IMG/VR virus record: IMGVR_UViG_3300050033_000335
Span: 1 to 62,758 of that record
DNA: 62,758 nucleotides
Strand: one strand, 5' to 3'
Source of the DNA: a virus
Lineage: Duplodnaviria; Caudoviricetes
Below, piece by piece: positions 1-62,758 of the stretch. Position numbers and translations under genes: made by a program. The notes under the pieces are model-generated. The model worked only from the letters and a program-made list of their open reading frames with translations, made no database searches and was not told the origin of the DNA. The first letter of the stretch is position 1; every line of letters begins with the position of its first letter.

Positions 1-1447
1 GCTACGATAAATCATCATGGAAATCAACGACCAATACCATAACGGTTATCATACTGGCATCATGCGTGATGACAATATCCTGATAGGCCCTAGGATAAGG
101 TTTGACCTGCATAATATCAGTGACGATGAATTGCGTTTTTGGTCTACTCAAGAAATTGGGATACCAACACGGCCAATTCAACGTGCTTACAAATTCCGGA
201 TCACTGACGTGACCCCTGAACAAGTCCAGCAGATGTCACAATATTTTGGTAATGAGCGGTTCCTCTGGAACAAACTGGTGGCCGAGCAGAAAGCCCTTCG
301 AGTATCCGGTCAGAAAGCTTTGAGCCACTTCGACATGAACAAACTGATTACCTTACTAAAGGTCGATCATCCATTTTTAAAGGAGTCTCCATCACAGGCA
401 CTGCAGGCCCGTGCCGGCGCCCTTGCAAAAGGGCAAAAAGCTGCCTTAGACAAGAAGAACCCTGCAACATTTCCTGACTTTAAGAAGAAAGGGAAGTGCT
501 CTGAAAGTTTCACTCTGTTGCAAGGATGTACCCTATTACAGCCAGATTGCATCACAGTCCCAAAACTTGGCAATTTGTACTTCATCAATGGTGGCAATAA
601 CCCTGCACGACAAAAGACAATGCGCATCATTAATGGGAACGTCAATTCGGTAACCATCAGTTTTAAGCAGAATGCATATTGGATTTCCATCCAGACAGAA
701 CTTACCGTAGAGCCACTACCACACCCGAGCATCAGCGAGGCGGCCCTAGATCTAGGCGTAGCCAGGTTCTGCACTCTCTCTAACGGCGAGTTTTTCTTGC
801 CATTAAACGCTTTCAAGGCAAAGCAAGATCGATTGGCAATAATGCAAAGGCAACTGTCGCGCCAGGTGAAATTGTCCAACAACTGGCATTTTCTTAAAAA
901 CAAGATTAACAAACTACACTGCAAAATCGCCAACATGCGCAAGGACTTTCTTCATAAAATCTCGACCTATCTCTGCAACAGCCACGCAGTGATCTATGTT
1001 GAGGACCTGAAGGTCAAGAACATGATGGCATCAGCAGCCGGCACTATCGAGAATCCTGGTAAAAACGTGAAGCAGAAATCTGGCCTTAATCGGAGCATCG
1101 CAGACCAAGGATGGGCCATGTTTCTGGGATTCCTGCGCTATAAGCAGGACTGGCGTGGTGGCAGAGTCATAGAAGTGCCACCATATTTCACAAGTCAGCG
1201 GTGTCCGAAATGCGGGTTTACCCATGCGCTTAATCGGGAGGACCAGAGCCATTTCGGTTGCATCAATCCAGAATGTAATTTTACAGCAAATGCAGACTAT
1301 GTAGCGTCATTGAACATCAAAGTGAAAGGGCAGACGGCCCCGGATAGCCTGGTAGTATTGTCGCGCCAGTCAAGGGCGATAAAATCAGGAACTTGCAGTG
1401 CGTGAGCCTGTGAGAATCTCCGTCCTTCAGGGCGGAGAGTACGTCAA
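1..1447 (+). mobile_element. IS200/IS605-family (IS1341-like) element, left end outside the window
   Basis: tnpB ORF followed by typical right end GAATCTCCGTCCTTCAGGGCGGAGAGTACGTCAA (subterminal hairpin 1417-1438, terminal TCAA at 1444-1447); no tnpA or left end visible. Confidence 0.85.
17..1405 (+). CDS. tnpB: RNA-guided endonuclease TnpB
   Basis: QRAYKFRI N-terminal motif, RuvC-I ALDLG, RuvC-II VEDL, zinc finger CPKC..CINPEC, RuvC-III NADYVASLNI; start codon uncertain. Confidence 0.95.
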   Translation: MEINDQYHNGYHTGIMRDDNILIGPRIRFDLHNISDDELRFWSTQEIGIPTRPIQRAYKFRITDVTPEQVQQMSQYFGNERFLWNKLVAEQKALRVSGQKALSHFDMNKLITLLKVDHPFLKESPSQALQARAGALAKGQKAALDKKNPATFPDFKKKGKCSESFTLLQGCTLLQPDCITVPKLGNLYFINGGNNPARQKTMRIINGNVNSVTISFKQNAYWISIQTELTVEPLPHPSISEAALDLGVARFCTLSNGEFFLPLNAFKAKQDRLAIMQRQLSRQVKLSNNWHFLKNKINKLHCKIANMRKDFLHKISTYLCNSHAVIYVEDLKVKNMMASAAGTIENPGKNVKQKSGLNRSIADQGWAMFLGFLRYKQDWRGGRVIEVPPYFTSQRCPKCGFTHALNREDQSHFGCINPECNFTANADYVASLNIKVKGQTAPDSLVVLSRQSRAIKSGTCSA

Positions 1448-1467
1448 CTGGGAGATTATTCAATCCC
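1300..1467 (+). ncRNA. putative omega/reRNA (scaffold ends 1447, guide approx. 1448-1467)
   Basis: Established: TnpB guide RNA derives from the element right end plus flanking DNA; right-end hairpin and TCAA seen; 5' boundary is a guess. Confidence 0.6.
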
Positions 1468-1676
1468 TAGCCTGGATGTTCTTAATATATATAATCCTTC
1501 AGGTTATGATCGGATGCTCCTCATTTCCTTATAAAATGACAGGTTTTGATGTTAGCGCGACCGGTGGCCAGCAATTTTGGAATAATGGCCCTGGGCCGTC
1601 TCAGCCGTACTTTACTGAGAGTATTACGGTTAGTGGGCATTTTTCAGATCCGCGGTATCTTAGGGAAAATAAGTGA
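1398..1676 (+). CDS. small membrane/lipoprotein-like protein, probably the 3' part of the gene hit by the IS
   Basis: Hydrophobic stretch ending VMIGC (lipobox-like) directly after the IS end; first ~17 codons come from IS DNA. Confidence 0.45.
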   Translation: MREPVRISVLQGGEYVNWEIIQSLAWMFLIYIILQVMIGCSSFPYKMTGFDVSATGGQQFWNNGPGPSQPYFTESITVSGHFSDPRYLRENK

Positions 1677-1778
1677 AGGACAAGGTTACACTGCTGGAGG
1701 TATATCTAAAATGATATTCCCAGTGAAGGACAAGGTTACACTGCTGGAGGTATATCTAAAATGATATTCCCAGTGAAG
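1672..1778 (+). repeat. 50-bp tandem repeat, 2 copies + 7 bp
   Basis: AGTGAAGGACAAGGTTACACTGCTGGAGGTATATCTAAAATGATATTCCC at 1672 and 1722, partial at 1772. Confidence 0.97.
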
Positions 1779-1922
1779 CAGTGGCAGCATGGTAAGTACA
1801 TTGCAGTATGTGTATTTAAGCATCATAGTTATACCTGTAGTTTGTTCTTTGACAATTTAATGCTTCGATTCGCTCAGCTCGGGACAGAGAACCGCCGGGC
1901 TATTGTAGTTTGCAGAATATGA
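1761..1922 (+). CDS. 53-aa hypothetical protein coupled to terL
   Basis: GGAGG RBS, ATG 1761, open to TGA 1920-1922 overlapping terL ATG (ATGA). Confidence 0.5.
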   Translation: MIFPVKQWQHGKYIAVCVFKHHSYTCSLFFDNLMLRFAQLGTENRRAIVVCRI

Positions 1923-3751
1923 GTAGCCCTTACCCCAAAATCCAGTTTCCTTTAATATTGGCCCCACTTTTTGAGCCGCATCTTTATAAAGTTGTATGGG
2001 GTGGCCGTGGAGGACTTAAAACAAGAAACATCGCCCAGGCTTTGGTAATCCTGGGCGCTGCTACATCTATCAGAGTAATTTGTTGCAGAGAGATCCAAAA
2101 GTCTCTTAAAGATTCAGTACATCAGGAACTAGCCGATGCTATAGTTCGTGCTGGGCTTGATGATTATTATCGCATCCTGGATAATGAGATCCGGGGTATA
2201 AATAATGGTACATTCTTCATCTTCACTGGTCTTAAATCCAATAGCTCCTCGATTAAATCCACAGCAGCTTTAAATATAGCTTGGGTAGAAGAAGCCGAAG
2301 GTGTATCTAAATCATCGTGGGAGTTCCTTGAACCTACGATGAGAACACCTTGGCTATTACCCTGCCAGTTCTGGCCCATAGGTACTAAGTTCACGCCGGA
2401 AGAACGAAGATTAAATGGTCGGTGGGTAGATCCTGAGATCTGGTGTTCATTCAATCCAGATGATGAGACTGACGAAACATATGTTAAATTTGTAGGAGGA
2501 GATCCGCCTAGATCAGGATGGAAGCCGCCGCCCGGAGCCTGGATATGTATGACTTCTTGGCGTGATAATCCATGGATGCCAAGTAATCTTATCATGCAGA
2601 AGGACCATCTTGAGGCCACTGATTATGATGCTTATCTTCATGTGTGGGAAGGTAAGCCCAGAAAGATGTCTGCAGCTCAAGTACTTCGAGATAAATATGT
2701 GAAGCAATGGTTCGAACCCGATCCAGACACATGGGATGGCCCATATGATGGAACTGACTGGGGATTCTCTAGTGATCCATCAGCTCATAGCCGATGCTGG
2801 GTATTCCAAAGACGATTATATATAGAATATGGTTATTATGGCTATGGTGTGGAGAATGATGATCTATCTGAATGGTTGAATCAAATGCCCGATGCAGCTA
2901 GGCAAGTAAATAGGGCAGACTGTGCCAGGCCAGAAACTATCAGCCATTGTCGCAGGCATGGTCATCCGTTAATGATACCGTGTGAGAAATGGCCAGGATC
3001 AGTAGAAGATGGAGTTTCATACCTACGTGGTGAATTTGATCAGATTGTAATCCACCCGAGATGTGAATCAGCACTGGAAGAAGCTCGGTTATGGTCCTAT
3101 GAGATAGATAAGAATAGTCAAGAAGTATTGCCTAAACTAAAGAAAGGCCATGATCATATAATGGATTCTATACGTTACGCTATAGGCCCACTCATTCGAG
3201 GCGCTGTTAAGTTGCCTGGTAACTGGTGGCGTAGATGGACTGAGACAGAAGCCACGGAACGAGCCATTTCAATCAAGTACGTCATTGTAACCGTTGATGA
3301 AACAACAGAAGGAGCTGCTGAACTACGGGCCGTATTCCAATTATGGGGTGTTGGTGGCTATAGTAAGATATTCCTGTTAAAAGAGGCAGGCTGTTTTGGC
3401 CTATTACCTGAGATCATGGATGAGATAGCTAAATTCTGGGAGGAATGTGCCCAGTTTGGCAGTTATGTTAAAGCAGCTAGTGAGTTATGGTGTGAGAGTA
3501 AATCAATTGGATCTACATTGATCAAAACTCTACGCGCAAAAGGTATACCTGCAAGGGAATGGGATCAAGAAGATTTGAGCATGAATGATCCATCCTGGAG
3601 GGCAAAGCAAGCTTCAGTTCATCTGCATGACGGTAGGGTATATATTCCAGTTGGCCCATGTATAGCTATGCAAGAAATAGAAGGTCTTGCCACTAATGCG
3701 TTAACTCTAGCATTAATGGTTTGGCAGAAGAGGGGCGGGGGCGTAGGATAA
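1919..3751 (+). CDS. terL: terminase large subunit (PBSX-type) with extra C-terminal domain
   Basis: GGRGGLKT Walker A, CCREIQKSLKDSV, WVEEAE Walker B, GTDWGFSSDP, ADCARPETI, HDHIMDSIRYA. Confidence 0.95.
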   Translation: MSSPYPKIQFPLILAPLFEPHLYKVVWGGRGGLKTRNIAQALVILGAATSIRVICCREIQKSLKDSVHQELADAIVRAGLDDYYRILDNEIRGINNGTFFIFTGLKSNSSSIKSTAALNIAWVEEAEGVSKSSWEFLEPTMRTPWLLPCQFWPIGTKFTPEERRLNGRWVDPEIWCSFNPDDETDETYVKFVGGDPPRSGWKPPPGAWICMTSWRDNPWMPSNLIMQKDHLEATDYDAYLHVWEGKPRKMSAAQVLRDKYVKQWFEPDPDTWDGPYDGTDWGFSSDPSAHSRCWVFQRRLYIEYGYYGYGVENDDLSEWLNQMPDAARQVNRADCARPETISHCRRHGHPLMIPCEKWPGSVEDGVSYLRGEFDQIVIHPRCESALEEARLWSYEIDKNSQEVLPKLKKGHDHIMDSIRYAIGPLIRGAVKLPGNWWRRWTETEATERAISIKYVIVTVDETTEGAAELRAVFQLWGVGGYSKIFLLKEAGCFGLLPEIMDEIAKFWEECAQFGSYVKAASELWCESKSIGSTLIKTLRAKGIPAREWDQEDLSMNDPSWRAKQASVHLHDGRVYIPVGPCIAMQEIEGLATNALTLALMVWQKRGGGVG

Positions 3752-3760
3752 GGAGAAAAA

Positions 3761-3966
3761 ATGATATTCCCAGTGAATACACTGGAGGTATATCTGGAGG
3801 CATATCTAAAATGATATTTCCAGTGAATACACTGGAGGTATATCTGGAGGCATATCTAAAATGATATTCCCAGTGAATACACTGGAGGTATATCTGGAGG
3901 CATATCTAAAATGATATTCCCAGTGAATACACTGGAGGTATATCTGGAGGCATATCTAAAATGATA
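3761..3966 (+). repeat. 50-bp tandem repeat, 4 copies
   Basis: ATGATATTCCCAGTGAATACACTGGAGGTATATCTGGAGGCATATCTAAA at 3761, 3811, 3861, 3911 (one substitution in copy 2), partial at 3961. Confidence 0.98.
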
Positions 3967-4269
3967 GATAATTGGGTCTGGCCTTCCCCGCTAGGGGGGA
4001 TAGAGCGGATTCGTCAGGAGTGGACGCCTTTTTTCACATGATTAAAGATTAAAATTATCGGCTAAAAATTAATATTAAAATTGGTTCGCGATTATAAATT
4101 TGTGGTATATTATAAATATGGGAAGAGCTGCTGGCATGATTGAAGGATTCTCCAGTAAAGGTGCCCAGCTTTTTACCTCCTACCGCAGTAAGATTCTAAT
4201 CTGGGCCACAAACCACAATTTAATTAAGCTAACCCGTCAAAAACAGGATTAAGAGAAAAGGAGCTACCT

Positions 4270-4452
4270 ATGAAACTCAAAGATTTATTGCCATCAGCAA
4301 TAGACGTGACATTCTGTGCAGATTGTACCTATAAATGGGAATTAGTTGGTAGTCACTGTTTAACTTGTATTGAGGATGAATTCACTCAGAAGGTTATAGG
4401 CCCAGCGGAGACGAATGGCTGGGCGGAGAAGGATAAATATAAGGAGATTTAA
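4270..4452 (+). CDS. small Cys-containing hypothetical protein
   Basis: AAGGAG RBS; CADC and CLTC pairs. Confidence 0.6.
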   Translation: MKLKDLLPSAIDVTFCADCTYKWELVGSHCLTCIEDEFTQKVIGPAETNGWAEKDKYKEI

Positions 4453-4557
4453 TATTGACTGCACAAGAATGTCGGGAAGCTGGCTGTCCAGGGATAGATA
4501 GTGATAGCGGGATTCGGTGCTGGCAAGTTAAGGGTTGCCCAGCTTGGGAGGTTAACC

Positions 4558-4761
4558 ATGGCCAAGTTAATAGAAAAGTGGAAAGAAACGGAATGGAGCA
4601 AGCGGATTTGGGCTGATGGTCCCTCGAAGTCCCCAAAGGTTCTTTGCCGAGTATGTAATGAGCCAGTAAATCCATTAAATCATTATCAACGCTTTGATGA
4701 GAGTCTTTGTACTTCTTGTTATTGTTGGAGCTTTCAGTATATACGAGGATACGGATTGTAA
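4558..4761 (+). CDS. small zinc-finger-like hypothetical protein
   Basis: GGAGG RBS before ATG 4558; CRVC...CTSC. Confidence 0.55.
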   Translation: MAKLIEKWKETEWSKRIWADGPSKSPKVLCRVCNEPVNPLNHYQRFDESLCTSCYCWSFQYIRGYGL

Positions 4762-4771
4762 AGGAGGTATT

Positions 4772-5335
4772 ATGCATCATATAAATCATACCCTGTTTTT
4801 GGATGCTTATGCAAAGTCATTAGTCCTTCCAAAACTTAACTCAGCAACTACAATGGGAGTTAATCAATTACTCTCTTTTATAGAGGCCGATCCTTGTATT
4901 AACGACCTACGATGGGGGGCATACTTGTTGGCTACTGCTCTTTGGGAGACAGGCCATACATACTTTCCTATAGCTGAATATGGTCGGGGTGATGGCCATC
5001 CGTATGGGAAACCTGCGGCTAATGGCCAGATCTATTACGGGCGTGGATATGTCCAGTTGACCTGGGAAGATAATTACAAGCTAATGTCTCAGCTACTTGG
5101 AGTTAATTTGCTGGATGATCCAGATCTGGCCTTAGTTCCAGAACATGCTTATAAGATTATGAGTATAGGCATGCGGTGCGGAGATTTTACTGGGGTTAAC
5201 CTGCATAGGTTCATTGATGATGACTCTTGTGATTATGTTAATGCTCGCAGAATTATTAACGGTAGAGACCAGGCCGAACGAATTGCCGGTTATGCTGTAT
5301 CTATTCATGATGCTTTGTATGGGGCCGTGATATGA
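4772..5335 (+). CDS. endolysin, glycoside hydrolase family 19 (chitinase-like)
   Basis: AYLLATALWET, YYGRGYVQLTWEDNY, ARRIING; AAGGAGG RBS before ATG 4772. Confidence 0.9.
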   Translation: MHHINHTLFLDAYAKSLVLPKLNSATTMGVNQLLSFIEADPCINDLRWGAYLLATALWETGHTYFPIAEYGRGDGHPYGKPAANGQIYYGRGYVQLTWEDNYKLMSQLLGVNLLDDPDLALVPEHAYKIMSIGMRCGDFTGVNLHRFIDDDSCDYVNARRIINGRDQAERIAGYAVSIHDALYGAVI

Positions 5336-5496
5336 AAGTTTTATGCCCAGACCCAGATTGTGGTGGTGCATTAATATATTGCGCTAATTCAGGGCTAGAA
5401 TCCCTTACATATCATTGTAGTAAATGTAAAGCCAAATGGGTGGCCCATAAGGAAGAAAAGGAGATAATTGATGGAATGCCTGACATTATTGCTTGA
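5332..5496 (+). CDS. small zinc-ribbon hypothetical protein
   Basis: ATGA overlap with endolysin stop; CPDPDC...CSKC. Confidence 0.5.
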   Translation: MKVLCPDPDCGGALIYCANSGLESLTYHCSKCKAKWVAHKEEKEIIDGMPDIIA

Positions 5497-5725
5497 TTAC
5501 AATGCATGGCTTGATTGGGAAATGGAAGTTTGCGATCTTGATAATGAAGATGAAGACTCTTATGCAAAACGTACTGAACCAAAGAAGTTTCCCTGCTATA
5601 TAGGAACTGAAATAGTGGGCTGGGAGGATGGCCCTAATGGAGAGGAGAATGTCGGTCAGCCATTATTTGCTCCGGTTTTCTTCTATGAAGAAGATCTAAA
5701 GAAGATGTTGGAGGAATTGAAATGA
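5471..5725 (+). CDS. acidic hypothetical protein
   Basis: AAGGAG RBS, ORF in operon context. Confidence 0.6.
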   Translation: MECLTLLLDYNAWLDWEMEVCDLDNEDEDSYAKRTEPKKFPCYIGTEIVGWEDGPNGEENVGQPLFAPVFFYEEDLKKMLEELK

Positions 5726-5922
5726 TTATTAAAGACAATATTGAATGTTCAATGAGCACGTGCATACATTGTTATAAGGGTGAATGTTTTCATCTTGATC
5801 CGAACATTGGGTATTCAGAAACTGATAGCCGATGCGGGTCTCTTGATAAAGGAACAGGATCAGCTAAGAGCAAATCCGGGTCTGCGGGAAATAGCCCAAT
5901 GATTATGGTGATAGGAGAGTGA
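5722..5922 (+). CDS. Cys-rich hypothetical protein
   Basis: GGAGG RBS, ATGA overlap. Confidence 0.55.
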   Translation: MIIKDNIECSMSTCIHCYKGECFHLDPNIGYSETDSRCGSLDKGTGSAKSKSGSAGNSPMIMVIGE

Positions 5923-5931
5923 ACTAAAAGG

Positions 5932-5960
5932 TTTACTTTTTAACCAGAATTTGATATAAT
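5932..5960 (+). promoter_or_regulatory. sigma70-type promoter for portal operon
   Basis: TTTACT-17 bp-TATAAT with TG extended -10. Confidence 0.8.
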
Positions 5961-5983
5961 ATTTAAGATTATTTAGAGTGCTA

Positions 5984-6039
5984 AACAGGATTATAGGAAG
6001 CCGAGTCACCCATCTAGGGGTGACTCGACTTTTCTTTTG
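5984..6039 (+). terminator. 56-bp leader element with intrinsic-terminator hairpin, copy 1
   Basis: AAGCCGAGTCACCC-loop-GGGTGACTCGACTT followed by T tract; 55/56 identical to 12991-13046. Confidence 0.8.
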
Positions 6040-6058
6040 TAGTTTAGAGGAGACGGCT

Positions 6059-7879
6059 TTGATTAAAAGATCTAATCAAAATACCCACGAAAACCTCGGA
6101 TCGGTAGTACGCTCTAAAGCCAAGCTTCAGAGGGTTAAAAATATGAGGATCACTTCAGCAGGAGCTGGAGGACGAGGAGATAGAGCAGCTGCTGCTAGTG
6201 TGCCATTTTATTCAAATAACCCCGAAACTTTTACAAATCCGCTAGAAAGATGGCGCGAGTATGCGTTGATGTACCAGACTTCGTGGGAAATTCGAAAGAT
6301 AGTCAATATCCCAGTAGATGACGCTCTACGTAAACCGCCTACGCTAAAAGGAATTTCAGATGAAGCCGGTACTATCCTAAAGAAAAAATTAGATAAGCTG
6401 CAGTGGATACCGGTTACTAAAAGAGCACTTAAACTGGAACGCTTGTTAGGCGGTTGTCTTCAATTTATGGGGTTGGAAGCTGATAATGATGATTCATCTC
6501 AGCCATACCATCCAACCGAAGGTAAAAAACTGTTATTTATGAATTCTATTCCTATATCTAGAATCTCTAGGATGAATTGGTCAACAGATCCATTGTCTGC
6601 AAGTTATATGAGACCATCTTCATTCTATGTAAATAATATCGAAGTTCATGTCTCAAGATGTCTTATATGGGATGGATCTCCATTATTTGATTGCAACGAT
6701 TTTGCACTGACTAACTATAGAGCTAATCTGGCTGGCTTTGGAAATAGTGTTATTGGTTGTTTGTTTGATGATGTAGTTATGGCATGCGGGACTAGGCAAG
6801 CAGCTTATCAAATGGTGCAGATGACTGGGGCCATTATAGCTACTATCGATATGCTTCAGGAGATAGGTGGAACTGCCCCAGGACAAGCCAAAGTAAAACA
6901 ACTTGAGCAGATGATTAATGATTTATCTGTTTATAGGGCAACCTTTTTAGCTGGAGATAAAGTTAAAGTCGAATCATTTAACCAGCAATTCGGTTCAATA
7001 CCTGAATTACTTCTAATGTATCTTCAAGTTCTTTCTGCGGCGTCGGACATTCCTGCTAGTCGTTTCTTAGGACAAGCTCCAGGCGGTCTCTCTACAGATG
7101 ATAGATCGGGGCTTGAAAACTATTATAACCAAATAGATGCTTATCAATCTGAACGCATTACACCCCAGTTTATACGGCTATGTGATGTAATAGGATACGC
7201 TGAAATACCAAACTGGGAAAATGAGAGAAAAAAATTAGAAATTGAATGGCCACCACTCTGGAATGAGACAGCAAAAGAGGAAGCAGAGCGAGCAGGTTTG
7301 ACTATTGCCAATGTACTTCAATTAGTAGATGCAGCACTCATGGGTGAAGAGGCTGCTATTGGGGAAATTAATGCTAGAGGAATTCTGGCCACTAAGTTGG
7401 AGAAGTCCGACCTGGAATTACTACAGAGCGCTCAAGATGCCCTTAGCAGGCACTTGGATCTTCCTAATAGTGGTAGTAGCCTCGAAGGAAAAACACCTTC
7501 TACAAATGATTCTAGGGACAATCCTTTTAATAAGCAGCGAGATGAAGAGGAAGATCCAGGTAAGCGGTCTTTTCCCGGTGGGACAAGTGGTGATCAGAAG
7601 TCCAGCCTACAACGGCTAAAGAATATGGCCAAAATCCAGAATGATCTTTCCGACTTTATGCTTAAACATCTAGTCAAAGAAATAGATTACGATCCAGATG
7701 CCTTTGATCTAAATGAAATAAAAGCTGGTTATGTAGTTGAACAGGAACATGCAGATATAACTAAAGGTGAGCCGGAGAAAGTAATGCGAATAGTAATGGC
7801 TCACATGACTGAAAAGAAAGATTATTATTCTGAACTAGAAAAGATGGAACATGAATCGGAACCTGTAGAGTCAAAATAA
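6059..7879 (+). CDS. portal protein (DUF1073-like) with C-terminal DUF5661-like domain
   Basis: MYQTSWEIRKIVNIPVDDALR, EVHVSR, SAASDIPASRFLGQAPGGL, LENYYNQI, IEWPPLW; GAGGAG RBS before TTG 6059. Confidence 0.9.
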   Translation: MIKRSNQNTHENLGSVVRSKAKLQRVKNMRITSAGAGGRGDRAAAASVPFYSNNPETFTNPLERWREYALMYQTSWEIRKIVNIPVDDALRKPPTLKGISDEAGTILKKKLDKLQWIPVTKRALKLERLLGGCLQFMGLEADNDDSSQPYHPTEGKKLLFMNSIPISRISRMNWSTDPLSASYMRPSSFYVNNIEVHVSRCLIWDGSPLFDCNDFALTNYRANLAGFGNSVIGCLFDDVVMACGTRQAAYQMVQMTGAIIATIDMLQEIGGTAPGQAKVKQLEQMINDLSVYRATFLAGDKVKVESFNQQFGSIPELLLMYLQVLSAASDIPASRFLGQAPGGLSTDDRSGLENYYNQIDAYQSERITPQFIRLCDVIGYAEIPNWENERKKLEIEWPPLWNETAKEEAERAGLTIANVLQLVDAALMGEEAAIGEINARGILATKLEKSDLELLQSAQDALSRHLDLPNSGSSLEGKTPSTNDSRDNPFNKQRDEEEDPGKRSFPGGTSGDQKSSLQRLKNMAKIQNDLSDFMLKHLVKEIDYDPDAFDLNEIKAGYVVEQEHADITKGEPEKVMRIVMAHMTEKKDYYSELEKMEHESEPVESK

Positions 7880-8791
7880 ATGGCTTTCCTGCCCACAGAC
7901 AAAGAACTAGCCAAGCTAGCTAAGCGGCGCCCTCGTAGGAGTAGACCGGTCAAACCTAACCGACTGCAAGAGTCTAAACTTTGCCAAGCTATGTCCTTAT
8001 TGTGGAGAGATATACTTCTGCCAGCTACAGAGAGGATTCAATATTTGGTTAGGTCTGGCGCTAGTATCCAAGCCATCACAGACGAACTGGAACGCGCTCT
8101 GTTACTTACCCGTACCCAATATGCTGGCCTAGCTCCTGGAATAATAGACATGTGGAAAGCAGGAGTTAACAGGGAAGTCCAAAACGCTATTGTCAGATCA
8201 ATGACCTCTAGCCTTGGGATTGATCTATCTGCGGTATTAACTCAGCCTGACGTTTCAGAAGCTATGGCTGCAGCTACATTGCGTTCAGTTCAGACGATTA
8301 CTAGCATTCCGTCAGAGTATCTAGGCCAGATAGCGCGGGCTGTAGCTGACAACTTCTCGGGGGTACCTCTTTCTGAAGGTAGATCTTTACTTGGGGAGAT
8401 TCAACAGTTGGGGTTTACATCATATCGGCGATCTAAAATGATAGCCCGTGATCAAACAAGCCGTCTCACAGCAGCGCTTAATGCTCATAGACAGCAGGCT
8501 GTTGGAATAGAGATGTACGTTTGGAGGTGTGTTCTTGATATGGCTGTGGTAGGCAATCCCAGCGGAGTATCGCCTGTGGGAAATAAAGCCCATGGTGATC
8601 ATTGGGATCTTGAAGGTATGTATTGCAAATGGTCTGATAACTCGGTTTATAGTGATGATAAAGGACAGACATGGAAGAAGAGACCATCAGCTTGGTCTAA
8701 ATTAGCTCCTGGGGGGGAAATACTTTGTAGATGCTGGGCAGATCCGATTGTCGATCCACCTAAAATAGTTCAGAAGCTGATAACATACTAA
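7880..8791 (+). CDS. head morphogenesis protein (Mu gpF / SPP1 gp7 family)
   Basis: MIARDQTSRL, YVWRCVLD, PGGEILCRCWADP; follows portal. Confidence 0.9.
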   Translation: MAFLPTDKELAKLAKRRPRRSRPVKPNRLQESKLCQAMSLLWRDILLPATERIQYLVRSGASIQAITDELERALLLTRTQYAGLAPGIIDMWKAGVNREVQNAIVRSMTSSLGIDLSAVLTQPDVSEAMAAATLRSVQTITSIPSEYLGQIARAVADNFSGVPLSEGRSLLGEIQQLGFTSYRRSKMIARDQTSRLTAALNAHRQQAVGIEMYVWRCVLDMAVVGNPSGVSPVGNKAHGDHWDLEGMYCKWSDNSVYSDDKGQTWKKRPSAWSKLAPGGEILCRCWADPIVDPPKIVQKLITY

Positions 8792-8806
8792 TTGGGAGAT
8801 TATAAG

Positions 8807-9142
8807 ATGAAAGAAAAAGTTAAAAATGGATCTTGTTATGCGGCTCGTCCCCAAGTCTGTACTAAATGCGGAAAGATAGGTCATCTTTATCAGTCTTGCC
8901 CTGAAAAGAAGCCAGTGGGCCCTGTTGATAATACGGCCTTTATGAAAGGACAAAATATTGCAAGAGTAGAGATTCTGAATAAGATTCAGAATCTGGCTGG
9001 AATTGATTCTAGGGTATCAACTTCTGAGGTTAGACAGGAGTTAAATAAATACCAATATAATCATTGCCCTACCCATGGAATGTATCCTAGAGCTGTAGGT
9101 AAATGCCCTAGATGTAATTATAATTCCGAATTAGCTGGTTAA
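8807..9142 (+). CDS. hypothetical protein with CCHC zinc knuckle
   Basis: CTKCGKIGHLYQSC = C-X2-C-X4-H-X4-C; second CPTH..CPRC site. Confidence 0.7.
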   Translation: MKEKVKNGSCYAARPQVCTKCGKIGHLYQSCPEKKPVGPVDNTAFMKGQNIARVEILNKIQNLAGIDSRVSTSEVRQELNKYQYNHCPTHGMYPRAVGKCPRCNYNSELAG

Positions 9143-9181
9143 GTGTATATAATACCTTATCAAAATTCATAGGAGTCCAAA

Positions 9182-9475
9182 ATGAGTAAAAAGCTTGCAG
9201 CTATTAATGGTATAACAGTAGTAGATTTTGTTCCAGACCCAACTCAATCTTTAGTTCCTTCTAGCGCTGCATTAATTACAATACGTACAGTTAACACCGT
9301 CGCAGTAAAGATCTTGGCGCTATCTGATATAACTTATTATTTCAATTCAGATTCTACTAAGACTTTCCTTGTAAAAGCTGGTATTGAGACAATAATAATG
9401 GTGGCTAATCCCGGTATTCTATCACTCAACATTGTGAATACTAGTACAACTGCTGTTTATATGCAGGGGATGTAA
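9182..9475 (+). CDS. hypothetical beta-rich (virion-like) protein
   Basis: AGGAG RBS, head-module context. Confidence 0.7.
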   Translation: MSKKLAAINGITVVDFVPDPTQSLVPSSAALITIRTVNTVAVKILALSDITYYFNSDSTKTFLVKAGIETIIMVANPGILSLNIVNTSTTAVYMQGM

Positions 9476-9477
9476 TT

Positions 9478-9798
9478 ATGAGATCTATCATTCTTAGTAT
9501 AATGATAATATTTTTACCAGGGTTTGCCTGGAGTCTTGGCGATATGGGTACTACTCAAGGTAAAAACATCCCTTTTGCCTCTACCGCCACTCCAGGAAAG
9601 GTCATGGTAGATGGTAGTAGTATTACTATATCCAATGGCACAATCTCCTCCCATGCCGGTAGTGGCGGCGGTATAACAGCAGTTACCGGAGTATCCCCTA
9701 TCGCAGTTTCAAGCGGAGGTACTCCGGCTGTTAGTTTAGGGTCAGTACCGTTCAAGAATATTTCTGCCGCACTTAGAGCACACGGCTTCACATTTTAA
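9478..9798 (+). CDS. small exported protein with fibre-like repeats
   Basis: Signal peptide MRSIILSIMIIFLPGFAWS; PFASTATPGKVMVDGSSITI resembles repeats in 33207-37049. Confidence 0.7.
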   Translation: MRSIILSIMIIFLPGFAWSLGDMGTTQGKNIPFASTATPGKVMVDGSSITISNGTISSHAGSGGGITAVTGVSPIAVSSGGTPAVSLGSVPFKNISAALRAHGFTF

Positions 9799-9907
9799 TT
9801 AAATATTATATAAATCCAAACTATATTGGAAATTTAGCACGTACTTCTCCAAGCATAGTATTTTTATGAATATTTAGATTTTTATTCGGATTTTAGGAGC
9901 TGAATAA

Positions 9908-11065
9908 ATGGCAACCAGAACAATAAGCGATAGCGGCGGTAATTACTCGGCAACCGGCACATGGGTTGAGGGGGTTGTGCCGACAGCCTCAGACGCTGTA
10001 GTTGCCACTGGCACCTCTGGGAACTTAACAGTTGACACAACTGGTAACGCAGCCGCGTCAGTGGATTTTACCAATTACCCTGTTACTTCTACTATCACTT
10101 TTGCAGCAACAAAGATGTTGACTGTATACGGAGGTTACAAACAAATTGCTGGCATGAATATTACTGGAACAGGGTCGCTGGTAATGGCTCTTGCGTCCAC
10201 AATGACATCAGCAGGAGTAACTTTCCCTGGTTCTTTAATCTTCGCAGTGAATGCTACTTTTACATTGGCCGATAATTGGACTCTAACTGGTTTATTGACC
10301 TACAATGCCAATATAGTTGTTCTTAATGGCAATCAAATTACTTGCAACGGAGGGATAACCAATAATGGGACGCCTAGTGGAACAACTAATATTATTTTAG
10401 CTGGTGGAACATGGTCAGGAAGTGGTACAAATGGGCTTTATAATAATTTAACTATAGCAGGAAATGTAACAGTTTCGGGCGCTGTTTATTATAGGAATGG
10501 AGTACTAACATATTTATCGGGAACAGTGACGTGGTCAAGTGCTGTATTGAGAATAACTGCAAATTGCACGCTAAACACTAGTGGGATAACCTGGCCGAAC
10601 GTAACCACAGCACAGGTTGCGACATGGACACTGCAAAGCGACTTAAATTGCACGATTTTAAATTTAGGCCACGCCATAATAACAGCTGGAAACTTTAATA
10701 TTAATTGCGCCAGCTATTTTGCAATAGCTGCTGGTGCTTCCTTAACTGTAAAAGCAGGACAAACCTTAAATATTTCAACTACGATGTTTTCTGGCACGCC
10801 AAGTTCGGCAGGTACTTACGTAAACTGCCCTCTAAAGTCAGGCACAGCCTCAAGCCCAATGTATCTAAATTATCAAGGACCGCAAGCAAATTTAGCGCTT
10901 ATAGGCTGCGCTATTACGGACGTAGACGCTTCCAGTTCTGCTATTCCGTTATTCCAGTATCAAGGAAGCACTCTACTAAGAACAGTTAATATCACGAACA
11001 TAGTACTTCCCCCGGCAGGCGGCTTAATGGGAAGCAGCAGTTTGTTAGGGGGGCTAGATGGCTAA
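9908..11065 (+). CDS. beta-helix-like putative virion protein
   Basis: G/T/N-rich 385 aa, ATRT...GTWVEGVVPTASDAV N-terminus, AGGAG RBS. Confidence 0.7.
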   Translation: MATRTISDSGGNYSATGTWVEGVVPTASDAVVATGTSGNLTVDTTGNAAASVDFTNYPVTSTITFAATKMLTVYGGYKQIAGMNITGTGSLVMALASTMTSAGVTFPGSLIFAVNATFTLADNWTLTGLLTYNANIVVLNGNQITCNGGITNNGTPSGTTNIILAGGTWSGSGTNGLYNNLTIAGNVTVSGAVYYRNGVLTYLSGTVTWSSAVLRITANCTLNTSGITWPNVTTAQVATWTLQSDLNCTILNLGHAIITAGNFNINCASYFAIAAGASLTVKAGQTLNISTTMFSGTPSSAGTYVNCPLKSGTASSPMYLNYQGPQANLALIGCAITDVDASSSAIPLFQYQGSTLLRTVNITNIVLPPAGGLMGSSSLLGGLDG

Positions 11066-12938
11066 GTTATCAATACTCGGCGGCGCAACTAGCGTCACAG
11101 ATTACATTTTCGTTCAGGACTCGGCAAGCACTGTCGGCGCTGGTAAAACGGGGCTCGTCTACAATACTTCGGGGTTATCAGCCTACTATGTCAGGCCAGG
11201 AGCAGCGTCGCAAGCCGTGTCGCTGGTGACCCAGACCGTAACCGGGGCGTATTCATCGGGTGGATTCGTGGAAGTGGATGCTGTAAACCTACCGGGCGTT
11301 TATCGTATCGACTACCCCAACGCCATGCTTGCGGCAGGGGTACGGTCGGCGGTAATGATGCTGAAAGGGACCGGGATTGCACCGGTAAAGTTGGAGCTAG
11401 AGCTGACCGGATGGGATAACCAGGTATCTAAAATAGCCTCCACTCTTGCAGCTTCGGATGTGACAGGGAATCTCCCTACCAACGTCATCCAGGTCAACGG
11501 CACCGCTCAGACGGCCCGAGATCTGGGAGCGAGCGTACTGCTTGCAGGTGATTTTTCCGCGACGATGAAAACAAGTCTCAACGCGTCAACGGTAGCAACT
11601 GTGACCAACCTCACCAATGCACCGACGAACGGCGACCTTACAGCCACAATGAAGGCCAGTATAGCAACGTCCGTTAGTGGTGTGACTGCTGCTGTCACTG
11701 CCATTACGACCAATACGGCAAGGGGGCGTACTGTTATCCCAGACCAGATGGAGCTGCCTGCTTCCGGTTCTACATCTTATGAAATCAACCTCAACATTTA
11801 CACGCTGCAGGGGGCAATGGATGCCCCCGACTCGGCACCTACCATTCACGCCAGGACTGTGGGCGGGGCTTCGATGGATGCGTCACTTAGGTCCACCGCC
11901 ATGACGCTTATATCTGCAGGCGTCTACAATGTGACCTATTCTGTAGCATCAACAGATATTCAACAGCAGATCCTTTTCACCTTCGCCTGGGCTGTTGGAG
12001 GGGTGCCATTCACTCTCACGGGCACGACTGATGTTGTCAACGTGTATGCTGTGGCCTTTACATCTATCGACCGAACTGCACTGAACGCTATTCCAACTAC
12101 CCCTCTTTTAACTAGTGATACTCGGTTAAATCATTTGAATGCAGATATTTCGGCTATTCCAATTGCTCCACTTCTGGCAAGCGACACCCGGCTGAACCAC
12201 TTGAACGCCGACATCTCAGCCATTCCAATTGCCCCACTCTTGGCAGTAAACTATACGGCACCGGATAGTGCTAGTATAATAGCAACGGCAGTGTGGGCAG
12301 CAGGAGGACGGACACTGACATCTTTCGGCACACTAGTTGCCGATGCCGCAGCCGCAGTCTGGGGTGCTGTGTCTCGAACACTTACAGCTTTTGCATTCAT
12401 TCCTACTGTTGACAAGACTGGGTATACTTTAGATTCTGCACAACGGGTTAAACTAGATGCTTCACAACCTGATTATGTACCTGCTAAAGAATCTGATGTA
12501 ACAACAATAACAACAGCAATTAGCAATATATCAGATCCATTTTCTGAGGTAATTCCAGAAAGTAATCCGGCTATGACTTATGGACAAGCTTTAGCTAGGT
12601 TAACAGTACCTAGTACACTTCCAGTAATTCCAATATTAGCTCTGCCTACTACTACTTATCAGATTCTATATGGGAATACTAAAGAATTTGCAGCTACGGC
12701 TTGGTCGGTAGGCGATATTGCTACCATGACCATTTCTAGTTCACAGATTATAAATGGTGTTATTATCGAACCTGCAATTAGGACGTGCACTTTAGACTCC
12801 ACCGGATTATTTTCTTTTACCCCAGATATAGGTTTAACTAACGTATTAATAACTATAAGTAATTTTAGAGGTATTTATTTTTCTAAAGCAATTTCTCTAA
12901 TAAATACAAACAGCAGTATGAACATTTCAGATTACTAA
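11058..12938 (+). CDS. large putative virion structural protein
   Basis: 626 aa A/T/S-rich, internal PLLxSDTRLNHLNADISAIPIA duplication and AVW..xRTLT repeats. Confidence 0.75.
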   Translation: MAKLSILGGATSVTDYIFVQDSASTVGAGKTGLVYNTSGLSAYYVRPGAASQAVSLVTQTVTGAYSSGGFVEVDAVNLPGVYRIDYPNAMLAAGVRSAVMMLKGTGIAPVKLELELTGWDNQVSKIASTLAASDVTGNLPTNVIQVNGTAQTARDLGASVLLAGDFSATMKTSLNASTVATVTNLTNAPTNGDLTATMKASIATSVSGVTAAVTAITTNTARGRTVIPDQMELPASGSTSYEINLNIYTLQGAMDAPDSAPTIHARTVGGASMDASLRSTAMTLISAGVYNVTYSVASTDIQQQILFTFAWAVGGVPFTLTGTTDVVNVYAVAFTSIDRTALNAIPTTPLLTSDTRLNHLNADISAIPIAPLLASDTRLNHLNADISAIPIAPLLAVNYTAPDSASIIATAVWAAGGRTLTSFGTLVADAAAAVWGAVSRTLTAFAFIPTVDKTGYTLDSAQRVKLDASQPDYVPAKESDVTTITTAISNISDPFSEVIPESNPAMTYGQALARLTVPSTLPVIPILALPTTTYQILYGNTKEFAATAWSVGDIATMTISSSQIINGVIIEPAIRTCTLDSTGLFSFTPDIGLTNVLITISNFRGIYFSKAISLINTNSSMNISDY

Positions 12939-12943
12939 AAGTG

Positions 12944-12972
12944 TTTACTTTTTAGTTTGACTTTGGTATAAT
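12944..12972 (+). promoter_or_regulatory. sigma70-type promoter for capsid/tail operon
   Basis: TTTACT-17 bp-TATAAT with TG extended -10. Confidence 0.8.
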
Positions 12973-12990
12973 ATATAAGTAAACATTTTG

Positions 12991-13046
12991 AACAGGATTA
13001 TAGGAAGCCGAGTCACCCATCTAGGGGTGACTCGGCTTTTCTTTTG
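12991..13046 (+). terminator. 56-bp leader element with intrinsic-terminator hairpin, copy 2
   Basis: Perfect 14-bp stem AAGCCGAGTCACCC/GGGTGACTCGGCTT then TTCTTTT. Confidence 0.85.
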
Positions 13047-13080
13047 ACCTCATCCCAACAAGATTACACAGGAGAGAAAA

Positions 13081-13491
13081 GTGAAAAATTGGATTATCGC
13101 AGCAATAATTGTGTTAGTTGGCGCTTTGCCTTATGGAATATCTCAGGCAGGTACAGCTAGCCAGAGCGCCCCTGCTGTTGGTCGAATTAACGTTCCTCTT
13201 ACTGTGCCTAAAGTCGCTAAGTCCTCCTGCAAAACCATAGTTGCCGGTGCTCATGTAGTTACTACCTTTGATGTGTCTAATACGACCATGGTAAACTGGA
13301 AGGCAACTACTTCCCCCACTAACTCTGCCCTAGTTATTGTCAAGCGTATCCTGAATTCCAATACGGCTTACTATCCTGCATCCGATGAGAAGAACCTCCC
13401 AATTGACGCTTTGGTATCTACGCTAGGGTTTTCTAACTTTTCGGCCGCTAGTCCTCCTGCTACAACTTATGTTTGTGTAGAGCTTAACTAG
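13081..13491 (+). CDS. exported hypothetical protein
   Basis: Signal peptide MKNWIIAAIIVLVGALPYGISQA; two Cys; AGGAG RBS. Confidence 0.75.
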   Translation: MKNWIIAAIIVLVGALPYGISQAGTASQSAPAVGRINVPLTVPKVAKSSCKTIVAGAHVVTTFDVSNTTMVNWKATTSPTNSALVIVKRILNSNTAYYPASDEKNLPIDALVSTLGFSNFSAASPPATTYVCVELN

Positions 13492-13500
13492 GATATAACT

Positions 13501-13851
13501 ATGCCGAAAGCAACTAAGTATAATAATTCTACTGAAAATTGGCAAAAGAAATATGGGATGAATACTTTAGAATATAAAAGTAATCCTATATTCCATAGAA
13601 ATTCCCCTGGAGCCATGAGTCTTGGTGAGTATGCTGCCAAGAAAGATCGTACTATAGAAGATGATCAAGAGGAGGCAAAGAAAGATATGGATGCAGCTAA
13701 AGTTCAGAATTCCAAAGCCTTTCAGAACGGAAAAATGAAAGCATATAATGATCTTGGTGTAACTACTAAACCGTGCCGAAAGTGTGGAACACCTGTTCCG
13801 GATAGTCGGGTACTCTCCCTTTGTGATAATTGTATAGCTAAGAGCAAATGA
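13501..13851 (+). CDS. hypothetical protein with C-terminal zinc finger
   Basis: CRKC...CDNC; coupled to next gene. Confidence 0.7.
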   Translation: MPKATKYNNSTENWQKKYGMNTLEYKSNPIFHRNSPGAMSLGEYAAKKDRTIEDDQEEAKKDMDAAKVQNSKAFQNGKMKAYNDLGVTTKPCRKCGTPVPDSRVLSLCDNCIAKSK

Positions 13852-15083
13852 CCATCAAATTTACTAATAACTTCACACCATCCCAATATGAGGAAACGCC
13901 TGAGGGATTTTTACGTGTTAAAGCTAGAGTTTTAGCTGAACGAGTAATGCCCTATGCTCGTACTGAGATAAGTGATATTCCGCCCGAATTGGACGGGGTA
14001 AATCCGATTATGATGTTAGTAACTACAGAGGATATGGGCGCGGCAGAATCAATAAGGACATTAGAAGGCGCATCAGTAGTTGCCCCAGATCATCAATGGA
14101 TTGAAGCCGATAGTTTAGCATCTAAAAAAGGAAATACTGTAGGTACCCCCAGTATAGATGGACCCTATCTTAATACAGACCTTTTAATTACAGATCCTAA
14201 TACTGTAACTAAGATCAAGAACAAAGAAATTGGAGAGATTAGTGGGGCATATATAGCTACTCCAGTATTTGAAGGAGGAGAACACGACGGAATAAAATAT
14301 CATGCCCGGCAAACCGGGCTTCGCTGGAATCACGTGGCAATAATTCCATTCGGAAGTGGCCGTGCTGGGTTAGATGTAAGAATCATAAACCAAAAACCTG
14401 CATATCGGGAGGAGAAGATGGCCGTAAGAGTTAAGTTGAGAAATACGAACAGATACATCAATGTGGAAGATGAGGAAACTGCTAAGGCTGTCGAGTCTGA
14501 ACAAGATGCAGGTGAGGCCAAGGTTGGAGAGGCTAAAGAAGAGGGCGCAAGCGAAGAGAAAGAATCTTCCGGTTCTAGTCTAGAAGCTCTTATGAAAGAG
14601 ACAACCGAGTTGAAAGTTTCGCAGTCGGATCTTCAGGCTAAACTTGACGAAGCTCTCGGTGAACTAGCTGTCTACAAAGAAGAAATTGACAAGCTCATGT
14701 CGGATGAGTCTATGGAAAGTGAAGTTGAAGCTCAAGCCAAGGATTCCGGTGAAGCCGATGAGATTATCGAGAACATGTGCATGAGTTTCGATCCCAAGAA
14801 GGCTGCAGAAGTTCGTGGATCTTTCCTCCGAATCGGTAATACCAGTATTCATAAACTGCGCGGGACAGCTCTTCATGAAGCAGTCCTTAATGCCGTGGGT
14901 ATGAAGACTGAAAACATGGCGCCTGCCGAACTGAAGGGTGCATTCAAGGCTCGTCTCCATATGGCTAATACTTCCCCTAAGCCAGCCGTAAAGACCGTTG
15001 CAGGGGCCAAGCTGTTTAATCAAGATTCTACATTTGTTGAAGGCCCACAGAGGGTTATCAATAAAATGTGGGGCAAGAAATAA
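13848..15083 (+). CDS. prohead protease/scaffold (DUF2213-like)
   Basis: TPEGFL, EISGAY, NHVAIIPFGSGRAG, then acidic coiled-coil scaffold region. Confidence 0.88.
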   Translation: MTIKFTNNFTPSQYEETPEGFLRVKARVLAERVMPYARTEISDIPPELDGVNPIMMLVTTEDMGAAESIRTLEGASVVAPDHQWIEADSLASKKGNTVGTPSIDGPYLNTDLLITDPNTVTKIKNKEIGEISGAYIATPVFEGGEHDGIKYHARQTGLRWNHVAIIPFGSGRAGLDVRIINQKPAYREEKMAVRVKLRNTNRYINVEDEETAKAVESEQDAGEAKVGEAKEEGASEEKESSGSSLEALMKETTELKVSQSDLQAKLDEALGELAVYKEEIDKLMSDESMESEVEAQAKDSGEADEIIENMCMSFDPKKAAEVRGSFLRIGNTSIHKLRGTALHEAVLNAVGMKTENMAPAELKGAFKARLHMANTSPKPAVKTVAGAKLFNQDSTFVEGPQRVINKMWGKK

Positions 15084-15104
15084 TAAGGGGGAGGGAATAA
15101 ACTC

Positions 15105-15740
15105 ATGGCAATAAGAACTTATTCAACAATGGCTTCTGGTTTTCGTGGCACCCAGAATGGCTACGTGCAGAACATGATCACGGATCAGCCTGGGTTTGGT
15201 GTTCCTGGAATGCTTCCTTACGCCTCTGACAATACACTGGTTGATAGCTTTATCGTTGGCGCTGATGTTTTTGCTGGGGCAGGTTGCATACTTCTTCCTA
15301 ACAGTGCATTTACTTCGCCTGCACTTATCGGCTCCCCTGTTAACTACCAGACCCCGCCTGAATTAATGGCTCTTCCGAGTGCAGCTCAGTCTCCTTCCGG
15401 CTTGGCTCTTGGTAACTTTGCCGGTGTGGTAGTATTTAACGAGAATATGCAGTCTAACAGTTCTGGTTATCCCGGTTGGGCACAGGGCCGTGTTGGTCAG
15501 TTGCTTCGGCCTAACAGGGCTGGTGGTAGAATCTTTGTAGTTGCTCGTGAGACCATTGTCCCTGGTACTTCCACTGTTAACTGGATTGTGGTTGGCGATA
15601 CTGCGGGTCTCTATGCTGCTGGGGAATTCGCTCCGGAAGCCTATAGTACCAATAGTGCTACATCAGTAGCCATTACTACTGCAAAATGGATTACTCCAGC
15701 AGTTGCTGGTGGAATCGCGATAATCGAATTCGGAATCTAA
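15105..15740 (+). CDS. capsid decoration/cement protein
   Basis: Position between protease and major capsid gene; size and composition. Confidence 0.7.
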   Translation: MAIRTYSTMASGFRGTQNGYVQNMITDQPGFGVPGMLPYASDNTLVDSFIVGADVFAGAGCILLPNSAFTSPALIGSPVNYQTPPELMALPSAAQSPSGLALGNFAGVVVFNENMQSNSSGYPGWAQGRVGQLLRPNRAGGRIFVVARETIVPGTSTVNWIVVGDTAGLYAAGEFAPEAYSTNSATSVAITTAKWITPAVAGGIAIIEFGI

Positions 15741-15770
15741 CCAACCGCCAACGGAGGAGGAACTTAAACC

Positions 15771-16733
15771 ATGTCATATCCATTCACTCAGGGCGGAGCA
15801 ACAAACGTAACCGCCACGGAATTGGTCGTTTCCCAGTACGACCAGATACAGGCCGAATTCGAAGATGTAAAGTATCCCGAGGTACTTTATGATACGGAAT
15901 TCGACCAGGCTTCGGTAAAAACCGATATTAATCCCGGCGCAATGAACATAGTTTACCGCGTAAGAGATATTAAAGGAACCGGTAATTTTGTTAATGGTTC
16001 CTCTAGAAACATCCCGCGTGTTGGCCAGGTTATTTCTCAGGTAACTGTGCCTATTCAGGACGGTGCTGTTGGGTTTACTCTCATGGATGCCGAAGCTCGT
16101 AGGTATCAGTTTGCCTATCAGGGCAGTTTGGCCCAGGATATGGGCGGCATTATGAAGAGGGCTGCTGAATATCACTTGGAGCGTGGTTGGTTCTTCGGCG
16201 ATTCGGATGTAAACTTTCTCCCGTATCTCGACTATCCATACTGTGCTAAGATACTTGCTTCCCAGGCATGGGCGTCTGGTACACCAGCTGACTGGGTTGC
16301 ATCGATTAATGATGCTATGACTCAGCTTTGGGTTAACAGCAAAACAGTATACCTCCCGGATGTAGTTGAACTGCCCCTTGCTAAATTCTCCATGCTTACT
16401 GAAGCATATGTAATCGGCGCCGGTCCTGTTGGTGTAGCCGTATCAGCAATGAAGTACCTGATTGAAAACAATATATATACAGCTAATACGGGCAAACCTC
16501 TCACTATTCGTGCTCTTCGTTATCTCACAGGTACAGCTGTTGATGATGGCGGCGGCGATCGTTGCATCATCAAAGACAGCAAAGCAATGAATTACATGCT
16601 GCCTCTCCCAATGCCTTATCAACTTGCCCAGCCTGTGCCCATCGCACTTGGTGTTGAAGGTTTTGCCGAGTACATCTTCGGATCTTTCCACATCAAATTT
16701 CCGCTGGCTATGCTGTATCTCGACGGTATTTAA
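15771..16733 (+). CDS. major capsid protein (DUF2184-like)
   Basis: 320 aa, EDVKYPE, NIPRV, C-terminal IKFPLAMLYLDGI typical of this family; strong RBS. Confidence 0.9.
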   Translation: MSYPFTQGGATNVTATELVVSQYDQIQAEFEDVKYPEVLYDTEFDQASVKTDINPGAMNIVYRVRDIKGTGNFVNGSSRNIPRVGQVISQVTVPIQDGAVGFTLMDAEARRYQFAYQGSLAQDMGGIMKRAAEYHLERGWFFGDSDVNFLPYLDYPYCAKILASQAWASGTPADWVASINDAMTQLWVNSKTVYLPDVVELPLAKFSMLTEAYVIGAGPVGVAVSAMKYLIENNIYTANTGKPLTIRALRYLTGTAVDDGGGDRCIIKDSKAMNYMLPLPMPYQLAQPVPIALGVEGFAEYIFGSFHIKFPLAMLYLDGI

Positions 16734-16815
16734 TATTAATTGGCTTGAGATGGAAGGGTATCACTGCAGTCGTGAAGGCTGCAAGAACCCTTCCTGAATG
16801 AAAGGAGATTGTGAA

Positions 16816-17241
16816 ATGGCCGTTATTAAAACAGTAAAAGATATAGTGATTGCTAATCATCACACTGCAGATATAATTCTTTCCAGGGTCTATCACCCAA
16901 ATATTGAGGGTGATCCAACTAAACGACATCTTCAATCTGAAGCTATTATTATCCATCGTGGAACAGCTCGTAAAGTAAAGGCTGAAGAATGGGAGCTTCG
17001 TAAGGATAGCCGCGTAATTCAGTATTACTTGGATAATAAGATTATCTCGGTAACTCATTGTGAAGGCCCAAGCGAGATAGCGTTTAGTGGTATTATGGCT
17101 TTAGAAGTACCTGATCATCTTAAACCCAATGATGAAGGCGAAGTTTTTGCACCAAGTGCGGTTGATCCTAATATTATGGTAGCAGCCAAACTTAAAAAGG
17201 GCCGCACTTCGAGTATGACTATAACAGGGATAGCTGAATAA
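16816..17241 (+). CDS. hypothetical virion morphogenesis protein
   Basis: AAGGAG RBS, post-capsid position. Confidence 0.7.
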   Translation: MAVIKTVKDIVIANHHTADIILSRVYHPNIEGDPTKRHLQSEAIIIHRGTARKVKAEEWELRKDSRVIQYYLDNKIISVTHCEGPSEIAFSGIMALEVPDHLKPNDEGEVFAPSAVDPNIMVAAKLKKGRTSSMTITGIAE

Positions 17242-17700
17242 ATGAGCAATATCGCCCCAGCATGGTCAGATGTTACAGCAGTCTATCCTATGTTTATCGG
17301 TATAACCTATCAGACTTCTGGCCCATTACAGCTGGCTGTCTCTACCAGGTTACTGGCACAAGGACCATGGGGAGACTTCTGGAGTGATGCCATAATGCTG
17401 GATTGCGCCCATAACCTCTTGCTTAACACTTTGGCACAGCAGGCTAATGGAATGGGTGCAGTCCAGCTTGCTGCCGGTCCTATCTCTTCAACTAGCGTAG
17501 CTGGTACATCTACATCGTTTAATACTGCAACATCAAACAATAAGAGTAATGTAAGAGACTGGTATTTAAAGACTACATTTGGACAGCAATTTCTCAGACT
17601 TCAGGATGTAGTAATCCCTATTGGTTTTACTTCTGGCGGAGGCTTCTCTCAGGAAGCAGCTGATGTGTCTCCCGATCTTGGTGGGGAAATGATACTGTGA
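17242..17700 (+). CDS. head-tail adaptor (DUF4054-like)
   Basis: CAHNL, GPISSTSVAGTSTSF, WYLKTTFGQQF. Confidence 0.85.
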   Translation: MSNIAPAWSDVTAVYPMFIGITYQTSGPLQLAVSTRLLAQGPWGDFWSDAIMLDCAHNLLLNTLAQQANGMGAVQLAAGPISSTSVAGTSTSFNTATSNNKSNVRDWYLKTTFGQQFLRLQDVVIPIGFTSGGGFSQEAADVSPDLGGEMIL

Positions 17701-18251
17701 AACCGCAAGTTACAGTATTCAGGAAAAATCCAGGTTGGGCGGCATCTCTTCTGGGCAATTGTACCAAGATTGCCGGTAAAGAGATTGCTGTTGGCTTTCC
17801 AAAGGGGAAGGCACAGCCATACCCAGATGGAGAACCAGTTGCTTCTGTAGCAGCTAAGAACTGTTTCGGAATCGATGTTACTCAGCGTGACTTTATGAGC
17901 TATGCTGAACCGAGTATTATAGATAAAACACGAGAAACAATGCTTAAGATTATTCGGCTGAATAATCTTTTTGGTGATCATACCCCTCAAATCCAAGAAC
18001 TACAAGAAAAAGCTGGATTACTTGCTGCCAACTGCATAAAGACAGCAATTCGAGACGGAGGGTGGGAACCTAACTCAGATAATCCAATGGGTTGGCAGAT
18101 AAGATCTGAAATTAGTGCTAATTGGGGCGTACGTATTCCAGAGGGAATGTCTTATCGCGCTGCTAAACTCCAATTTCATCATAAGGATAAACCGTTAATT
18201 GATACTGCACATTTACTAAACAGTGTTAACTATGTTGTGAGGGATAAATGA
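17697..18251 (+). CDS. neck/tail completion protein
   Basis: IAVGFP..YPDG, DKPLIDTAHLLNSVNY. Confidence 0.8.
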   Translation: MKPQVTVFRKNPGWAASLLGNCTKIAGKEIAVGFPKGKAQPYPDGEPVASVAAKNCFGIDVTQRDFMSYAEPSIIDKTRETMLKIIRLNNLFGDHTPQIQELQEKAGLLAANCIKTAIRDGGWEPNSDNPMGWQIRSEISANWGVRIPEGMSYRAAKLQFHHKDKPLIDTAHLLNSVNYVVRDK

Positions 18252-18667
18252 GCATTTTACCTCTCACAATACATGCAAGTATAGCTATTGGAATGCTTTC
18301 TATTTCTGTTCCTGTTATAGATACTCAGTATGAGACAGTGGGAGGAGTAGATATTCAAGTACCTGTTGGAAATAGAACCATTGAGGCAGCAGTTGATGCT
18401 AGTACTCGCCGGACATTAGAATTAATTTTTGGTGGATCAGTCTCAGATGGTGATATTGGGATCTGGCCTCTTAACTCAAACGATATATTGTATTGGATTG
18501 ATAACTTTGAAGCTCAACCTTTTGTCGATGATGATTTACGCAAACAGTCATTCATAATGTATGGTGGAAATGAGTACCGAGTGACAGGTGCTTCAGACTT
18601 TACACCTCAAGCTGGGCATAAAGTATATCTCGCTAAGAAGCATGTACGACAGGACCAACCTCAGTGA
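18248..18667 (+). CDS. head-closure/neck protein
   Basis: Synteny and size. Confidence 0.65.
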   Translation: MSILPLTIHASIAIGMLSISVPVIDTQYETVGGVDIQVPVGNRTIEAAVDASTRRTLELIFGGSVSDGDIGIWPLNSNDILYWIDNFEAQPFVDDDLRKQSFIMYGGNEYRVTGASDFTPQAGHKVYLAKKHVRQDQPQ

Positions 18668-19263
18668 CCATTTGTAAAAAAACTGATTTTAACGAGTTAT
18701 ATGTAGTATTGTGCCATTTAATAACTAAAGTGACTGGCCGTAAATGCTGGCGTAAGATGGGAATGCAAGCAGCTCCACGCGGGCCTTATGCCACAATTTA
18801 TCTAAAAGAAGGACCTAGCGCAGCTCAAGATGTAATAGAAGAATTTCCAGTTCTTAGCCCGGCTACCGGAGGATTTACTATAGTCCAGGCGCCAAAAGGA
18901 CTTACCCATTTAGAATGCCAAGCTGAATTCTTTCGTAATGTAGCTGTTATGTCTGCTTTAGATGCAGCCATTAGATTTAGGCAATCATTACAAGTTGATG
19001 AAAGATTTTTCGATATTTGGAGAATAGCTGGACTTACAGGAGAGATCCAAACTGTAGACTTCTCGGCCATGTTTCGAGTTGATGTGGAAGGCCGAGCTGA
19101 GGTAAGGTTTTCAATGTATGCATGTATTGGCGCAACGCCCCTTACCTCAGATAACCAAATCTATGATATTAATGAACAAGGTATTTTAGTATTTAAAGAT
19201 GTACCAAGTCCTGAAGAAGATGCACTATATAAAGAAATATATCTTGATAACCCAGTAGAATAG
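18664..19263 (+). CDS. tail terminator/neck protein
   Basis: Directly upstream of sheath; PRGPYATI, EGRAEV motifs. Confidence 0.7.
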   Translation: MTICKKTDFNELYVVLCHLITKVTGRKCWRKMGMQAAPRGPYATIYLKEGPSAAQDVIEEFPVLSPATGGFTIVQAPKGLTHLECQAEFFRNVAVMSALDAAIRFRQSLQVDERFFDIWRIAGLTGEIQTVDFSAMFRVDVEGRAEVRFSMYACIGATPLTSDNQIYDINEQGILVFKDVPSPEEDALYKEIYLDNPVE

Positions 19264-19303
19264 GGAAAGAACCAATCCTGTATTCAGTGGAGGAATTATT
19301 TAA

Positions 19304-20830
19304 ATGAGTGGAACTTATGTAGTAACAAATCAATCACTTCCCCGAAGCCTGGATGTTCAGATCAGCCTTTCCAAACTTCAGGTTGAATCTCGAACTAATC
19401 TAAGCGTACTTTGTGTAGTAGGAAGCAGTTTAGGACTTCTTCCGGATGCAAATCGAATTAGATATTACATGACAGAAGCCGAAGTTGCTCAAGATTTTTC
19501 CTCTGGAGCCAATGTCTACCAAGCAGCTCAGGCTTTTTTCTCTCAAAGCCCTCGCCCTACCCAAATGGCTATTGCTGAGGCATTCTTTACTGCTCAACCG
19601 GCGTTCTTGGCTGGGGGCTTACTTACTACAGCTCAGATTGCAAGTCTCTCTGGTGTTAGTTCTGGGGGCCTTAACGTCGCATATAATCCAGGGCCGGGAG
19701 TTGTTACCCAGGATTTTACGGGTGTAAACCTCACAGGCGTAACAACCCTTTCTCAAATTGCAGCTGCCCTCCAGGACCATGCTGGAACAGGATTATCTGT
19801 AAATGTAATGACTCTAGCCGGAGGTACCCAGTATATTGCTATTTCCACAGTAGCTAATGGAAATGGTGTAACAATTGCTGCCCCTACATCGCCTAGCGGG
19901 GGTACAGATCTTACAACCATGCTTAATATGACTGTTAATACCGGCTTGAATATATATCAAGGATATACCCCCACAGGTATAGCCGGTGAACTGGATAATA
20001 TTGCAGCTGCCGCTAATAGTAATAAAACATTTGTATATGTTTGGGCACTTTCTGCCGAACTAAGGACACCCTCTACTTATCAAGAACCAGCTGCGGCTTG
20101 GGCGGCTGCTCAACCTGCAGCTATTTTGGGCTTAGTAACTAATGATGTGGGGGCCTATAATCCTAGTGACACTTCCGATCTTGCTAGTGCAATAGGGGCT
20201 CTTTCTAACCAGCGAGCATTCTGTCTGTATCACGACCAGGTTTCTCAATACCCCGAAATCTCGATCTTGGCTTATATGCTTTCAGTTAATTATCAACTCC
20301 AGGATTCTACCGTCACAGCTAAGTTTAAACAACTCCCAGGATGCAGTACTGTCCAGCTTACAGCTACTCAATGGGAAGTACTTCAAGGTAAAGGATATAA
20401 TACATATACGGCAGTTGGTAATTCCAGTATGACCTATCGGGAAGGCACCACCGAAAATACTTCATACTTCCTGGATGATATTATTAACCTTGATAACTTT
20501 ATTGAGGATCTTTCGGTTGGAATTTATAACGTCTTTCTTATGAACAAGAAAGTACCTTATACCTTTAAGGGCCAAATGATGTTAGTAGATGCAGCTATTA
20601 ATGTAGGTAATCAGTATATCTACAATGGCACATTTGCAGATCGGCTGATTCAAGACTCATCTGTTAAGAGTGGAGTATCTACTGTTCCTGGTGTTCAGGT
20701 ACTTCCTGCACCAATTCAGAATATGAGTGCAGCTCAAAGATCTACTCGAATTGGGCCGCCTATCAATATTATTGGGCAATTAGCTGGGGCAATACATTCT
20801 GTGGCTATCGCAGTTGAGGTAGTATCCTAA
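19304..20830 (+). CDS. tail sheath protein (DUF3383-like)
   Basis: YQAAQAFFSQSPRP, TAKFKQLPG, KVPYT..G, AGAIHSV. Confidence 0.92.
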   Translation: MSGTYVVTNQSLPRSLDVQISLSKLQVESRTNLSVLCVVGSSLGLLPDANRIRYYMTEAEVAQDFSSGANVYQAAQAFFSQSPRPTQMAIAEAFFTAQPAFLAGGLLTTAQIASLSGVSSGGLNVAYNPGPGVVTQDFTGVNLTGVTTLSQIAAALQDHAGTGLSVNVMTLAGGTQYIAISTVANGNGVTIAAPTSPSGGTDLTTMLNMTVNTGLNIYQGYTPTGIAGELDNIAAAANSNKTFVYVWALSAELRTPSTYQEPAAAWAAAQPAAILGLVTNDVGAYNPSDTSDLASAIGALSNQRAFCLYHDQVSQYPEISILAYMLSVNYQLQDSTVTAKFKQLPGCSTVQLTATQWEVLQGKGYNTYTAVGNSSMTYREGTTENTSYFLDDIINLDNFIEDLSVGIYNVFLMNKKVPYTFKGQMMLVDAAINVGNQYIYNGTFADRLIQDSSVKSGVSTVPGVQVLPAPIQNMSAAQRSTRIGPPINIIGQLAGAIHSVAIAVEVVS

Positions 20831-21027
20831 TGTGGAATTGGGGGTGGGGAACAGTGAAAGCCTGTCCGTATGTGCTTAAAGAAGTGTGCGATATACTTCA
20901 TAGAGAATTGGGCTGCCGTATGGATAAGCAGGACAAACTACTTTGGGCCTGTCTTAGCGTTGGCGCATCCTCATTTATAACATTAATTGGATTAATAATA
21001 TTATTAGTTAAGATGGTCATTCAGTAA
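20830..21027 (+). CDS. small protein with C-terminal transmembrane helix (holin-like)
   Basis: RMDKQDKLLW followed by a long hydrophobic stretch. Confidence 0.5.
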   Translation: MWNWGWGTVKACPYVLKEVCDILHRELGCRMDKQDKLLWACLSVGASSFITLIGLIILLVKMVIQ

Positions 21028-21039
21028 TAGGAGAAGAAA

Positions 21040-21492
21040 ATGCGCATAAATCTTTATCAGCAGAACCGCCATGTCTTGATTATAGATGGAGTTGCTGTTA
21101 TTGGTTTTAAAGAGGGCGACTGGATGCAGGTGAAGATAGAGGGAAATGCAGCTACTCGTACTAAAGGTGGCGACGGTCCATCCATGAACCTTAGTACACC
21201 ACAGGGCGGCCAGTTAACATTCGGTATTAATCCTACAAGTCCGGCTTTAGGAACGATGTATGCACTTCGAGCACAGCAACCTGCTAACCCCAGATTGTTC
21301 AGTGTCCAGCTTCTTACGGGAGTAAATGAGACAATCTCTGCTGCTGGATGCGGCTGGGGAGAACTTCCCCAATTTGCAACAGGCGGGGAAAAGCAACAGG
21401 GCCGTGACTTTCTGATTGAATGTACTACAATTACTCCTGATTATAGCGCCATTGAAGCACTAGATGGCGGCTTGATCAACGGTCTTATTTAA
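21040..21492 (+). CDS. tail tube protein
   Basis: 150 aa after sheath; IDGVAVIGF.EGD, KGGDG. Confidence 0.85.
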   Translation: MRINLYQQNRHVLIIDGVAVIGFKEGDWMQVKIEGNAATRTKGGDGPSMNLSTPQGGQLTFGINPTSPALGTMYALRAQQPANPRLFSVQLLTGVNETISAAGCGWGELPQFATGGEKQQGRDFLIECTTITPDYSAIEALDGGLINGLI

Positions 21493-21530
21493 TTTAATTT
21501 GCTACACAATTTAGAAGTAAAGGAGAAGTA

Positions 21531-22016
21531 ATGGAACGACGCGACTATACTATTAATGAACGGATGTATAGCATTCTTCTTCCTCCGCCTACTGAAGCTA
21601 TATTCCTCTGTACGAGGGCTGCGGTTCTTGTAGGCGCTTTTGCTGGACTCTTCGCCGATATGAAAACTCTAGGTGATCCAGATGCGCCTAGATCGGAAAA
21701 AATAGCTAAAGCTCTCGGAAAGTTGACCGAAATTCTAAAGCAAGTAGATCCAGTTGCTTCTAATCAACTTATGACAGATGCAGTCTATGCTGCTCATCTT
21801 ACATTCGGAAACAAACCAATAAGCGAAAAAATAGACTTTGATCGCCACTTCGACCCCAAAGAAATGCGGAAGGATGTATATCCGGTAATGCTTTGGTGTC
21901 TATGGGAGTGCGTAGGTGATTTTTTTCCCGAGCTGGGAGCCTTCACCCAGGGAATCAAAGTGATGGCGGCGGAGGGGTTAAAATCCCAGAAGGATGGGGA
22001 GCAGACTACTGGCTAG
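21531..22016 (+). CDS. tail assembly chaperone (short form)
   Basis: Between tube and tape measure; GDFF on slippery T7 run. Confidence 0.8.
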   Translation: MERRDYTINERMYSILLPPPTEAIFLCTRAAVLVGAFAGLFADMKTLGDPDAPRSEKIAKALGKLTEILKQVDPVASNQLMTDAVYAAHLTFGNKPISEKIDFDRHFDPKEMRKDVYPVMLWCLWECVGDFFPELGAFTQGIKVMAAEGLKSQKDGEQTTG

Positions 22017-22147
22017 GGCGGCCTGTATGGGAGAAAATGTGTACATGGCCAGATCTTAAGAAAATGACTATGAATGATTTGATGGATATGCATCGCAGTA
22101 TGAATTTAAAAGTTTATTTATACCCAGGAATATTACCGGATGAGTGA
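21920..22147 (+). CDS. tail assembly chaperone -1 frameshift extension
   Basis: T TTT TTT at 21920-21926; -1 frame open to TGA 22145-22147 encoding DYWLGRPVWEKMCTWPDLKKMTMNDLMDMH. Confidence 0.8.
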   Translation, partial: FFSRAGSLHPGNQSDGGGGVKIPEGWGADYWLGRPVWEKMCTWPDLKKMTMNDLMDMHRSMNLKVYLYPGILPDE

Positions 22148-23843
22148 AAGAGTAATAGACGAACTAACAGTAATGCTGGGGTTTGAGGTAGGCCCTAAAG
22201 GCCATGCTGGAATCATCAAGATTCAGGATTCTATCCGAAATCTTGAGAAATATGCCAGTATAGCTGCATCTGTATTTATAAGTGCTGCTGGTTCATTTGC
22301 TTATTTTGCTGAAAGATCTGCTAAATCTGGAGCAGGAATTGAGCGATTCTCTCGGCTAACCGGAATGTCCACTGAAGCTGTACAAGGATGGGCTTACGCT
22401 TCTCAGATAATTTCAGGGCATAAGGAAACTATGCTTCAGGATGCAGCTATGCTCACTGAGTCAATTCGACCAATGACTAATGGACAATTTAACACAGGTT
22501 TATATGCAGCACTTGGCCCAAATGTGTATGGAATTCAAAATGTTGATCAACTGCTTCACGAACTGAATCATTTTTTATCCAAGATGACTCCCGAACAAGC
22601 TTTTCATTGGGGGGATATTCTTGGTATTAGTCATGAAACTGTTCTTACACTTCAGCAAGATCCTGCAAAGATTGAATCACTTTTGAAACGAGCTAAGGCT
22701 CAGATGTTAACTCCAGCCGAAACTCAGGCATCTTTGAAGTTTGCTCAAATGTGGGATGAATTAATACTAGGAATAGATCGATTTGCCCAACATATAGTAA
22801 TAAATTTAATGCCTTTGATTAGTAGTGTAATTACTAGAATAGAGAATTGGACAAATACCCATAACATAATAAATGGTATAGAACTGGGTATTAATGGAAT
22901 TACAAATGGAGTAAATCAATTCTTTGCTAATTTAAGTGAATTAAAAACTAATTTTCCTTCAATGAAGGCAGCTATTGACAGTATGATGAATCCCAGAATG
23001 CTAACTATCGTTACCTCTACAGCACTTGCCGGGATTTCTCTAATACTAGGAATTTTAGCCGGGAAATATCTTATTTTAGGTGCATTAGTTTTAGGAATAT
23101 TAGCAGCAGGCGAAGATCTTACAGCTTTTTTACTCCAGGAAAATGAAGATACCCTTACTCGTAGAATGTTAGTATGGCTTAAAGACCATGCTCATTTATT
23201 TAAACCGGGTAGAGGGCCAAAAGATCTATCTCAAGTCCAACAAAAATCTTTATTATTAATGGGCAGTAAGGCCGCTAAGGATCAAATTGTTAAAAGTTGG
23301 GGAACTGATCTAGCCAAGGCTTCTACTATACAATCAACTAAGGAATATGATCAAAATGTTGAGATGTATATTCATAATGCCGAAAAGCCAGAAGCAGTAG
23401 CAAAAGAGATTTCAACAAGATTAAAAATTAAACATTCACATTATACTGATCTGCCTAAAGAACGAATTGAAGAACTTATTCAGAAATATTCTAAAAAATA
23501 TGGAGTAAGTGCAAATCTTATTCGTTCTGTAATGAAAGCAGAAAGTGGATTTAAAAGTAACGCCATATCATCTGCAGGTGCTCAAGGTCTTATGCAGTTA
23601 ATGCCAAAAACAGCCAGAGGACTTGGTGTAATAGATTCATTTGATCCTGAACAAAATATTATGGGTGGTACTAGATATTTAGCATGGTTGATTAAACATT
23701 ATCATGGTGATGTAAATAAAGCAATTGCAGCTTACAACTGGGGAGAAGGCAGAGTAGATCGTAATGGTTTATTCAACCTTCCAGCAGAAACTCGGGCCTA
23801 TTTAAAGCATGTCAACCAGTATCGTACGGAGATGGGAGGATAA
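22140..23843 (+). CDS. tape measure protein 1 with C-terminal lytic transglycosylase (SLT)
   Basis: IDELTVMLGF N-terminus; AESGF, GAQGLMQLMP, AAYNWGEG, ETRAY. Confidence 0.88.
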   Translation: MSERVIDELTVMLGFEVGPKGHAGIIKIQDSIRNLEKYASIAASVFISAAGSFAYFAERSAKSGAGIERFSRLTGMSTEAVQGWAYASQIISGHKETMLQDAAMLTESIRPMTNGQFNTGLYAALGPNVYGIQNVDQLLHELNHFLSKMTPEQAFHWGDILGISHETVLTLQQDPAKIESLLKRAKAQMLTPAETQASLKFAQMWDELILGIDRFAQHIVINLMPLISSVITRIENWTNTHNIINGIELGINGITNGVNQFFANLSELKTNFPSMKAAIDSMMNPRMLTIVTSTALAGISLILGILAGKYLILGALVLGILAAGEDLTAFLLQENEDTLTRRMLVWLKDHAHLFKPGRGPKDLSQVQQKSLLLMGSKAAKDQIVKSWGTDLAKASTIQSTKEYDQNVEMYIHNAEKPEAVAKEISTRLKIKHSHYTDLPKERIEELIQKYSKKYGVSANLIRSVMKAESGFKSNAISSAGAQGLMQLMPKTARGLGVIDSFDPEQNIMGGTRYLAWLIKHYHGDVNKAIAAYNWGEGRVDRNGLFNLPAETRAYLKHVNQYRTEMGG

Positions 23844-25232
23844 ATGTCCACAGCGATAGTAGATGAACTGGTGACATTGCTTGGATTCAGGGTTGATCCA
23901 ACAGCTCATCCTACTTTAACAAAATTTAATGAAGCTATGGGAAGTATTACTAAGCTAGCTAGTATGGCAGCAGTTAGTGTTACTGCAGCTGCAACTTCAC
24001 TCTTATACTTTGCCGAAAAATCAGCTATGGCTGGGGCAGAGATAGAAAGATTCCATGAATTAACTGGAATGTCAACAGATAGTATTCAACAATGGGGGTA
24101 TGCTGCTCAACAAGTATCTGGAAACAAAGAATCAATTCTTCAAGACATTCAGAAGATGACTATTTCTTTAAACCCAATTCTTCCGTCTCAGTTCAATCAA
24201 GGTCTTTTTCTGTTACTTAGAACTAAGTTGAAAGAGATGAAGAGCGTTAATCAACTCTTTACTGAGTTATCTAAGATATTTTCTCATATGGCCCCGGAAA
24301 AAGCCATGCAGTGGGGAAATATGATCGGGATTAGTCCAGAAACGGTTTTGCTTTTAAGAACCGGCAAACTGGATCAATTGTTTGATCGTGCTAAAAAGTT
24401 TAACCTTAGCCCAGGTGAGGCTAAAGAATCTTTAAAATTTGCTCAAATGTGGAAAGATCTTACTTATGGAATTGAGAGATTCAGCGAAAAGGTAGCTGTT
24501 AAATTATTTCCAGTTCTAGAAAAAGTTATTGGAGAGTTTGAACAATGGTACTTTTTTAATGAAAAATTAATTAGTAGTGATATTCCACGATTCATAGATG
24601 GAATATCTCAGGGTGTAGAAAGATTTATCAAGGGGTTGGACCGGATTAAAGAGATTAGCCCTTTTGTTAAAGGGTTATTTGATTTAATTCTTGACCCTAG
24701 AATAATAGGGGGGGCAGTAGCTACAGCTCTAACTGGAATAGCAATTGCATTGGGTATTATTGCAGCCAAGTATGTCTTGATAGGCGGTGTAATCTTAGCA
24801 GCTATTGGCGCATTAGATGCATTTAATGATCCTGAATCATGGGTAAATAGAAAAAGATGGGAAGAATATTCAAGCCGTCCAGATCTAATAAAAAAGTATA
24901 CACCTAAATGGGCTACGCCTGATCCGCCTCCCCATCCAAATGCGGCTATGCCTCAAGGCCCGCTTGATTCTCTACGGGCCATATTGAATGGTGCTAATAA
25001 CATTAATACTGCTGAACCTACATCTTCACAGCCAATGGCTAGAAGAAGTAGCGCAGAATCTGATACTAGAAGTACGGGTAGTACTTCGGTACAACACAAT
25101 CAGAATGTAACTATTCATATTGATGCTGGTGGTCAAACAACTTATGCAGTATCAGATGAAGCTATCAGAAAATTAGATTCAATCCCTAGAACTGATTTTA
25201 GAACTATGAGTCCAGTAGCTCCGGTGAACTAA
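23844..25232 (+). CDS. tape measure protein 2 (paralog, no SLT)
   Basis: VDELVTLLGF N-terminus; colinear similarity to 22140-23843. Confidence 0.85.
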   Translation: MSTAIVDELVTLLGFRVDPTAHPTLTKFNEAMGSITKLASMAAVSVTAAATSLLYFAEKSAMAGAEIERFHELTGMSTDSIQQWGYAAQQVSGNKESILQDIQKMTISLNPILPSQFNQGLFLLLRTKLKEMKSVNQLFTELSKIFSHMAPEKAMQWGNMIGISPETVLLLRTGKLDQLFDRAKKFNLSPGEAKESLKFAQMWKDLTYGIERFSEKVAVKLFPVLEKVIGEFEQWYFFNEKLISSDIPRFIDGISQGVERFIKGLDRIKEISPFVKGLFDLILDPRIIGGAVATALTGIAIALGIIAAKYVLIGGVILAAIGALDAFNDPESWVNRKRWEEYSSRPDLIKKYTPKWATPDPPPHPNAAMPQGPLDSLRAILNGANNINTAEPTSSQPMARRSSAESDTRSTGSTSVQHNQNVTIHIDAGGQTTYAVSDEAIRKLDSIPRTDFRTMSPVAPVN

Positions 25233-26005
25233 TGAGTAATAGTAGTTTAACATTAATACCGAATGATGTAATTGGATCTATCATATCGGCTACTCTTCAG
25301 GCCGGGGCTTATAAACAAGCTACTCAGCCAATGTCTGGAAGCAATGACTATATTCCTACTGTATATTGGCTTAATACCATACCTTTCACTGCTATTACCC
25401 AAGAGATTTACCAGTTAACTGCAGAAGTGACTCAACATGCAGTAGAGTCAGGTGTTATTTTTTCTGATCACATGATCCTTCAGCCGTTAAGAATCGAGAT
25501 GGAATTTGAGGTAAGTAATTGTGATGGGCTAGGGTCTCAGGCTCAACTAGCAAAGACCTCTCTGACGAATGCAATTACACTTGGGATGAACCGGAACATG
25601 TTTACCCTTACTACCACCCATACCCAGTTAAAGAATATGGTGTGCCTTAATGTTAGAGCTATAAATGAAGCACCTAACTGGGGAAAAATAGGTTTTCGCG
25701 CTACCTTTCAACAGGTAAATTTGGTAACATTGTCAACTACAACATCATATCCTACTGGACAGATAAAGGGAGCAATAGGGGCGAATACAGCACCCATGGC
25801 AAGTAGTAATCCAGGCGGTCCTGTAACTCCTTATTCTGCTATGGATTCGGCTCAATCTGTACAAAATTCTCCCCAGCCGGTAACTTCTACAGCTCCGGTC
25901 TTTGCTCCTCAGCCAAATTCTCCGTCTTCTTCTGCGCCCCAAGTTAATCATTTGGGTACAGGTTCGTGGTTTGGTGTTGTTAATACTACAGGGGCAAGCC
26001 GATGA
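25232..26005 (+). CDS. baseplate/tail tube initiator (Dit-like)
   Basis: EVTQHAVESG..SDH..QP motif. Confidence 0.85.
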   Translation: MSNSSLTLIPNDVIGSIISATLQAGAYKQATQPMSGSNDYIPTVYWLNTIPFTAITQEIYQLTAEVTQHAVESGVIFSDHMILQPLRIEMEFEVSNCDGLGSQAQLAKTSLTNAITLGMNRNMFTLTTTHTQLKNMVCLNVRAINEAPNWGKIGFRATFQQVNLVTLSTTTSYPTGQIKGAIGANTAPMASSNPGGPVTPYSAMDSAQSVQNSPQPVTSTAPVFAPQPNSPSSSAPQVNHLGTGSWFGVVNTTGASR

Positions 26006-26334
26006 ATTATTTTATTCTTCCACTTGTTCCTTCTGGAGAGGGCCATTTTAAGTTTGATTTAGGCAATACCTCAGTTGAGTTAGTAATTCGGTTTAACTAT
26101 ACAATTAAAGCATGGAGTCTTGATATTTTAGACTCTAACAGTAATCTTTTAATTGCAGGTTTACTTATGTTTCCGGGTTTTGACCTTTTAACATGGTACT
26201 CAGATATGCAAGTATTAGTTGGAGGTTTACTAGTGGTAGAACAAACCCCCGGAAACTATCAGTTGCCAGAGCAATTGGGATCTACTGTTCAGTTATTGTG
26301 GTTCCCAGTTGGGACTCCGGTAGTATTCCCATGA
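26002..26334 (+). CDS. small baseplate protein
   Basis: RFNY...WSLDI motif; synteny. Confidence 0.75.
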   Translation: MNYFILPLVPSGEGHFKFDLGNTSVELVIRFNYTIKAWSLDILDSNSNLLIAGLLMFPGFDLLTWYSDMQVLVGGLLVVEQTPGNYQLPEQLGSTVQLLWFPVGTPVVFP

Positions 26335-27257
26335 CTCAGCCTTGGATTAGAAATATTGAAGTAACAGTTGATCCGGTTCCTGAATGGAGATCTTCGATTA
26401 ACAATGCAGGGCCATCTCTTCCTAAAGTAATAGTATTCACAGGAGATGGATCTAATAGTCAATTACGTATTCGATTTAAAATTAACAAACATGCAGGAGG
26501 GATTCAAACTCCAGGATCTATTGAGATTTTTAATTTAAACCCGAGCTTACGATCAGCTCTTCAAAGTCAGGGAATTTCAATAATAGTAAAAGCTGGATGG
26601 GGCAATATTCCTCTTGCCAAAATTTTTAGTGGCGAGGTAATGGCAGCATGGAGTAGACGGGAAAATGCAAATATTATTACTACATTAGTGTGTCTTAGTG
26701 GATTAGGTACCGCGCAACAGACTATTGCTGCTAATCTTTCAATTGCTCCTAATGGACCTTTAGCCGCAGGTATAATTGCAGCTGCTAATCAATTTGAAGG
26801 AATTACTGTAGACCCTAAAAATGTAACAGTAACCGGAAATGTTGGGAGTCGAGGATATAAATTTTCTGGATTAGTATCTGATTGTTTATTTGATCTTGCT
26901 AGAATTTACGGATTTCATTGGACAATAATCGATGGCTCATTTAAAGCTGTCCCGGATCGAACACCATTATTAGGAAATACCATAGATATAAATTCAGCAG
27001 ATGGCTTCTTATTAAGAGCAGAGCCTATGCTTTTCTCAGAATTTCAAATACAAAGTGGAATTGTTATTCATACTTTACTTAATCCATATATTCAGTGTGA
27101 TGGCGTAATAAATCTTACAACAGCCATAAACCCGGCATTAAATGGGTCATATTTAATATGGAGTTTAACCCATACAGGTGATACTCATTCTTCCCAATGG
27201 GAAACTATTACAGAGACAACTTTAGTTAATAACAGCCAAGGTGCAGGGTTCGCTTAA
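26331..27257 (+). CDS. baseplate hub protein
   Basis: LRIRFKI, IEIFNL, KAGW, IFSG, LLNP, HTGDTH..W. Confidence 0.85.
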   Translation: MTQPWIRNIEVTVDPVPEWRSSINNAGPSLPKVIVFTGDGSNSQLRIRFKINKHAGGIQTPGSIEIFNLNPSLRSALQSQGISIIVKAGWGNIPLAKIFSGEVMAAWSRRENANIITTLVCLSGLGTAQQTIAANLSIAPNGPLAAGIIAAANQFEGITVDPKNVTVTGNVGSRGYKFSGLVSDCLFDLARIYGFHWTIIDGSFKAVPDRTPLLGNTIDINSADGFLLRAEPMLFSEFQIQSGIVIHTLLNPYIQCDGVINLTTAINPALNGSYLIWSLTHTGDTHSSQWETITETTLVNNSQGAGFA

Positions 27258-27919
27258 TGGATACTAGTTGTGGAAATTCAATAATGCAGAATTATGAACT
27301 ATTTGATCGGATGATGAAACGGGTAAACACCTGCATTCCAGGTCAAATAGTCTCATTTAATCCTGGACCGCCCGCCACGTGCTCAGTTATTCCTGCAATT
27401 AAGATGAGAACCTTTGTGGGCGGAGTATCTCAAGATGTTCAACTCCCTACCTTAGATTTGGTTCCAGTAATGTTTATGTATTCCGTGGGCGCAGGATTGG
27501 CTATGACATTTCCTGTCAATACTGGCGATCCGTGCATGATTTACTTTAGTCAGCGAAGTATTGATAATTGGTGGACTAATGGCGGTATTCAATCCCCAGA
27601 TACGGGGGGCATTGGAGCCAGACACCACGATATTAATGATGCTTTTGTTCAGATGATGTTATCTCCGGCGCCAGCTGGATTACAAGGTTGGAATAACTCA
27701 GCCTTCGAGATCCGTAACCTAGATAGAACAGTACGGATAACTCTTACCGTAGAAGGAACTGAAATAAACGGGCCTGTTAATTTTCTCTCACCTGTTACAT
27801 TTCAAGCCCCTGTCACATTAAACTCAACTTTTACCGATTCAAACGGGATAGAACATACTGAACATATTCATGGAGGGGTTAAGGCAGGTAGTGATAACAC
27901 TGGAGCACCTGAGTTATGA
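27257..27919 (+). CDS. baseplate spike (Gp138-like)
   Basis: NTCIPGQIVSF, GDPC..FSQRSIDNW, RHHDINDA, C-terminal HIHGGV. Confidence 0.9.
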   Translation: MDTSCGNSIMQNYELFDRMMKRVNTCIPGQIVSFNPGPPATCSVIPAIKMRTFVGGVSQDVQLPTLDLVPVMFMYSVGAGLAMTFPVNTGDPCMIYFSQRSIDNWWTNGGIQSPDTGGIGARHHDINDAFVQMMLSPAPAGLQGWNNSAFEIRNLDRTVRITLTVEGTEINGPVNFLSPVTFQAPVTLNSTFTDSNGIEHTEHIHGGVKAGSDNTGAPEL

Positions 27920-28386
27920 CAATGACTTTAGCTTTAGATCCTACAACTAATGATGTAAGTATAAATTCTAATAGCTCTATTAATTACATAAATGGGTCAG
28001 GAGAAGTTGGCCAGCGTATACTAGTTACCCTTAATCATTTTTATGGAGAGTATTTTTTGGCCCTTTTAGATGGAGTACCTTGGTATGAATTGATTTTGGG
28101 AGGGAAGGACATTAAACTAACAGAATCTATTCTTCGACAGGCTGTACTTAATGTGCCTGGAGTTCTAGGAGTTTTAAAGTTTAGTACAGGTTTTGCTAAA
28201 AGAAATTTAAGCATAGCTATGTTGGTTAGTGTAGAAGGAACATCAGAACCAATTCCAGTATTTTATGGTAGTCAATTTACTATTCTTGATGCTGGCCCAA
28301 TGGATGGACCACTTCTTTCAACAACAGTAGATGGCGGATTACTTTCAAATAATTCTTCGCAGAGGGGCGATGGAGGAACATTCTAA
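27916..28386 (+). CDS. baseplate wedge/sheath initiator
   Basis: GEYFL..DGVPW, VPGV. Confidence 0.8.
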   Translation: MTMTLALDPTTNDVSINSNSSINYINGSGEVGQRILVTLNHFYGEYFLALLDGVPWYELILGGKDIKLTESILRQAVLNVPGVLGVLKFSTGFAKRNLSIAMLVSVEGTSEPIPVFYGSQFTILDAGPMDGPLLSTTVDGGLLSNNSSQRGDGGTF

Positions 28387-29321
28387 TGAGTGGTAGTTTT
28401 GGAATAAGCCCACAAGGATTTGTTTTAAAACGTCTTAATGATATTCTTTCAGATATGAAAGCAGCTATGTCTCTAGTTCAAGATCCAGTCACTTTAGAAA
28501 CTTTAAATATCCAAGATGAAAATGATCCGCTCATACAACTTATGAATGCTACAGCAGATCAACTTTCAGTTGCATGGGAACAATTGCAATATTGTTATAA
28601 TTCTTTTATTCCATCTCAGGCTAGCGGTAATGCTCTTTCGGGACTAGTCCAATTGAATGGTCTCTTACGCGGGTTAGGTGAAGTTGATACAGCCCTTCAA
28701 TTAAGGCAACAACTCCAGACAATGGAGACAGCTGCTGTACAAATAGGCGCAATTCAGGCTTCAGTTGCTGCTATTGAGGGAGTTCAATTCTGCCGAGCCT
28801 ATCAAAATTCAACAATATCTAATCCAGATAACCGAAGTATTCCAGCGAAGACTTTGGCTATAGTAGTGGTGGGGGGAGATGATCTTGCTATTGCCAATGC
28901 CATCTTCTTAAAGGCCGGTTGCGATGTAGGTTATATGGGGAATGTATCAAAGACTTGTACTGATAACCAGGGGATTCCCTATATTATTTCTTTTATCCGG
29001 CCAACTCAAGTTCCTATCTCAATTGTAGTTAATATTACAGTAACAGATACTAGTCAATGGCCATCAACAGGGGTAACAGATATTGAAAATGCTATAGTTA
29101 ATTTTGCCCAGTATACAGAACAAGCTAATATTGGATTACCTCCTGGAACTTCTGTAGTTCCTAGTAGATTGTATAGTCCAATAAATACAGTGGGCGGGCA
29201 TGAAATATTATCAGTACAAGCGTCAAGAGATCAAGCTGCTTTTTCTCCGTATATTACTCCAATAGCGTGGAATGAAGTGGCTCAAATTACTACCGGGAAT
29301 ATCACGGTAAATCTTCAATGA
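28386..29321 (+). CDS. baseplate J/gp47-like protein
   Basis: FGISPQGF, ASGNAL, VVVGGDD.AIA.AI, ISFIRP. Confidence 0.85.
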   Translation: MSGSFGISPQGFVLKRLNDILSDMKAAMSLVQDPVTLETLNIQDENDPLIQLMNATADQLSVAWEQLQYCYNSFIPSQASGNALSGLVQLNGLLRGLGEVDTALQLRQQLQTMETAAVQIGAIQASVAAIEGVQFCRAYQNSTISNPDNRSIPAKTLAIVVVGGDDLAIANAIFLKAGCDVGYMGNVSKTCTDNQGIPYIISFIRPTQVPISIVVNITVTDTSQWPSTGVTDIENAIVNFAQYTEQANIGLPPGTSVVPSRLYSPINTVGGHEILSVQASRDQAAFSPYITPIAWNEVAQITTGNITVNLQ

Positions 29322-30049
29322 TTTCAGTTCCTAATACATATAAAGTAGATTTCAGTTCGGATCGGCAGGATCTTCAATATCGAGCTTTTACTCGCATGTT
29401 GAATGAATTTCATAGTAGTCCTGTTTTACTTCAAATTCTACAGGCATTAGTTTCGGAGGTACAGGCTCTTTCAAATGCAATAATAGATGTGATTGAATAT
29501 CGTACACTTTATGAAGCACAAGGTGTTACATTAGATACATTAGGACAAATTGTAGGGCAAAATGGTGCTGGGTATACAGCTGTAGTAAGTGGTTCTATTA
29601 TAGAAGAGGATGGAACTACACCTATTTATGATGAAGATGGGACTGATGTAATAACAGCTCTTTTCCAGCAATATGCTAGGTTGGGTGATCTAGACCATGC
29701 CACATTAATTTTACTAAAAATCATGTGTAATTTTACACAGCATGGTTCAGTGCCTGAAATAGCTGATGCAATATATCAGACAACCGGTTATAAATTACAG
29801 ATAATAAGGTCTGGTCCTGCTCAAATTGATCTTATTGTACCACCTAATATGGATCCTACTCTAGTTGCTATGCTAGGACAAAGAATAAGTACACCTCAAG
29901 CTGATAATGTATACCTCTTCCCATTCCCAGCCACATGCATGGTTTCAGCTGGATTTAATGAAGGAATTATAGCAGAAGATGGTGTTACTCCATTAATTGA
30001 TCAAGGACAGCTTAATGTTTTCTATTCGGAATTTATACCAGAAGATTAA
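29318..30049 (+). CDS. baseplate wedge protein (DUF2612-like)
   Basis: AQGVTLDTLGQIVG. Confidence 0.8.
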   Translation: MISVPNTYKVDFSSDRQDLQYRAFTRMLNEFHSSPVLLQILQALVSEVQALSNAIIDVIEYRTLYEAQGVTLDTLGQIVGQNGAGYTAVVSGSIIEEDGTTPIYDEDGTDVITALFQQYARLGDLDHATLILLKIMCNFTQHGSVPEIADAIYQTTGYKLQIIRSGPAQIDLIVPPNMDPTLVAMLGQRISTPQADNVYLFPFPATCMVSAGFNEGIIAEDGVTPLIDQGQLNVFYSEFIPED

Positions 30050-30061
30050 AGGGGTTATACT

Positions 30062-30610
30062 ATGAGTGGAACAATAATGATTTCTCAAATGCCCACTGAA
30101 GTTACTATCGATGGAACTGAAATTATTCCAACACTTCAGGGCGGTATTAATAAAACTATGAATATGGCTCAACTGTTAGCATATATCACATCGGCTCTTG
30201 CCAGTGAGTTTGCCCCAGTTGCCACTAATCCGCTATTAGCTACGTTAGAGGCAGTATATCCTGTTGGATCTGTATACTTAAATGCTAACCAAGCTACTAA
30301 TCCTGCAACCTTATTTGGTTTTGGAAGTTGGGCACTCCAAGCTGATAAATTTATTATCGGTGCGGGTGGATCTTATTCAGTAGGAGCTACAGGCGGTGAG
30401 TCTACTCATACCTTAACTACTGCGGAAATGCCAGCCCATAATCATAATTATGAAGAGCCAGCAGCCATAGGGGAACAAGCAACAGGCCCGACTGGCAATT
30501 ATTCAACAGCAGGTTTAAGTAATCAGGTTACTGCGTCTACAGGGGGAGGATCAGCTCACAATAATATGCCCCCATATATTGCATATTATATCTGGGTAAG
30601 AGAGGCGTGA
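30062..30610 (+). CDS. short tail fibre/baseplate protein
   Basis: YPVGSVY, NPATLFGFGSW, TGGESTHTLTTAEMPAHNH, AHNNMPPY. Confidence 0.85.
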   Translation: MSGTIMISQMPTEVTIDGTEIIPTLQGGINKTMNMAQLLAYITSALASEFAPVATNPLLATLEAVYPVGSVYLNANQATNPATLFGFGSWALQADKFIIGAGGSYSVGATGGESTHTLTTAEMPAHNHNYEEPAAIGEQATGPTGNYSTAGLSNQVTASTGGGSAHNNMPPYIAYYIWVREA

Positions 30611-30611
30611 C

Positions 30612-32663
30612 ATGAAAAATTCATTAAAATATTTATTCTTAATTCCATTAATTTGTTTAATGGCCTCTTTCAGCTCTGCTGACTTCCGGCTTTTTGATGC
30701 TATTCAAGTCAGAAGGGGGCCACAAAGTCAACTACCTGCCGCTGGAAGAATGGGTGAACCTCTTTTTACTACTGATACTCATCGATTTTTTATAGGATAT
30801 AGTACAGGAAAGATTGAGATTGCCAATACGGGATTCTCAGGATATTCATCTGCTGCAGCTTCTGCTGCTAGATCTGCCGGGGAATCTGCTTTACTAGCTG
30901 CTCAGAATGGGGCATTATCTGTTAGTTCTGCTAATACTGCTGCTCAGAATGCAGCTGCTGCCGCCGCTAATTCTGCTATTGCTGCGACTAATAGTAATAA
31001 TGCTGCATCTGCTGCAGTAGCTGCAGCAACTTCAGAGAGTAATGCAATAGCAGCAGAAGCTGCAGCTATACTTGCCCAGAATGCAACTACAGGTATTTAT
31101 AATAGTACAGTAGTATTAAAAAATGGTGCAACATCCTCTGCTGCCGCCGCCGGAAATAGTGCAACAGCTGCTAATAATTCTGCTAGTATTGCGCAAACTG
31201 CATCACAACTTTCAAATACTGCATTTGGCCAATCTAGTGCTGCTGCTTATGCAGCTAATGTGTCAGCAACTACAGCGTCTGTTCAGTCAGCTAATGCTGC
31301 CTCCAGTGCTTCAGCTGCTGCTAATAGTGCCACTACAGCTTATACTTATGAGACAGCAACACAAGCTGCAGCTACAGTAGTACAAAGTTCCAATATTGTA
31401 GCTAATGCCGTAGCTGCTCAAAATTGGGCATTTTCTTCTTACACCGCTGCTCAATTAGCATCAGCTAGTGCTTCTGCTGCTGGGGGTTATGCTTCTAGTG
31501 CTAGTACCAGTGCTACCAATGCTGCCACATCTGCCGGAAATGCTTATAATTATATGTCTCAAGCTGCTTCTTCCAGTACAACTGCACAATCTGCGGCCAC
31601 TTCTGCAAATAGTTTTGCTGGTACTGGAAGTGCATACGCTACTACAGCTGTAAATTCTTCCGTTACTGCCACTAATGCTTCATCTAGCGCAGGAGCTTCC
31701 GCTGTAGCAGCAGCAGCTTCCGCTACTGCGGCTAGTACATCCGCTGGAAATGCTTATACTTATTCTACACAAGCAGCTGCATCTAATAGTACAGCTCAAT
31801 CTGCAGCGTCTGCTGCAGGCACCTACGCTACAAATGCAGGTGCTTCTGCCGGTACTGCACAAACTGCCTCAAGTCTTGCTAATTCAGCTTTTGGCCAGGC
31901 TAGTGCTTCTGCTTATGCAGCGTCTGCTTCCGCTACTGCGGCTAGTACATCCGCTGGAAATGCTTATAATTACATGTCCGCTGCAGCTGTCTCTGATAGC
32001 CATGCATCTTCTGCTTCTACATCCTCCCAAAATTTTGCCGGGACAGCCGCAGGTTATGCCACTACTGCTGTAAATGCTTCTGCTTCTGCTTCTGCTTCTG
32101 CTAATACATTTAATGCTCAATACACTATTAAGGTTGACTCTAATGGAAAAGTAGCCGGGATAGGTCTTTATAGTGATCAAACTCTTGGAAGCCAGATAAA
32201 TTTCACAGCTGATGCTATTAATATAAATTCAGGTAAGGATACCGCAGCAGATACTACTTCAGGGTATTTCTTGGGAACAGAATCAGGCATACCTAAATTT
32301 TCTATAGGTAATGCTACTAATTGGCTAAAATGGGATGGTACTACTCTTAACTATACAGGCGCTGTACAGGGGCAAAGATTTGCGCGGGGCGTAGTAAACA
32401 GTGATGGAAGTATAGTTTCTGGAACAGGGTTTACTGTAGCTTCTCATATTATTAGCGGATATGGTTATTATACTATAACTTTTACGACTCCTTTTTCAAC
32501 TCCTCCTACTGTGGTAGCTACAGCCCATGCTGCAGCATATGTTATAATTACAGGGCCTGGACAAACCGGAGAAGCTACAACTACATCTTTTGAGGTTCGT
32601 ATGTGGAACGGATCTAATTATCCAGCCGAACCTTTCTCATTCATAGCAATGGGGGATAATTAA
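30612..32663 (+). CDS. tail-fibre-like protein with signal peptide
   Basis: Signal peptide; IQVRRG..GEPLFTTDT fibre N-domain; long Ala/Ser coiled coil; QYTIKVDSNGKVAGIGL (lambda J C-terminal-like); ITFTTPFSTPPTVV C-domain. Confidence 0.8.
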   Translation: MKNSLKYLFLIPLICLMASFSSADFRLFDAIQVRRGPQSQLPAAGRMGEPLFTTDTHRFFIGYSTGKIEIANTGFSGYSSAAASAARSAGESALLAAQNGALSVSSANTAAQNAAAAAANSAIAATNSNNAASAAVAAATSESNAIAAEAAAILAQNATTGIYNSTVVLKNGATSSAAAAGNSATAANNSASIAQTASQLSNTAFGQSSAAAYAANVSATTASVQSANAASSASAAANSATTAYTYETATQAAATVVQSSNIVANAVAAQNWAFSSYTAAQLASASASAAGGYASSASTSATNAATSAGNAYNYMSQAASSSTTAQSAATSANSFAGTGSAYATTAVNSSVTATNASSSAGASAVAAAASATAASTSAGNAYTYSTQAAASNSTAQSAASAAGTYATNAGASAGTAQTASSLANSAFGQASASAYAASASATAASTSAGNAYNYMSAAAVSDSHASSASTSSQNFAGTAAGYATTAVNASASASASANTFNAQYTIKVDSNGKVAGIGLYSDQTLGSQINFTADAININSGKDTAADTTSGYFLGTESGIPKFSIGNATNWLKWDGTTLNYTGAVQGQRFARGVVNSDGSIVSGTGFTVASHIISGYGYYTITFTTPFSTPPTVVATAHAAAYVIITGPGQTGEATTTSFEVRMWNGSNYPAEPFSFIAMGDN

Positions 32664-32664
32664 G

Positions 32665-32991
32665 ATGGTTACACCTCTTTCAGAATTTACAGATATTATC
32701 CAGGTAGGAACAACCTTAATACGTTCTTATAATACAGGAACGTTAGATACTTCCAGTATGACACCCCGTTTTAAGCTCTTTAGAAGATTTGATGGGGCTG
32801 ATATGGGAACAGTACAATCATCAAAAACAGATGCTTTTAACTGGGCATTTGTAATAGCGTATGCTGTGACTAATTTACTTAGTCCTAATTTTGTTTACGA
32901 ATTATCAATAAGTTTTGATGATGGTAATGGCAATTGTATTCCGCATGGAATAATTCATTACATCGTATCTCCTGGGGAACTACATTTATGA
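32665..32991 (+). CDS. hypothetical tail-module protein
   Basis: ORF in operon context. Confidence 0.65.
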   Translation: MVTPLSEFTDIIQVGTTLIRSYNTGTLDTSSMTPRFKLFRRFDGADMGTVQSSKTDAFNWAFVIAYAVTNLLSPNFVYELSISFDDGNGNCIPHGIIHYIVSPGELHL

Positions 32992-33191
32992 GTTCTTATA
33001 GTTTAATAAATTACGAATCAAATTCTGTTAGCCAGCCTTCTATAAATGGAACGCTATCCGCTAAATTTTACGGTGGATATTTAGATAATCTTTCTTTAGA
33101 TCAAATTATAATAGCAGAAGGCCAAGTTTTTGATAAAGTCACAGGACTCCCTTTGTTTGATGAAATTACCGGACTTCCGATAGTAATATAA
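32988..33191 (+). CDS. small tail-module protein
   Basis: ATGA overlap; repeated FD..TGLP motif. Confidence 0.55.
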   Translation: MSSYSLINYESNSVSQPSINGTLSAKFYGGYLDNLSLDQIIIAEGQVFDKVTGLPLFDEITGLPIVI

Positions 33192-33206
33192 GGAGAAAAA
33201 TAAATT

Positions 33207-36200
33207 ATGAGAAAATTTCCATCAATCGTTACTTTTATCCTCCTAATGCTTATTGGCAGTTGGGTAAGCGGTACTGTCAATCCGACTAAAGTATATCTTC
33301 AAGATCTCCTTTCCGGGAGTTCTAAAGATATGACACCTGGGGCTACAACCAAAGTACCAGTTACTGAAAGTGGTACTATTATGTATATCGCCTACACTTC
33401 ATTTCATGGGTCTCCAGGTATTCAAGGTACTCCTGGAATACCAGGAGCATCTATTAACTGGAAAGGAATATGGTCCAGTTCTACAACATATCATCCTTTA
33501 GACGGAGTTTTTAGACTAGGCTCATCTTATCGCGCACTCTTCACTAACTCTGTTGTTGATCCTGCAACAGATACCTATGGAGCTTATTGGTCTCCTATAG
33601 CTATTGGTGGAAGTAGTATTATTGCAAGTTCACTGTCATATTCTAATATATCTGCTGCAATTAGATTAGGCGGATCTTTAGTATTAGGAAAGTCTTTCCC
33701 TGAGGCTAATGACTATTTTACATTTTGGGATTACAGTACTGGAGGACAAGTTAAAATTCCCTGGAGTTTTATCAAAACTAACCTGCTAAATGCAATGGCA
33801 TCTACTTACGTACCCAATACAATCGCCATTAATGGGCAGGCTCTTAGTAATAATGTTGTTATTACTACTATTACAGGTAATGCAGGAACTGCTACTGCTT
33901 TAGCTACAACACCATCAGATTGCGCATCTGGGCAAGTACCTTCTGGAATTTTAGCTAATGGTAATGCTACAGGGTGCTTTACTCCCTCCGGCAATTATAG
34001 TTTACCTACAGCTACTTCTGGTACGCTTGGTGGTGTAAAACCAGATGGAAGTAGCGTTATAAATGTAGCCGGTGCAATTTCTGTTACTCCTGCTTCAATT
34101 GGGCTTCCTGCCAATTTAGTTACTATGAGCAATTTAAGTTCGGCCACTGTGAGATCAGCTCGAAATGCAACAATGCTTTCTGCACCGTCTCTTATTCCTA
34201 ATGGAAGTACTGTTGTAACACAATCTACCGGAGACAATACTACTAAACCTGCAAGTAATGCTTTTGTAAATAACAGTATTACTGCAGCATCCTCTAATTA
34301 TGCCACAGCATCTCAAGGAGCTTTAGCTGCTAGTGCGTTACAACCATTTCCAACTGAAGCTCAGGGCAATGTATATGCAGGCCCGGTAACAGGTAGTGGA
34401 TCTCCATTATTTAGAACATTAACTTCTACTGATATATCTTTTGCAGCTACTACTTCCATGCTTTCCAACTACCTCACCACGGCTAATGCTGCATCCGGGT
34501 ATGAGTCATTAGGATCATTCCATAACTATTCTACCGGGAAGGCATCCCAGTTATCTGTGATAATAGGTTCTATATCTGGAAAACAAGCTGCACTGTCTAA
34601 TTATAGCTGTGCAGGATCAAGTCTATTTAAGAAATTTGTAGGGAATGGTTGGGTATGTTCAATCCCTTCCCCGTCTTCTGGGGGTACTACTATGTCAGTT
34701 ACCGGGTTTAGACCTATTTCCAGTTCGCAAGGGACTAATCCTGTAATCTCTATCATACCTGCTACAGACAGTTTGCCAGGTAGTATGAGTGCATCAGATA
34801 AGATTAAGGTGGACGCCTATCCTAACTATGCAGGGCCTTATGTTCCTCAAGCAACTACTGTGAATACACATGCATTATCTGGGAATATAGTAGTATCTGC
34901 TTCGGATCTTACAGTAGGAACTTTGCCCCATGCCCAACTTCCAAATTTAGTTAGTGGAGATATTCCCGATAATGCAGCTAACACTAGCGGATCGGCAAGA
35001 TCGCTTTCGGCCTCTCTTATATTTAAAAACTTCTCCGCAGCTTATCGAGCTAACTTTGGAGAGATAACACCCAGCACAATAGGGGCAGCAACCTCGGCTC
35101 AAGGTGCTTTAGCAGCTAGCGCCCTACAACCTTATGGGAGCCAGTTAGCAAACTATGTTTTAGCATCCCCCAATGGCTCTTCCGGGGCTTTATCTCCTCG
35201 GGCCTTAGTGACAGCTGATGTTCCTAATTTACCTTGGGGTAAGATAACGTCAGGTGTTCCATCATACCTTTTGACTAATCAGAGTATCACCCTGTCAGGA
35301 GATGCTACGGGTAGTGGAACAACTTCAATTCCTGTTACTTTAGTTAATTCGGGAGTGACTTTTGGTTCTTATAGCTATGCTCATATTGTGGTTAATACCA
35401 AGGGTATTATAACCCATGCAGATAGAGCTACATCTCCTTCTATAACCGTAGGATCTACAACAACAGGAGTTGCAGGAAGTAATGCAGCAATCACTAATTC
35501 GGGATCATCTCTTAAGCCTGTTCTTAATTTTGCCATACCCCGAGGCTTTGCCGGGTATTCTGGAGCACAAGGAGCAGCAGGTGCCGGTATCTCGGTAGGG
35601 TCTGATGGCCAATACGGATGGTTAACTAGTGCAAACACCAGTAATTATAGTATGTGCGGAACAGGGCTTTATGGTTTTAACTGGATCTCTGGAAATCTAT
35701 ATGAATGCCTAAATGGTAGCAATATTCTATTTAATGGTGGGTATACTCTTCCTATAGCTAGTTCTTCAGTATTAGGTGGTGTAAAACCTGATGGAACTAG
35801 TATTTTAAATACAAGCGGAGCTATCTCAGCCACTGCGGCTTCAGTAGGTGCTATCCCGGCAGGATCATTAGGAAGTGCATCAACTTTAGCTGCAACCAAT
35901 CTAACTAATGGTCTATTTTGTACATACAGTTCTGCTGGATCTGGAAAAATTAAATGCAATAAAACCCCAGCTGCTGGTGGATCAATGGTGTATCCATCTG
36001 GGTCTGGCATCCCAGTGGTGACAAGTGGGACCTCATGGAATACTACTGTAGCGGCGCCTGCAGGAACTATTGTTGGAACAACCGATATCCAGGTTCTTAC
36101 AAATAAGATTATTGATGAACCAATTACAATACTCGGGCCAAGTCTTAGCTCATCTGCTGGCTCCGGATTAAATATTGGGGGCAATTCGGGTCTAACGGCG

Positions 36201-37049
36201 GGATCTGTTTATGATACAGCCATGGCCTTAGCTAAAGCTAATGCTACAACAACAATGCCAGCTATGTGTCTTGCTACTAGTTCTTCAAACTGTATGTTTT
36301 CTGGGGTTTATAAATTCTCAGGAAGCCAGGGTTGGACTGCTGGTCAATTGCTTTATCCCAGTTCTGCTACTGCAGGTGCTCTAGTTACTACCGCACCCGG
36401 AAATTTAGTTCAAATTTTTGGCACAGCTTTAGCTTCTGACACTATGCTAATTATGCCCACTCTAACAATGACTGGCTCAGGTAGTCCAAGTCCATTCGTT
36501 TCAGATACTTTGGCAGATACCAACGGGACACTACTTACAACTCATTCTCCACAAACAGGAGGCCCTTGGTATGCAGAGTCCGGTAACTTTACTATTTATG
36601 GAAATCAGGCCTATAATAGTGGCAGTTATGCTTATCTCTATGCCAATGCTACTCCACCAACCGCCAATTACACAGTAGAATCTGATTTTTATGTGGCTAG
36701 CATGGCATCTGAAATACTTATAACTGGAAGGATGAATACATCCGCTCAAACTTTCTATGCCTTTGGTTATTATGCTCCAGGTACAGAATGGATTCTTTAT
36801 AAAGTAGTTGCAAATGCATGGACTACATTGGGAATATATAGTCAAACCCTTACTCCTGGAAATACGTATCACGGGCTATTAACCATAAATGGATCAAGTA
36901 TATCCGCCTCAGTTGGAGGGACCCAGGTGATTGCTCCGGTAACTGATACTGGAATTTCAGCTACAGGAAAAGCTGGTGTATATGGTGATGTTTCTACTAC
37001 TTCCTCGACTGGTATTCATCTTCTCAACTTTAAAGCGACAGGACTGTAA
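33207..37049 (+). CDS. large fibre/adhesin-like protein with signal peptide
   Basis: 1280 aa; signal peptide; collagen-like G-x-x triplets; repeated YxLPxAxSxxLGGVKPDG; C-terminal lectin-like beta-sandwich. Confidence 0.8.
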   Translation: MRKFPSIVTFILLMLIGSWVSGTVNPTKVYLQDLLSGSSKDMTPGATTKVPVTESGTIMYIAYTSFHGSPGIQGTPGIPGASINWKGIWSSSTTYHPLDGVFRLGSSYRALFTNSVVDPATDTYGAYWSPIAIGGSSIIASSLSYSNISAAIRLGGSLVLGKSFPEANDYFTFWDYSTGGQVKIPWSFIKTNLLNAMASTYVPNTIAINGQALSNNVVITTITGNAGTATALATTPSDCASGQVPSGILANGNATGCFTPSGNYSLPTATSGTLGGVKPDGSSVINVAGAISVTPASIGLPANLVTMSNLSSATVRSARNATMLSAPSLIPNGSTVVTQSTGDNTTKPASNAFVNNSITAASSNYATASQGALAASALQPFPTEAQGNVYAGPVTGSGSPLFRTLTSTDISFAATTSMLSNYLTTANAASGYESLGSFHNYSTGKASQLSVIIGSISGKQAALSNYSCAGSSLFKKFVGNGWVCSIPSPSSGGTTMSVTGFRPISSSQGTNPVISIIPATDSLPGSMSASDKIKVDAYPNYAGPYVPQATTVNTHALSGNIVVSASDLTVGTLPHAQLPNLVSGDIPDNAANTSGSARSLSASLIFKNFSAAYRANFGEITPSTIGAATSAQGALAASALQPYGSQLANYVLASPNGSSGALSPRALVTADVPNLPWGKITSGVPSYLLTNQSITLSGDATGSGTTSIPVTLVNSGVTFGSYSYAHIVVNTKGIITHADRATSPSITVGSTTTGVAGSNAAITNSGSSLKPVLNFAIPRGFAGYSGAQGAAGAGISVGSDGQYGWLTSANTSNYSMCGTGLYGFNWISGNLYECLNGSNILFNGGYTLPIASSSVLGGVKPDGTSILNTSGAISATAASVGAIPAGSLGSASTLAATNLTNGLFCTYSSAGSGKIKCNKTPAAGGSMVYPSGSGIPVVTSGTSWNTTVAAPAGTIVGTTDIQVLTNKIIDEPITILGPSLSSSAGSGLNIGGNSGLTAGSVYDTAMALAKANATTTMPAMCLATSSSNCMFSGVYKFSGSQGWTAGQLLYPSSATAGALVTTAPGNLVQIFGTALASDTMLIMPTLTMTGSGSPSPFVSDTLADTNGTLLTTHSPQTGGPWYAESGNFTIYGNQAYNSGSYAYLYANATPPTANYTVESDFYVASMASEILITGRMNTSAQTFYAFGYYAPGTEWILYKVVANAWTTLGIYSQTLTPGNTYHGLLTINGSSISASVGGTQVIAPVTDTGISATGKAGVYGDVSTTSSTGIHLLNFKATGL

Positions 37050-37051
37050 TT

Positions 37052-40000
37052 ATGCTGAATAGACTATTAATTATTTTATTCATTTTGCTTTTTGCTCGGC
37101 TAGGATTCGCTGCTCCTGTTGTTTCTTCATCGAGCGGTACGTTTAATAACGGGGCTACAGTGACCGTGAGTGGGGCCGGATTTGGTATAAAAAGCCCGGC
37201 TACTCCGGTATTGTGGTCTGATTTTGCTACAAGCATAAGCCCTAGTAATTTAGGCCAGAAAACCTCATGGGATGGAAATGACAATATGGTTTACTCTACT
37301 AGCCTACCATCTGGCACAGGTACTACCAATGGAGTTGTTGGGGCATGGGGTACTCAAACCGGGACTGCTGCTTTTGATCTGCAAGTTAATCAATCCAATT
37401 ATTCTAAAGTTTATAACTTTACAAAAATGTATTTAACTAATACATCATCTTCGAATATGAAGTTTTGGAGATTATGGCCAACTACATTATATAATGATTT
37501 TGTAGCATCTACCAGCCAAGGTGGAATCTGCCTAAATGAAGTAGATACTACCAATCCAAGTCGCTACCAAGCTGTTAGCTTTTCTCCTAACACCTGGTAT
37601 ACTCAGGAGTTTATGTGGCAGTACTCTGGTGGTACTGGTATACCTAGTAATGGCGGGAATACTGGTATATGGGATTATAAACAAAATGGTCTAACTATGC
37701 AGCATATGGAAAATGTTAATAATAACGGAGGTTATGGTAACACACAGAATAACTTAGTTGATGGGGTTTTTACTGATTCTGATGATCTCCTGCCTAACGG
37801 AAGCAAGGTATACATGACATCTTTTTATGTAGATAATACCTATGCTCGTATAATGATAGGGAATGCTTCTACATTAGCTGCATCTACCCAAAGAGAAATA
37901 CAAATACCGCAAGCATGGTCTGCCACTCAGGCAACTGTAGTTGTCAACCAAGGAAGTTTTGCGAATAATTCTAATGCTTATTTGTATGTAGTCGATTCTA
38001 CCGGGGCTGCTAGTAACGCTCTTGCTATTACTTTCGGTAGTGGTAGTGGAGGAGGTGGGCCGGTGGTCACCAGTTTTACTCTTCCATCTACCTCTGCTTC
38101 TCTAACTGTACCTATCAGTTCTTTTACAGCTACAGATCCAAATGGTGTTACAGGATATTGTGTAACTACTACTAATTCTTCTTCAGGATGCTCTTGGAAT
38201 TCATCCCCCAATACTTCCATTACTTTTGGATCAAGTGGAAGTCAAACTGCATACGCTTGGGCTAAAGATGCAGCAGCAACTATAAGTTCTTCAGTTTCGG
38301 CTAGTACCACCATTAATCTTTCTTCAGGGGTAACTACAGCCGATACCAACGCTAATGCCCGAACGGTGGCTACTCTTTCATATCTTAAAAATTTATCTAA
38401 TCAATATGTTGGTGGACAAATGACGCAAATTGGTTGGGATAATATGATCCCAACAATCAAGTCCAATTTTGGAAATTATCCAGGTGTTATAGGATTTGAT
38501 GCTCATTATGATTATTCTTCTTCAGAGCTTAGTCAATTAGCTTCTTGGTCTAATGGCCAAGGAAGTAATAGCAATAGTCTTATAACTCTAGTTGAACATT
38601 TGAATAATCCTGTGACTCAATCTAGCATTCATTCTCCTGGAAGTGGAAGTGGAAGTGGAACAGCCTGGGATACTACAAGCGTTGACTTTTCTGCTCTCAC
38701 AACTAATTCTAACTTTCTTGCAGATCTAAGTGATGTAGCTAATACCATAGCAACTCTTCAAACAGCTGGTGTTACTGTTCTTTATCGGCCCTTCCATGAG
38801 ATGAATGGTAATTGGTTCTGGTGGGGAAATAAACCAGCCGCACAATTTATAAGTGTTTGGCAATTTATCTTTAACTATTTAACAGTGACTAAGGGACTCC
38901 ATAATATTCTCTTTGTCTATTCTATCAACGGTAATACAGGAAATGACACAACTTACTATCCTGGAACAAATTATGTTGATATAGTAGGTTACGATATATA
39001 TAATGGTGTAAACCCGGTTATATCTAGCGATTATTCTGCCTTAACTGCTCTAGGCAAACCTTTTGCTATTACAGAATATGGGCCTTGCACTGCCAGCGGA
39101 TGTTCTTCCAATACTAATTGGTCTGCATTTATTTCTGATGTAAAGAGCAGTATGCCTAAGACAACTTACTGGATGAACTGGAGTGATAACGGATCTCCTG
39201 CTACATCTGGCAATAGTTGGGTTTATAACTCTTCTGGCACTACCGGAATTTTAGCTGATTCATCAGTTATAACCGGAAATGAAATCTCGCTAGGATCTTC
39301 ACCTTATAGTATTACAACCAGTGTAAGTGGTGGAAATGGTAGTCTTAGTTGCTCGCCAACTACGGTTTCTAGTGGAGGAAGTAGCACTTGCACTTTATCC
39401 CCAAACACCGGATATTCAATATCTAGTTTAACTGATAATAGTAGCAGTGTAATGTCCTCTCTTTCTGGAAAAACATATACTATTTCCAATGTAACCGGTA
39501 ATCATAGTATAATTGCTGGATTTATAATCAACTCTTACACTGTTACAGCTACACCAGGTAGTAATGGTACTTTAGATGGTAGCACTACTTCCCCTAAAAC
39601 TGTTAATTATGGAGGAACAACTGATTTTCTATTTGATGCCAACACTGGATACTATGTTAAATCCATTAGCGGATGTAATCAAACTGCATTCAACAATAGT
39701 CTTAACACCGTAAACTCCCAATCCTATACTACTGGTACTATCACCGGAGCATGCACTGTTACTGGAAATTTCAGTATCCAGGTTTGGCCCATGGCCTTTT
39801 TGGCTGGACCCAATGGGTCTATAAGTGGAACCAGCCCTCAAAATATCAATTATGGGTCTAATTGCACATCAGTTACCGCAGTACCTAATGCTGGATATAA
39901 TTTTGTTAATTGGACTGGAACAAATGGTTTTTCGCTTACTACTGCTAACCCATTAACTGTAACAGGGGTGACTACATCTCAAACCATTACTGCTAATTTT

Positions 40001-40087
40001 ACAGCCACAGTGGGGTCTATAGGGTTGGGAAATGTTATATTTGGTCGGCATGGAAAAATAACTGGAACAATAATCTCTCATCCTTAA
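37052..40087 (+). CDS. exported multidomain glycoside hydrolase family 26 with C-terminal beta-repeat domains
   Basis: Signal peptide; YRPFHEMNGNWFWWG, YYPGTNYVDIVGYDIY, KPFAITEYG; three PNxGY-type (InlB-B-like) repeats. Confidence 0.88.
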   Translation: MLNRLLIILFILLFARLGFAAPVVSSSSGTFNNGATVTVSGAGFGIKSPATPVLWSDFATSISPSNLGQKTSWDGNDNMVYSTSLPSGTGTTNGVVGAWGTQTGTAAFDLQVNQSNYSKVYNFTKMYLTNTSSSNMKFWRLWPTTLYNDFVASTSQGGICLNEVDTTNPSRYQAVSFSPNTWYTQEFMWQYSGGTGIPSNGGNTGIWDYKQNGLTMQHMENVNNNGGYGNTQNNLVDGVFTDSDDLLPNGSKVYMTSFYVDNTYARIMIGNASTLAASTQREIQIPQAWSATQATVVVNQGSFANNSNAYLYVVDSTGAASNALAITFGSGSGGGGPVVTSFTLPSTSASLTVPISSFTATDPNGVTGYCVTTTNSSSGCSWNSSPNTSITFGSSGSQTAYAWAKDAAATISSSVSASTTINLSSGVTTADTNANARTVATLSYLKNLSNQYVGGQMTQIGWDNMIPTIKSNFGNYPGVIGFDAHYDYSSSELSQLASWSNGQGSNSNSLITLVEHLNNPVTQSSIHSPGSGSGSGTAWDTTSVDFSALTTNSNFLADLSDVANTIATLQTAGVTVLYRPFHEMNGNWFWWGNKPAAQFISVWQFIFNYLTVTKGLHNILFVYSINGNTGNDTTYYPGTNYVDIVGYDIYNGVNPVISSDYSALTALGKPFAITEYGPCTASGCSSNTNWSAFISDVKSSMPKTTYWMNWSDNGSPATSGNSWVYNSSGTTGILADSSVITGNEISLGSSPYSITTSVSGGNGSLSCSPTTVSSGGSSTCTLSPNTGYSISSLTDNSSSVMSSLSGKTYTISNVTGNHSIIAGFIINSYTVTATPGSNGTLDGSTTSPKTVNYGGTTDFLFDANTGYYVKSISGCNQTAFNNSLNTVNSQSYTTGTITGACTVTGNFSIQVWPMAFLAGPNGSISGTSPQNINYGSNCTSVTAVPNAGYNFVNWTGTNGFSLTTANPLTVTGVTTSQTITANFTATVGSIGLGNVIFGRHGKITGTIISHP

Positions 40088-40099
40088 GGAAATAAACCA

Positions 40100-40546
40100 A
40101 TGATAACTACGGAGCAAGCATGTGCAAAAATGCATGATGCTGCAATTAAAGAATTAGGTATTCATGAGTCCGGAACAGCTACTTCTACAGCTAGAATTAT
40201 AGAATACGATCAGCATACAGCACTAAAAGCAACATCAGATCATGTTGCATGGTGCTCATCTTTTATTAATTTTATTTCAGATGAATGCAGTTTCCCCGGA
40301 ACTAATTCAGCAGCTGCCATTAATTGGCTGACATGGGGAAAGAAACTGAAAGAACCTATTCTGGGATGTATAGTGGTCTTGAAAAGGGATGATTCTCAGA
40401 ATCCTAATGCTGCTCATGTCACATTATGTGATCACCCCAATATTGCAAATGGGATGATAAGGTGTTTGGGAGGAAACCAGAGTGGCGGAGTAAAAGTCTC
40501 CAGATACCCAACTAAAAATGTGCTAGGGTATAGATCTCCAATATAG
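40100..40546 (+). CDS. NlpC/P60-like peptidoglycan peptidase (TIGR02594-like)
   Basis: AWCSSF catalytic Cys, AHV, LGGNQS. Confidence 0.85.
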   Translation: MITTEQACAKMHDAAIKELGIHESGTATSTARIIEYDQHTALKATSDHVAWCSSFINFISDECSFPGTNSAAAINWLTWGKKLKEPILGCIVVLKRDDSQNPNAAHVTLCDHPNIANGMIRCLGGNQSGGVKVSRYPTKNVLGYRSPI

Positions 40547-40630
40547 TTTGAACAAGCAAGGTGGTACCAGAAAGGGCCGAACGTAGTTAAACCTTTATCT
40601 TCCTACTACCTAAAATAAAAGAGGTGTTAA

Positions 40631-40795
40631 ATGGACTATTTGAAGAGGTTTGATCCGATAGAAATAATATTTGCATTTGCAATATGCGCCGCGGGGGTGT
40701 GTGCGACAATAAATGGGGATCAGAGTACAATCAGTTTTTGCTTAGGAGCGGCGGCCACCTATATTAAAGGCAAAACAACCTCTGTCCCAAATTAA
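40631..40795 (+). CDS. putative holin (54 aa, two hydrophobic segments)
   Basis: GAGGTG RBS; IIFAFAICAAGVCATI and ISFCLGAAATYI; next to peptidase. Confidence 0.55.
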   Translation: MDYLKRFDPIEIIFAFAICAAGVCATINGDQSTISFCLGAAATYIKGKTTSVPN

Positions 40796-40830
40796 CCGGC
40801 CCTTCGAAGGGGCCTACAAGGAGAAACAAC

Positions 40831-41286
40831 ATGTTTGATTTATTCGCAAAGATTGAAACGGACCTCAACAATTTGAAGACATTCAACAGTAACATCGCTG
40901 CAAAATTAGAGACAGCCTTAACGTCTCATAATAATTTTGTTACCGACATGGAAGCTCTTACCCAGCAGCTTCAGGGGACTGGGCTTCCTGTGCCAATGGT
41001 AGTTAGTACAGCTATAGCTCAATTGGCTAATGCACAGCCCATGTTGGCAGCTTTCGGGCCAAAGATAGCTGGCATTACAGCTGCAATGAATCAGGTTCTT
41101 AGCGATATGGCAGCTCCCTTAGCTCCTGCAGTTGCTCCGGTACTTACTCCGGCAGAACTTGTAGCCGCAGCACCTGCAAGTGCTCTTGGCCCAGCAGCAG
41201 GTGTTCCTGTTGGTGCTTCAGCGACTCCAAGTTCTGCAACTGCTGCAGTTGAAGCAATCTTGATGGGAGCATCAGCGGTAAAGTAG
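40831..41286 (+). CDS. Ala/Pro-rich hypothetical protein
   Basis: AAGGAG RBS, 151 aa. Confidence 0.75.
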   Translation: MFDLFAKIETDLNNLKTFNSNIAAKLETALTSHNNFVTDMEALTQQLQGTGLPVPMVVSTAIAQLANAQPMLAAFGPKIAGITAAMNQVLSDMAAPLAPAVAPVLTPAELVAAAPASALGPAAGVPVGASATPSSATAAVEAILMGASAVK

Positions 41287-41362
41287 CAACGGGGCCTCCA
41301 ATTATTGAAGCGGATGCCCCTATTCCGGCTAGATAATTTCATTTTTATTGTTATTGTTATTG

Positions 41363-41402
41363 CCCCAGGTGTTTTTCTCCTTTTACGCCTGGGGTATTTT
41401 TA
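41363..41402 (+). terminator. intrinsic terminator ending the late region
   Basis: CCCCAGGTG...CGCCTGGGG then TATTTTT. Confidence 0.6.
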
Positions 41403-41449
41403 CCTTTTTAACAGAAACTAAAATACCCTATATAGCAGCCAAATTAAAT

Positions 41450-41476
41450 TAATTACCAAAAACTTTTTGGTAATTA
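41450..41476. repeat. perfect inverted repeat (13-bp arms) in AT-rich intergenic region
   Basis: TAATTACCAAAAA-C-TTTTTGGTAATTA. Confidence 0.9.
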
Positions 41477-41679
41477 TTTATTTTAGAGATATTCTTGTAT
41501 TCTTGTATTCTGGAGGTTAAGAATTAAGCTAAATTCCTTAATAAATAAGGTATTTAGCTATCCCAGTTGCCAAAATACACTAAAGGTAAAGAAATATTTT
41601 GGTATTTATTTAATTCCAGCTCTATATACAGGCATTTTAGAAGGCCGCTTTAGGTTAAATTAAAATAATATCTGAGGGC

Positions 41680-41707
41680 TTTACTTTTTTCTAAAGGTGT
41701 TTATAAT
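41680..41707 (+). promoter_or_regulatory. sigma70-type promoter for replication arm
   Basis: TTTACT-16 bp-TATAAT. Confidence 0.65.
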
Positions 41708-41895
41708 TGGCTTTAGGATTAAAGGGAGGATTTAAAAATGCTTACCGATATGATTTGGCGTTGGCTGTTTACTCCTAAACCATGTGGTTGTACATTTTGG
41801 TTAGCATGTGATGCCCACAGCCGAATACTCTCAGAAATTGATGAAGATTTAAGGAAAGAAGAGAATAAAAAAGCAGATATCCATGTAAAACTACA

Positions 41896-43539
41896 ATGGT
41901 GAGTATTACAGATTATAAGCCCAAGACTGCATTCCTTGAGCATCAGGCTGAAGACTTCCTTCTGGCTCGGGATTGGAAGGTCTGTGCAATTACTAGTGAG
42001 ATGGGTACAGGAAAGAGTAAGCAGATCATCGATAATGCAGCCTGGCTCTTTCTCCGGGGTAATATTACCTCACTTCTAATAATCGCCCCTAATGGCCCTC
42101 ACCGCGCATGGTGTGAAGATCAGATTCCAGAACATATGCCCGAATATATCCCAGTAAGGGTAGCTTATTGGGCCGCCTCTCCAAATAAAGTGGAGAAAAA
42201 AGCATTAGACACTACAGAAAAAATAGTATTCTCTGGTCTGGATATTCTAAGCATGAACATACAGGCTATAGCTACTAAGAGAGGATTTGAGTTTGCTCAG
42301 AAGTTCCTTAGAAACAGTGGCGCTTGTATGATGGTAGTGGACGAATCCTCCGGAATTAAGAACCCATCGGCTATTTGTACTAAAAATATCTTAAAGTTAG
42401 TGCCCCTTACAAAATATAGACGTATTCTTAATGGCACACCTGTTAGCAATGGCGGTCCTAATGATCTATGGGCACAGTATGGATTTTTGGATTTTAATAT
42501 CATAGGCCACTCTAGTTTTATTACTTTTAAGGCTAGATATACTCAATTAATTGATGTAGCTTTAGTACTTGCTATGGGTAAATTTTCCCCTTCCCATGAA
42601 ATTAGGCAGGCTCAACAAATTCAAAGAATTATTCATAAGACGCCTAGAGCTGCATTTGCTCAGTTTGAATTAAAGGATGAAAATGGGCGTCCTCAGTATC
42701 AACGACTAGAGGAGTTAAGGAGTAAGGTTGTCCCTTATACTATTCGCCGTACTAAGGCTGAGTGCCTAGACCTTCCGGAAAAGCTCTATGTGAAACGATA
42801 TGTAGAGTTGAGTACAAAACAGAGAAGGATCTATGATCAGCTTAAAAAAGGCATATTGGTTGAATGTGATGGGCATGTAATGTCAGCGCCTATGGCTGTA
42901 ACTAAGTTAATTCGATTACAGCAGGTTACTGGAGGATTTTTTGTACCGGATCTTATGTCGGTTAATGATTCATGGTCTGAACCAGGATTGTTTCATGATG
43001 ATGATTTTACTCCGGTTACTGGTTATTCCTGTATAGATCGATTACCTCAACCTATAGATGAAATAAACCCCAGGATTGAATGTCTTATGGATCTACTAGA
43101 AGAAACTTCTGGAAAGGTAATTATTTGGGCTAGGTTCAGAGCTGAAATAGCCCAGATTGTAAAGAGAATAAAAGATGTATACGGTGAGGAGTCGGTTGTT
43201 GAGTATCATGGTGGGGTGGACAACACCGAAAGGCAGAATTCAGTTAAGGCTTTCCAAACTAATTCTACCGTCAAATATTTTGTGGGACACGTACAGGCTG
43301 GCCGTTTTTTTCTTACTTTAACTGCTGCACAAACTGTGGTATATTTTAGTAACAACTTTTCACTCCTCGACCGAAATCAGTCTGAAGATCGGGCGCATAG
43401 GATCGGGCAAAGGAATCCTGTAACCTATGTGGATTTAGTAGCACTTAATACATTAGATGTAAAGATTATCGGGATGCTTAGGGGTATGCAGGATGTAGCT
43501 AGTATGATTACGGGGGAAAATATTAGGGAGTGGATTTAA
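41896..43539 (+). CDS. SNF2-like superfamily 2 helicase
   Basis: EMGTGKS, VVDESS, LNGTP, QSEDRAHRIGQ. Confidence 0.93.
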   Translation: MVSITDYKPKTAFLEHQAEDFLLARDWKVCAITSEMGTGKSKQIIDNAAWLFLRGNITSLLIIAPNGPHRAWCEDQIPEHMPEYIPVRVAYWAASPNKVEKKALDTTEKIVFSGLDILSMNIQAIATKRGFEFAQKFLRNSGACMMVVDESSGIKNPSAICTKNILKLVPLTKYRRILNGTPVSNGGPNDLWAQYGFLDFNIIGHSSFITFKARYTQLIDVALVLAMGKFSPSHEIRQAQQIQRIIHKTPRAAFAQFELKDENGRPQYQRLEELRSKVVPYTIRRTKAECLDLPEKLYVKRYVELSTKQRRIYDQLKKGILVECDGHVMSAPMAVTKLIRLQQVTGGFFVPDLMSVNDSWSEPGLFHDDDFTPVTGYSCIDRLPQPIDEINPRIECLMDLLEETSGKVIIWARFRAEIAQIVKRIKDVYGEESVVEYHGGVDNTERQNSVKAFQTNSTVKYFVGHVQAGRFFLTLTAAQTVVYFSNNFSLLDRNQSEDRAHRIGQRNPVTYVDLVALNTLDVKIIGMLRGMQDVASMITGENIREWI

Positions 43540-43679
43540 TGAATATAGTGAAACGACCGAGATGTTTTAGATCTAAACCGAATTATATAGAACAGACTGA
43601 AAATGATTGTTACGAATGTATATACGGGGAAGAATGTCTAGGAATAGGAGATTTGTTGACTCCTAAAGAAAAATAACTA

Positions 43680-43707
43680 TATACTTTTTATTTTTAGTGT
43701 ATATAAT
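43680..43707 (+). promoter_or_regulatory. sigma70-type promoter
   Basis: TATACT-16 bp-TATAAT in an AT-rich intergenic gap. Confidence 0.55.
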
Positions 43708-43742
43708 GAAATAGCTAAAGGATTACAGGGAGAATATAAAAT

Positions 43743-44114
43743 ATGGGTGAAAAGAAGAGTGGCCGAGTTTTTATTCCTCAAGAACCAATGCGGAAAATAG
43801 ATGGCCGCATGGTCTCTATTATGAATTTTAATAATGCTAGAAAATTTGGTGAGCCAATAATTCTTTGCCAGACAGGGCCAGCTGCATTAAATACCATGCC
43901 AACTACCTGGGGGCTAAAGGATGCACTAAGAGATTTTTGTGACGAAGATTATTTAATTTGTGTAGGCGATCCTACTTTAATTGGAATGTCATCTGCAGTA
44001 GCTAGTAATGCCAATAGGGGAAAGATAAATTATTTGAAGTGGGATAATGAATTGCGGATGTACATAGTTGTTAATTTTGACCTGTTCCAGAAGTTAAACC
44101 AATTGGAGGGTTAA
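43743..44114 (+). CDS. conserved phage hypothetical protein
   Basis: DYLICVGDP...LKWD motif; RBS. Confidence 0.75.
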   Translation: MGEKKSGRVFIPQEPMRKIDGRMVSIMNFNNARKFGEPIILCQTGPAALNTMPTTWGLKDALRDFCDEDYLICVGDPTLIGMSSAVASNANRGKINYLKWDNELRMYIVVNFDLFQKLNQLEG

Positions 44115-44117
44115 AGC

Positions 44118-44837
44118 ATGTCTAAAAAGGATTTACTATTAGATGAGATTATGGGAACAATTGAGGAAGAAAATGTTGAACCAAGTAATCTAAAGAATGA
44201 GGGACTTCAGCAGGTGGCAGAACTTGCAAAAAGACAACTTAACCTACTGGGAACTACTTTCGAGGGTGAGCAAATTACTAAAGTTCCCAGTCAATCTGCT
44301 ATTGGCGATTTAATGAAATGGGCTAAAGAACAGGGAGTTGGCTCAATAGATCCTGAACTGTTTAATAAGGACTTGTCTATTTCAGACTTAGCTGGAATGA
44401 TCTTATACCGAATCCAGGAATTACGGACTCTTTCTGAAGTAACTATTCCGGAATTAATGGCCTCGCTTGGTGGTATGTCTGAATTTAAACTCGCTTCTGG
44501 ATTTGTAGTCAAGGTACAGCCTGATCTTACTGCGGCAATCAAGAAGGGTAGTGAGGATGACGCAGCAGATTGGCTTTCATCTAAAGGCTTCGGTGATATT
44601 GTTAAGGATGAATTAAGTATAACGCTGGGAAAAGAGGATAAGAAGATGGCTATAGAATTTAAGAATTTAGCCACTATACTTGGTATCCCTATTTCAGAGA
44701 AGATAGGCGTACACTGGGCTACTCTTAAAGCATTAGTAAAGGAACAACAGGGCCGAGGGGTTGAATTTCCGGAAGAGTGCTTTCAGATTTACAATTATAA
44801 TAAAACAGAGATTAAACCTGCGGGGAAAAAGAAATGA
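44118..44837 (+). CDS. phage replication-module protein (precedes SSB)
   Basis: IPELM, WL...GFGDIVK, VHWATLKALVKE. Confidence 0.75.
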   Translation: MSKKDLLLDEIMGTIEEENVEPSNLKNEGLQQVAELAKRQLNLLGTTFEGEQITKVPSQSAIGDLMKWAKEQGVGSIDPELFNKDLSISDLAGMILYRIQELRTLSEVTIPELMASLGGMSEFKLASGFVVKVQPDLTAAIKKGSEDDAADWLSSKGFGDIVKDELSITLGKEDKKMAIEFKNLATILGIPISEKIGVHWATLKALVKEQQGRGVEFPEECFQIYNYNKTEIKPAGKKK

Positions 44838-45161
44838 CTAAATATTTTTGTGATAGATGCCAGAAGGAAGTTAACAGTAAAAAATTGCTTTTAATACCGG
44901 ATTCTGACTTTTCATATCCAAGTGGAAGTAATAAAGTTGCATGGGAGCTATGTAAAGAATGCTTAGAAAGTTTTGAAGTATGGGTAAAGATGAATAACTA
45001 AAGGGAGGTGATTCAGTGGCAAAGGGTTTTATATTTATCAACTATTATGATACACTTGGGCAATATGTATTTCAAATGGTAATGGAATCCACCTTTTTTC
45101 CGTCGCGGAGGGACGGTCAGTCAATATACCTGCAATTTAGCGCCTAACTAAGGAGATAGAA

Positions 45162-45971
45162 ATGGGAAAAGTTGTTAAGGAAGAATCCAAAGCAGTAGCG
45201 ATTAAAGAAGCTGCCTCAGTACCAATGGAAAGCCAGTTGGCAGCTATGATGGAAGAAGATTCCGGAGTAGGTTTCGAGAATGGTACGGCAGCCGATTATG
45301 CTATCCCCTTCCTGCGGGTTATTCAGAAGGGCAGTCCTGAGTGCGATGAGGCAAGTCCAGAATACGATGAGACAATGCGTCCTGGTATGTTCCAGAATAG
45401 CGTTACAGGCAAGCGATATGACGGCAAGAAGGGTGTGCTTTTTGTCCCGGCTATGTATCTCCGGGTGGGAACCAAATGGGCTTCAAATAAGGCTGATGGT
45501 ACCGGATTTAGGGGGCAGATATCTGCAGCGGATCTGGATCGGGTGCTACTTACCTGTGAGCGTGACGAGAAAGGCCACGATATTCTTCCAGATGGGCTTA
45601 TGCTAGTAGATAATCGGCAATGGTTCGGCCTTACTCTTGACGACGAAGAAGTATCCCCTGTATTATTTTCTCTTAAAGCCACCCAGATTAAGAAGTCAAA
45701 GAAATGGTATGCTTTTGCCAACGGACTTCGGCACAATGGCAAACCTACACCACTATATTCCCAAGTCTACCGTATTACTACTGTCCCGGAAAAGAATGAC
45801 CAAGGCGGCTGGATGGGTGTTACAATTACCCATGAAGGTACTGTGCCAAATGTGGAAGTAGCTCTTGAAGCTAAGAACTTCCGGGGGATGATCCTCAGCG
45901 GCGCGGTCAAGCCTGTCGAGCCTGATATTGAAGAATCTACCGGTGCCGAACCCTTTAACAATCAATTTTAG
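45162..45971 (+). CDS. putative single-stranded DNA-binding protein
   Basis: AIPFLRVIQKGSP, TQIKKSKKW, EKNDQGGW, acidic tail ending in Phe. Confidence 0.75.
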   Translation: MGKVVKEESKAVAIKEAASVPMESQLAAMMEEDSGVGFENGTAADYAIPFLRVIQKGSPECDEASPEYDETMRPGMFQNSVTGKRYDGKKGVLFVPAMYLRVGTKWASNKADGTGFRGQISAADLDRVLLTCERDEKGHDILPDGLMLVDNRQWFGLTLDDEEVSPVLFSLKATQIKKSKKWYAFANGLRHNGKPTPLYSQVYRITTVPEKNDQGGWMGVTITHEGTVPNVEVALEAKNFRGMILSGAVKPVEPDIEESTGAEPFNNQF

Positions 45972-45987
45972 TAGGGTCGATTTCAAT

Positions 45988-46040
45988 GCCCTAGCTCCGA
46001 AGCGAATCGACCTTCGACAACTAGGGGCTAGGGCTTTTTT
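45988..46040 (+). terminator. intrinsic terminator with large structured loop
   Basis: GCCCTAGCTCC / GGGGCTAGGGC stem then T6. Confidence 0.7.
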
Positions 46041-46052
46041 GAGGAGATTATA

Positions 46053-46322
46053 ATGCGTAAAATTCAAGATGTCTCCACTGAGGTACTTCAGGACCAGCTT
46101 CAAGCATTAAATAGTGAAGATCTTGATCTAAATATATGTAGTGTAGATACTGTAGATACTACTTCTTGCAATGGTCCTGGAGAGCAGCTGCAATTTTGTT
46201 ATAATTGCTCGTATGTCTGGTTTGAAGGAGATGTATGTCGATTAGATATAACAGAAGAACAGCGGCTGAAGTGGATTGACGGAATAACTGAGGAATTGGC
46301 GACTAGACGCATTGTTTCATGA
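46053..46322 (+). CDS. hypothetical protein
   Basis: GAGGAG RBS; coupled to primase. Confidence 0.65.
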   Translation: MRKIQDVSTEVLQDQLQALNSEDLDLNICSVDTVDTTSCNGPGEQLQFCYNCSYVWFEGDVCRLDITEEQRLKWIDGITEELATRRIVS

Positions 46323-47920
46323 GTCTCGGCGAAAGATTTCATACATTATTCATGGGGCTTGAAAAGTCTCATGGAACCTATAAAGTCGATGACTCAAAGA
46401 AGCCAGCTGGCGATAAGGTAAAAGGGAAAGCTCTTACTGTTCATGCATCAGTTACAAATGCGTTATGGGATAGGCATCTGGCTGGAGAGATTGGTATTGG
46501 GATTATTCCCATTCGAGAGGATGGGACTTGTCTTTGGGGAGCTATAGATGTAGATGATTATACTACTGATCATATAGAATTAGGGCAAAGAATTAAAAAT
46601 ATTGGGGCGCCGCTATTAGTATGCCGAACTAAAAGCGGTGGCGCTCATATGTATATGTTTTTCTCTGAGCCTATTCCCGGAACCTTACTTAGGGATAAAT
46701 TAAGAGAATGTTCAGTAGCTCTTGGGGTATGGAAAAAAGAACTAGAGATTTTTCCTAAACAAAAAGCATTAGAAACGGATGCTACTGGTAATTGGATTAA
46801 TATGCCTTACCAGCATGCAGATTTTACTACAAGGTATTGCATTCATAATGAAAAACCTCTTGCAGCTGAAGAATTCTTAACTCTGGCTGAATCTTATAAA
46901 GTTAACCTTCAATTTATTCAATCTTTTATACCTAAACTTGCTAAGAATGATGATAATCTTGATGATGAATGGAGTGAGGCACCGCCTTGTCTGGAATACT
47001 TAGTTAAAAACGGCTTCCCGGAAGGGTCTAAAAACAATGCTCTTTTATCCTTAGCTGTGTATGCCCGAAAACGATATGAAGATTGGAAGACTAAAGTTTC
47101 AGAATATAATACGGCATGGATGAGAGGTAGTTTTGAAGAAGTAGCAGGTATTATTAAAAGTATCGGGAAAAAAGAATATAGATATAAATGCGGGGATGTA
47201 CCGCTTTGGGAACATTGTAATAAAGAGCAATGTAAACGGCGTAGATTTGGAATTGGAGAAACAAGAGGAGTAGGCCGACCATCTGCAAGTGCAGCTGATA
47301 AAGACGCAATACTCTGTGTATTAGAGGAAGTGGATCGGCCGATAAGAGTATATCGTCCGCCTGATGGCAGTAGCGATGAGCCTCAATGGATTTTTCCCAT
47401 GTCCAATGGGCATCAACTGGATGTAACTCTGGATATGATATTAGATCAAGGGCGATTTTTACGAGAATATACCAAGCGATTTGAGCGAGTACGGCTCCCA
47501 GTTCCGGCACCTAAATGGCAGATCCTAGCGAATGAGCTTATGGCTGAAGCTGAGGTAATGGAATTACCAGCGGATGCTGGTCCGGAAGGGCAATTAATGT
47601 TACATTTAGAAGCATTCTGCCTAGGGAAAGTTACCGGCCTGGATAAAGATGAGATTACACTTGGTCATCCATGGACAGATCCAGATGGAATAACTTGGTT
47701 TAGGAGCAAAGACTTTCTTAAATACCTTAATCAAGAGCGATTTAAAGCATTTAAATTAAATGAATTATATGCAATCTTTAGGAAGCATGGGGGTAAGAAT
47801 GACAAATTTATGATTAAAAAGAAATGCTGGGGTGTATGGGGATTCCCTGAGTTTCAACATCAGACTGAGGATTTTGCTTCAATAGTAATTCCCTTAAAGG
47901 ATGAAGAAGAGAGGTTTTAA
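46319..47920 (+). CDS. primase (AEP superfamily)
   Basis: WGAIDVD, RTKSGGAH, EIFPKQ, GNWINMPY, PPCL and Cys cluster. Confidence 0.85.
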   Translation: MSLGERFHTLFMGLEKSHGTYKVDDSKKPAGDKVKGKALTVHASVTNALWDRHLAGEIGIGIIPIREDGTCLWGAIDVDDYTTDHIELGQRIKNIGAPLLVCRTKSGGAHMYMFFSEPIPGTLLRDKLRECSVALGVWKKELEIFPKQKALETDATGNWINMPYQHADFTTRYCIHNEKPLAAEEFLTLAESYKVNLQFIQSFIPKLAKNDDNLDDEWSEAPPCLEYLVKNGFPEGSKNNALLSLAVYARKRYEDWKTKVSEYNTAWMRGSFEEVAGIIKSIGKKEYRYKCGDVPLWEHCNKEQCKRRRFGIGETRGVGRPSASAADKDAILCVLEEVDRPIRVYRPPDGSSDEPQWIFPMSNGHQLDVTLDMILDQGRFLREYTKRFERVRLPVPAPKWQILANELMAEAEVMELPADAGPEGQLMLHLEAFCLGKVTGLDKDEITLGHPWTDPDGITWFRSKDFLKYLNQERFKAFKLNELYAIFRKHGGKNDKFMIKKKCWGVWGFPEFQHQTEDFASIVIPLKDEEERF

Positions 47921-48015
47921 GAAATTGAGATATTTAGTGGTTTATCCATCACATAATAAATATTTTAAGGAGCACGCACGCATTAGGCGCGAGTGTAAAA
48001 TTCGGGGGGCTGAGT

Positions 48016-49445
48016 ATGAATAATCAGACGGTCATACTTGGCCCCCCCGGTTGAGTACTGGTAAATCCTTCGAATTGCTTAAGATAATAGATATGGAATT
48101 AATTAATGGGATAGATCCTAGTAGAATAGCAGTCTTGACTTTTACTAAAAAGGCCAACGAAGTTATTTTAACTAGAGCTATTGAGAAATTTGGGTTTAAT
48201 GAGAAAGATGCACCATACTGGGTGACTCTTCACGCACTAGCATATCGTAGACTAGGGCTACGACGTAATGAAGTAATGGGACCAAAGAATTATACTGAGA
48301 TAGGAAATGCTCTTGGCCTTACATTTGGAGGGAGTGTTGCTGCAATTGAGGAAGGATTTTATGGAGGTAGAAATAAAGGAGATAGATACCAATTTTTAGA
48401 TGGCTTTGCTCGTAACAGAATGATCACCACTGAAGAAGCATTTAGACTATGCGCAGGAGATGGTGATGAAGAATTAAATAAATTTGAGATGAGAAGATTT
48501 AGCAATACACTCCTATCCTATAAAAAGGATAGAGGCATCTTGGATTTTACAGATATGTTGGAAATTCCTCAAGGGTCAATAGATGTTGATGTGGTAATAG
48601 TAGATGAGGCCCAGGATCTTTCAACCTTGCAATGGGATTATTTACGGCGGGTAGTAATTCCTAATGCGCAAAGAGTATATATTGCAGGAGATGACGATCA
48701 AGCTATTTACCAATGGAGTGGAGCGGATGTGGTGCAGTTTCAAACTCTTCCTGGACGTAGAGTAATCTTGGATCAAAGTCATAGAATCCCACGAGCTATT
48801 CACCAATTAGCTGAAAAGATTTCTTTTACAATTAAGACTAGATGTGCTAAGATGTATAAACCAATGGATAAAGAAGGTTTAATTCGATATTATAGTGATC
48901 CTGAAGATGTGGATTTATCGGTATCTGGTACATGGTATCTTTTAGCCCGTAACTCATATTTGCTTTCTCAATTAATTACAATAGTTCGTGATCAAGGATA
49001 TACTTATTCAATTCGAGGAGAAAGTGCAATTATTAGTAAACACGTAGATGCAATCTTAGCTTATGAAAAATGGCGTAAAGGTATAGAACCATCTACAGCA
49101 GATAAGAACCTGGTGGAAAAATTGTCTACTCACCCTTGGCCCGGTACTATCTGGCATGAGGCTTTAGATAAGATACCTAGGAACGAGCGAGATTGGTATA
49201 TAAGCGTACTTCGACGTGGGGGTAGTCTAACTAAAGCTCCTAGAATTAATATAGGCACAATTCACTCTGTTAAGGGCGGAGAAAGTGATCATGTATTACT
49301 TATGACAGATATGAGTATGGCAACATGGCATGCAGCTGAAATGAATCCTGATGCAGAAAAGAGATGTTGGTATGTGGGCGCTACACGAGCACGGGAATCA
49401 CTTCATATTATCCGTGCACAAAGGGATACAGCATGGGATCTGTAA
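48016..49445 (+). CDS. UvrD/Rep-like superfamily 1 helicase, interrupted at Walker A (recoded or pseudogene)
   Basis: MNNQTVILGPPG-stop then TGKS in another frame; TFTKKA, VDEAQD, GDDDQAIY, QSHR, TIHSVKGGE, YVGATRA all intact. Confidence 0.9.
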
Positions 49446-49723
49446 GTGGGAAAGCTAAGAAATTATTTTCAAACTGTTATATGTTAGATGGAACCCCAGT
49501 TAGATGCCCCTATTGTGGCGGATATAGAATCAGAACTAAAGTTAGGGATAGCTCAGATGGAATAAATTCGCTAGAGGAAGAATATTATTGCGGTGAATGT
49601 GGTATTATCCTGGCCTTTTGGTCTTATGGCCATTTTGACACAGAATTACGGGAAGATCCTCCGAATATAACTAAGGCTGAATTAACTACGCAAAATACAG
49701 CCGGTCTTTTGGAGGATGAATGA
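49433..49723 (+). CDS. zinc-ribbon hypothetical protein
   Basis: CPYC...CGEC. Confidence 0.6.
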   Translation: MGSVSGKAKKLFSNCYMLDGTPVRCPYCGGYRIRTKVRDSSDGINSLEEEYYCGECGIILAFWSYGHFDTELREDPPNITKAELTTQNTAGLLEDE

Positions 49724-49868
49724 TTTGGAAAAATTCATGTAAAAATTGCGGAATAATAATTAAATGGAAAGCTGATAGTTTTTTGATGCGGCTGATAAAC
49801 ATCCAAAAGGCTGGGTATATGACCCTGTTTTAAAAGGTATTGTCTGTCCAAAATGTAAGATAGTTTGA
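49720..49868 (+). pseudogene. small zinc-finger gene split by a frameshift in a T6 run
   Basis: CKNC half from ATG 49720; KGW...CPKC half in the -1 frame after 49779-49784. Confidence 0.45.
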
Positions 49869-49879
49869 GGGAGTATAAA

Positions 49880-50194
49880 ATGCGTAATACAGACAAAAGA
49901 TTACTTAATGATAAGGAATTCTCTAATGCTGACAAGGAATTCTCTAATGCTGACAAGGTATTTCCTACACTAGAGGAAGTTGAAGAATACCTCAAGCAAG
50001 ATGAAGATAAGATCCGACTGTTACTAGGAATTATAGACGGTAAGATAAAACTAAACTTTGGGGATCGGCCTGTGAAGTGGATAGCATTTACTCCGGATCA
50101 GGCTGCTCGGATAGCTTATGATATACTGGTACTGGTGAAGAAATTAACTGTTCCGGAAGAGGAACAAGGAGAAAAAAGGAGTATTATAATATGA
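49880..50194 (+). CDS. hypothetical protein
   Basis: GAGGGAG RBS; 21-bp duplication encoding DKEFSNA. Confidence 0.7.
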   Translation: MRNTDKRLLNDKEFSNADKEFSNADKVFPTLEEVEEYLKQDEDKIRLLLGIIDGKIKLNFGDRPVKWIAFTPDQAARIAYDILVLVKKLTVPEEEQGEKRSIII

Positions 50195-50342
50195 AATATT
50201 GTAAGTTCAAAGTAACGGAATTAAAAGAGATACTCAATGTAATATATAAACATGTGGGGCTATATCCTACTGACGATCTGATTATTGAATTAAAAATTGA
50301 GAGAAGAATAAAAAGTGAAATATTAGCAAGAGGATTGTCAGT

Positions 50343-50693
50343 ATGACTGTCTCTAAACGGCCAGCTAAAGTGCCGAGTTTTACTCTTCAGAAAGAGACTC
50401 ATTGCGGCCCAATGTATATAATTGTAGGTCATATTAATGGAAAGATAATAGAGGTATTCGCTATACTAGGGAAGGCTGGCGGTTGCGGGTCCGCAGTGGT
50501 TGACGGTATGGCTAGGATGATCTCATATGGACTTCGTAGCGGAATGGAACCAGATAGAGTAATCAAAGGTATGAGCGGTATTCAATGCCACCAGGGGCCA
50601 GATACCTGTTGTAACGCTATTGCTTTAGCAGTTAAGGAAGTAATGAATGAATTGGAGGAAATGGAAATATGTGAGGAGGGCTATGACCGATAA
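50343..50693 (+). CDS. stand-alone TSCPD-domain protein (NrdJb-like)
   Basis: KRP, THCGPMYI, GKAGGC, RMIS.GLR.G, GIQC, TCCNAI. Confidence 0.85.
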   Translation: MTVSKRPAKVPSFTLQKETHCGPMYIIVGHINGKIIEVFAILGKAGGCGSAVVDGMARMISYGLRSGMEPDRVIKGMSGIQCHQGPDTCCNAIALAVKEVMNELEEMEICEEGYDR

Positions 50694-51375
50694 CATCTGG
50701 GAACAAATAGTTACTAGCAAATTATCTATCTCAACAGAAATTGCTCAACCCAAAACTAATAAATCAGTTATACCAGATGAATGTTTATCAGCTTTTGCTC
50801 CCATGTTCCTAGATACAGAAACATCGGGCATGATCCTTAGACGTATGCCCATGAATCATGTTTGCCAACCTGATATTATCCAGATAGCAATGATATTGGA
50901 TCATGCTGATGGGTATTTTAGCCGCTCTATGATTGTAAATCCTAGTGATATTAATTCAGACTGGGAATTAGATCCGCAGGCTGAAGCTGTACATGGTATC
51001 TCGAAAGAGCAAATTCTGGATGAAGGTATTCCCAGTAGAGCAATGCTGGAAGAGGTAAAGTATATATTGTCACGATCTTCAGTAATGGCCTGTCATAACT
51101 GGGGGTTTGATTCGCAAATGTTAGCCATAGCATTTAATCGAGCAGGTGATACTAAGAGCGCAATGAAGATCTTGAATGGAAAAAGATATTGTACAATGAT
51201 AGCAAGCACAAATCTCTGTAGGCTTCCAGGTAAGTTCGGAAATTATAAGTGGCCTAAACTAGAGGAACTTCACCAATTTTTATTTATGGAATCAGTACAA
51301 GGAGCACATGATGCTCTAAATGACACAATAGCAATTCGAAGATGCTATCATGAGATGAGGAGAATGGGAATATGA
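50683..51375 (+). CDS. DEDDh 3'-5' exonuclease (DnaQ-like)
   Basis: LDTETSG, CHNWGFD, YKWPKLEEL, AHDALND. Confidence 0.92.
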   Translation: MTDNIWEQIVTSKLSISTEIAQPKTNKSVIPDECLSAFAPMFLDTETSGMILRRMPMNHVCQPDIIQIAMILDHADGYFSRSMIVNPSDINSDWELDPQAEAVHGISKEQILDEGIPSRAMLEEVKYILSRSSVMACHNWGFDSQMLAIAFNRAGDTKSAMKILNGKRYCTMIASTNLCRLPGKFGNYKWPKLEELHQFLFMESVQGAHDALNDTIAIRRCYHEMRRMGI

Positions 51376-51547
51376 GCAAAGTCTCTGTAAAATTTAGGTG
51401 TAGAGCATGCGAGAATGGACCATGCACAGTTAAAACTCACACAATAAGTGTTCCTCAGGTATGTATACATGAACATGGAAGATATGATGTAAATTGGTTT
51501 TTCTACTCTCAAGAATTGGAAGATATGTCAAAGAAGGAGAAAAAGGC

Positions 51548-51796
51548 ATGAAAGTACGAACAGTTGAAGAGAATAGAGTTTGTAGGTTGGCATGGTGCGG
51601 AAAGGTATTAGTAAGAAATGAAAATGAGAGTGCTGCCGGTTTTAGGAAAAGACAGACATGTGGCCGAGCACACGGAGCGGAACTTTCTTTTATGCATAAA
51701 AAGATGCCACGACCGACAATTATTAATCAGATCGGATTGCTAACTAACCCGGACGACAAGGGCCGACCATACGCGCCAAAGGGGCGAGGATGGTAG
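51548..51796 (+). CDS. zinc-finger hypothetical protein
   Basis: CRLAWC...RQTCGRAH. Confidence 0.6.
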   Translation: MKVRTVEENRVCRLAWCGKVLVRNENESAAGFRKRQTCGRAHGAELSFMHKKMPRPTIINQIGLLTNPDDKGRPYAPKGRGW

Positions 51797-51965
51797 ATAC
51801 CGAGGTGGAGATATTACTAGGCAGGCTATGCGTCCGAGTACTTAAGAAACGAACTAATTTAAAGGGAGCTGCACAGCATATGGAGGAGGACGGAGGTTAT
51901 CGAGTAACCGGCTTTTGGCACGATAAAAAATTTTGTATCGAGATAAGAAAAATGTGAAGAACCGC

Positions 51966-51994
51966 TTTACAACCCAATATCATAGTGATATGAT
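51966..51994 (+). promoter_or_regulatory. sigma70-type promoter
   Basis: TTTACA-17 bp-TATGAT with TG. Confidence 0.65.
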
Positions 51995-52035
51995 TATTCT
52001 AGAGTTACAGATTAAAGGATTAAAGGAGAGAAATT

Positions 52036-52236
52036 ATGAATAAAATTAAGGATATTCCGGAAGGCTCTAAGGTAATTATTTTGGGCTTTGGGGCGGGAGA
52101 CAGCCGAAAAGGGGTGGAAACTTCATATGTTGGACGGCTTGCTATTGGGGAGCTAGTTAATCTTCCAAAAGAAATAAGTATAGATGGCCACATTTTTAAT
52201 TTACAGGTTAAGGTTTTGGTGATTAATGAAGATTAA
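52036..52236 (+). CDS. hypothetical protein
   Basis: AAGGAG RBS. Confidence 0.65.
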   Translation: MNKIKDIPEGSKVIILGFGAGDSRKGVETSYVGRLAIGELVNLPKEISIDGHIFNLQVKVLVINED

Positions 52237-52501
52237 AAGTTGTATACCGACTCGGCCTTGCCCCGTATGCAGAAGTGTGGCTACAGGGGTGTATCATTCT
52301 CAAGGTTGTAGCTGTACAAATGTAAGGTGGGTAAAGGAAAGGTATTATTTAGCTCATTACCATTATGTTTGTAAAATTTGTAACCTGGAGTGGGTAATTC
52401 CCTATGTTACAATTGAGCTTAAAGTTTGTGACGATGGTAGCCTTGTTTATCGGGCCCGTTTTTGTACTACTGGCCTTGGCTATACCAACCCCAAAAAGTA
52501 A
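52226..52501 (+). CDS. Cys-rich hypothetical protein
   Basis: CPVC, CKIC. Confidence 0.55.
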   Translation: MKIKSCIPTRPCPVCRSVATGVYHSQGCSCTNVRWVKERYYLAHYHYVCKICNLEWVIPYVTIELKVCDDGSLVYRARFCTTGLGYTNPKK

Positions 52502-52540
52502 GTAGTAGATTAATTTAGGATTATAGGAAGGAGCCTTGCC

Positions 52541-52882
52541 ATGCTTAAAGCCTATCGAATAGAAAGCGAAGGTATGGGAATATGTTCTAAATCAGCTTCA
52601 GCTGGTATCCTTATGAGTTGCGCCGGATTGTTTAAACCTCCTTTAGATTATTCGGCGGGGGCATATCAGCATTGGTTCACTCGGAAGGGATACCGAAAGA
52701 TGGGGGAAATGATAATTGCTTTAAGTAAAGCTGGGAAACATCAAATCCATATCAGAACCGCTCTTATTCCTAGTAGCCTTATCCAATATTTCGATGAATT
52801 CCAGGTAGTAATCCTACGGGAAGAACAAGTTAAAATAATTCCCTGGAAATTAACAAAAAAAGTGGACCGTCGGCTTTCTTGA
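52541..52882 (+). CDS. hypothetical protein
   Basis: AAGGAG RBS; YRIE..G, WFT..G. Confidence 0.65.
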   Translation: MLKAYRIESEGMGICSKSASAGILMSCAGLFKPPLDYSAGAYQHWFTRKGYRKMGEMIIALSKAGKHQIHIRTALIPSSLIQYFDEFQVVILREEQVKIIPWKLTKKVDRRLS

Positions 52883-52891
52883 TGATATATT
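52863..52891 (+). promoter_or_regulatory. sigma70-type promoter
   Basis: TGGACC-17 bp-TATATT with TG; downstream leader resembles that at 61110-61145. Confidence 0.45.
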
Positions 52892-52933
52892 TGTCTTGTA
52901 GGTAAGAATTATAGGATTAAAGGAGGTAAGACA

Positions 52934-53173
52934 ATGAGACTTAATTCTGAGCATGTCGAGAAGCATAAATTATCAGTTGCCGAGGTAAGAAAGTACGAGA
53001 CCGAATTGCGGGCAAAAGAGGCTCGGTTAGAATTCCTTCAAGAGATGTTTGTGCATAGCTCATTAGGGGCTAAGGATGATTTTTCCGAGGTTAATAGATT
53101 AACAACTCGGATTAAATTTCTCGAACAAGTTATTGATCGTGGGTTTGAGTACAAAAAGTTGAAGGAACTATAA
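52934..53173 (+). CDS. coiled-coil hypothetical protein
   Basis: AAGGAGG RBS. Confidence 0.7.
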   Translation: MRLNSEHVEKHKLSVAEVRKYETELRAKEARLEFLQEMFVHSSLGAKDDFSEVNRLTTRIKFLEQVIDRGFEYKKLKEL

Positions 53174-54150
53174 TGCGGAAGAAAGTATCAGAAATAGAAA
53201 TTCGTGCTTTCTTTCTTGAGAACCCTATAGCTCTACAAGTCTGTAGGGACTCATATGCTCATGTGTACTTGCACTTAGCCCATGCTAGTGGCCGAGTAGT
53301 ATTGCTAGGGATGATTCAGGATAAGGAATCCTCTACTGGGGTAACGGATGAGTCTCTTCGAGATATTCTTAAATTTACAGTAGAGGATTATAAGCGTTAT
53401 TTTAAACCACTGGGAACAAGTCCAGATCAGCTTGCACATATCTGGTTAACTTCCCCCATTCCGCTCACTGAGCGAGCAAAGGAGATTCTAATGGTAATTA
53501 ACATTGATCGTCGAACTGCGGGTGAAGTAAAGTATCTTGGTAAGTACAATGATCTGGAGGAAGGAGTCAAGTCAGCTGAGGTGGGAACAGAAGTGGCAAA
53601 GGTACCGGAAGAGTTGAATCAATTTAGCACACCTATTCTTACTCAGATATATAATGCGATAGTCGGGCCGGAGAAGAAGGTCAAAGGCTTTAGCAATAAG
53701 ACCTTGGCTATGGATCGGGTAACTAAAGCTATATTTGATCTTCCTGTATCTGAAACTCTTGTATCCAACAAGGTACCTACTGAAATTCCTGCGCCCCAGA
53801 TATTAGCTGAATCCAAAATCCCTGCGGAACCCAAGGCAGTAAAGGTGCCTACTAAAGAACTTGTTAAACCCCTTAAACTGAATAAAATTGTCAGTATCCC
53901 TCTTTCTACAAAAATTCATATTTTGGCGCCTAAGAATCCACACCGGGAAGGAACCGGTCTCTATGTTCGGTGGGATCTTTATAGTGACGGTATGACTATC
54001 GGCGAGGCGCTTAAAGCTGGTATTACTAGGGCGGATCTACCTTGGATGGCTGAGCATAAATATATTGAGTTTGAGGTAATCGCGGCAATAGCCGAACAGT
54101 CCGAGCAAGAAATTAATAATGTAGAGGGTGTAGAGACTATAGCCGAGTAA
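53173..54150 (+). CDS. hypothetical multidomain protein
   Basis: C-terminal KNPHREGT...YSDGMT...DL.W domain typical of phage proteins; function unknown. Confidence 0.75.
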   Translation: MRKKVSEIEIRAFFLENPIALQVCRDSYAHVYLHLAHASGRVVLLGMIQDKESSTGVTDESLRDILKFTVEDYKRYFKPLGTSPDQLAHIWLTSPIPLTERAKEILMVINIDRRTAGEVKYLGKYNDLEEGVKSAEVGTEVAKVPEELNQFSTPILTQIYNAIVGPEKKVKGFSNKTLAMDRVTKAIFDLPVSETLVSNKVPTEIPAPQILAESKIPAEPKAVKVPTKELVKPLKLNKIVSIPLSTKIHILAPKNPHREGTGLYVRWDLYSDGMTIGEALKAGITRADLPWMAEHKYIEFEVIAAIAEQSEQEINNVEGVETIAE

Positions 54151-54176
54151 TTATATACGGTGAGGTTATTGCATAC

Positions 54177-54207
54177 GGGGCCGGTCTTTTAAACGGCCCT
54201 TTTATTT
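54177..54207 (+). terminator. intrinsic terminator
   Basis: GGGGCCG...CGGCCCT then TTTATTT. Confidence 0.6.
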
Positions 54208-54220
54208 AGGGAGCTTAAAT

Positions 54221-55159
54221 ATGATCAATGAACTAAATTTACTGGATAAGTTTGTACCTAAATCGGAGTTTAAGTCGGCTACTTGGGAATGTTTTAATGT
54301 AGCAGATGGCCAGGTTACAGCTACAGATTTTGCCATAACCATGTCAATGTATATTCCGGAACTAGCAGGCTTTAATTTTAATGTACCTGCTCATAAGTTT
54401 ACTGCAGCCATAAGTGTTTGCAAGAATCCTCAATTGAGTCAGAATGATGATGTCTTGACGATCCGGGACGGATCTTTTAAGATCGATATTCAACTAATAA
54501 TGAATGCCTTTGGGGATATTTTTATGCCCGAAGGAGAAGGACTAAAGTTTGGACCTATTCTTCCTGTTCTTAAGGTGCTTCAAGGCTTTATGGGGTCTCC
54601 CAAGCGGCCTAACCTCCAGGGAATATTCTTTAATGATAATTTTGCCTATGCCAGTGATGGTAGTGTAGCCGCTAAAATTCCATGCATGGCTGAAGGCATT
54701 TCCGCAGTTATTCCAGCCAAAGCTATATCGGAGCTTCTTAATAATGGGAATGAGCCGGTTAAAACAGTTTTAAACAAGAACCAGGTGGCTTTTTTTTATA
54801 CCGATAAGGACTGGCTTCAAGCTAATGTTCTTGATACCAAATTCCCCGATATTAATAAGATCCTAAATAAGGTTGTATTTATCGATAATAAGGTAGATCC
54901 GGCTTTACTTATAGGAATCAATCAAATTCTTCAATTTACCGAGGGCGAGTTTACTCAAATTACATTTGATGAGAAGGGGATCAAGGGTGGTTCAGCAGAG
55001 TTTTATATTAGCAGCCTGTATCCTTCATGCTGGAATGGCAAGACCCTTAGAGGGGTGCTGGAGCTTGCTGAAACTATAAATTTCGAGGCATGGCCTAATC
55101 CAGCAGGTTGGAGAGGGGCAAACGGGCTTGAAGGTGTACTCTGCGGATTGATTAAATAA
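54221..55159 (+). CDS. DNA polymerase III beta-clamp-like protein
   Basis: VTATD, RPNLQGIFF, YASDG, VIPAKAI.EL, KFPDINKI. Confidence 0.75.
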   Translation: MINELNLLDKFVPKSEFKSATWECFNVADGQVTATDFAITMSMYIPELAGFNFNVPAHKFTAAISVCKNPQLSQNDDVLTIRDGSFKIDIQLIMNAFGDIFMPEGEGLKFGPILPVLKVLQGFMGSPKRPNLQGIFFNDNFAYASDGSVAAKIPCMAEGISAVIPAKAISELLNNGNEPVKTVLNKNQVAFFYTDKDWLQANVLDTKFPDINKILNKVVFIDNKVDPALLIGINQILQFTEGEFTQITFDEKGIKGGSAEFYISSLYPSCWNGKTLRGVLELAETINFEAWPNPAGWRGANGLEGVLCGLIK

Positions 55160-55219
55160 GGCTTTTACTTGGCTCCCAGATATATTTGTAGTAACTAATT
55201 CCAGCAGGAGAAGGATAAT

Positions 55220-55555
55220 ATGAGACCAAAGAATGAAAAGAAGCAATATGAGGAGGAGAAAGAAGCGGTTCGGACCTTGTCTATTTTTGATGAAGATGAT
55301 GAAGCTGAAGATAAGAATACTTGGAGTAAAGAATGGAATGATATGCCTGAGTTTATTCAAGAGAATGACCCACCCTTTGAATATATTAAGGTATGCTTTA
55401 GAAGTATAGATGATCGAAAAGCCTTCGCTAAATTAACTAACTTAACTGTTACGGAAAAGACCAAGACAATCTGGTTTCCTGCATTAATAGAGCGAAGAGG
55501 TATGGATAAGAATGTAGAATATATAGATGAGATAGAAGAGGAGGAAAGGTTTTGA
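55220..55555 (+). CDS. small acidic protein associated with GREB1-like glycosyltransferase
   Basis: WNDMPEFIQE...F...D...FAKL...T.KTKTIWFP. Confidence 0.7.
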   Translation: MRPKNEKKQYEEEKEAVRTLSIFDEDDEAEDKNTWSKEWNDMPEFIQENDPPFEYIKVCFRSIDDRKAFAKLTNLTVTEKTKTIWFPALIERRGMDKNVEYIDEIEEEERF

Positions 55556-55586
55556 ATGAATTAGTCTCAATTAAGGGTAATTTATA

Positions 55587-56414
55587 ATGCAACCAAAATA
55601 TCCAGTATATATTATCTCGAAGGGCCGGTGGGAGAGCAGATTAACAGCAAAATGTCTGGAGAAGATAAATGTACCTTACCATATCGTAGTCGAACCCCAA
55701 GAATATGACCAATATGCAAAGGTAATTGATCCTTCTAAAATCTTTGTATTACCTTTCTCCAATTTAGGATTAGGATCTATTCCTGCTAGAAACTGGGTAT
55801 GGGAACATGCCATATCTATCGGAGCAGAACGACATTGGATCATGGATGATAATATCTATAACTTTTATCGTCTGAACCAAAATTTTAAAGGTCGGGTAAC
55901 ATCAGGAACTGTCCTAAAGCTAGCTGAGGATTTTGTAGATAGGTACGAGAATGTAGCCCTATCTGGTTTTCAATATGCACTATTAACAGCTGCCCCCAAA
56001 AAAAAACCTGCTTTCTGTCTTAACACTAGAATCTATTCTTGTATTTTAATTAAGAATGATCTTCCTTACAGGTGGAGAGGAAAGTATAATGAGGATACCG
56101 ATCTAAGTTTAAGAGTGTTGAAAGATGGATGGTGTACGATTCTGTTTTATGCCTTTTTAGCCAATAAAATGACAACATTGGTAATGAAAGGTGGGAATAT
56201 GACGGAGTTATATAAAGATGATGGTCGTTTGAAGATGGCTGAGTCGCTAAGAGATCAGCATCCAGGCGTATGTTGTATTACTTGGAAATGGAATCGCTGG
56301 CAACATCATATTAATTATAAACCTTTTAAAAAGAATAAACTCATCATGAAGGAAGGTTTAGTCATTCCCAAAGGAAATAATGAGCATGGAATGAAATTAG
56401 TAAGACTGAAATAA
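55587..56414 (+). CDS. GREB1/TAGT-like (TET-associated) glycosyltransferase
   Basis: YPVYIISKGR, VVEPQE, ARN, HWIMDDNI, WRGKYNEDTDLSLR, MKGG. Confidence 0.85.
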   Translation: MQPKYPVYIISKGRWESRLTAKCLEKINVPYHIVVEPQEYDQYAKVIDPSKIFVLPFSNLGLGSIPARNWVWEHAISIGAERHWIMDDNIYNFYRLNQNFKGRVTSGTVLKLAEDFVDRYENVALSGFQYALLTAAPKKKPAFCLNTRIYSCILIKNDLPYRWRGKYNEDTDLSLRVLKDGWCTILFYAFLANKMTTLVMKGGNMTELYKDDGRLKMAESLRDQHPGVCCITWKWNRWQHHINYKPFKKNKLIMKEGLVIPKGNNEHGMKLVRLK

Positions 56415-56419
56415 AGGAG

Positions 56420-57400
56420 TTGTTTATGTGGAAAAAGATGAAACAGATAAAGCGAATAAAGCCACTAGGGTCTACTTCACCTCGGGTCTGGGTAATAGAA
56501 CCTTCATTTGGATGTAATCTAAAATGTGGTCATTGTTGTTCTGATTTAATACAGTATGAAGATAAATTACTCATGTCTAAAGAAGTATGGACAGCCACCT
56601 GGAATATTCTGGGCCAAGTATCTCCAACTGTTAGGGTCGATATTTGCGGAGTAGTAGGGGAACCTACCCTAAATCCGGATTTAACAGAGTGGCTGCCAAT
56701 AGGCAGACAATTAGCTCCTCTTTCCCAGATCCAAATCACTACTAATGGTACTAAATTGATAAGTGGTGCTGTTACATTTAAGAGGTTATTAGATGCCGGA
56801 GCTAATATTATTTATGTAGATCAATATGGGCCCCCAGAAATATTTGAAAAACTGGCTGAAGAATCAGGTTATCCTTGGTATAAATATTATGACGCTCCCG
56901 AGGATGCCCCTAGTCCCTGGAAATATTATGGTCCACATCCCAAATTTATTGTATTAATGGATCATCCTGGGCTTTGGCCAAAATCACGATTTAGGGCAGG
57001 GTTACTCGGTAACTGGTATGGGAATCTTAACTGGGAAAAGGCAAAAGAATTTGGAATGAAGCCATTAGAGCAACCTTTAACTCGCCGCTGTAATCAGCCG
57101 TTTCTCTATGTCAATGTTGGAGCTGATGGCAACTATTTGCTATGCTGTCAAGATGGATTACATATAACTTCTGGGAAGTTTGGAAGTGTATTAGAAGGGC
57201 AGTATGGATTTAATTCATTTTGGTATGGAAAGGAAATGCAGATAGTACGTCAGCGATTAAGAAATAAAGATCGAGCAGGTACGCTTTATGCTTGTGCCAA
57301 ATGTAATATTACATTTTCCCGATGTGATTTTAGACACTATAGTAAAGAAGAATTATCAAAATATTTGGAAAATGGCGAATGGGTTAAATTTAAGGATTAA
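56420..57400 (+). CDS. radical SAM protein with SPASM/twitch-like C-terminus
   Basis: CNLKCGHC, GEPTLNP, TTNG, CNQPF...G..LLCCQD...CAKC. Confidence 0.92.
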   Translation: MFMWKKMKQIKRIKPLGSTSPRVWVIEPSFGCNLKCGHCCSDLIQYEDKLLMSKEVWTATWNILGQVSPTVRVDICGVVGEPTLNPDLTEWLPIGRQLAPLSQIQITTNGTKLISGAVTFKRLLDAGANIIYVDQYGPPEIFEKLAEESGYPWYKYYDAPEDAPSPWKYYGPHPKFIVLMDHPGLWPKSRFRAGLLGNWYGNLNWEKAKEFGMKPLEQPLTRRCNQPFLYVNVGADGNYLLCCQDGLHITSGKFGSVLEGQYGFNSFWYGKEMQIVRQRLRNKDRAGTLYACAKCNITFSRCDFRHYSKEELSKYLENGEWVKFKD

Positions 57401-57406
57401 GCTATT

Positions 57407-57607
57407 ATGCATAAAAGAAAGATATTAGGTGTAGAAATTTGGGTATGTGAAAAAGCCGAAGCTAATGCTCTTGACAAACAAAATAAGGAAGAGAGTTGGC
57501 GAATATGGATACAAGAGGAAGTAGACAAATATCTTTTAGCTTCTCCTGAGGAACTACAAGCAATTATTGATAAGAAAAGATTGCGACCAGGCTCATATTT
57601 AAAATAG
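57407..57607 (+). CDS. hypothetical protein
   Basis: ORF in operon context. Confidence 0.5.
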   Translation: MHKRKILGVEIWVCEKAEANALDKQNKEESWRIWIQEEVDKYLLASPEELQAIIDKKRLRPGSYLK

Positions 57608-57976
57608 GAGTATAAACATGGCTAGTAACATAGTAGAATTCAAATTAAGAAATGAACAATATTGTAAAACAACTGAAATCAAAGCTATCCAAAAACTTCG
57701 AACTAATATGTTTAAGATATGCAGGAAAGATAAACTCCAATTAATTGAAGTAGATGAAACTCATCTTCCTTTTGATGTTTATAAATGGGAAAAGTGATAT
57801 GCTACGAACCGATCATCCATATATCCATCCTTTGGTAATAAATAATGCTGAGGAAATGCTTGAACTACTCCGCAGTATCTGGAATAGAATAGATGGAATT
57901 AATCGGGGGCAATTATCTATAGCGCATCAGGAAGCTATTGAGAGATTAGTCTTTAAGATGAGGACGGTTAAGGTGT

Positions 57977-58201
57977 GTGGAAAAGATGGCCCAGACTAAA
58001 ACCTACAGTCTATTGGAGAGCTGTACTAATATTATAGTTGGCTGCGGGGTAACTCTTTTAAGTCAGATTATTATCTTTCCGTTGTTTGGAATACATATTC
58101 TGCTTAGAGATAATTTAATGATGACAGCATGGTTTTCTGTATTGTCAATTACAAGAGGCTACCTTATAAGGAGGTTCTTTACTTTATATGTCAAGCGATA
58201 A
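57977..58201 (+). CDS. small two-TM phage protein
   Basis: QTK.YSLLES..N, SITRGYLIRRFF. Confidence 0.75.
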   Translation: MEKMAQTKTYSLLESCTNIIVGCGVTLLSQIIIFPLFGIHILLRDNLMMTAWFSVLSITRGYLIRRFFTLYVKR

Positions 58202-60032
58202 ACCTCAAGCTGTATGGGATACTGAGTGTGGGCCTAATTACTGGCTGATTAAATTTATGAGATTGTCTGATAATGTAATGGCGGAGTTTGAGCAGCTAGA
58301 AGATAAGCCGTTAGACTATAAAAAAATTCGAGAAATAATCAATAAATATGAGTTAATTGATTTTAATGGTATTAAATATGATGTTCCAATGCTACAGTTT
58401 GCTTTAGCTGGTGCCACCAACACCCGGTTAAAGGAAATTTCTGATAAATTAATAGTAGAACATACCCCAGCATGGAAGCTAAAAGGAGAATACAAAACTG
58501 TTCCATTAAACATTGATCATATTGATCTAATAGATTTGCCTCGGGGTAAAGACTCACTTAAAACTTATGCCGGTCGATTACATGTAGAGGAGTTGCAAGA
58601 TCTACCTGAAGAAATGTTCAATAGAGTATTGACTAGAGACGAAATGAATGCAGTTGCTACTTATTGCGGGAAGGATCTAAAGGCAACAGCACTACTTTAT
58701 AATCATATATTGCCTCAGATAGATCTTCGTCGAACTATGTCTAAGCGATATAATACGGATCTGAGATCAAAGTCGGATGCTCAGATAGCAGAAATAATAC
58801 TTACTTTAAATTTGACTAAAGAGTTGGGGTATAAGCCTTGTAAAGCACTTACCGTAGAGAAAGAATTTAAGTATGACATTCCAGAGTTTATAACACTAGA
58901 TCATGAAGTACTTGATATAATTTCTGGGTGTAACTTTACCTTAGATAAGCTTGGGCATATAGTTATGCCTCCAGAACTTGATAATTATGAGATCAAGATC
59001 GGCAAGTCTATTTATCGGCTAGGAATAGGTGGACTTCATTCTTCCGAGAGTTCGGTCTGGTATAAGGCTGAAGATGGCTGGGGTCTAGCTGATCATGATG
59101 TTACTGGGTATTACCCTGCCACTATACTACGTTGTGGAATAAGTCCTAAGCACATTGGGCCTGCTTTTTTAAAAGTATTTAAGACCAGTGTGGATGAGCG
59201 TACTGTAGCAAAGTCAACAAATGATACAGAAGTTGCTGATACTTTAAAGATTGTAAATAATGGATCTTTTGGGAAGCTATCATCTAAATACTCTATTTTA
59301 TATGAACCAAAGTTAATGCTCCAGGTAACACTAACTGGGCAGCTATTGCTATTAATGCAGATAAATTCCTTAGAAGAGCATGGGCTTCAAGTAGTTAGTG
59401 CCAATACTGACGGTATAGTGGTGCGCTATCCACTTAGTTTAGAGACTGTGCTAACTCGTTGTATTAAGGAATGGGAACAAATAACCCGGTTATCGATGGA
59501 AAGAAGCGAGTATTCAGCTCTTTATTCCAGAGATGTAAATAACTATTTTGCTATTAAGAAGAATGGTAAGATTAAAACCAAAGGATGTTTTGGACCTCCG
59601 GCTGTTAGTAACCTAGAAGCAAAGAACCCCCAAGACGAAATTTGTAACGATGCTCTTTTTGCCTACGTTCAACATGGTACTCCATTTGAGCAAACAATCA
59701 GAGAATGTAAAGATATTCGTAAATTTCTGACATTAAGGAAAGTGGAGGGCGGGGCAGTAAAGGATGGAGTCTACTTGGGAAAAATAATCAGATGGTATTA
59801 TGGAAAAAACGCTAACGGGGCTATTAAGTACCAAAGCAACGGCAATAATGTAGCCTTAACCGATGGTGCGCAGCCGCTAATGGCTCTTCCTGTAGATTTT
59901 CCTAAAGATATTGATTACAACCGGTATTTGGGCAAATGTGAAAGTTTATTATACGATGTAGGCCTTAAACACAGCTTTAATCCTCAGTGCAAATTCGGTA
60001 ATACTTCATCCAAACTAATCAAATTATTTTAA
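58188..60032 (+). CDS. DNA polymerase, family B-like with 3'-5' exonuclease
   Basis: WDTEC, FNGIKYD, YCGKD; DVTGYYP, LKIVNNGSFGK, SANTDGI. Confidence 0.92.
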   Translation: MSSDKPQAVWDTECGPNYWLIKFMRLSDNVMAEFEQLEDKPLDYKKIREIINKYELIDFNGIKYDVPMLQFALAGATNTRLKEISDKLIVEHTPAWKLKGEYKTVPLNIDHIDLIDLPRGKDSLKTYAGRLHVEELQDLPEEMFNRVLTRDEMNAVATYCGKDLKATALLYNHILPQIDLRRTMSKRYNTDLRSKSDAQIAEIILTLNLTKELGYKPCKALTVEKEFKYDIPEFITLDHEVLDIISGCNFTLDKLGHIVMPPELDNYEIKIGKSIYRLGIGGLHSSESSVWYKAEDGWGLADHDVTGYYPATILRCGISPKHIGPAFLKVFKTSVDERTVAKSTNDTEVADTLKIVNNGSFGKLSSKYSILYEPKLMLQVTLTGQLLLLMQINSLEEHGLQVVSANTDGIVVRYPLSLETVLTRCIKEWEQITRLSMERSEYSALYSRDVNNYFAIKKNGKIKTKGCFGPPAVSNLEAKNPQDEICNDALFAYVQHGTPFEQTIRECKDIRKFLTLRKVEGGAVKDGVYLGKIIRWYYGKNANGAIKYQSNGNNVALTDGAQPLMALPVDFPKDIDYNRYLGKCESLLYDVGLKHSFNPQCKFGNTSSKLIKLF

Positions 60033-60131
60033 AAATTTAATAATTTTTCCTATTCTATTCTGCTCAAGTTGCGCTATATTAAAAATATAGATAAGGATTA
60101 TAGAAATTAAAAGGGTCAGAGGAGACATAAA

Positions 60132-60350
60132 GTGGAAAACATTATTAGAAGAAATCGGCTAATGACTGTATTCGCATATGCCATAGAATCTCTTCGGAAG
60201 AATGAAAGTCATGGCGGAAATATTTCAGTATTTCATAAAAAATTATTGGTCGAACTAGAAGAGCATCTGAATCAAGCCGCTAATGGTGTATCTCTTAAGA
60301 TAGGTACTTCAGAAAAGAAGATTGTGCCATATGACTGTGGGGAGGATTAG
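60132..60350 (+). CDS. hypothetical protein
   Basis: GAGGAG RBS. Confidence 0.6.
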   Translation: MENIIRRNRLMTVFAYAIESLRKNESHGGNISVFHKKLLVELEEHLNQAANGVSLKIGTSEKKIVPYDCGED

Positions 60351-60352
60351 CT

Positions 60353-60778
60353 ATGAGAGAATCGGGATTATGGCATACAATACGTACCAATCTTCCTGAT
60401 GTCTCAGGAGCCTTTCACATGGAAAGGTTTGAAAATCCTATTGGGCTGGGAACCCCAGATATTAATCTATGCTATAAAGGAATCGAAGCATGGGTGGAAA
60501 TTAAATATCTAGAGAAGTTCCCTGTTAAGCCCACTACTTCTGTTAAGATTCCCCATTTTTCTAATGATCAAAGAAATTGGTTGAAGAGGCGGGGAGAGTG
60601 TAGTGGATTAGCATGGCTTTTTGTTCAGACCGGAACAGAGTATTTTTTATTTGACTGGAAAAATGCTCAGTATATAGGAGAACTAGTTACTTTAGACTGG
60701 GAGCACTTTGCAAAAGGATATTGGAATAAGCGGTGCAATTGGCAAGAATGGCTAAGGATAGTTACTAAAATAGATTAG
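60353..60778 (+). CDS. PD-(D/E)XK nuclease (VRR-NUC / Holliday junction resolvase-like)
   Basis: MRES, ERFEN..GTPD, WVEIK, QRNW. Confidence 0.85.
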   Translation: MRESGLWHTIRTNLPDVSGAFHMERFENPIGLGTPDINLCYKGIEAWVEIKYLEKFPVKPTTSVKIPHFSNDQRNWLKRRGECSGLAWLFVQTGTEYFLFDWKNAQYIGELVTLDWEHFAKGYWNKRCNWQEWLRIVTKID

Positions 60779-61775
60779 ATGGAGGTAAAAATGAATTGCC
60801 CCAGGTGCCAAGGTAAGCTAGAAAATAGGGAATTTCCTAATCAGAAAGAATATGTCTGTGAGAATTGCGGAGATACATACACAGCCGAAGATTTAGAGAT
60901 CTGGAAGAAGATGGAAGGAAACGCGCTATGAACTGCCCAGACTGTGGAGCTGAGATGAATTATGATATGTGGGAAAATGAATATGAATGTTGGGACTGCG
61001 GGCGTATTGTAAATAGGTATAAAGATAATCCGAAGGAATGGGATTAAACAGCAAATAGAAATAGTTTCTATGTAAAATTAATATTAAAATTGGCCTTTAC
61101 TGTAGATTTTTGTGATATGATTATCTTGTAGTTGAGGATTAAAGAATTGATAAGGAGGGTGCCCGTGAAAAATAGGACTTGCAGGGAGCATCAGAAGCAT
61201 CTCCAGACTTTATTGCTGCTGGCTTACAATATAGACAGGGTCTACGATAGCCAAGGTAAGGATCTTACTGAAGTATTTTTTCGTGTTCTAGCTACCTTGC
61301 GGGGAACTACACCAAGGCTGGAATCAGAAGATCATGTATGGGATAGCAAAAGGGAAGAATGTACCTGCGGCTATAGTCCATATCATGATGCTATGTTTAA
61401 TTGTCCAAACCATAAAGAATTTAAGCCAGGGATAGGATTCTAATCAGGAAGAAAAAGGAGAAATACCATGCCATGTTAAGTATATTAACAGTCATATTCT
61501 GCTTATTCGCTTTGATAGTTGTTGTTAGTCAGCTTTCACTTCCAGTAATGATGTTAATGGGAATGGTTAAGGGATTATTTTCTAAGAGAACAGGAAGGAG
61601 TTAAACATGTATAAGGAATTTCAGGAACAGTGGAGTGAAGAATGGACTAATACTCCTGAAGAATGGAGTAATACTCCTCAATTTCATAGTTCTTATTGTC
61701 TATTCTGTGATAATACTTATCTAAATCTAATTCGGTGGGAAAATATCGAATGGGATAAGTTAATGGAGGATTAAT

Positions 61776-61964
61776 ATGATTACTAATATTAATAAGGCAT
61801 GCCGATACTTTACACTAGATCCAAAACTATTCTATTTTTCCTTAGGGTGTCTTTATGGGCTAAAATCATCATTGCCAAAAGAAAAGGCTGAGGACCAGAT
61901 TATTACAATGCTCATGCGAATAATACAGAAACATAGTTCAATAGAAGGAGGAGAAGAATGGTAA
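61776..61964 (+). CDS. hypothetical protein
   Basis: GGAGG RBS. Confidence 0.55.
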   Translation: MITNINKACRYFTLDPKLFYFSLGCLYGLKSSLPKEKAEDQIITMLMRIIQKHSSIEGGEEW

Positions 61965-62233
61965 AGCTGGTTGGTTGGGTAACAGGAGTATGGGCAAGAT
62001 ATTGGACTGGGGTGTGGGGAAAGTATTTTCTCGGATGGTTTACACCTGTGGTAAAATGCGAAGGTTGTGGAGCAATATATGAGGATATTACCTCACAACC
62101 TTTTGGGTCTCAATGGTGTCCAAATCATTTGATGGTAAGATCTGATGGCAAACGGGCCTGCTATTATGTTCGATATAATTCCGGATTACAAGTTGAGATG
62201 GTCTATGCCAAATTAAAAGGGGAAATAAAATGA
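61958..62233 (+). CDS. hypothetical protein (Trp-rich N-terminus)
   Basis: GGAGGAG RBS. Confidence 0.6.
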   Translation: MVKLVGWVTGVWARYWTGVWGKYFLGWFTPVVKCEGCGAIYEDITSQPFGSQWCPNHLMVRSDGKRACYYVRYNSGLQVEMVYAKLKGEIK

Positions 62234-62758
62234 GCCAAGACTTAATAGAAGGGCCAATAGACGGTTATAAGTTAACAGATGAAAATATGGTTTGTTGCCC
62301 AGGCGGTATACCTTACCAGTATGAACTTGGTAAACGACATCAATTGGTAGAAGAAAACAGGCCTTTAGATTTGTGCGAGTATGGTTTCCACTTCTGCTTA
62401 TATCCTTCAGGTGTTTATGTATATAAAAATATAGGTAGAGTTTTTAAAGTAAGAGCCTACGGAGTTTTGAAATTGGATAAAACTCCGGGAGCAGATTTAA
62501 AGATGGTTTGTAAGGAGATAGAATTTGTTGAAGAAATAACGCCTACAGGTAACCAGAATACAGGCCACCGGAATACAGGCGACCAGAATACAGGCCACCG
62601 GAATACAGGCTGCCAGAATACAGGCCACCGGAATACAGGCCACCGGAATACAGGCTGCCAGAATACAGGCGACTGGAATACAGGCGACCAGAATACAGGC
62701 CACCGGAATACAGGTAACTGGAATACAGGCGAACGGAATATAGGCCACCTGAATACAG
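62230..62758 (+). CDS. pentapeptide (NTGxx) repeat protein, truncated by window end
   Basis: ATG 62230 overlapping previous stop; GYK..D, YQYELG, LCEYGFHFC N-domain, then GNQNTGHRNTGDQNTG... open to the end. Confidence 0.85.
   Translation, partial: MSQDLIEGPIDGYKLTDENMVCCPGGIPYQYELGKRHQLVEENRPLDLCEYGFHFCLYPSGVYVYKNIGRVFKVRAYGVLKLDKTPGADLKMVCKEIEFVEEITPTGNQNTGHRNTGDQNTGHRNTGCQNTGHRNTGHRNTGCQNTGDWNTGDQNTGHRNTGNWNTGERNIGHLNT
62544..62758 (+). repeat. 15-bp coding tandem repeat (about 14 units)
   Basis: Unit GAATACAGGC plus 5 variable bases. Confidence 0.97.

Follow-up and report, generated by a model that had tools for sequence, protein, structure and literature searches.

A stop-led 5-nt insert splits the Walker A codons of a phage UvrD-like helicase gene and may be the core of a minimal translational bypass cassette

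Introduction

Accepted natural cases of programmed translational bypassing are very rare beyond the phage T4 gene 60 element and yeast mitochondria. In T4 the cassette is associated with MobA (Bonocora et al., 2011, cited in PMC5009743; Manning & Atkins, bioRxiv 2022.08.31.505936), and the latter account describes the bypass insert as a guard against self-cleavage by MobA that some phages retain after the endonuclease has been lost. There, T4-type cassettes are described as having matched or wobble-equivalent take-off and landing codons, with a GAG mini-Shine-Dalgarno about 6 nt 5' of the landing site. Much shorter hops have been obtained artificially, namely the synthetic +5 and +6 stop-hops in Escherichia coli (Weiss et al., 1987, as cited in PMC5009743). 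According to the 2016 review of the field, no natural in-frame stop-hop was known at the time, while shorter natural counterparts of bypassing had long been expected (PMC5009743).

Here we describe a helicase gene of a peat-soil phage that might be such a counterpart. The window is the whole stretch of DNA that was analysed, 62,758 nt of a virus of the Caudoviricetes (IMG/VR record IMGVR_UViG_3300050033_000335). A preliminary description had pointed to a stop codon within the Walker A codons of this gene, and had read it as a gene 60-like bypass that regulates helicase output.

Results

The layout of the break is as the preliminary description had it. From the start codon at 48016-18 the gene continues AAT AAT CAG ACG GTC ATA CTT GGC CCC CCC GGT up to position 48051, and the leader then ends at a TGA (Table 1). 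Omitting exactly the 5 nt TGAGT joins GGT to ACT GGT AAA TCC and restores GPPGTGKS, although GTTGA or TTGAG are equally valid drawings of the same insert because of the flanking GT. In this gene no single frame holds a contiguous Walker A motif (GxxxxGK[ST]), with GPPG and TGKS lying 5 nt apart in different frames. The helicase ORF, in the -1 frame relative to the leader, spans 48051-49445 (464 codons from the TTG) and starts with L/M-S-T-G-K-S. It had been described as intact, and indeed its 462 codons downstream of the insert are open and retain all 49 columns that are invariant in a 40-sequence family alignment. Both the N-terminal and the C-terminal UvrD helicase domains were found in 48051-49445 (PF00580, 4.2e-19; PF13361, 1.1e-8; PF13538, 1.7e-6; PF13245, 4.3e-9), which places the protein in the UvrD/Rep-like superfamily 1. 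We also considered that TGA might be read as an amino acid and rejected this for the window: leader and helicase body do not share a frame, and 14 of the 51 long ORFs of this phage end in TGA, which thus serves as an ordinary stop.

Table 1. Positions of the features at and around the split helicase gene
Feature	Position	Strand	Evidence
AEP-type primase gene, upstream neighbour	46319..47920	+	Pfam PF22548, 7.9e-15
40-codon ORF in the primase-helicase gap	47901..48023	+	ORF list
Predicted hairpin, 5' arm; holds a G6 run (likely ribosome-binding site) and the helicase ATG	48004..48019	+	fold prediction
Leader reading frame, MNNQTVILGPPG, then stop TGA	48016..48054	+	sequence, ORF list
Predicted hairpin, 3' arm; codons for V-I-L-G-P-P including the C run	48032..48047	+	fold prediction
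GGT (Gly), last correct codon and proposed take-off codon	48049..48051	+	sequence
TTG in the helicase frame, overlapping TGA; possible reinitiation codon (rival model)	48051..48053	+	ORF list
Insert TGAGT, 5 nt	48052..48056	+	sequence; also in contigs of runs X3 and X7
AGT, near-cognate landing triplet; landing would restore GPPGTGKS	48054..48056	+	sequence
UvrD-like SF1 helicase body, from ACT (Thr of TGKS) to TAA, 462 codons, no stops	48057..49445	+	Pfam, alignment, ORF list
GGT, matched alternative landing codon, 4 nt past a GAG; landing would give GPPGKS	48060..48062	+	sequence

At the DNA level, the 5 nt are present in more than one data set. A 24.6-kb Logan contig of run X3, which is near-identical to the window and may be its source data set, spans 47600-48600 without gaps and includes the insert. 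For run X7, which belongs to a different study and year, a contig that covers 48040-48195 with 0 gaps likewise includes the insert; no contig of runs X5 and X8 crosses the insert site. Several peat data sets contain the same insert-bearing phage, and no RNA data set is listed for it. The nearest relatives in which the motif is intact are just 57-60% identical to the window helicase. When cultured phages were searched with the region, blastn produced no match, and tblastn returned relatives of 34% identity or less only. A scan of genome contigs gave one family member at 40% identity, its other hits being cellular UvrD/Rep-like genes.

The break is more than a chance event, since stop-led breaks of this kind recur in the family, an outcome that the preliminary description had named as a check. 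In L001, whose helicase is 49.9% identical to that of the window, a 10-nt TGA-led insert lies at the same codon boundary: the gene reads ...GGC TGA plus 7 nt, then ACA GGT AAA, with the helicase body in the +1 frame. The same AGT directly precedes its ACA, and the matched-GGT layout of the window is also present. L463 and L464 (35% identical), derived from two metagenomes, carry a TGA-led insert that measures 6 nt, keeps the frame and lies one codon further 5'; they read CCG TGA CTG GGG TCC GGA AAA. In all three insert types the TGA is immediately 3' of the last correct codon (GGT in the window, GGC in L001, CCG in L464), after 12, 14 and 19 residues, respectively. An NTG in the helicase frame is found at each break as well: the TTG overlapping TGA in the window, TGA-A-TTG in L001 and TGA-CTG in L464. 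To rejoin the two parts, a shift of +2 is needed in the window, +1 in L001 and 0 in L464/L463, a pattern that fits a hop and not a simple frameshift.

These three kinds of interrupted gene were seen as DNA, while the other cases are protein N-termini called by gene finders. The pattern G.[PG]G.GK[ST] is present in all 108 intact relatives, and 35 of the 143 family proteins in the databases begin without an intact motif. Proteins starting with S-T-G-K fall into 5 separate lineages of the 143-protein tree; their Ser is supplied by the insert, and intact genes have Gly at that position. The motif is intact in L164, which is 83% identical to the S-T-G-K form P0077. For P0123 a 4-nt insert may be inferred from the N-terminus of the protein. 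Across four sets of family loci the motif is intact in 81/82, 79/80, 55/64 and 76/83, the assessable cases among the remainder being L001 and L463/L464. Searches of IMG/VR for the contigs encoding P0077, P0090, P0123 and P0133 yielded more distant relatives only. Scanning IMG/VR for the motif around the insert gave at least 117 stretches, a number that says nothing on insert frequency; among the matches listed, the contig of L001 itself was the sole helicase case and the others were chance matches. Between the window and L001, nucleotide identity is 51/61 aligned positions in the cassette part against 868/1270 in the rest of the gene; the former is only modestly higher, and we do not take it as support for transfer.

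Upstream of the helicase, the window phage has an AEP-type primase gene, with homologues of the same family in L001 (593-2155, 6.7e-16) and L464 (642-2228, 1.7e-11). In both of these loci an HNH_3 endonuclease gene (5.3e-8 and 1.3e-16, respectively) is placed between primase and helicase, directly upstream of the latter, with its stop codon overlapping the 5' end of the helicase gene. Identity amounts to 49.6% between the HNH proteins of the two loci and to 34% between their helicases. In our screen, which covered HNH_3-like proteins, such a gene lies upstream at 2 of the 3 interrupted loci versus 2 (L030 and L054) of about 221 uninterrupted ones (Fisher p 7e-4). Among 26 IMG/VR loci related to the L001 HNH gene, none adjoins the helicase family except the contig of L001 itself. 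No HNH gene was found in the window with PF13392 and PF01844, searched over the whole 62.8-kb record, which is 84% complete. The primase-helicase gap of the window holds a 40-codon ORF, whose start overlaps the end of the primase gene and whose stop (48021-23) is just 3' of the helicase ATG. This ORF may couple translation of its neighbours. A weak suggestion, drawn from the 5 residues EHARI that it has in common with the C-terminus of the L464 HNH protein, is that an HNH gene since lost might have left it behind; in BLASTP its likeness to HNH proteins was not significant (E 0.17 and 1.1).

A further feature of the interrupted genes is a strong predicted hairpin immediately 5' of the break. 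In the window it comprises 16 bp, and its 3' arm stops one base short of the take-off codon. The 56 nt 5' of the break have a predicted folding energy of -28.9 kcal/mol (z -5.6) in the window, -33.8 kcal/mol (z -6.3) in L001 and -23.5 kcal/mol (z -4.2) in L464. For the equivalent 56 nt of 250 uninterrupted loci the mean is -8.1 kcal/mol, the minimum -18.9 kcal/mol and the minimum z -2.77, so that a strong 5' hairpin is predicted for 3/3 interrupted and 0/250 intact genes. The predicted hairpins of the window and L001 differ by one G-C to C-G swap and look homologous. Beside the large hairpin, a mini-hairpin of only 4 bp is predicted in the window, in which 48048-51 pair to 48057-60 and the insert forms the loop; its counterpart in L464 has 6 bp.

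Sequence comparison also indicates that interrupted lineages remain under purifying selection. Of the 43 residues at which P0021 and P0126 differ, only 1 falls in the 138 conserved columns (p 2.5e-6), and of the 28 that differ between P0059 and P0129, none is in conserved columns (p 3e-5). Both figures resemble those of intact control pairs.

Discussion

With moderate confidence, we regard the 5-nt insert as the core of a minimal bypass cassette of the T4 gene 60/MobA kind, linked to an endonuclease that is absent here. In phages of this family, a free-standing HNH homing endonuclease gene would have inserted itself at the junction of the primase gene and the helicase gene, and the enzyme probably cuts the conserved Walker A-encoding DNA of the helicase gene in phages that lack the endonuclease. 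A carrier phage would shield its own copy by a short insert at that place, beginning with an in-frame TGA. On such a gene the ribosome would stall when peptidyl-tRNA(Gly) is paired to GGU 48049-51 and its A site contains UGA, advance 5 nt, re-pair on AGU 48054-56 and resume at ACU 48057, leaving the P-loop intact in the product. The forward move might be favoured by the hairpin (48004-19 with 48032-47) refolding behind the ribosome and by looping out of UGAGU. The window phage could then be understood as carrying an orphan cassette, in which insert and hairpin were kept and the endonuclease gene was lost.

The gene 60-like stop bypass of the preliminary description gains strong comparative support from the recurrence of the inserts, the hairpin, the HNH neighbour at two of the three loci and the selection on the downstream frame; the hop itself is a proposal. 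Regulation of helicase output, the purpose suggested before, finds no support in these data; the endonuclease link points to target-site protection, as in T4. The idea of a mobile-element scar, listed earlier as an alternative, came close, except that a functional cassette seems a better description than a scar.

Compared with T4, the resemblance considered here is one of layout. In both systems a short non-coding insert lies near the 5' end of an essential replication gene at an invariant Gly codon, and an in-frame stop directly 3' of the take-off codon opens it. Both have an HNH gene immediately upstream (here in L001 and L464, with none in the window), and copies are found in which the insert was kept and the endonuclease lost, as appears to be the case for the window. 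RNA structure (predicted here) is found both at the point of take-off and 5' of it, and the distribution among close relatives is scattered and recent-looking. The differences are considerable: the gap is 5 (or 6, 10) nt instead of 50, the landing triplet is near-cognate unless landing occurs at GGT 48060, and the split affects the Walker A codons of an SF1 helicase gene instead of a topoisomerase gene. Furthermore, just 12-19 residues precede the take-off site, while the nascent-peptide signal of gene 60 needs about 30 or more; with the 12 residues of the window, a signal of that type is unlikely. The 5' stem-loop of T4-type cassettes is reported as not conserved, whereas the hairpin predicted here is very strong and restricted to genes with a break.

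Other systems share single aspects of this arrangement. In the synthetic stop-hops of E. coli, peptidyl-tRNA quits a codon that precedes a stop and re-pairs a few nt downstream; CCG UGA CUG in L464 has exactly this codon-stop-similar codon layout, and the window would need the +5 version. Those hops were engineered and of low efficiency, whereas the sites described here occur naturally, are found repeatedly and come with a hairpin of their own. The byp inserts of Magnusiomyces capitatus mitochondria are longer, about 27-55 nt. They too are short mobile coding inserts skipped by ribosomes (PMC5009743), with tolerance of imperfect matches between take-off and landing sites (PMC5009743; Manning & Atkins); they differ in being mitochondrial, in having an unused A-site codon instead of a stop and, as far as these sources describe them, in the lack of a link to an endonuclease. 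The savior indels of herpesvirus thymidine kinase are comparable in that a protective indel is kept and a little recoding yields enough protein (PMC5009743), although they consist of a single base in a G run that protects against a drug, and the present case is a stop-led insert with RNA structure, probably directed against a nuclease.

The break might be passed in several ways: by hopping from GGU to AGU, by hopping from GGU to its matched counterpart at 48060, or by restarting translation at TTG 48051. Landing on AGU as proposed in the preliminary description restores GPPGTGKS and is one route among these. AGT agrees with the take-off GGT at 2 of 3 positions, and landing on the matched triplet at 48060-62 would give GPPGKS. 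The GAG of the window (48053-55) abuts AGT and is 4 nt ahead of GGT 48060, the gap being 5 nt. Several observations count against hopping, among them landing triplets that are near-cognate and not matched (GGU to AGU, GGC to AGU, CCG to CUG) and the NTG at every break, which suits reinitiation equally well. As for the inverted repeat, it could act at the DNA level, or simply mask the ribosome-binding site and the ATG.

Reinitiation would make this a split gene with translational coupling, in which the leader ends at TGA 48052-54 and translation restarts at the overlapping TTG. Its products would be a peptide of 12 residues, made up of strand beta-1 and GPPG, and a protein of 464 residues that begins M-S-T-G-K-S; they either cooperate or leave the large piece with another role. 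In bacteria and phages, ribosomes commonly reinitiate after a short ORF whose stop codon overlaps a start codon, and stop and start overlap or adjoin in all three DNA cases (window, L001, L464), with the start in the downstream frame; P0077, P0126 and P0136 are indeed called by gene finders from M-S-T-G-K-T. Elsewhere, endonuclease insertions have yielded two working parts, as described for T4 gene 39/60 and Aeh1 nrdA (bioRxiv 2022.08.31.505936). Nonetheless, we consider this explanation unlikely. The large piece would be deprived of the beta-1 strand and of half of the P-loop, and its 12-residue partner is very small; in the RecA-like fold of SF1 helicases the beta-1 strand is central. Moreover, no Shine-Dalgarno-like sequence precedes TTG 48051, the CTG of L464 is a poor start codon, and the strong hairpin ending just 5' of the stop would be left without a role. 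Alternatively, the insert may simply have killed the helicase, whether it arose for protection or as a scar of repair where an endonuclease cut, a loss that the phage would tolerate at least temporarily. The break in the window is undatable, given that the nearest relatives with an intact motif are so distant, and some 90%-identity clusters mix N-truncated and intact proteins (P0034 with P0127, P0047 with P0128); if the truncated calls mark breaks, these would appear and vanish quickly. A dead gene is nevertheless quite an unlikely explanation for the fully open downstream frame with its complete set of invariant columns, and for interrupted or truncated lineages 6-10% apart that spare conserved columns as strongly as intact pairs do. 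A random indel would place a stop of any kind right after the last correct codon with a chance of 3/64 per independent case, and a TGA is found there in all three types. The confinement of the hairpin to interrupted genes and the recurrence of the insert-bearing phage in several peat data sets also speak against inactivation.

An ordinary -1 programmed frameshift on C CCC CCC (48042-48048) deserves attention, as GGC CCC CCC, read in the leader frame, matches the X XXY YYZ heptamer perfectly, the stop comes one codon later and the helicase is in the -1 frame. A +1 shift in L001 would in turn give G-ELST-GKT, with the canonical GxxxxGKT spacing. The -1 product in the window would be GPPRLSTGKS, as noted before, with the junction peptide VILGPPRLSTGK; in it Pro would take the first position of Walker A and the loop would be two residues longer, a form seen in 0 of the 108 intact relatives. 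The strong structure is 5' of the heptamer, whereas classical -1 sites have it 3', and the relatives need +1 or no shift. Such a shift is not a mechanism common to the three insert types, since L001 lacks a slippery run and needs +1 while L464 is in frame, and we regard it as distinctly improbable. That the break is a sequencing or assembly artefact, which the preliminary description still listed, is scarcely credible. The C7 homopolymer does adjoin the site, and contigs of run X7 break at 48040-48048. On the other hand, the insert is found in contigs of two runs from different studies, the 90% cluster of the window protein has members recorded by NCBI, ENA, JGI/IMG and Logan, and related inserts occur in unrelated assemblies (L001 and, from two metagenomes, L463/L464). 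A homopolymer miscount, dismissed from the beginning, cannot produce TGAGT.

More broadly, and more tentatively than for the insert of the window, these genes may contain the first natural short-range stop-hops: bypass cassettes of about 4-10 nt, mobile and HNH-borne, that split the Walker A codons of SF1 helicases and are driven mainly by refolding of a hairpin behind the take-off codon and not by the nascent peptide, the window copy having outlived its endonuclease. Such genes are now labelled as N-truncated helicases or pseudogenes in annotations. If the proposal is true, a bypass of 5-10 nt with a simple strong hairpin would be a much smaller and more tractable system than gene 60, and could be used for studying codon release and sliding by the ribosome. 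It would also mean that a homing endonuclease can guard its target within a near-invariant protein motif without resorting to an intron or an intein.

Results

The window, a linear virus record of 62,758 bases (estimated completeness 84%, G+C 41%), has all its long ORFs on the + strand. The preliminary description of a split Walker A motif in its helicase was accurate: from ATG 48016 the leader reads MNNQTVILGPPG up to a TGA stop (48052-54), omitting TGAGT (48052-56) regains GPPGTGKS, and slipping by -1 at the C7 run would produce GPPRLSTGKS. The body downstream of the break, the sole long ORF at the site, is intact, as had also been described; it matches UvrD-like SF1 helicases (PF00580, 4.2e-19; UvrD_C and AAA_19 too) and, in an alignment of 40 family sequences, retains all 49 invariant columns.

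Features of the window and of IMG/VR loci with related helicases
Locus	Feature	Position	Remark
Window	Replication module	43743-51375	
Window	Pam3 gp34-like protein	45162-45971	replication module
Window	AEP-TOTE-type primase	46319-47920	replication module
Window	40-codon ORF	47901-48023	bridges primase-helicase gap, overlapping primase stop and helicase start
Window	Predicted hairpin	G48004-A48019 with U48032-C48047	16 bp, two G-U
Window	Predicted mini-stem	C48048-U48051 with A48057-G48060	directly 3' of hairpin; insert UGAGU as loop
Window	Long helicase ORF	48051-49445	-1 frame; starts (TTG) S-T-G-K-S
Window	Zinc-ribbon protein, phrog_2993	49364-49723	replication module
Window	TSCPD-domain protein	50343-50693	replication module
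Window	DnaQ-like exonuclease	50647-51375	replication module
L001	DUF932 protein	5698-6711	3.6e-40; downstream of interrupted helicase
L463	In-frame TGA and CTG	1-400	between second Pro and Gly codons of Walker A, FGPP*LGSGKT
L464	In-frame TGA and CTG	2940-3030	as in L463
L464	Family A DNA polymerase	4476-6356	3' of helicase
L030	HNH_3 gene	908-1471	7.2e-11; directly upstream of uninterrupted helicase
L054	HNH_3 match	935-1471	6.7e-4, 19.7 bits, under Pfam cut-off; directly upstream of uninterrupted helicase

The TGAGT insert is real DNA. It is carried gap-free by a 24.6-kb contig of public sequencing run X3, possibly near the source sample, and by a contig of run X7, from a different study and year; a sequencing or assembly artefact is scarcely credible. 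Exactly at the C7 run (window 48040-48048) the Logan contigs of X7 break, with an overlap, and runs X5 and X8 are without a contig over 47981-48265; low depth, or variation at the run, may be the cause. Five members, with records at NCBI, ENA, JGI/IMG and Logan, make up the 90%-identity cluster of the window protein.

When homologues are aligned the GPPG/TGK break recurs, at the same boundary in L001 (a 63-kb contig, helicase 49.9% identical to the window's) and one codon earlier in L463 and L464 (contigs of different metagenomes, helicase 35% identical). Interrupted genes seen as DNA are thus of three kinds, all with TGA immediately 3' of the last correct codon; TTGAGTAC is common to the window and L001. 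In separate searches 81/82, 79/80, 55/64 and 76/83 family loci were uninterrupted, the remainder, besides L001 and L463/L464, lying too close to a contig end for judging.

Breaks seen as DNA, and predicted folding of the 56 nt ending at the last correct codon
Gene	Last correct codon	Insert	Continuation	Insert length (nt)	Frame of body	Fold (kcal/mol)	z
Window	GGT	TGAGT	ACT GGT AAA	5	-1/+2	-28.9	-5.6
L001	GGC	TGAATTGAGT	ACA GGT AAA	10	+1	-33.8	-6.3
L463/L464	CCG	TGACTG	GGG TCC GGA AAA	6	in frame, one codon earlier	-23.5 (L464)	-4.2 (L464)
250 uninterrupted loci						mean -8.1, minimum -18.9	minimum -2.77

Most of the 120 best database relatives have 465-480 residues and start M...(I/L)GPPGTGKT, and about 15 have their N-terminus just past Walker A. 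Also among the 120, P0029 begins ...AELSTGKT and P0077 MSTGKT; cluster look-ups added P0126 (MSTGKT) and P0123 (N-terminus in the wrong frame, then ...VSTGKT). Because intact genes have Gly at this position, Ser before T-G-K is diagnostic of the break. The L164 helicase is 83% identical to P0077, yet intact. On a FastTree tree of 143 family proteins, each 400 residues or longer, with N-terminal columns left out (108 intact, 7 S-T-G-K, 28 N-truncated), at least 17 changes between intact and not intact are required, a figure to be read knowing that truncated calls possibly have another cause and that identical proteins with different called starts fall into two groups. The S-T-G-K forms occupy five lineages, and the 28 N-truncated proteins, some encoded on 40-56 kb contigs, may represent additional breaks of this type. 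Proteins starting past Walker A are P0009, P0014, P0021, P0024, P0034, P0047, P0052, P0055, P0058, P0059, P0068, P0075, P0078, P0090, P0093 and cluster mates; truncated and intact members occur together in two 90%-identity clusters.

Within interrupted or truncated lineages, some pairs diverged by 6-10% appear to shun differences in conserved columns (138, with conservation of 80% or more in the intact relatives), presuming the break in both members: P0021 and P0126 differ at 43 positions, 1 of them conserved (p 2.5e-6), and P0059 and P0129 at 28, none conserved (p 3e-5). Intact control pairs gave similar figures. That the split gene is simply dead seems to us improbable.

In the window, the predicted hairpin 5' of the break has the G6 run and ATG in its 5' arm and the V-I-L-G-P-P codons in its 3' arm. 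Strong hairpins are also predicted in L001 and L464, ending 1-4 bases 5' of the proposed take-off codon. By the 56-nt folds, a strong hairpin accompanies 3/3 interrupted and 0/250 uninterrupted genes (Fisher p 4e-7). The hairpins of the window and L001 appear to be homologous, differing by one G-C to C-G swap that affects a Pro codon's third base; with two sequences, this is no more than an anecdote. Since the inverted repeat is present in the DNA too, it may have a DNA-level role.

L001 encodes a 143-residue HNH_3 protein (5.3e-8) between primase and helicase, its stop overlapping the helicase ATG, and L464 has the same layout (138 residues, 1.3e-16). These proteins are 49.6% identical and the helicases 34%, which suggests that the endonuclease moved between phages. 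In a de-duplicated set of 223 family loci, each with 600 nt or more of upstream sequence, BLASTP with both proteins matched only L001 (L464, duplicating L463, had been removed); a profile built locally from 14 HNH sequences added L030 and L054, both uninterrupted. For HNH_3-like genes, which the screen covered, an upstream copy thus occurs in 2/3 interrupted and 2/~221 uninterrupted loci (Fisher p 7e-4). Free-standing endonucleases seem to favour the primase-helicase junction as a landing site. An HNH gene was searched for in the window and none was found. The window's 40-codon ORF contains EHARI, also present in the C-terminus of the L464 HNH protein (match not significant), and may be what is left of an endonuclease gene since deleted, as well as a translational coupler.

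Discussion

The bypass proposed in the preliminary description is the best-supported reading, given the recurrent TGA-led inserts, the 5' hairpin and the HNH neighbour in L001 and L464, the hop itself being putative. Because +2, +1 and 0 frames are all needed, a simple frameshift is ruled out as the shared explanation, and a -1 shift, which would reach the body's frame in the window, is very unlikely. A short hop and termination-reinitiation both fit the three cases. In a hop, peptidyl-tRNA would quit GGU, GGC or CCG with UGA in the A site and re-pair at AGU (window, L001) or CUG (L464), matching the take-off codon at two of three positions, whereupon decoding would restart and regain GPPG(T/S)GK(S/T). 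A variant would land on the matched GGU 48060, giving GPPGKS, 4 nt past GAG, the T4 mini-SD (available text of bioRxiv 2022.08.31.505936). CCG UGA CUG in L464 has the layout of synthetic +6 stop-hops (PMC5009743, in excerpt), and the L463/L464 insert would be a natural instance. Alternatively, ribosomes would terminate and reinitiate at the NTG present at each break (TTG in the window and L001, CTG in L464), yielding a two-piece helicase. We consider this unlikely, if less so than a dead gene, and prefer the hop because the large piece alone would be without the central strand of the ATPase fold, because the hairpin agrees with the current view that forward bypassing is driven by pairing of the mRNA as it exits the ribosome (bioRxiv 2024.12.09.627546, in part), and because the architecture parallels that of T4.

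The 50-nt insert in T4 gene 60 shields the phage from self-cleavage by MobA, the HNH endonuclease adjacent to it (bioRxiv 2022.08.31.505936, text available; Bonocora 2011 as cited in PMC5009743). Cassette and nuclease form a single mobile element, and some phages have lost the nuclease and kept the cassette (same preprint, same portion). We liken the helicase insert to this system in action; it differs in gap length, matched codons and nascent-peptide signal and, in the window, in the missing nuclease. Our literature search, covering full texts outside supplements and subscription journals, found neither bypass in a helicase Walker A nor any endonuclease-linked natural hops over short distances. 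That the insert is an endonuclease-linked bypass cassette we rate an even chance. By analogy with T4, its purpose would be nuclease immunity, superseding the regulation of helicase output first proposed.
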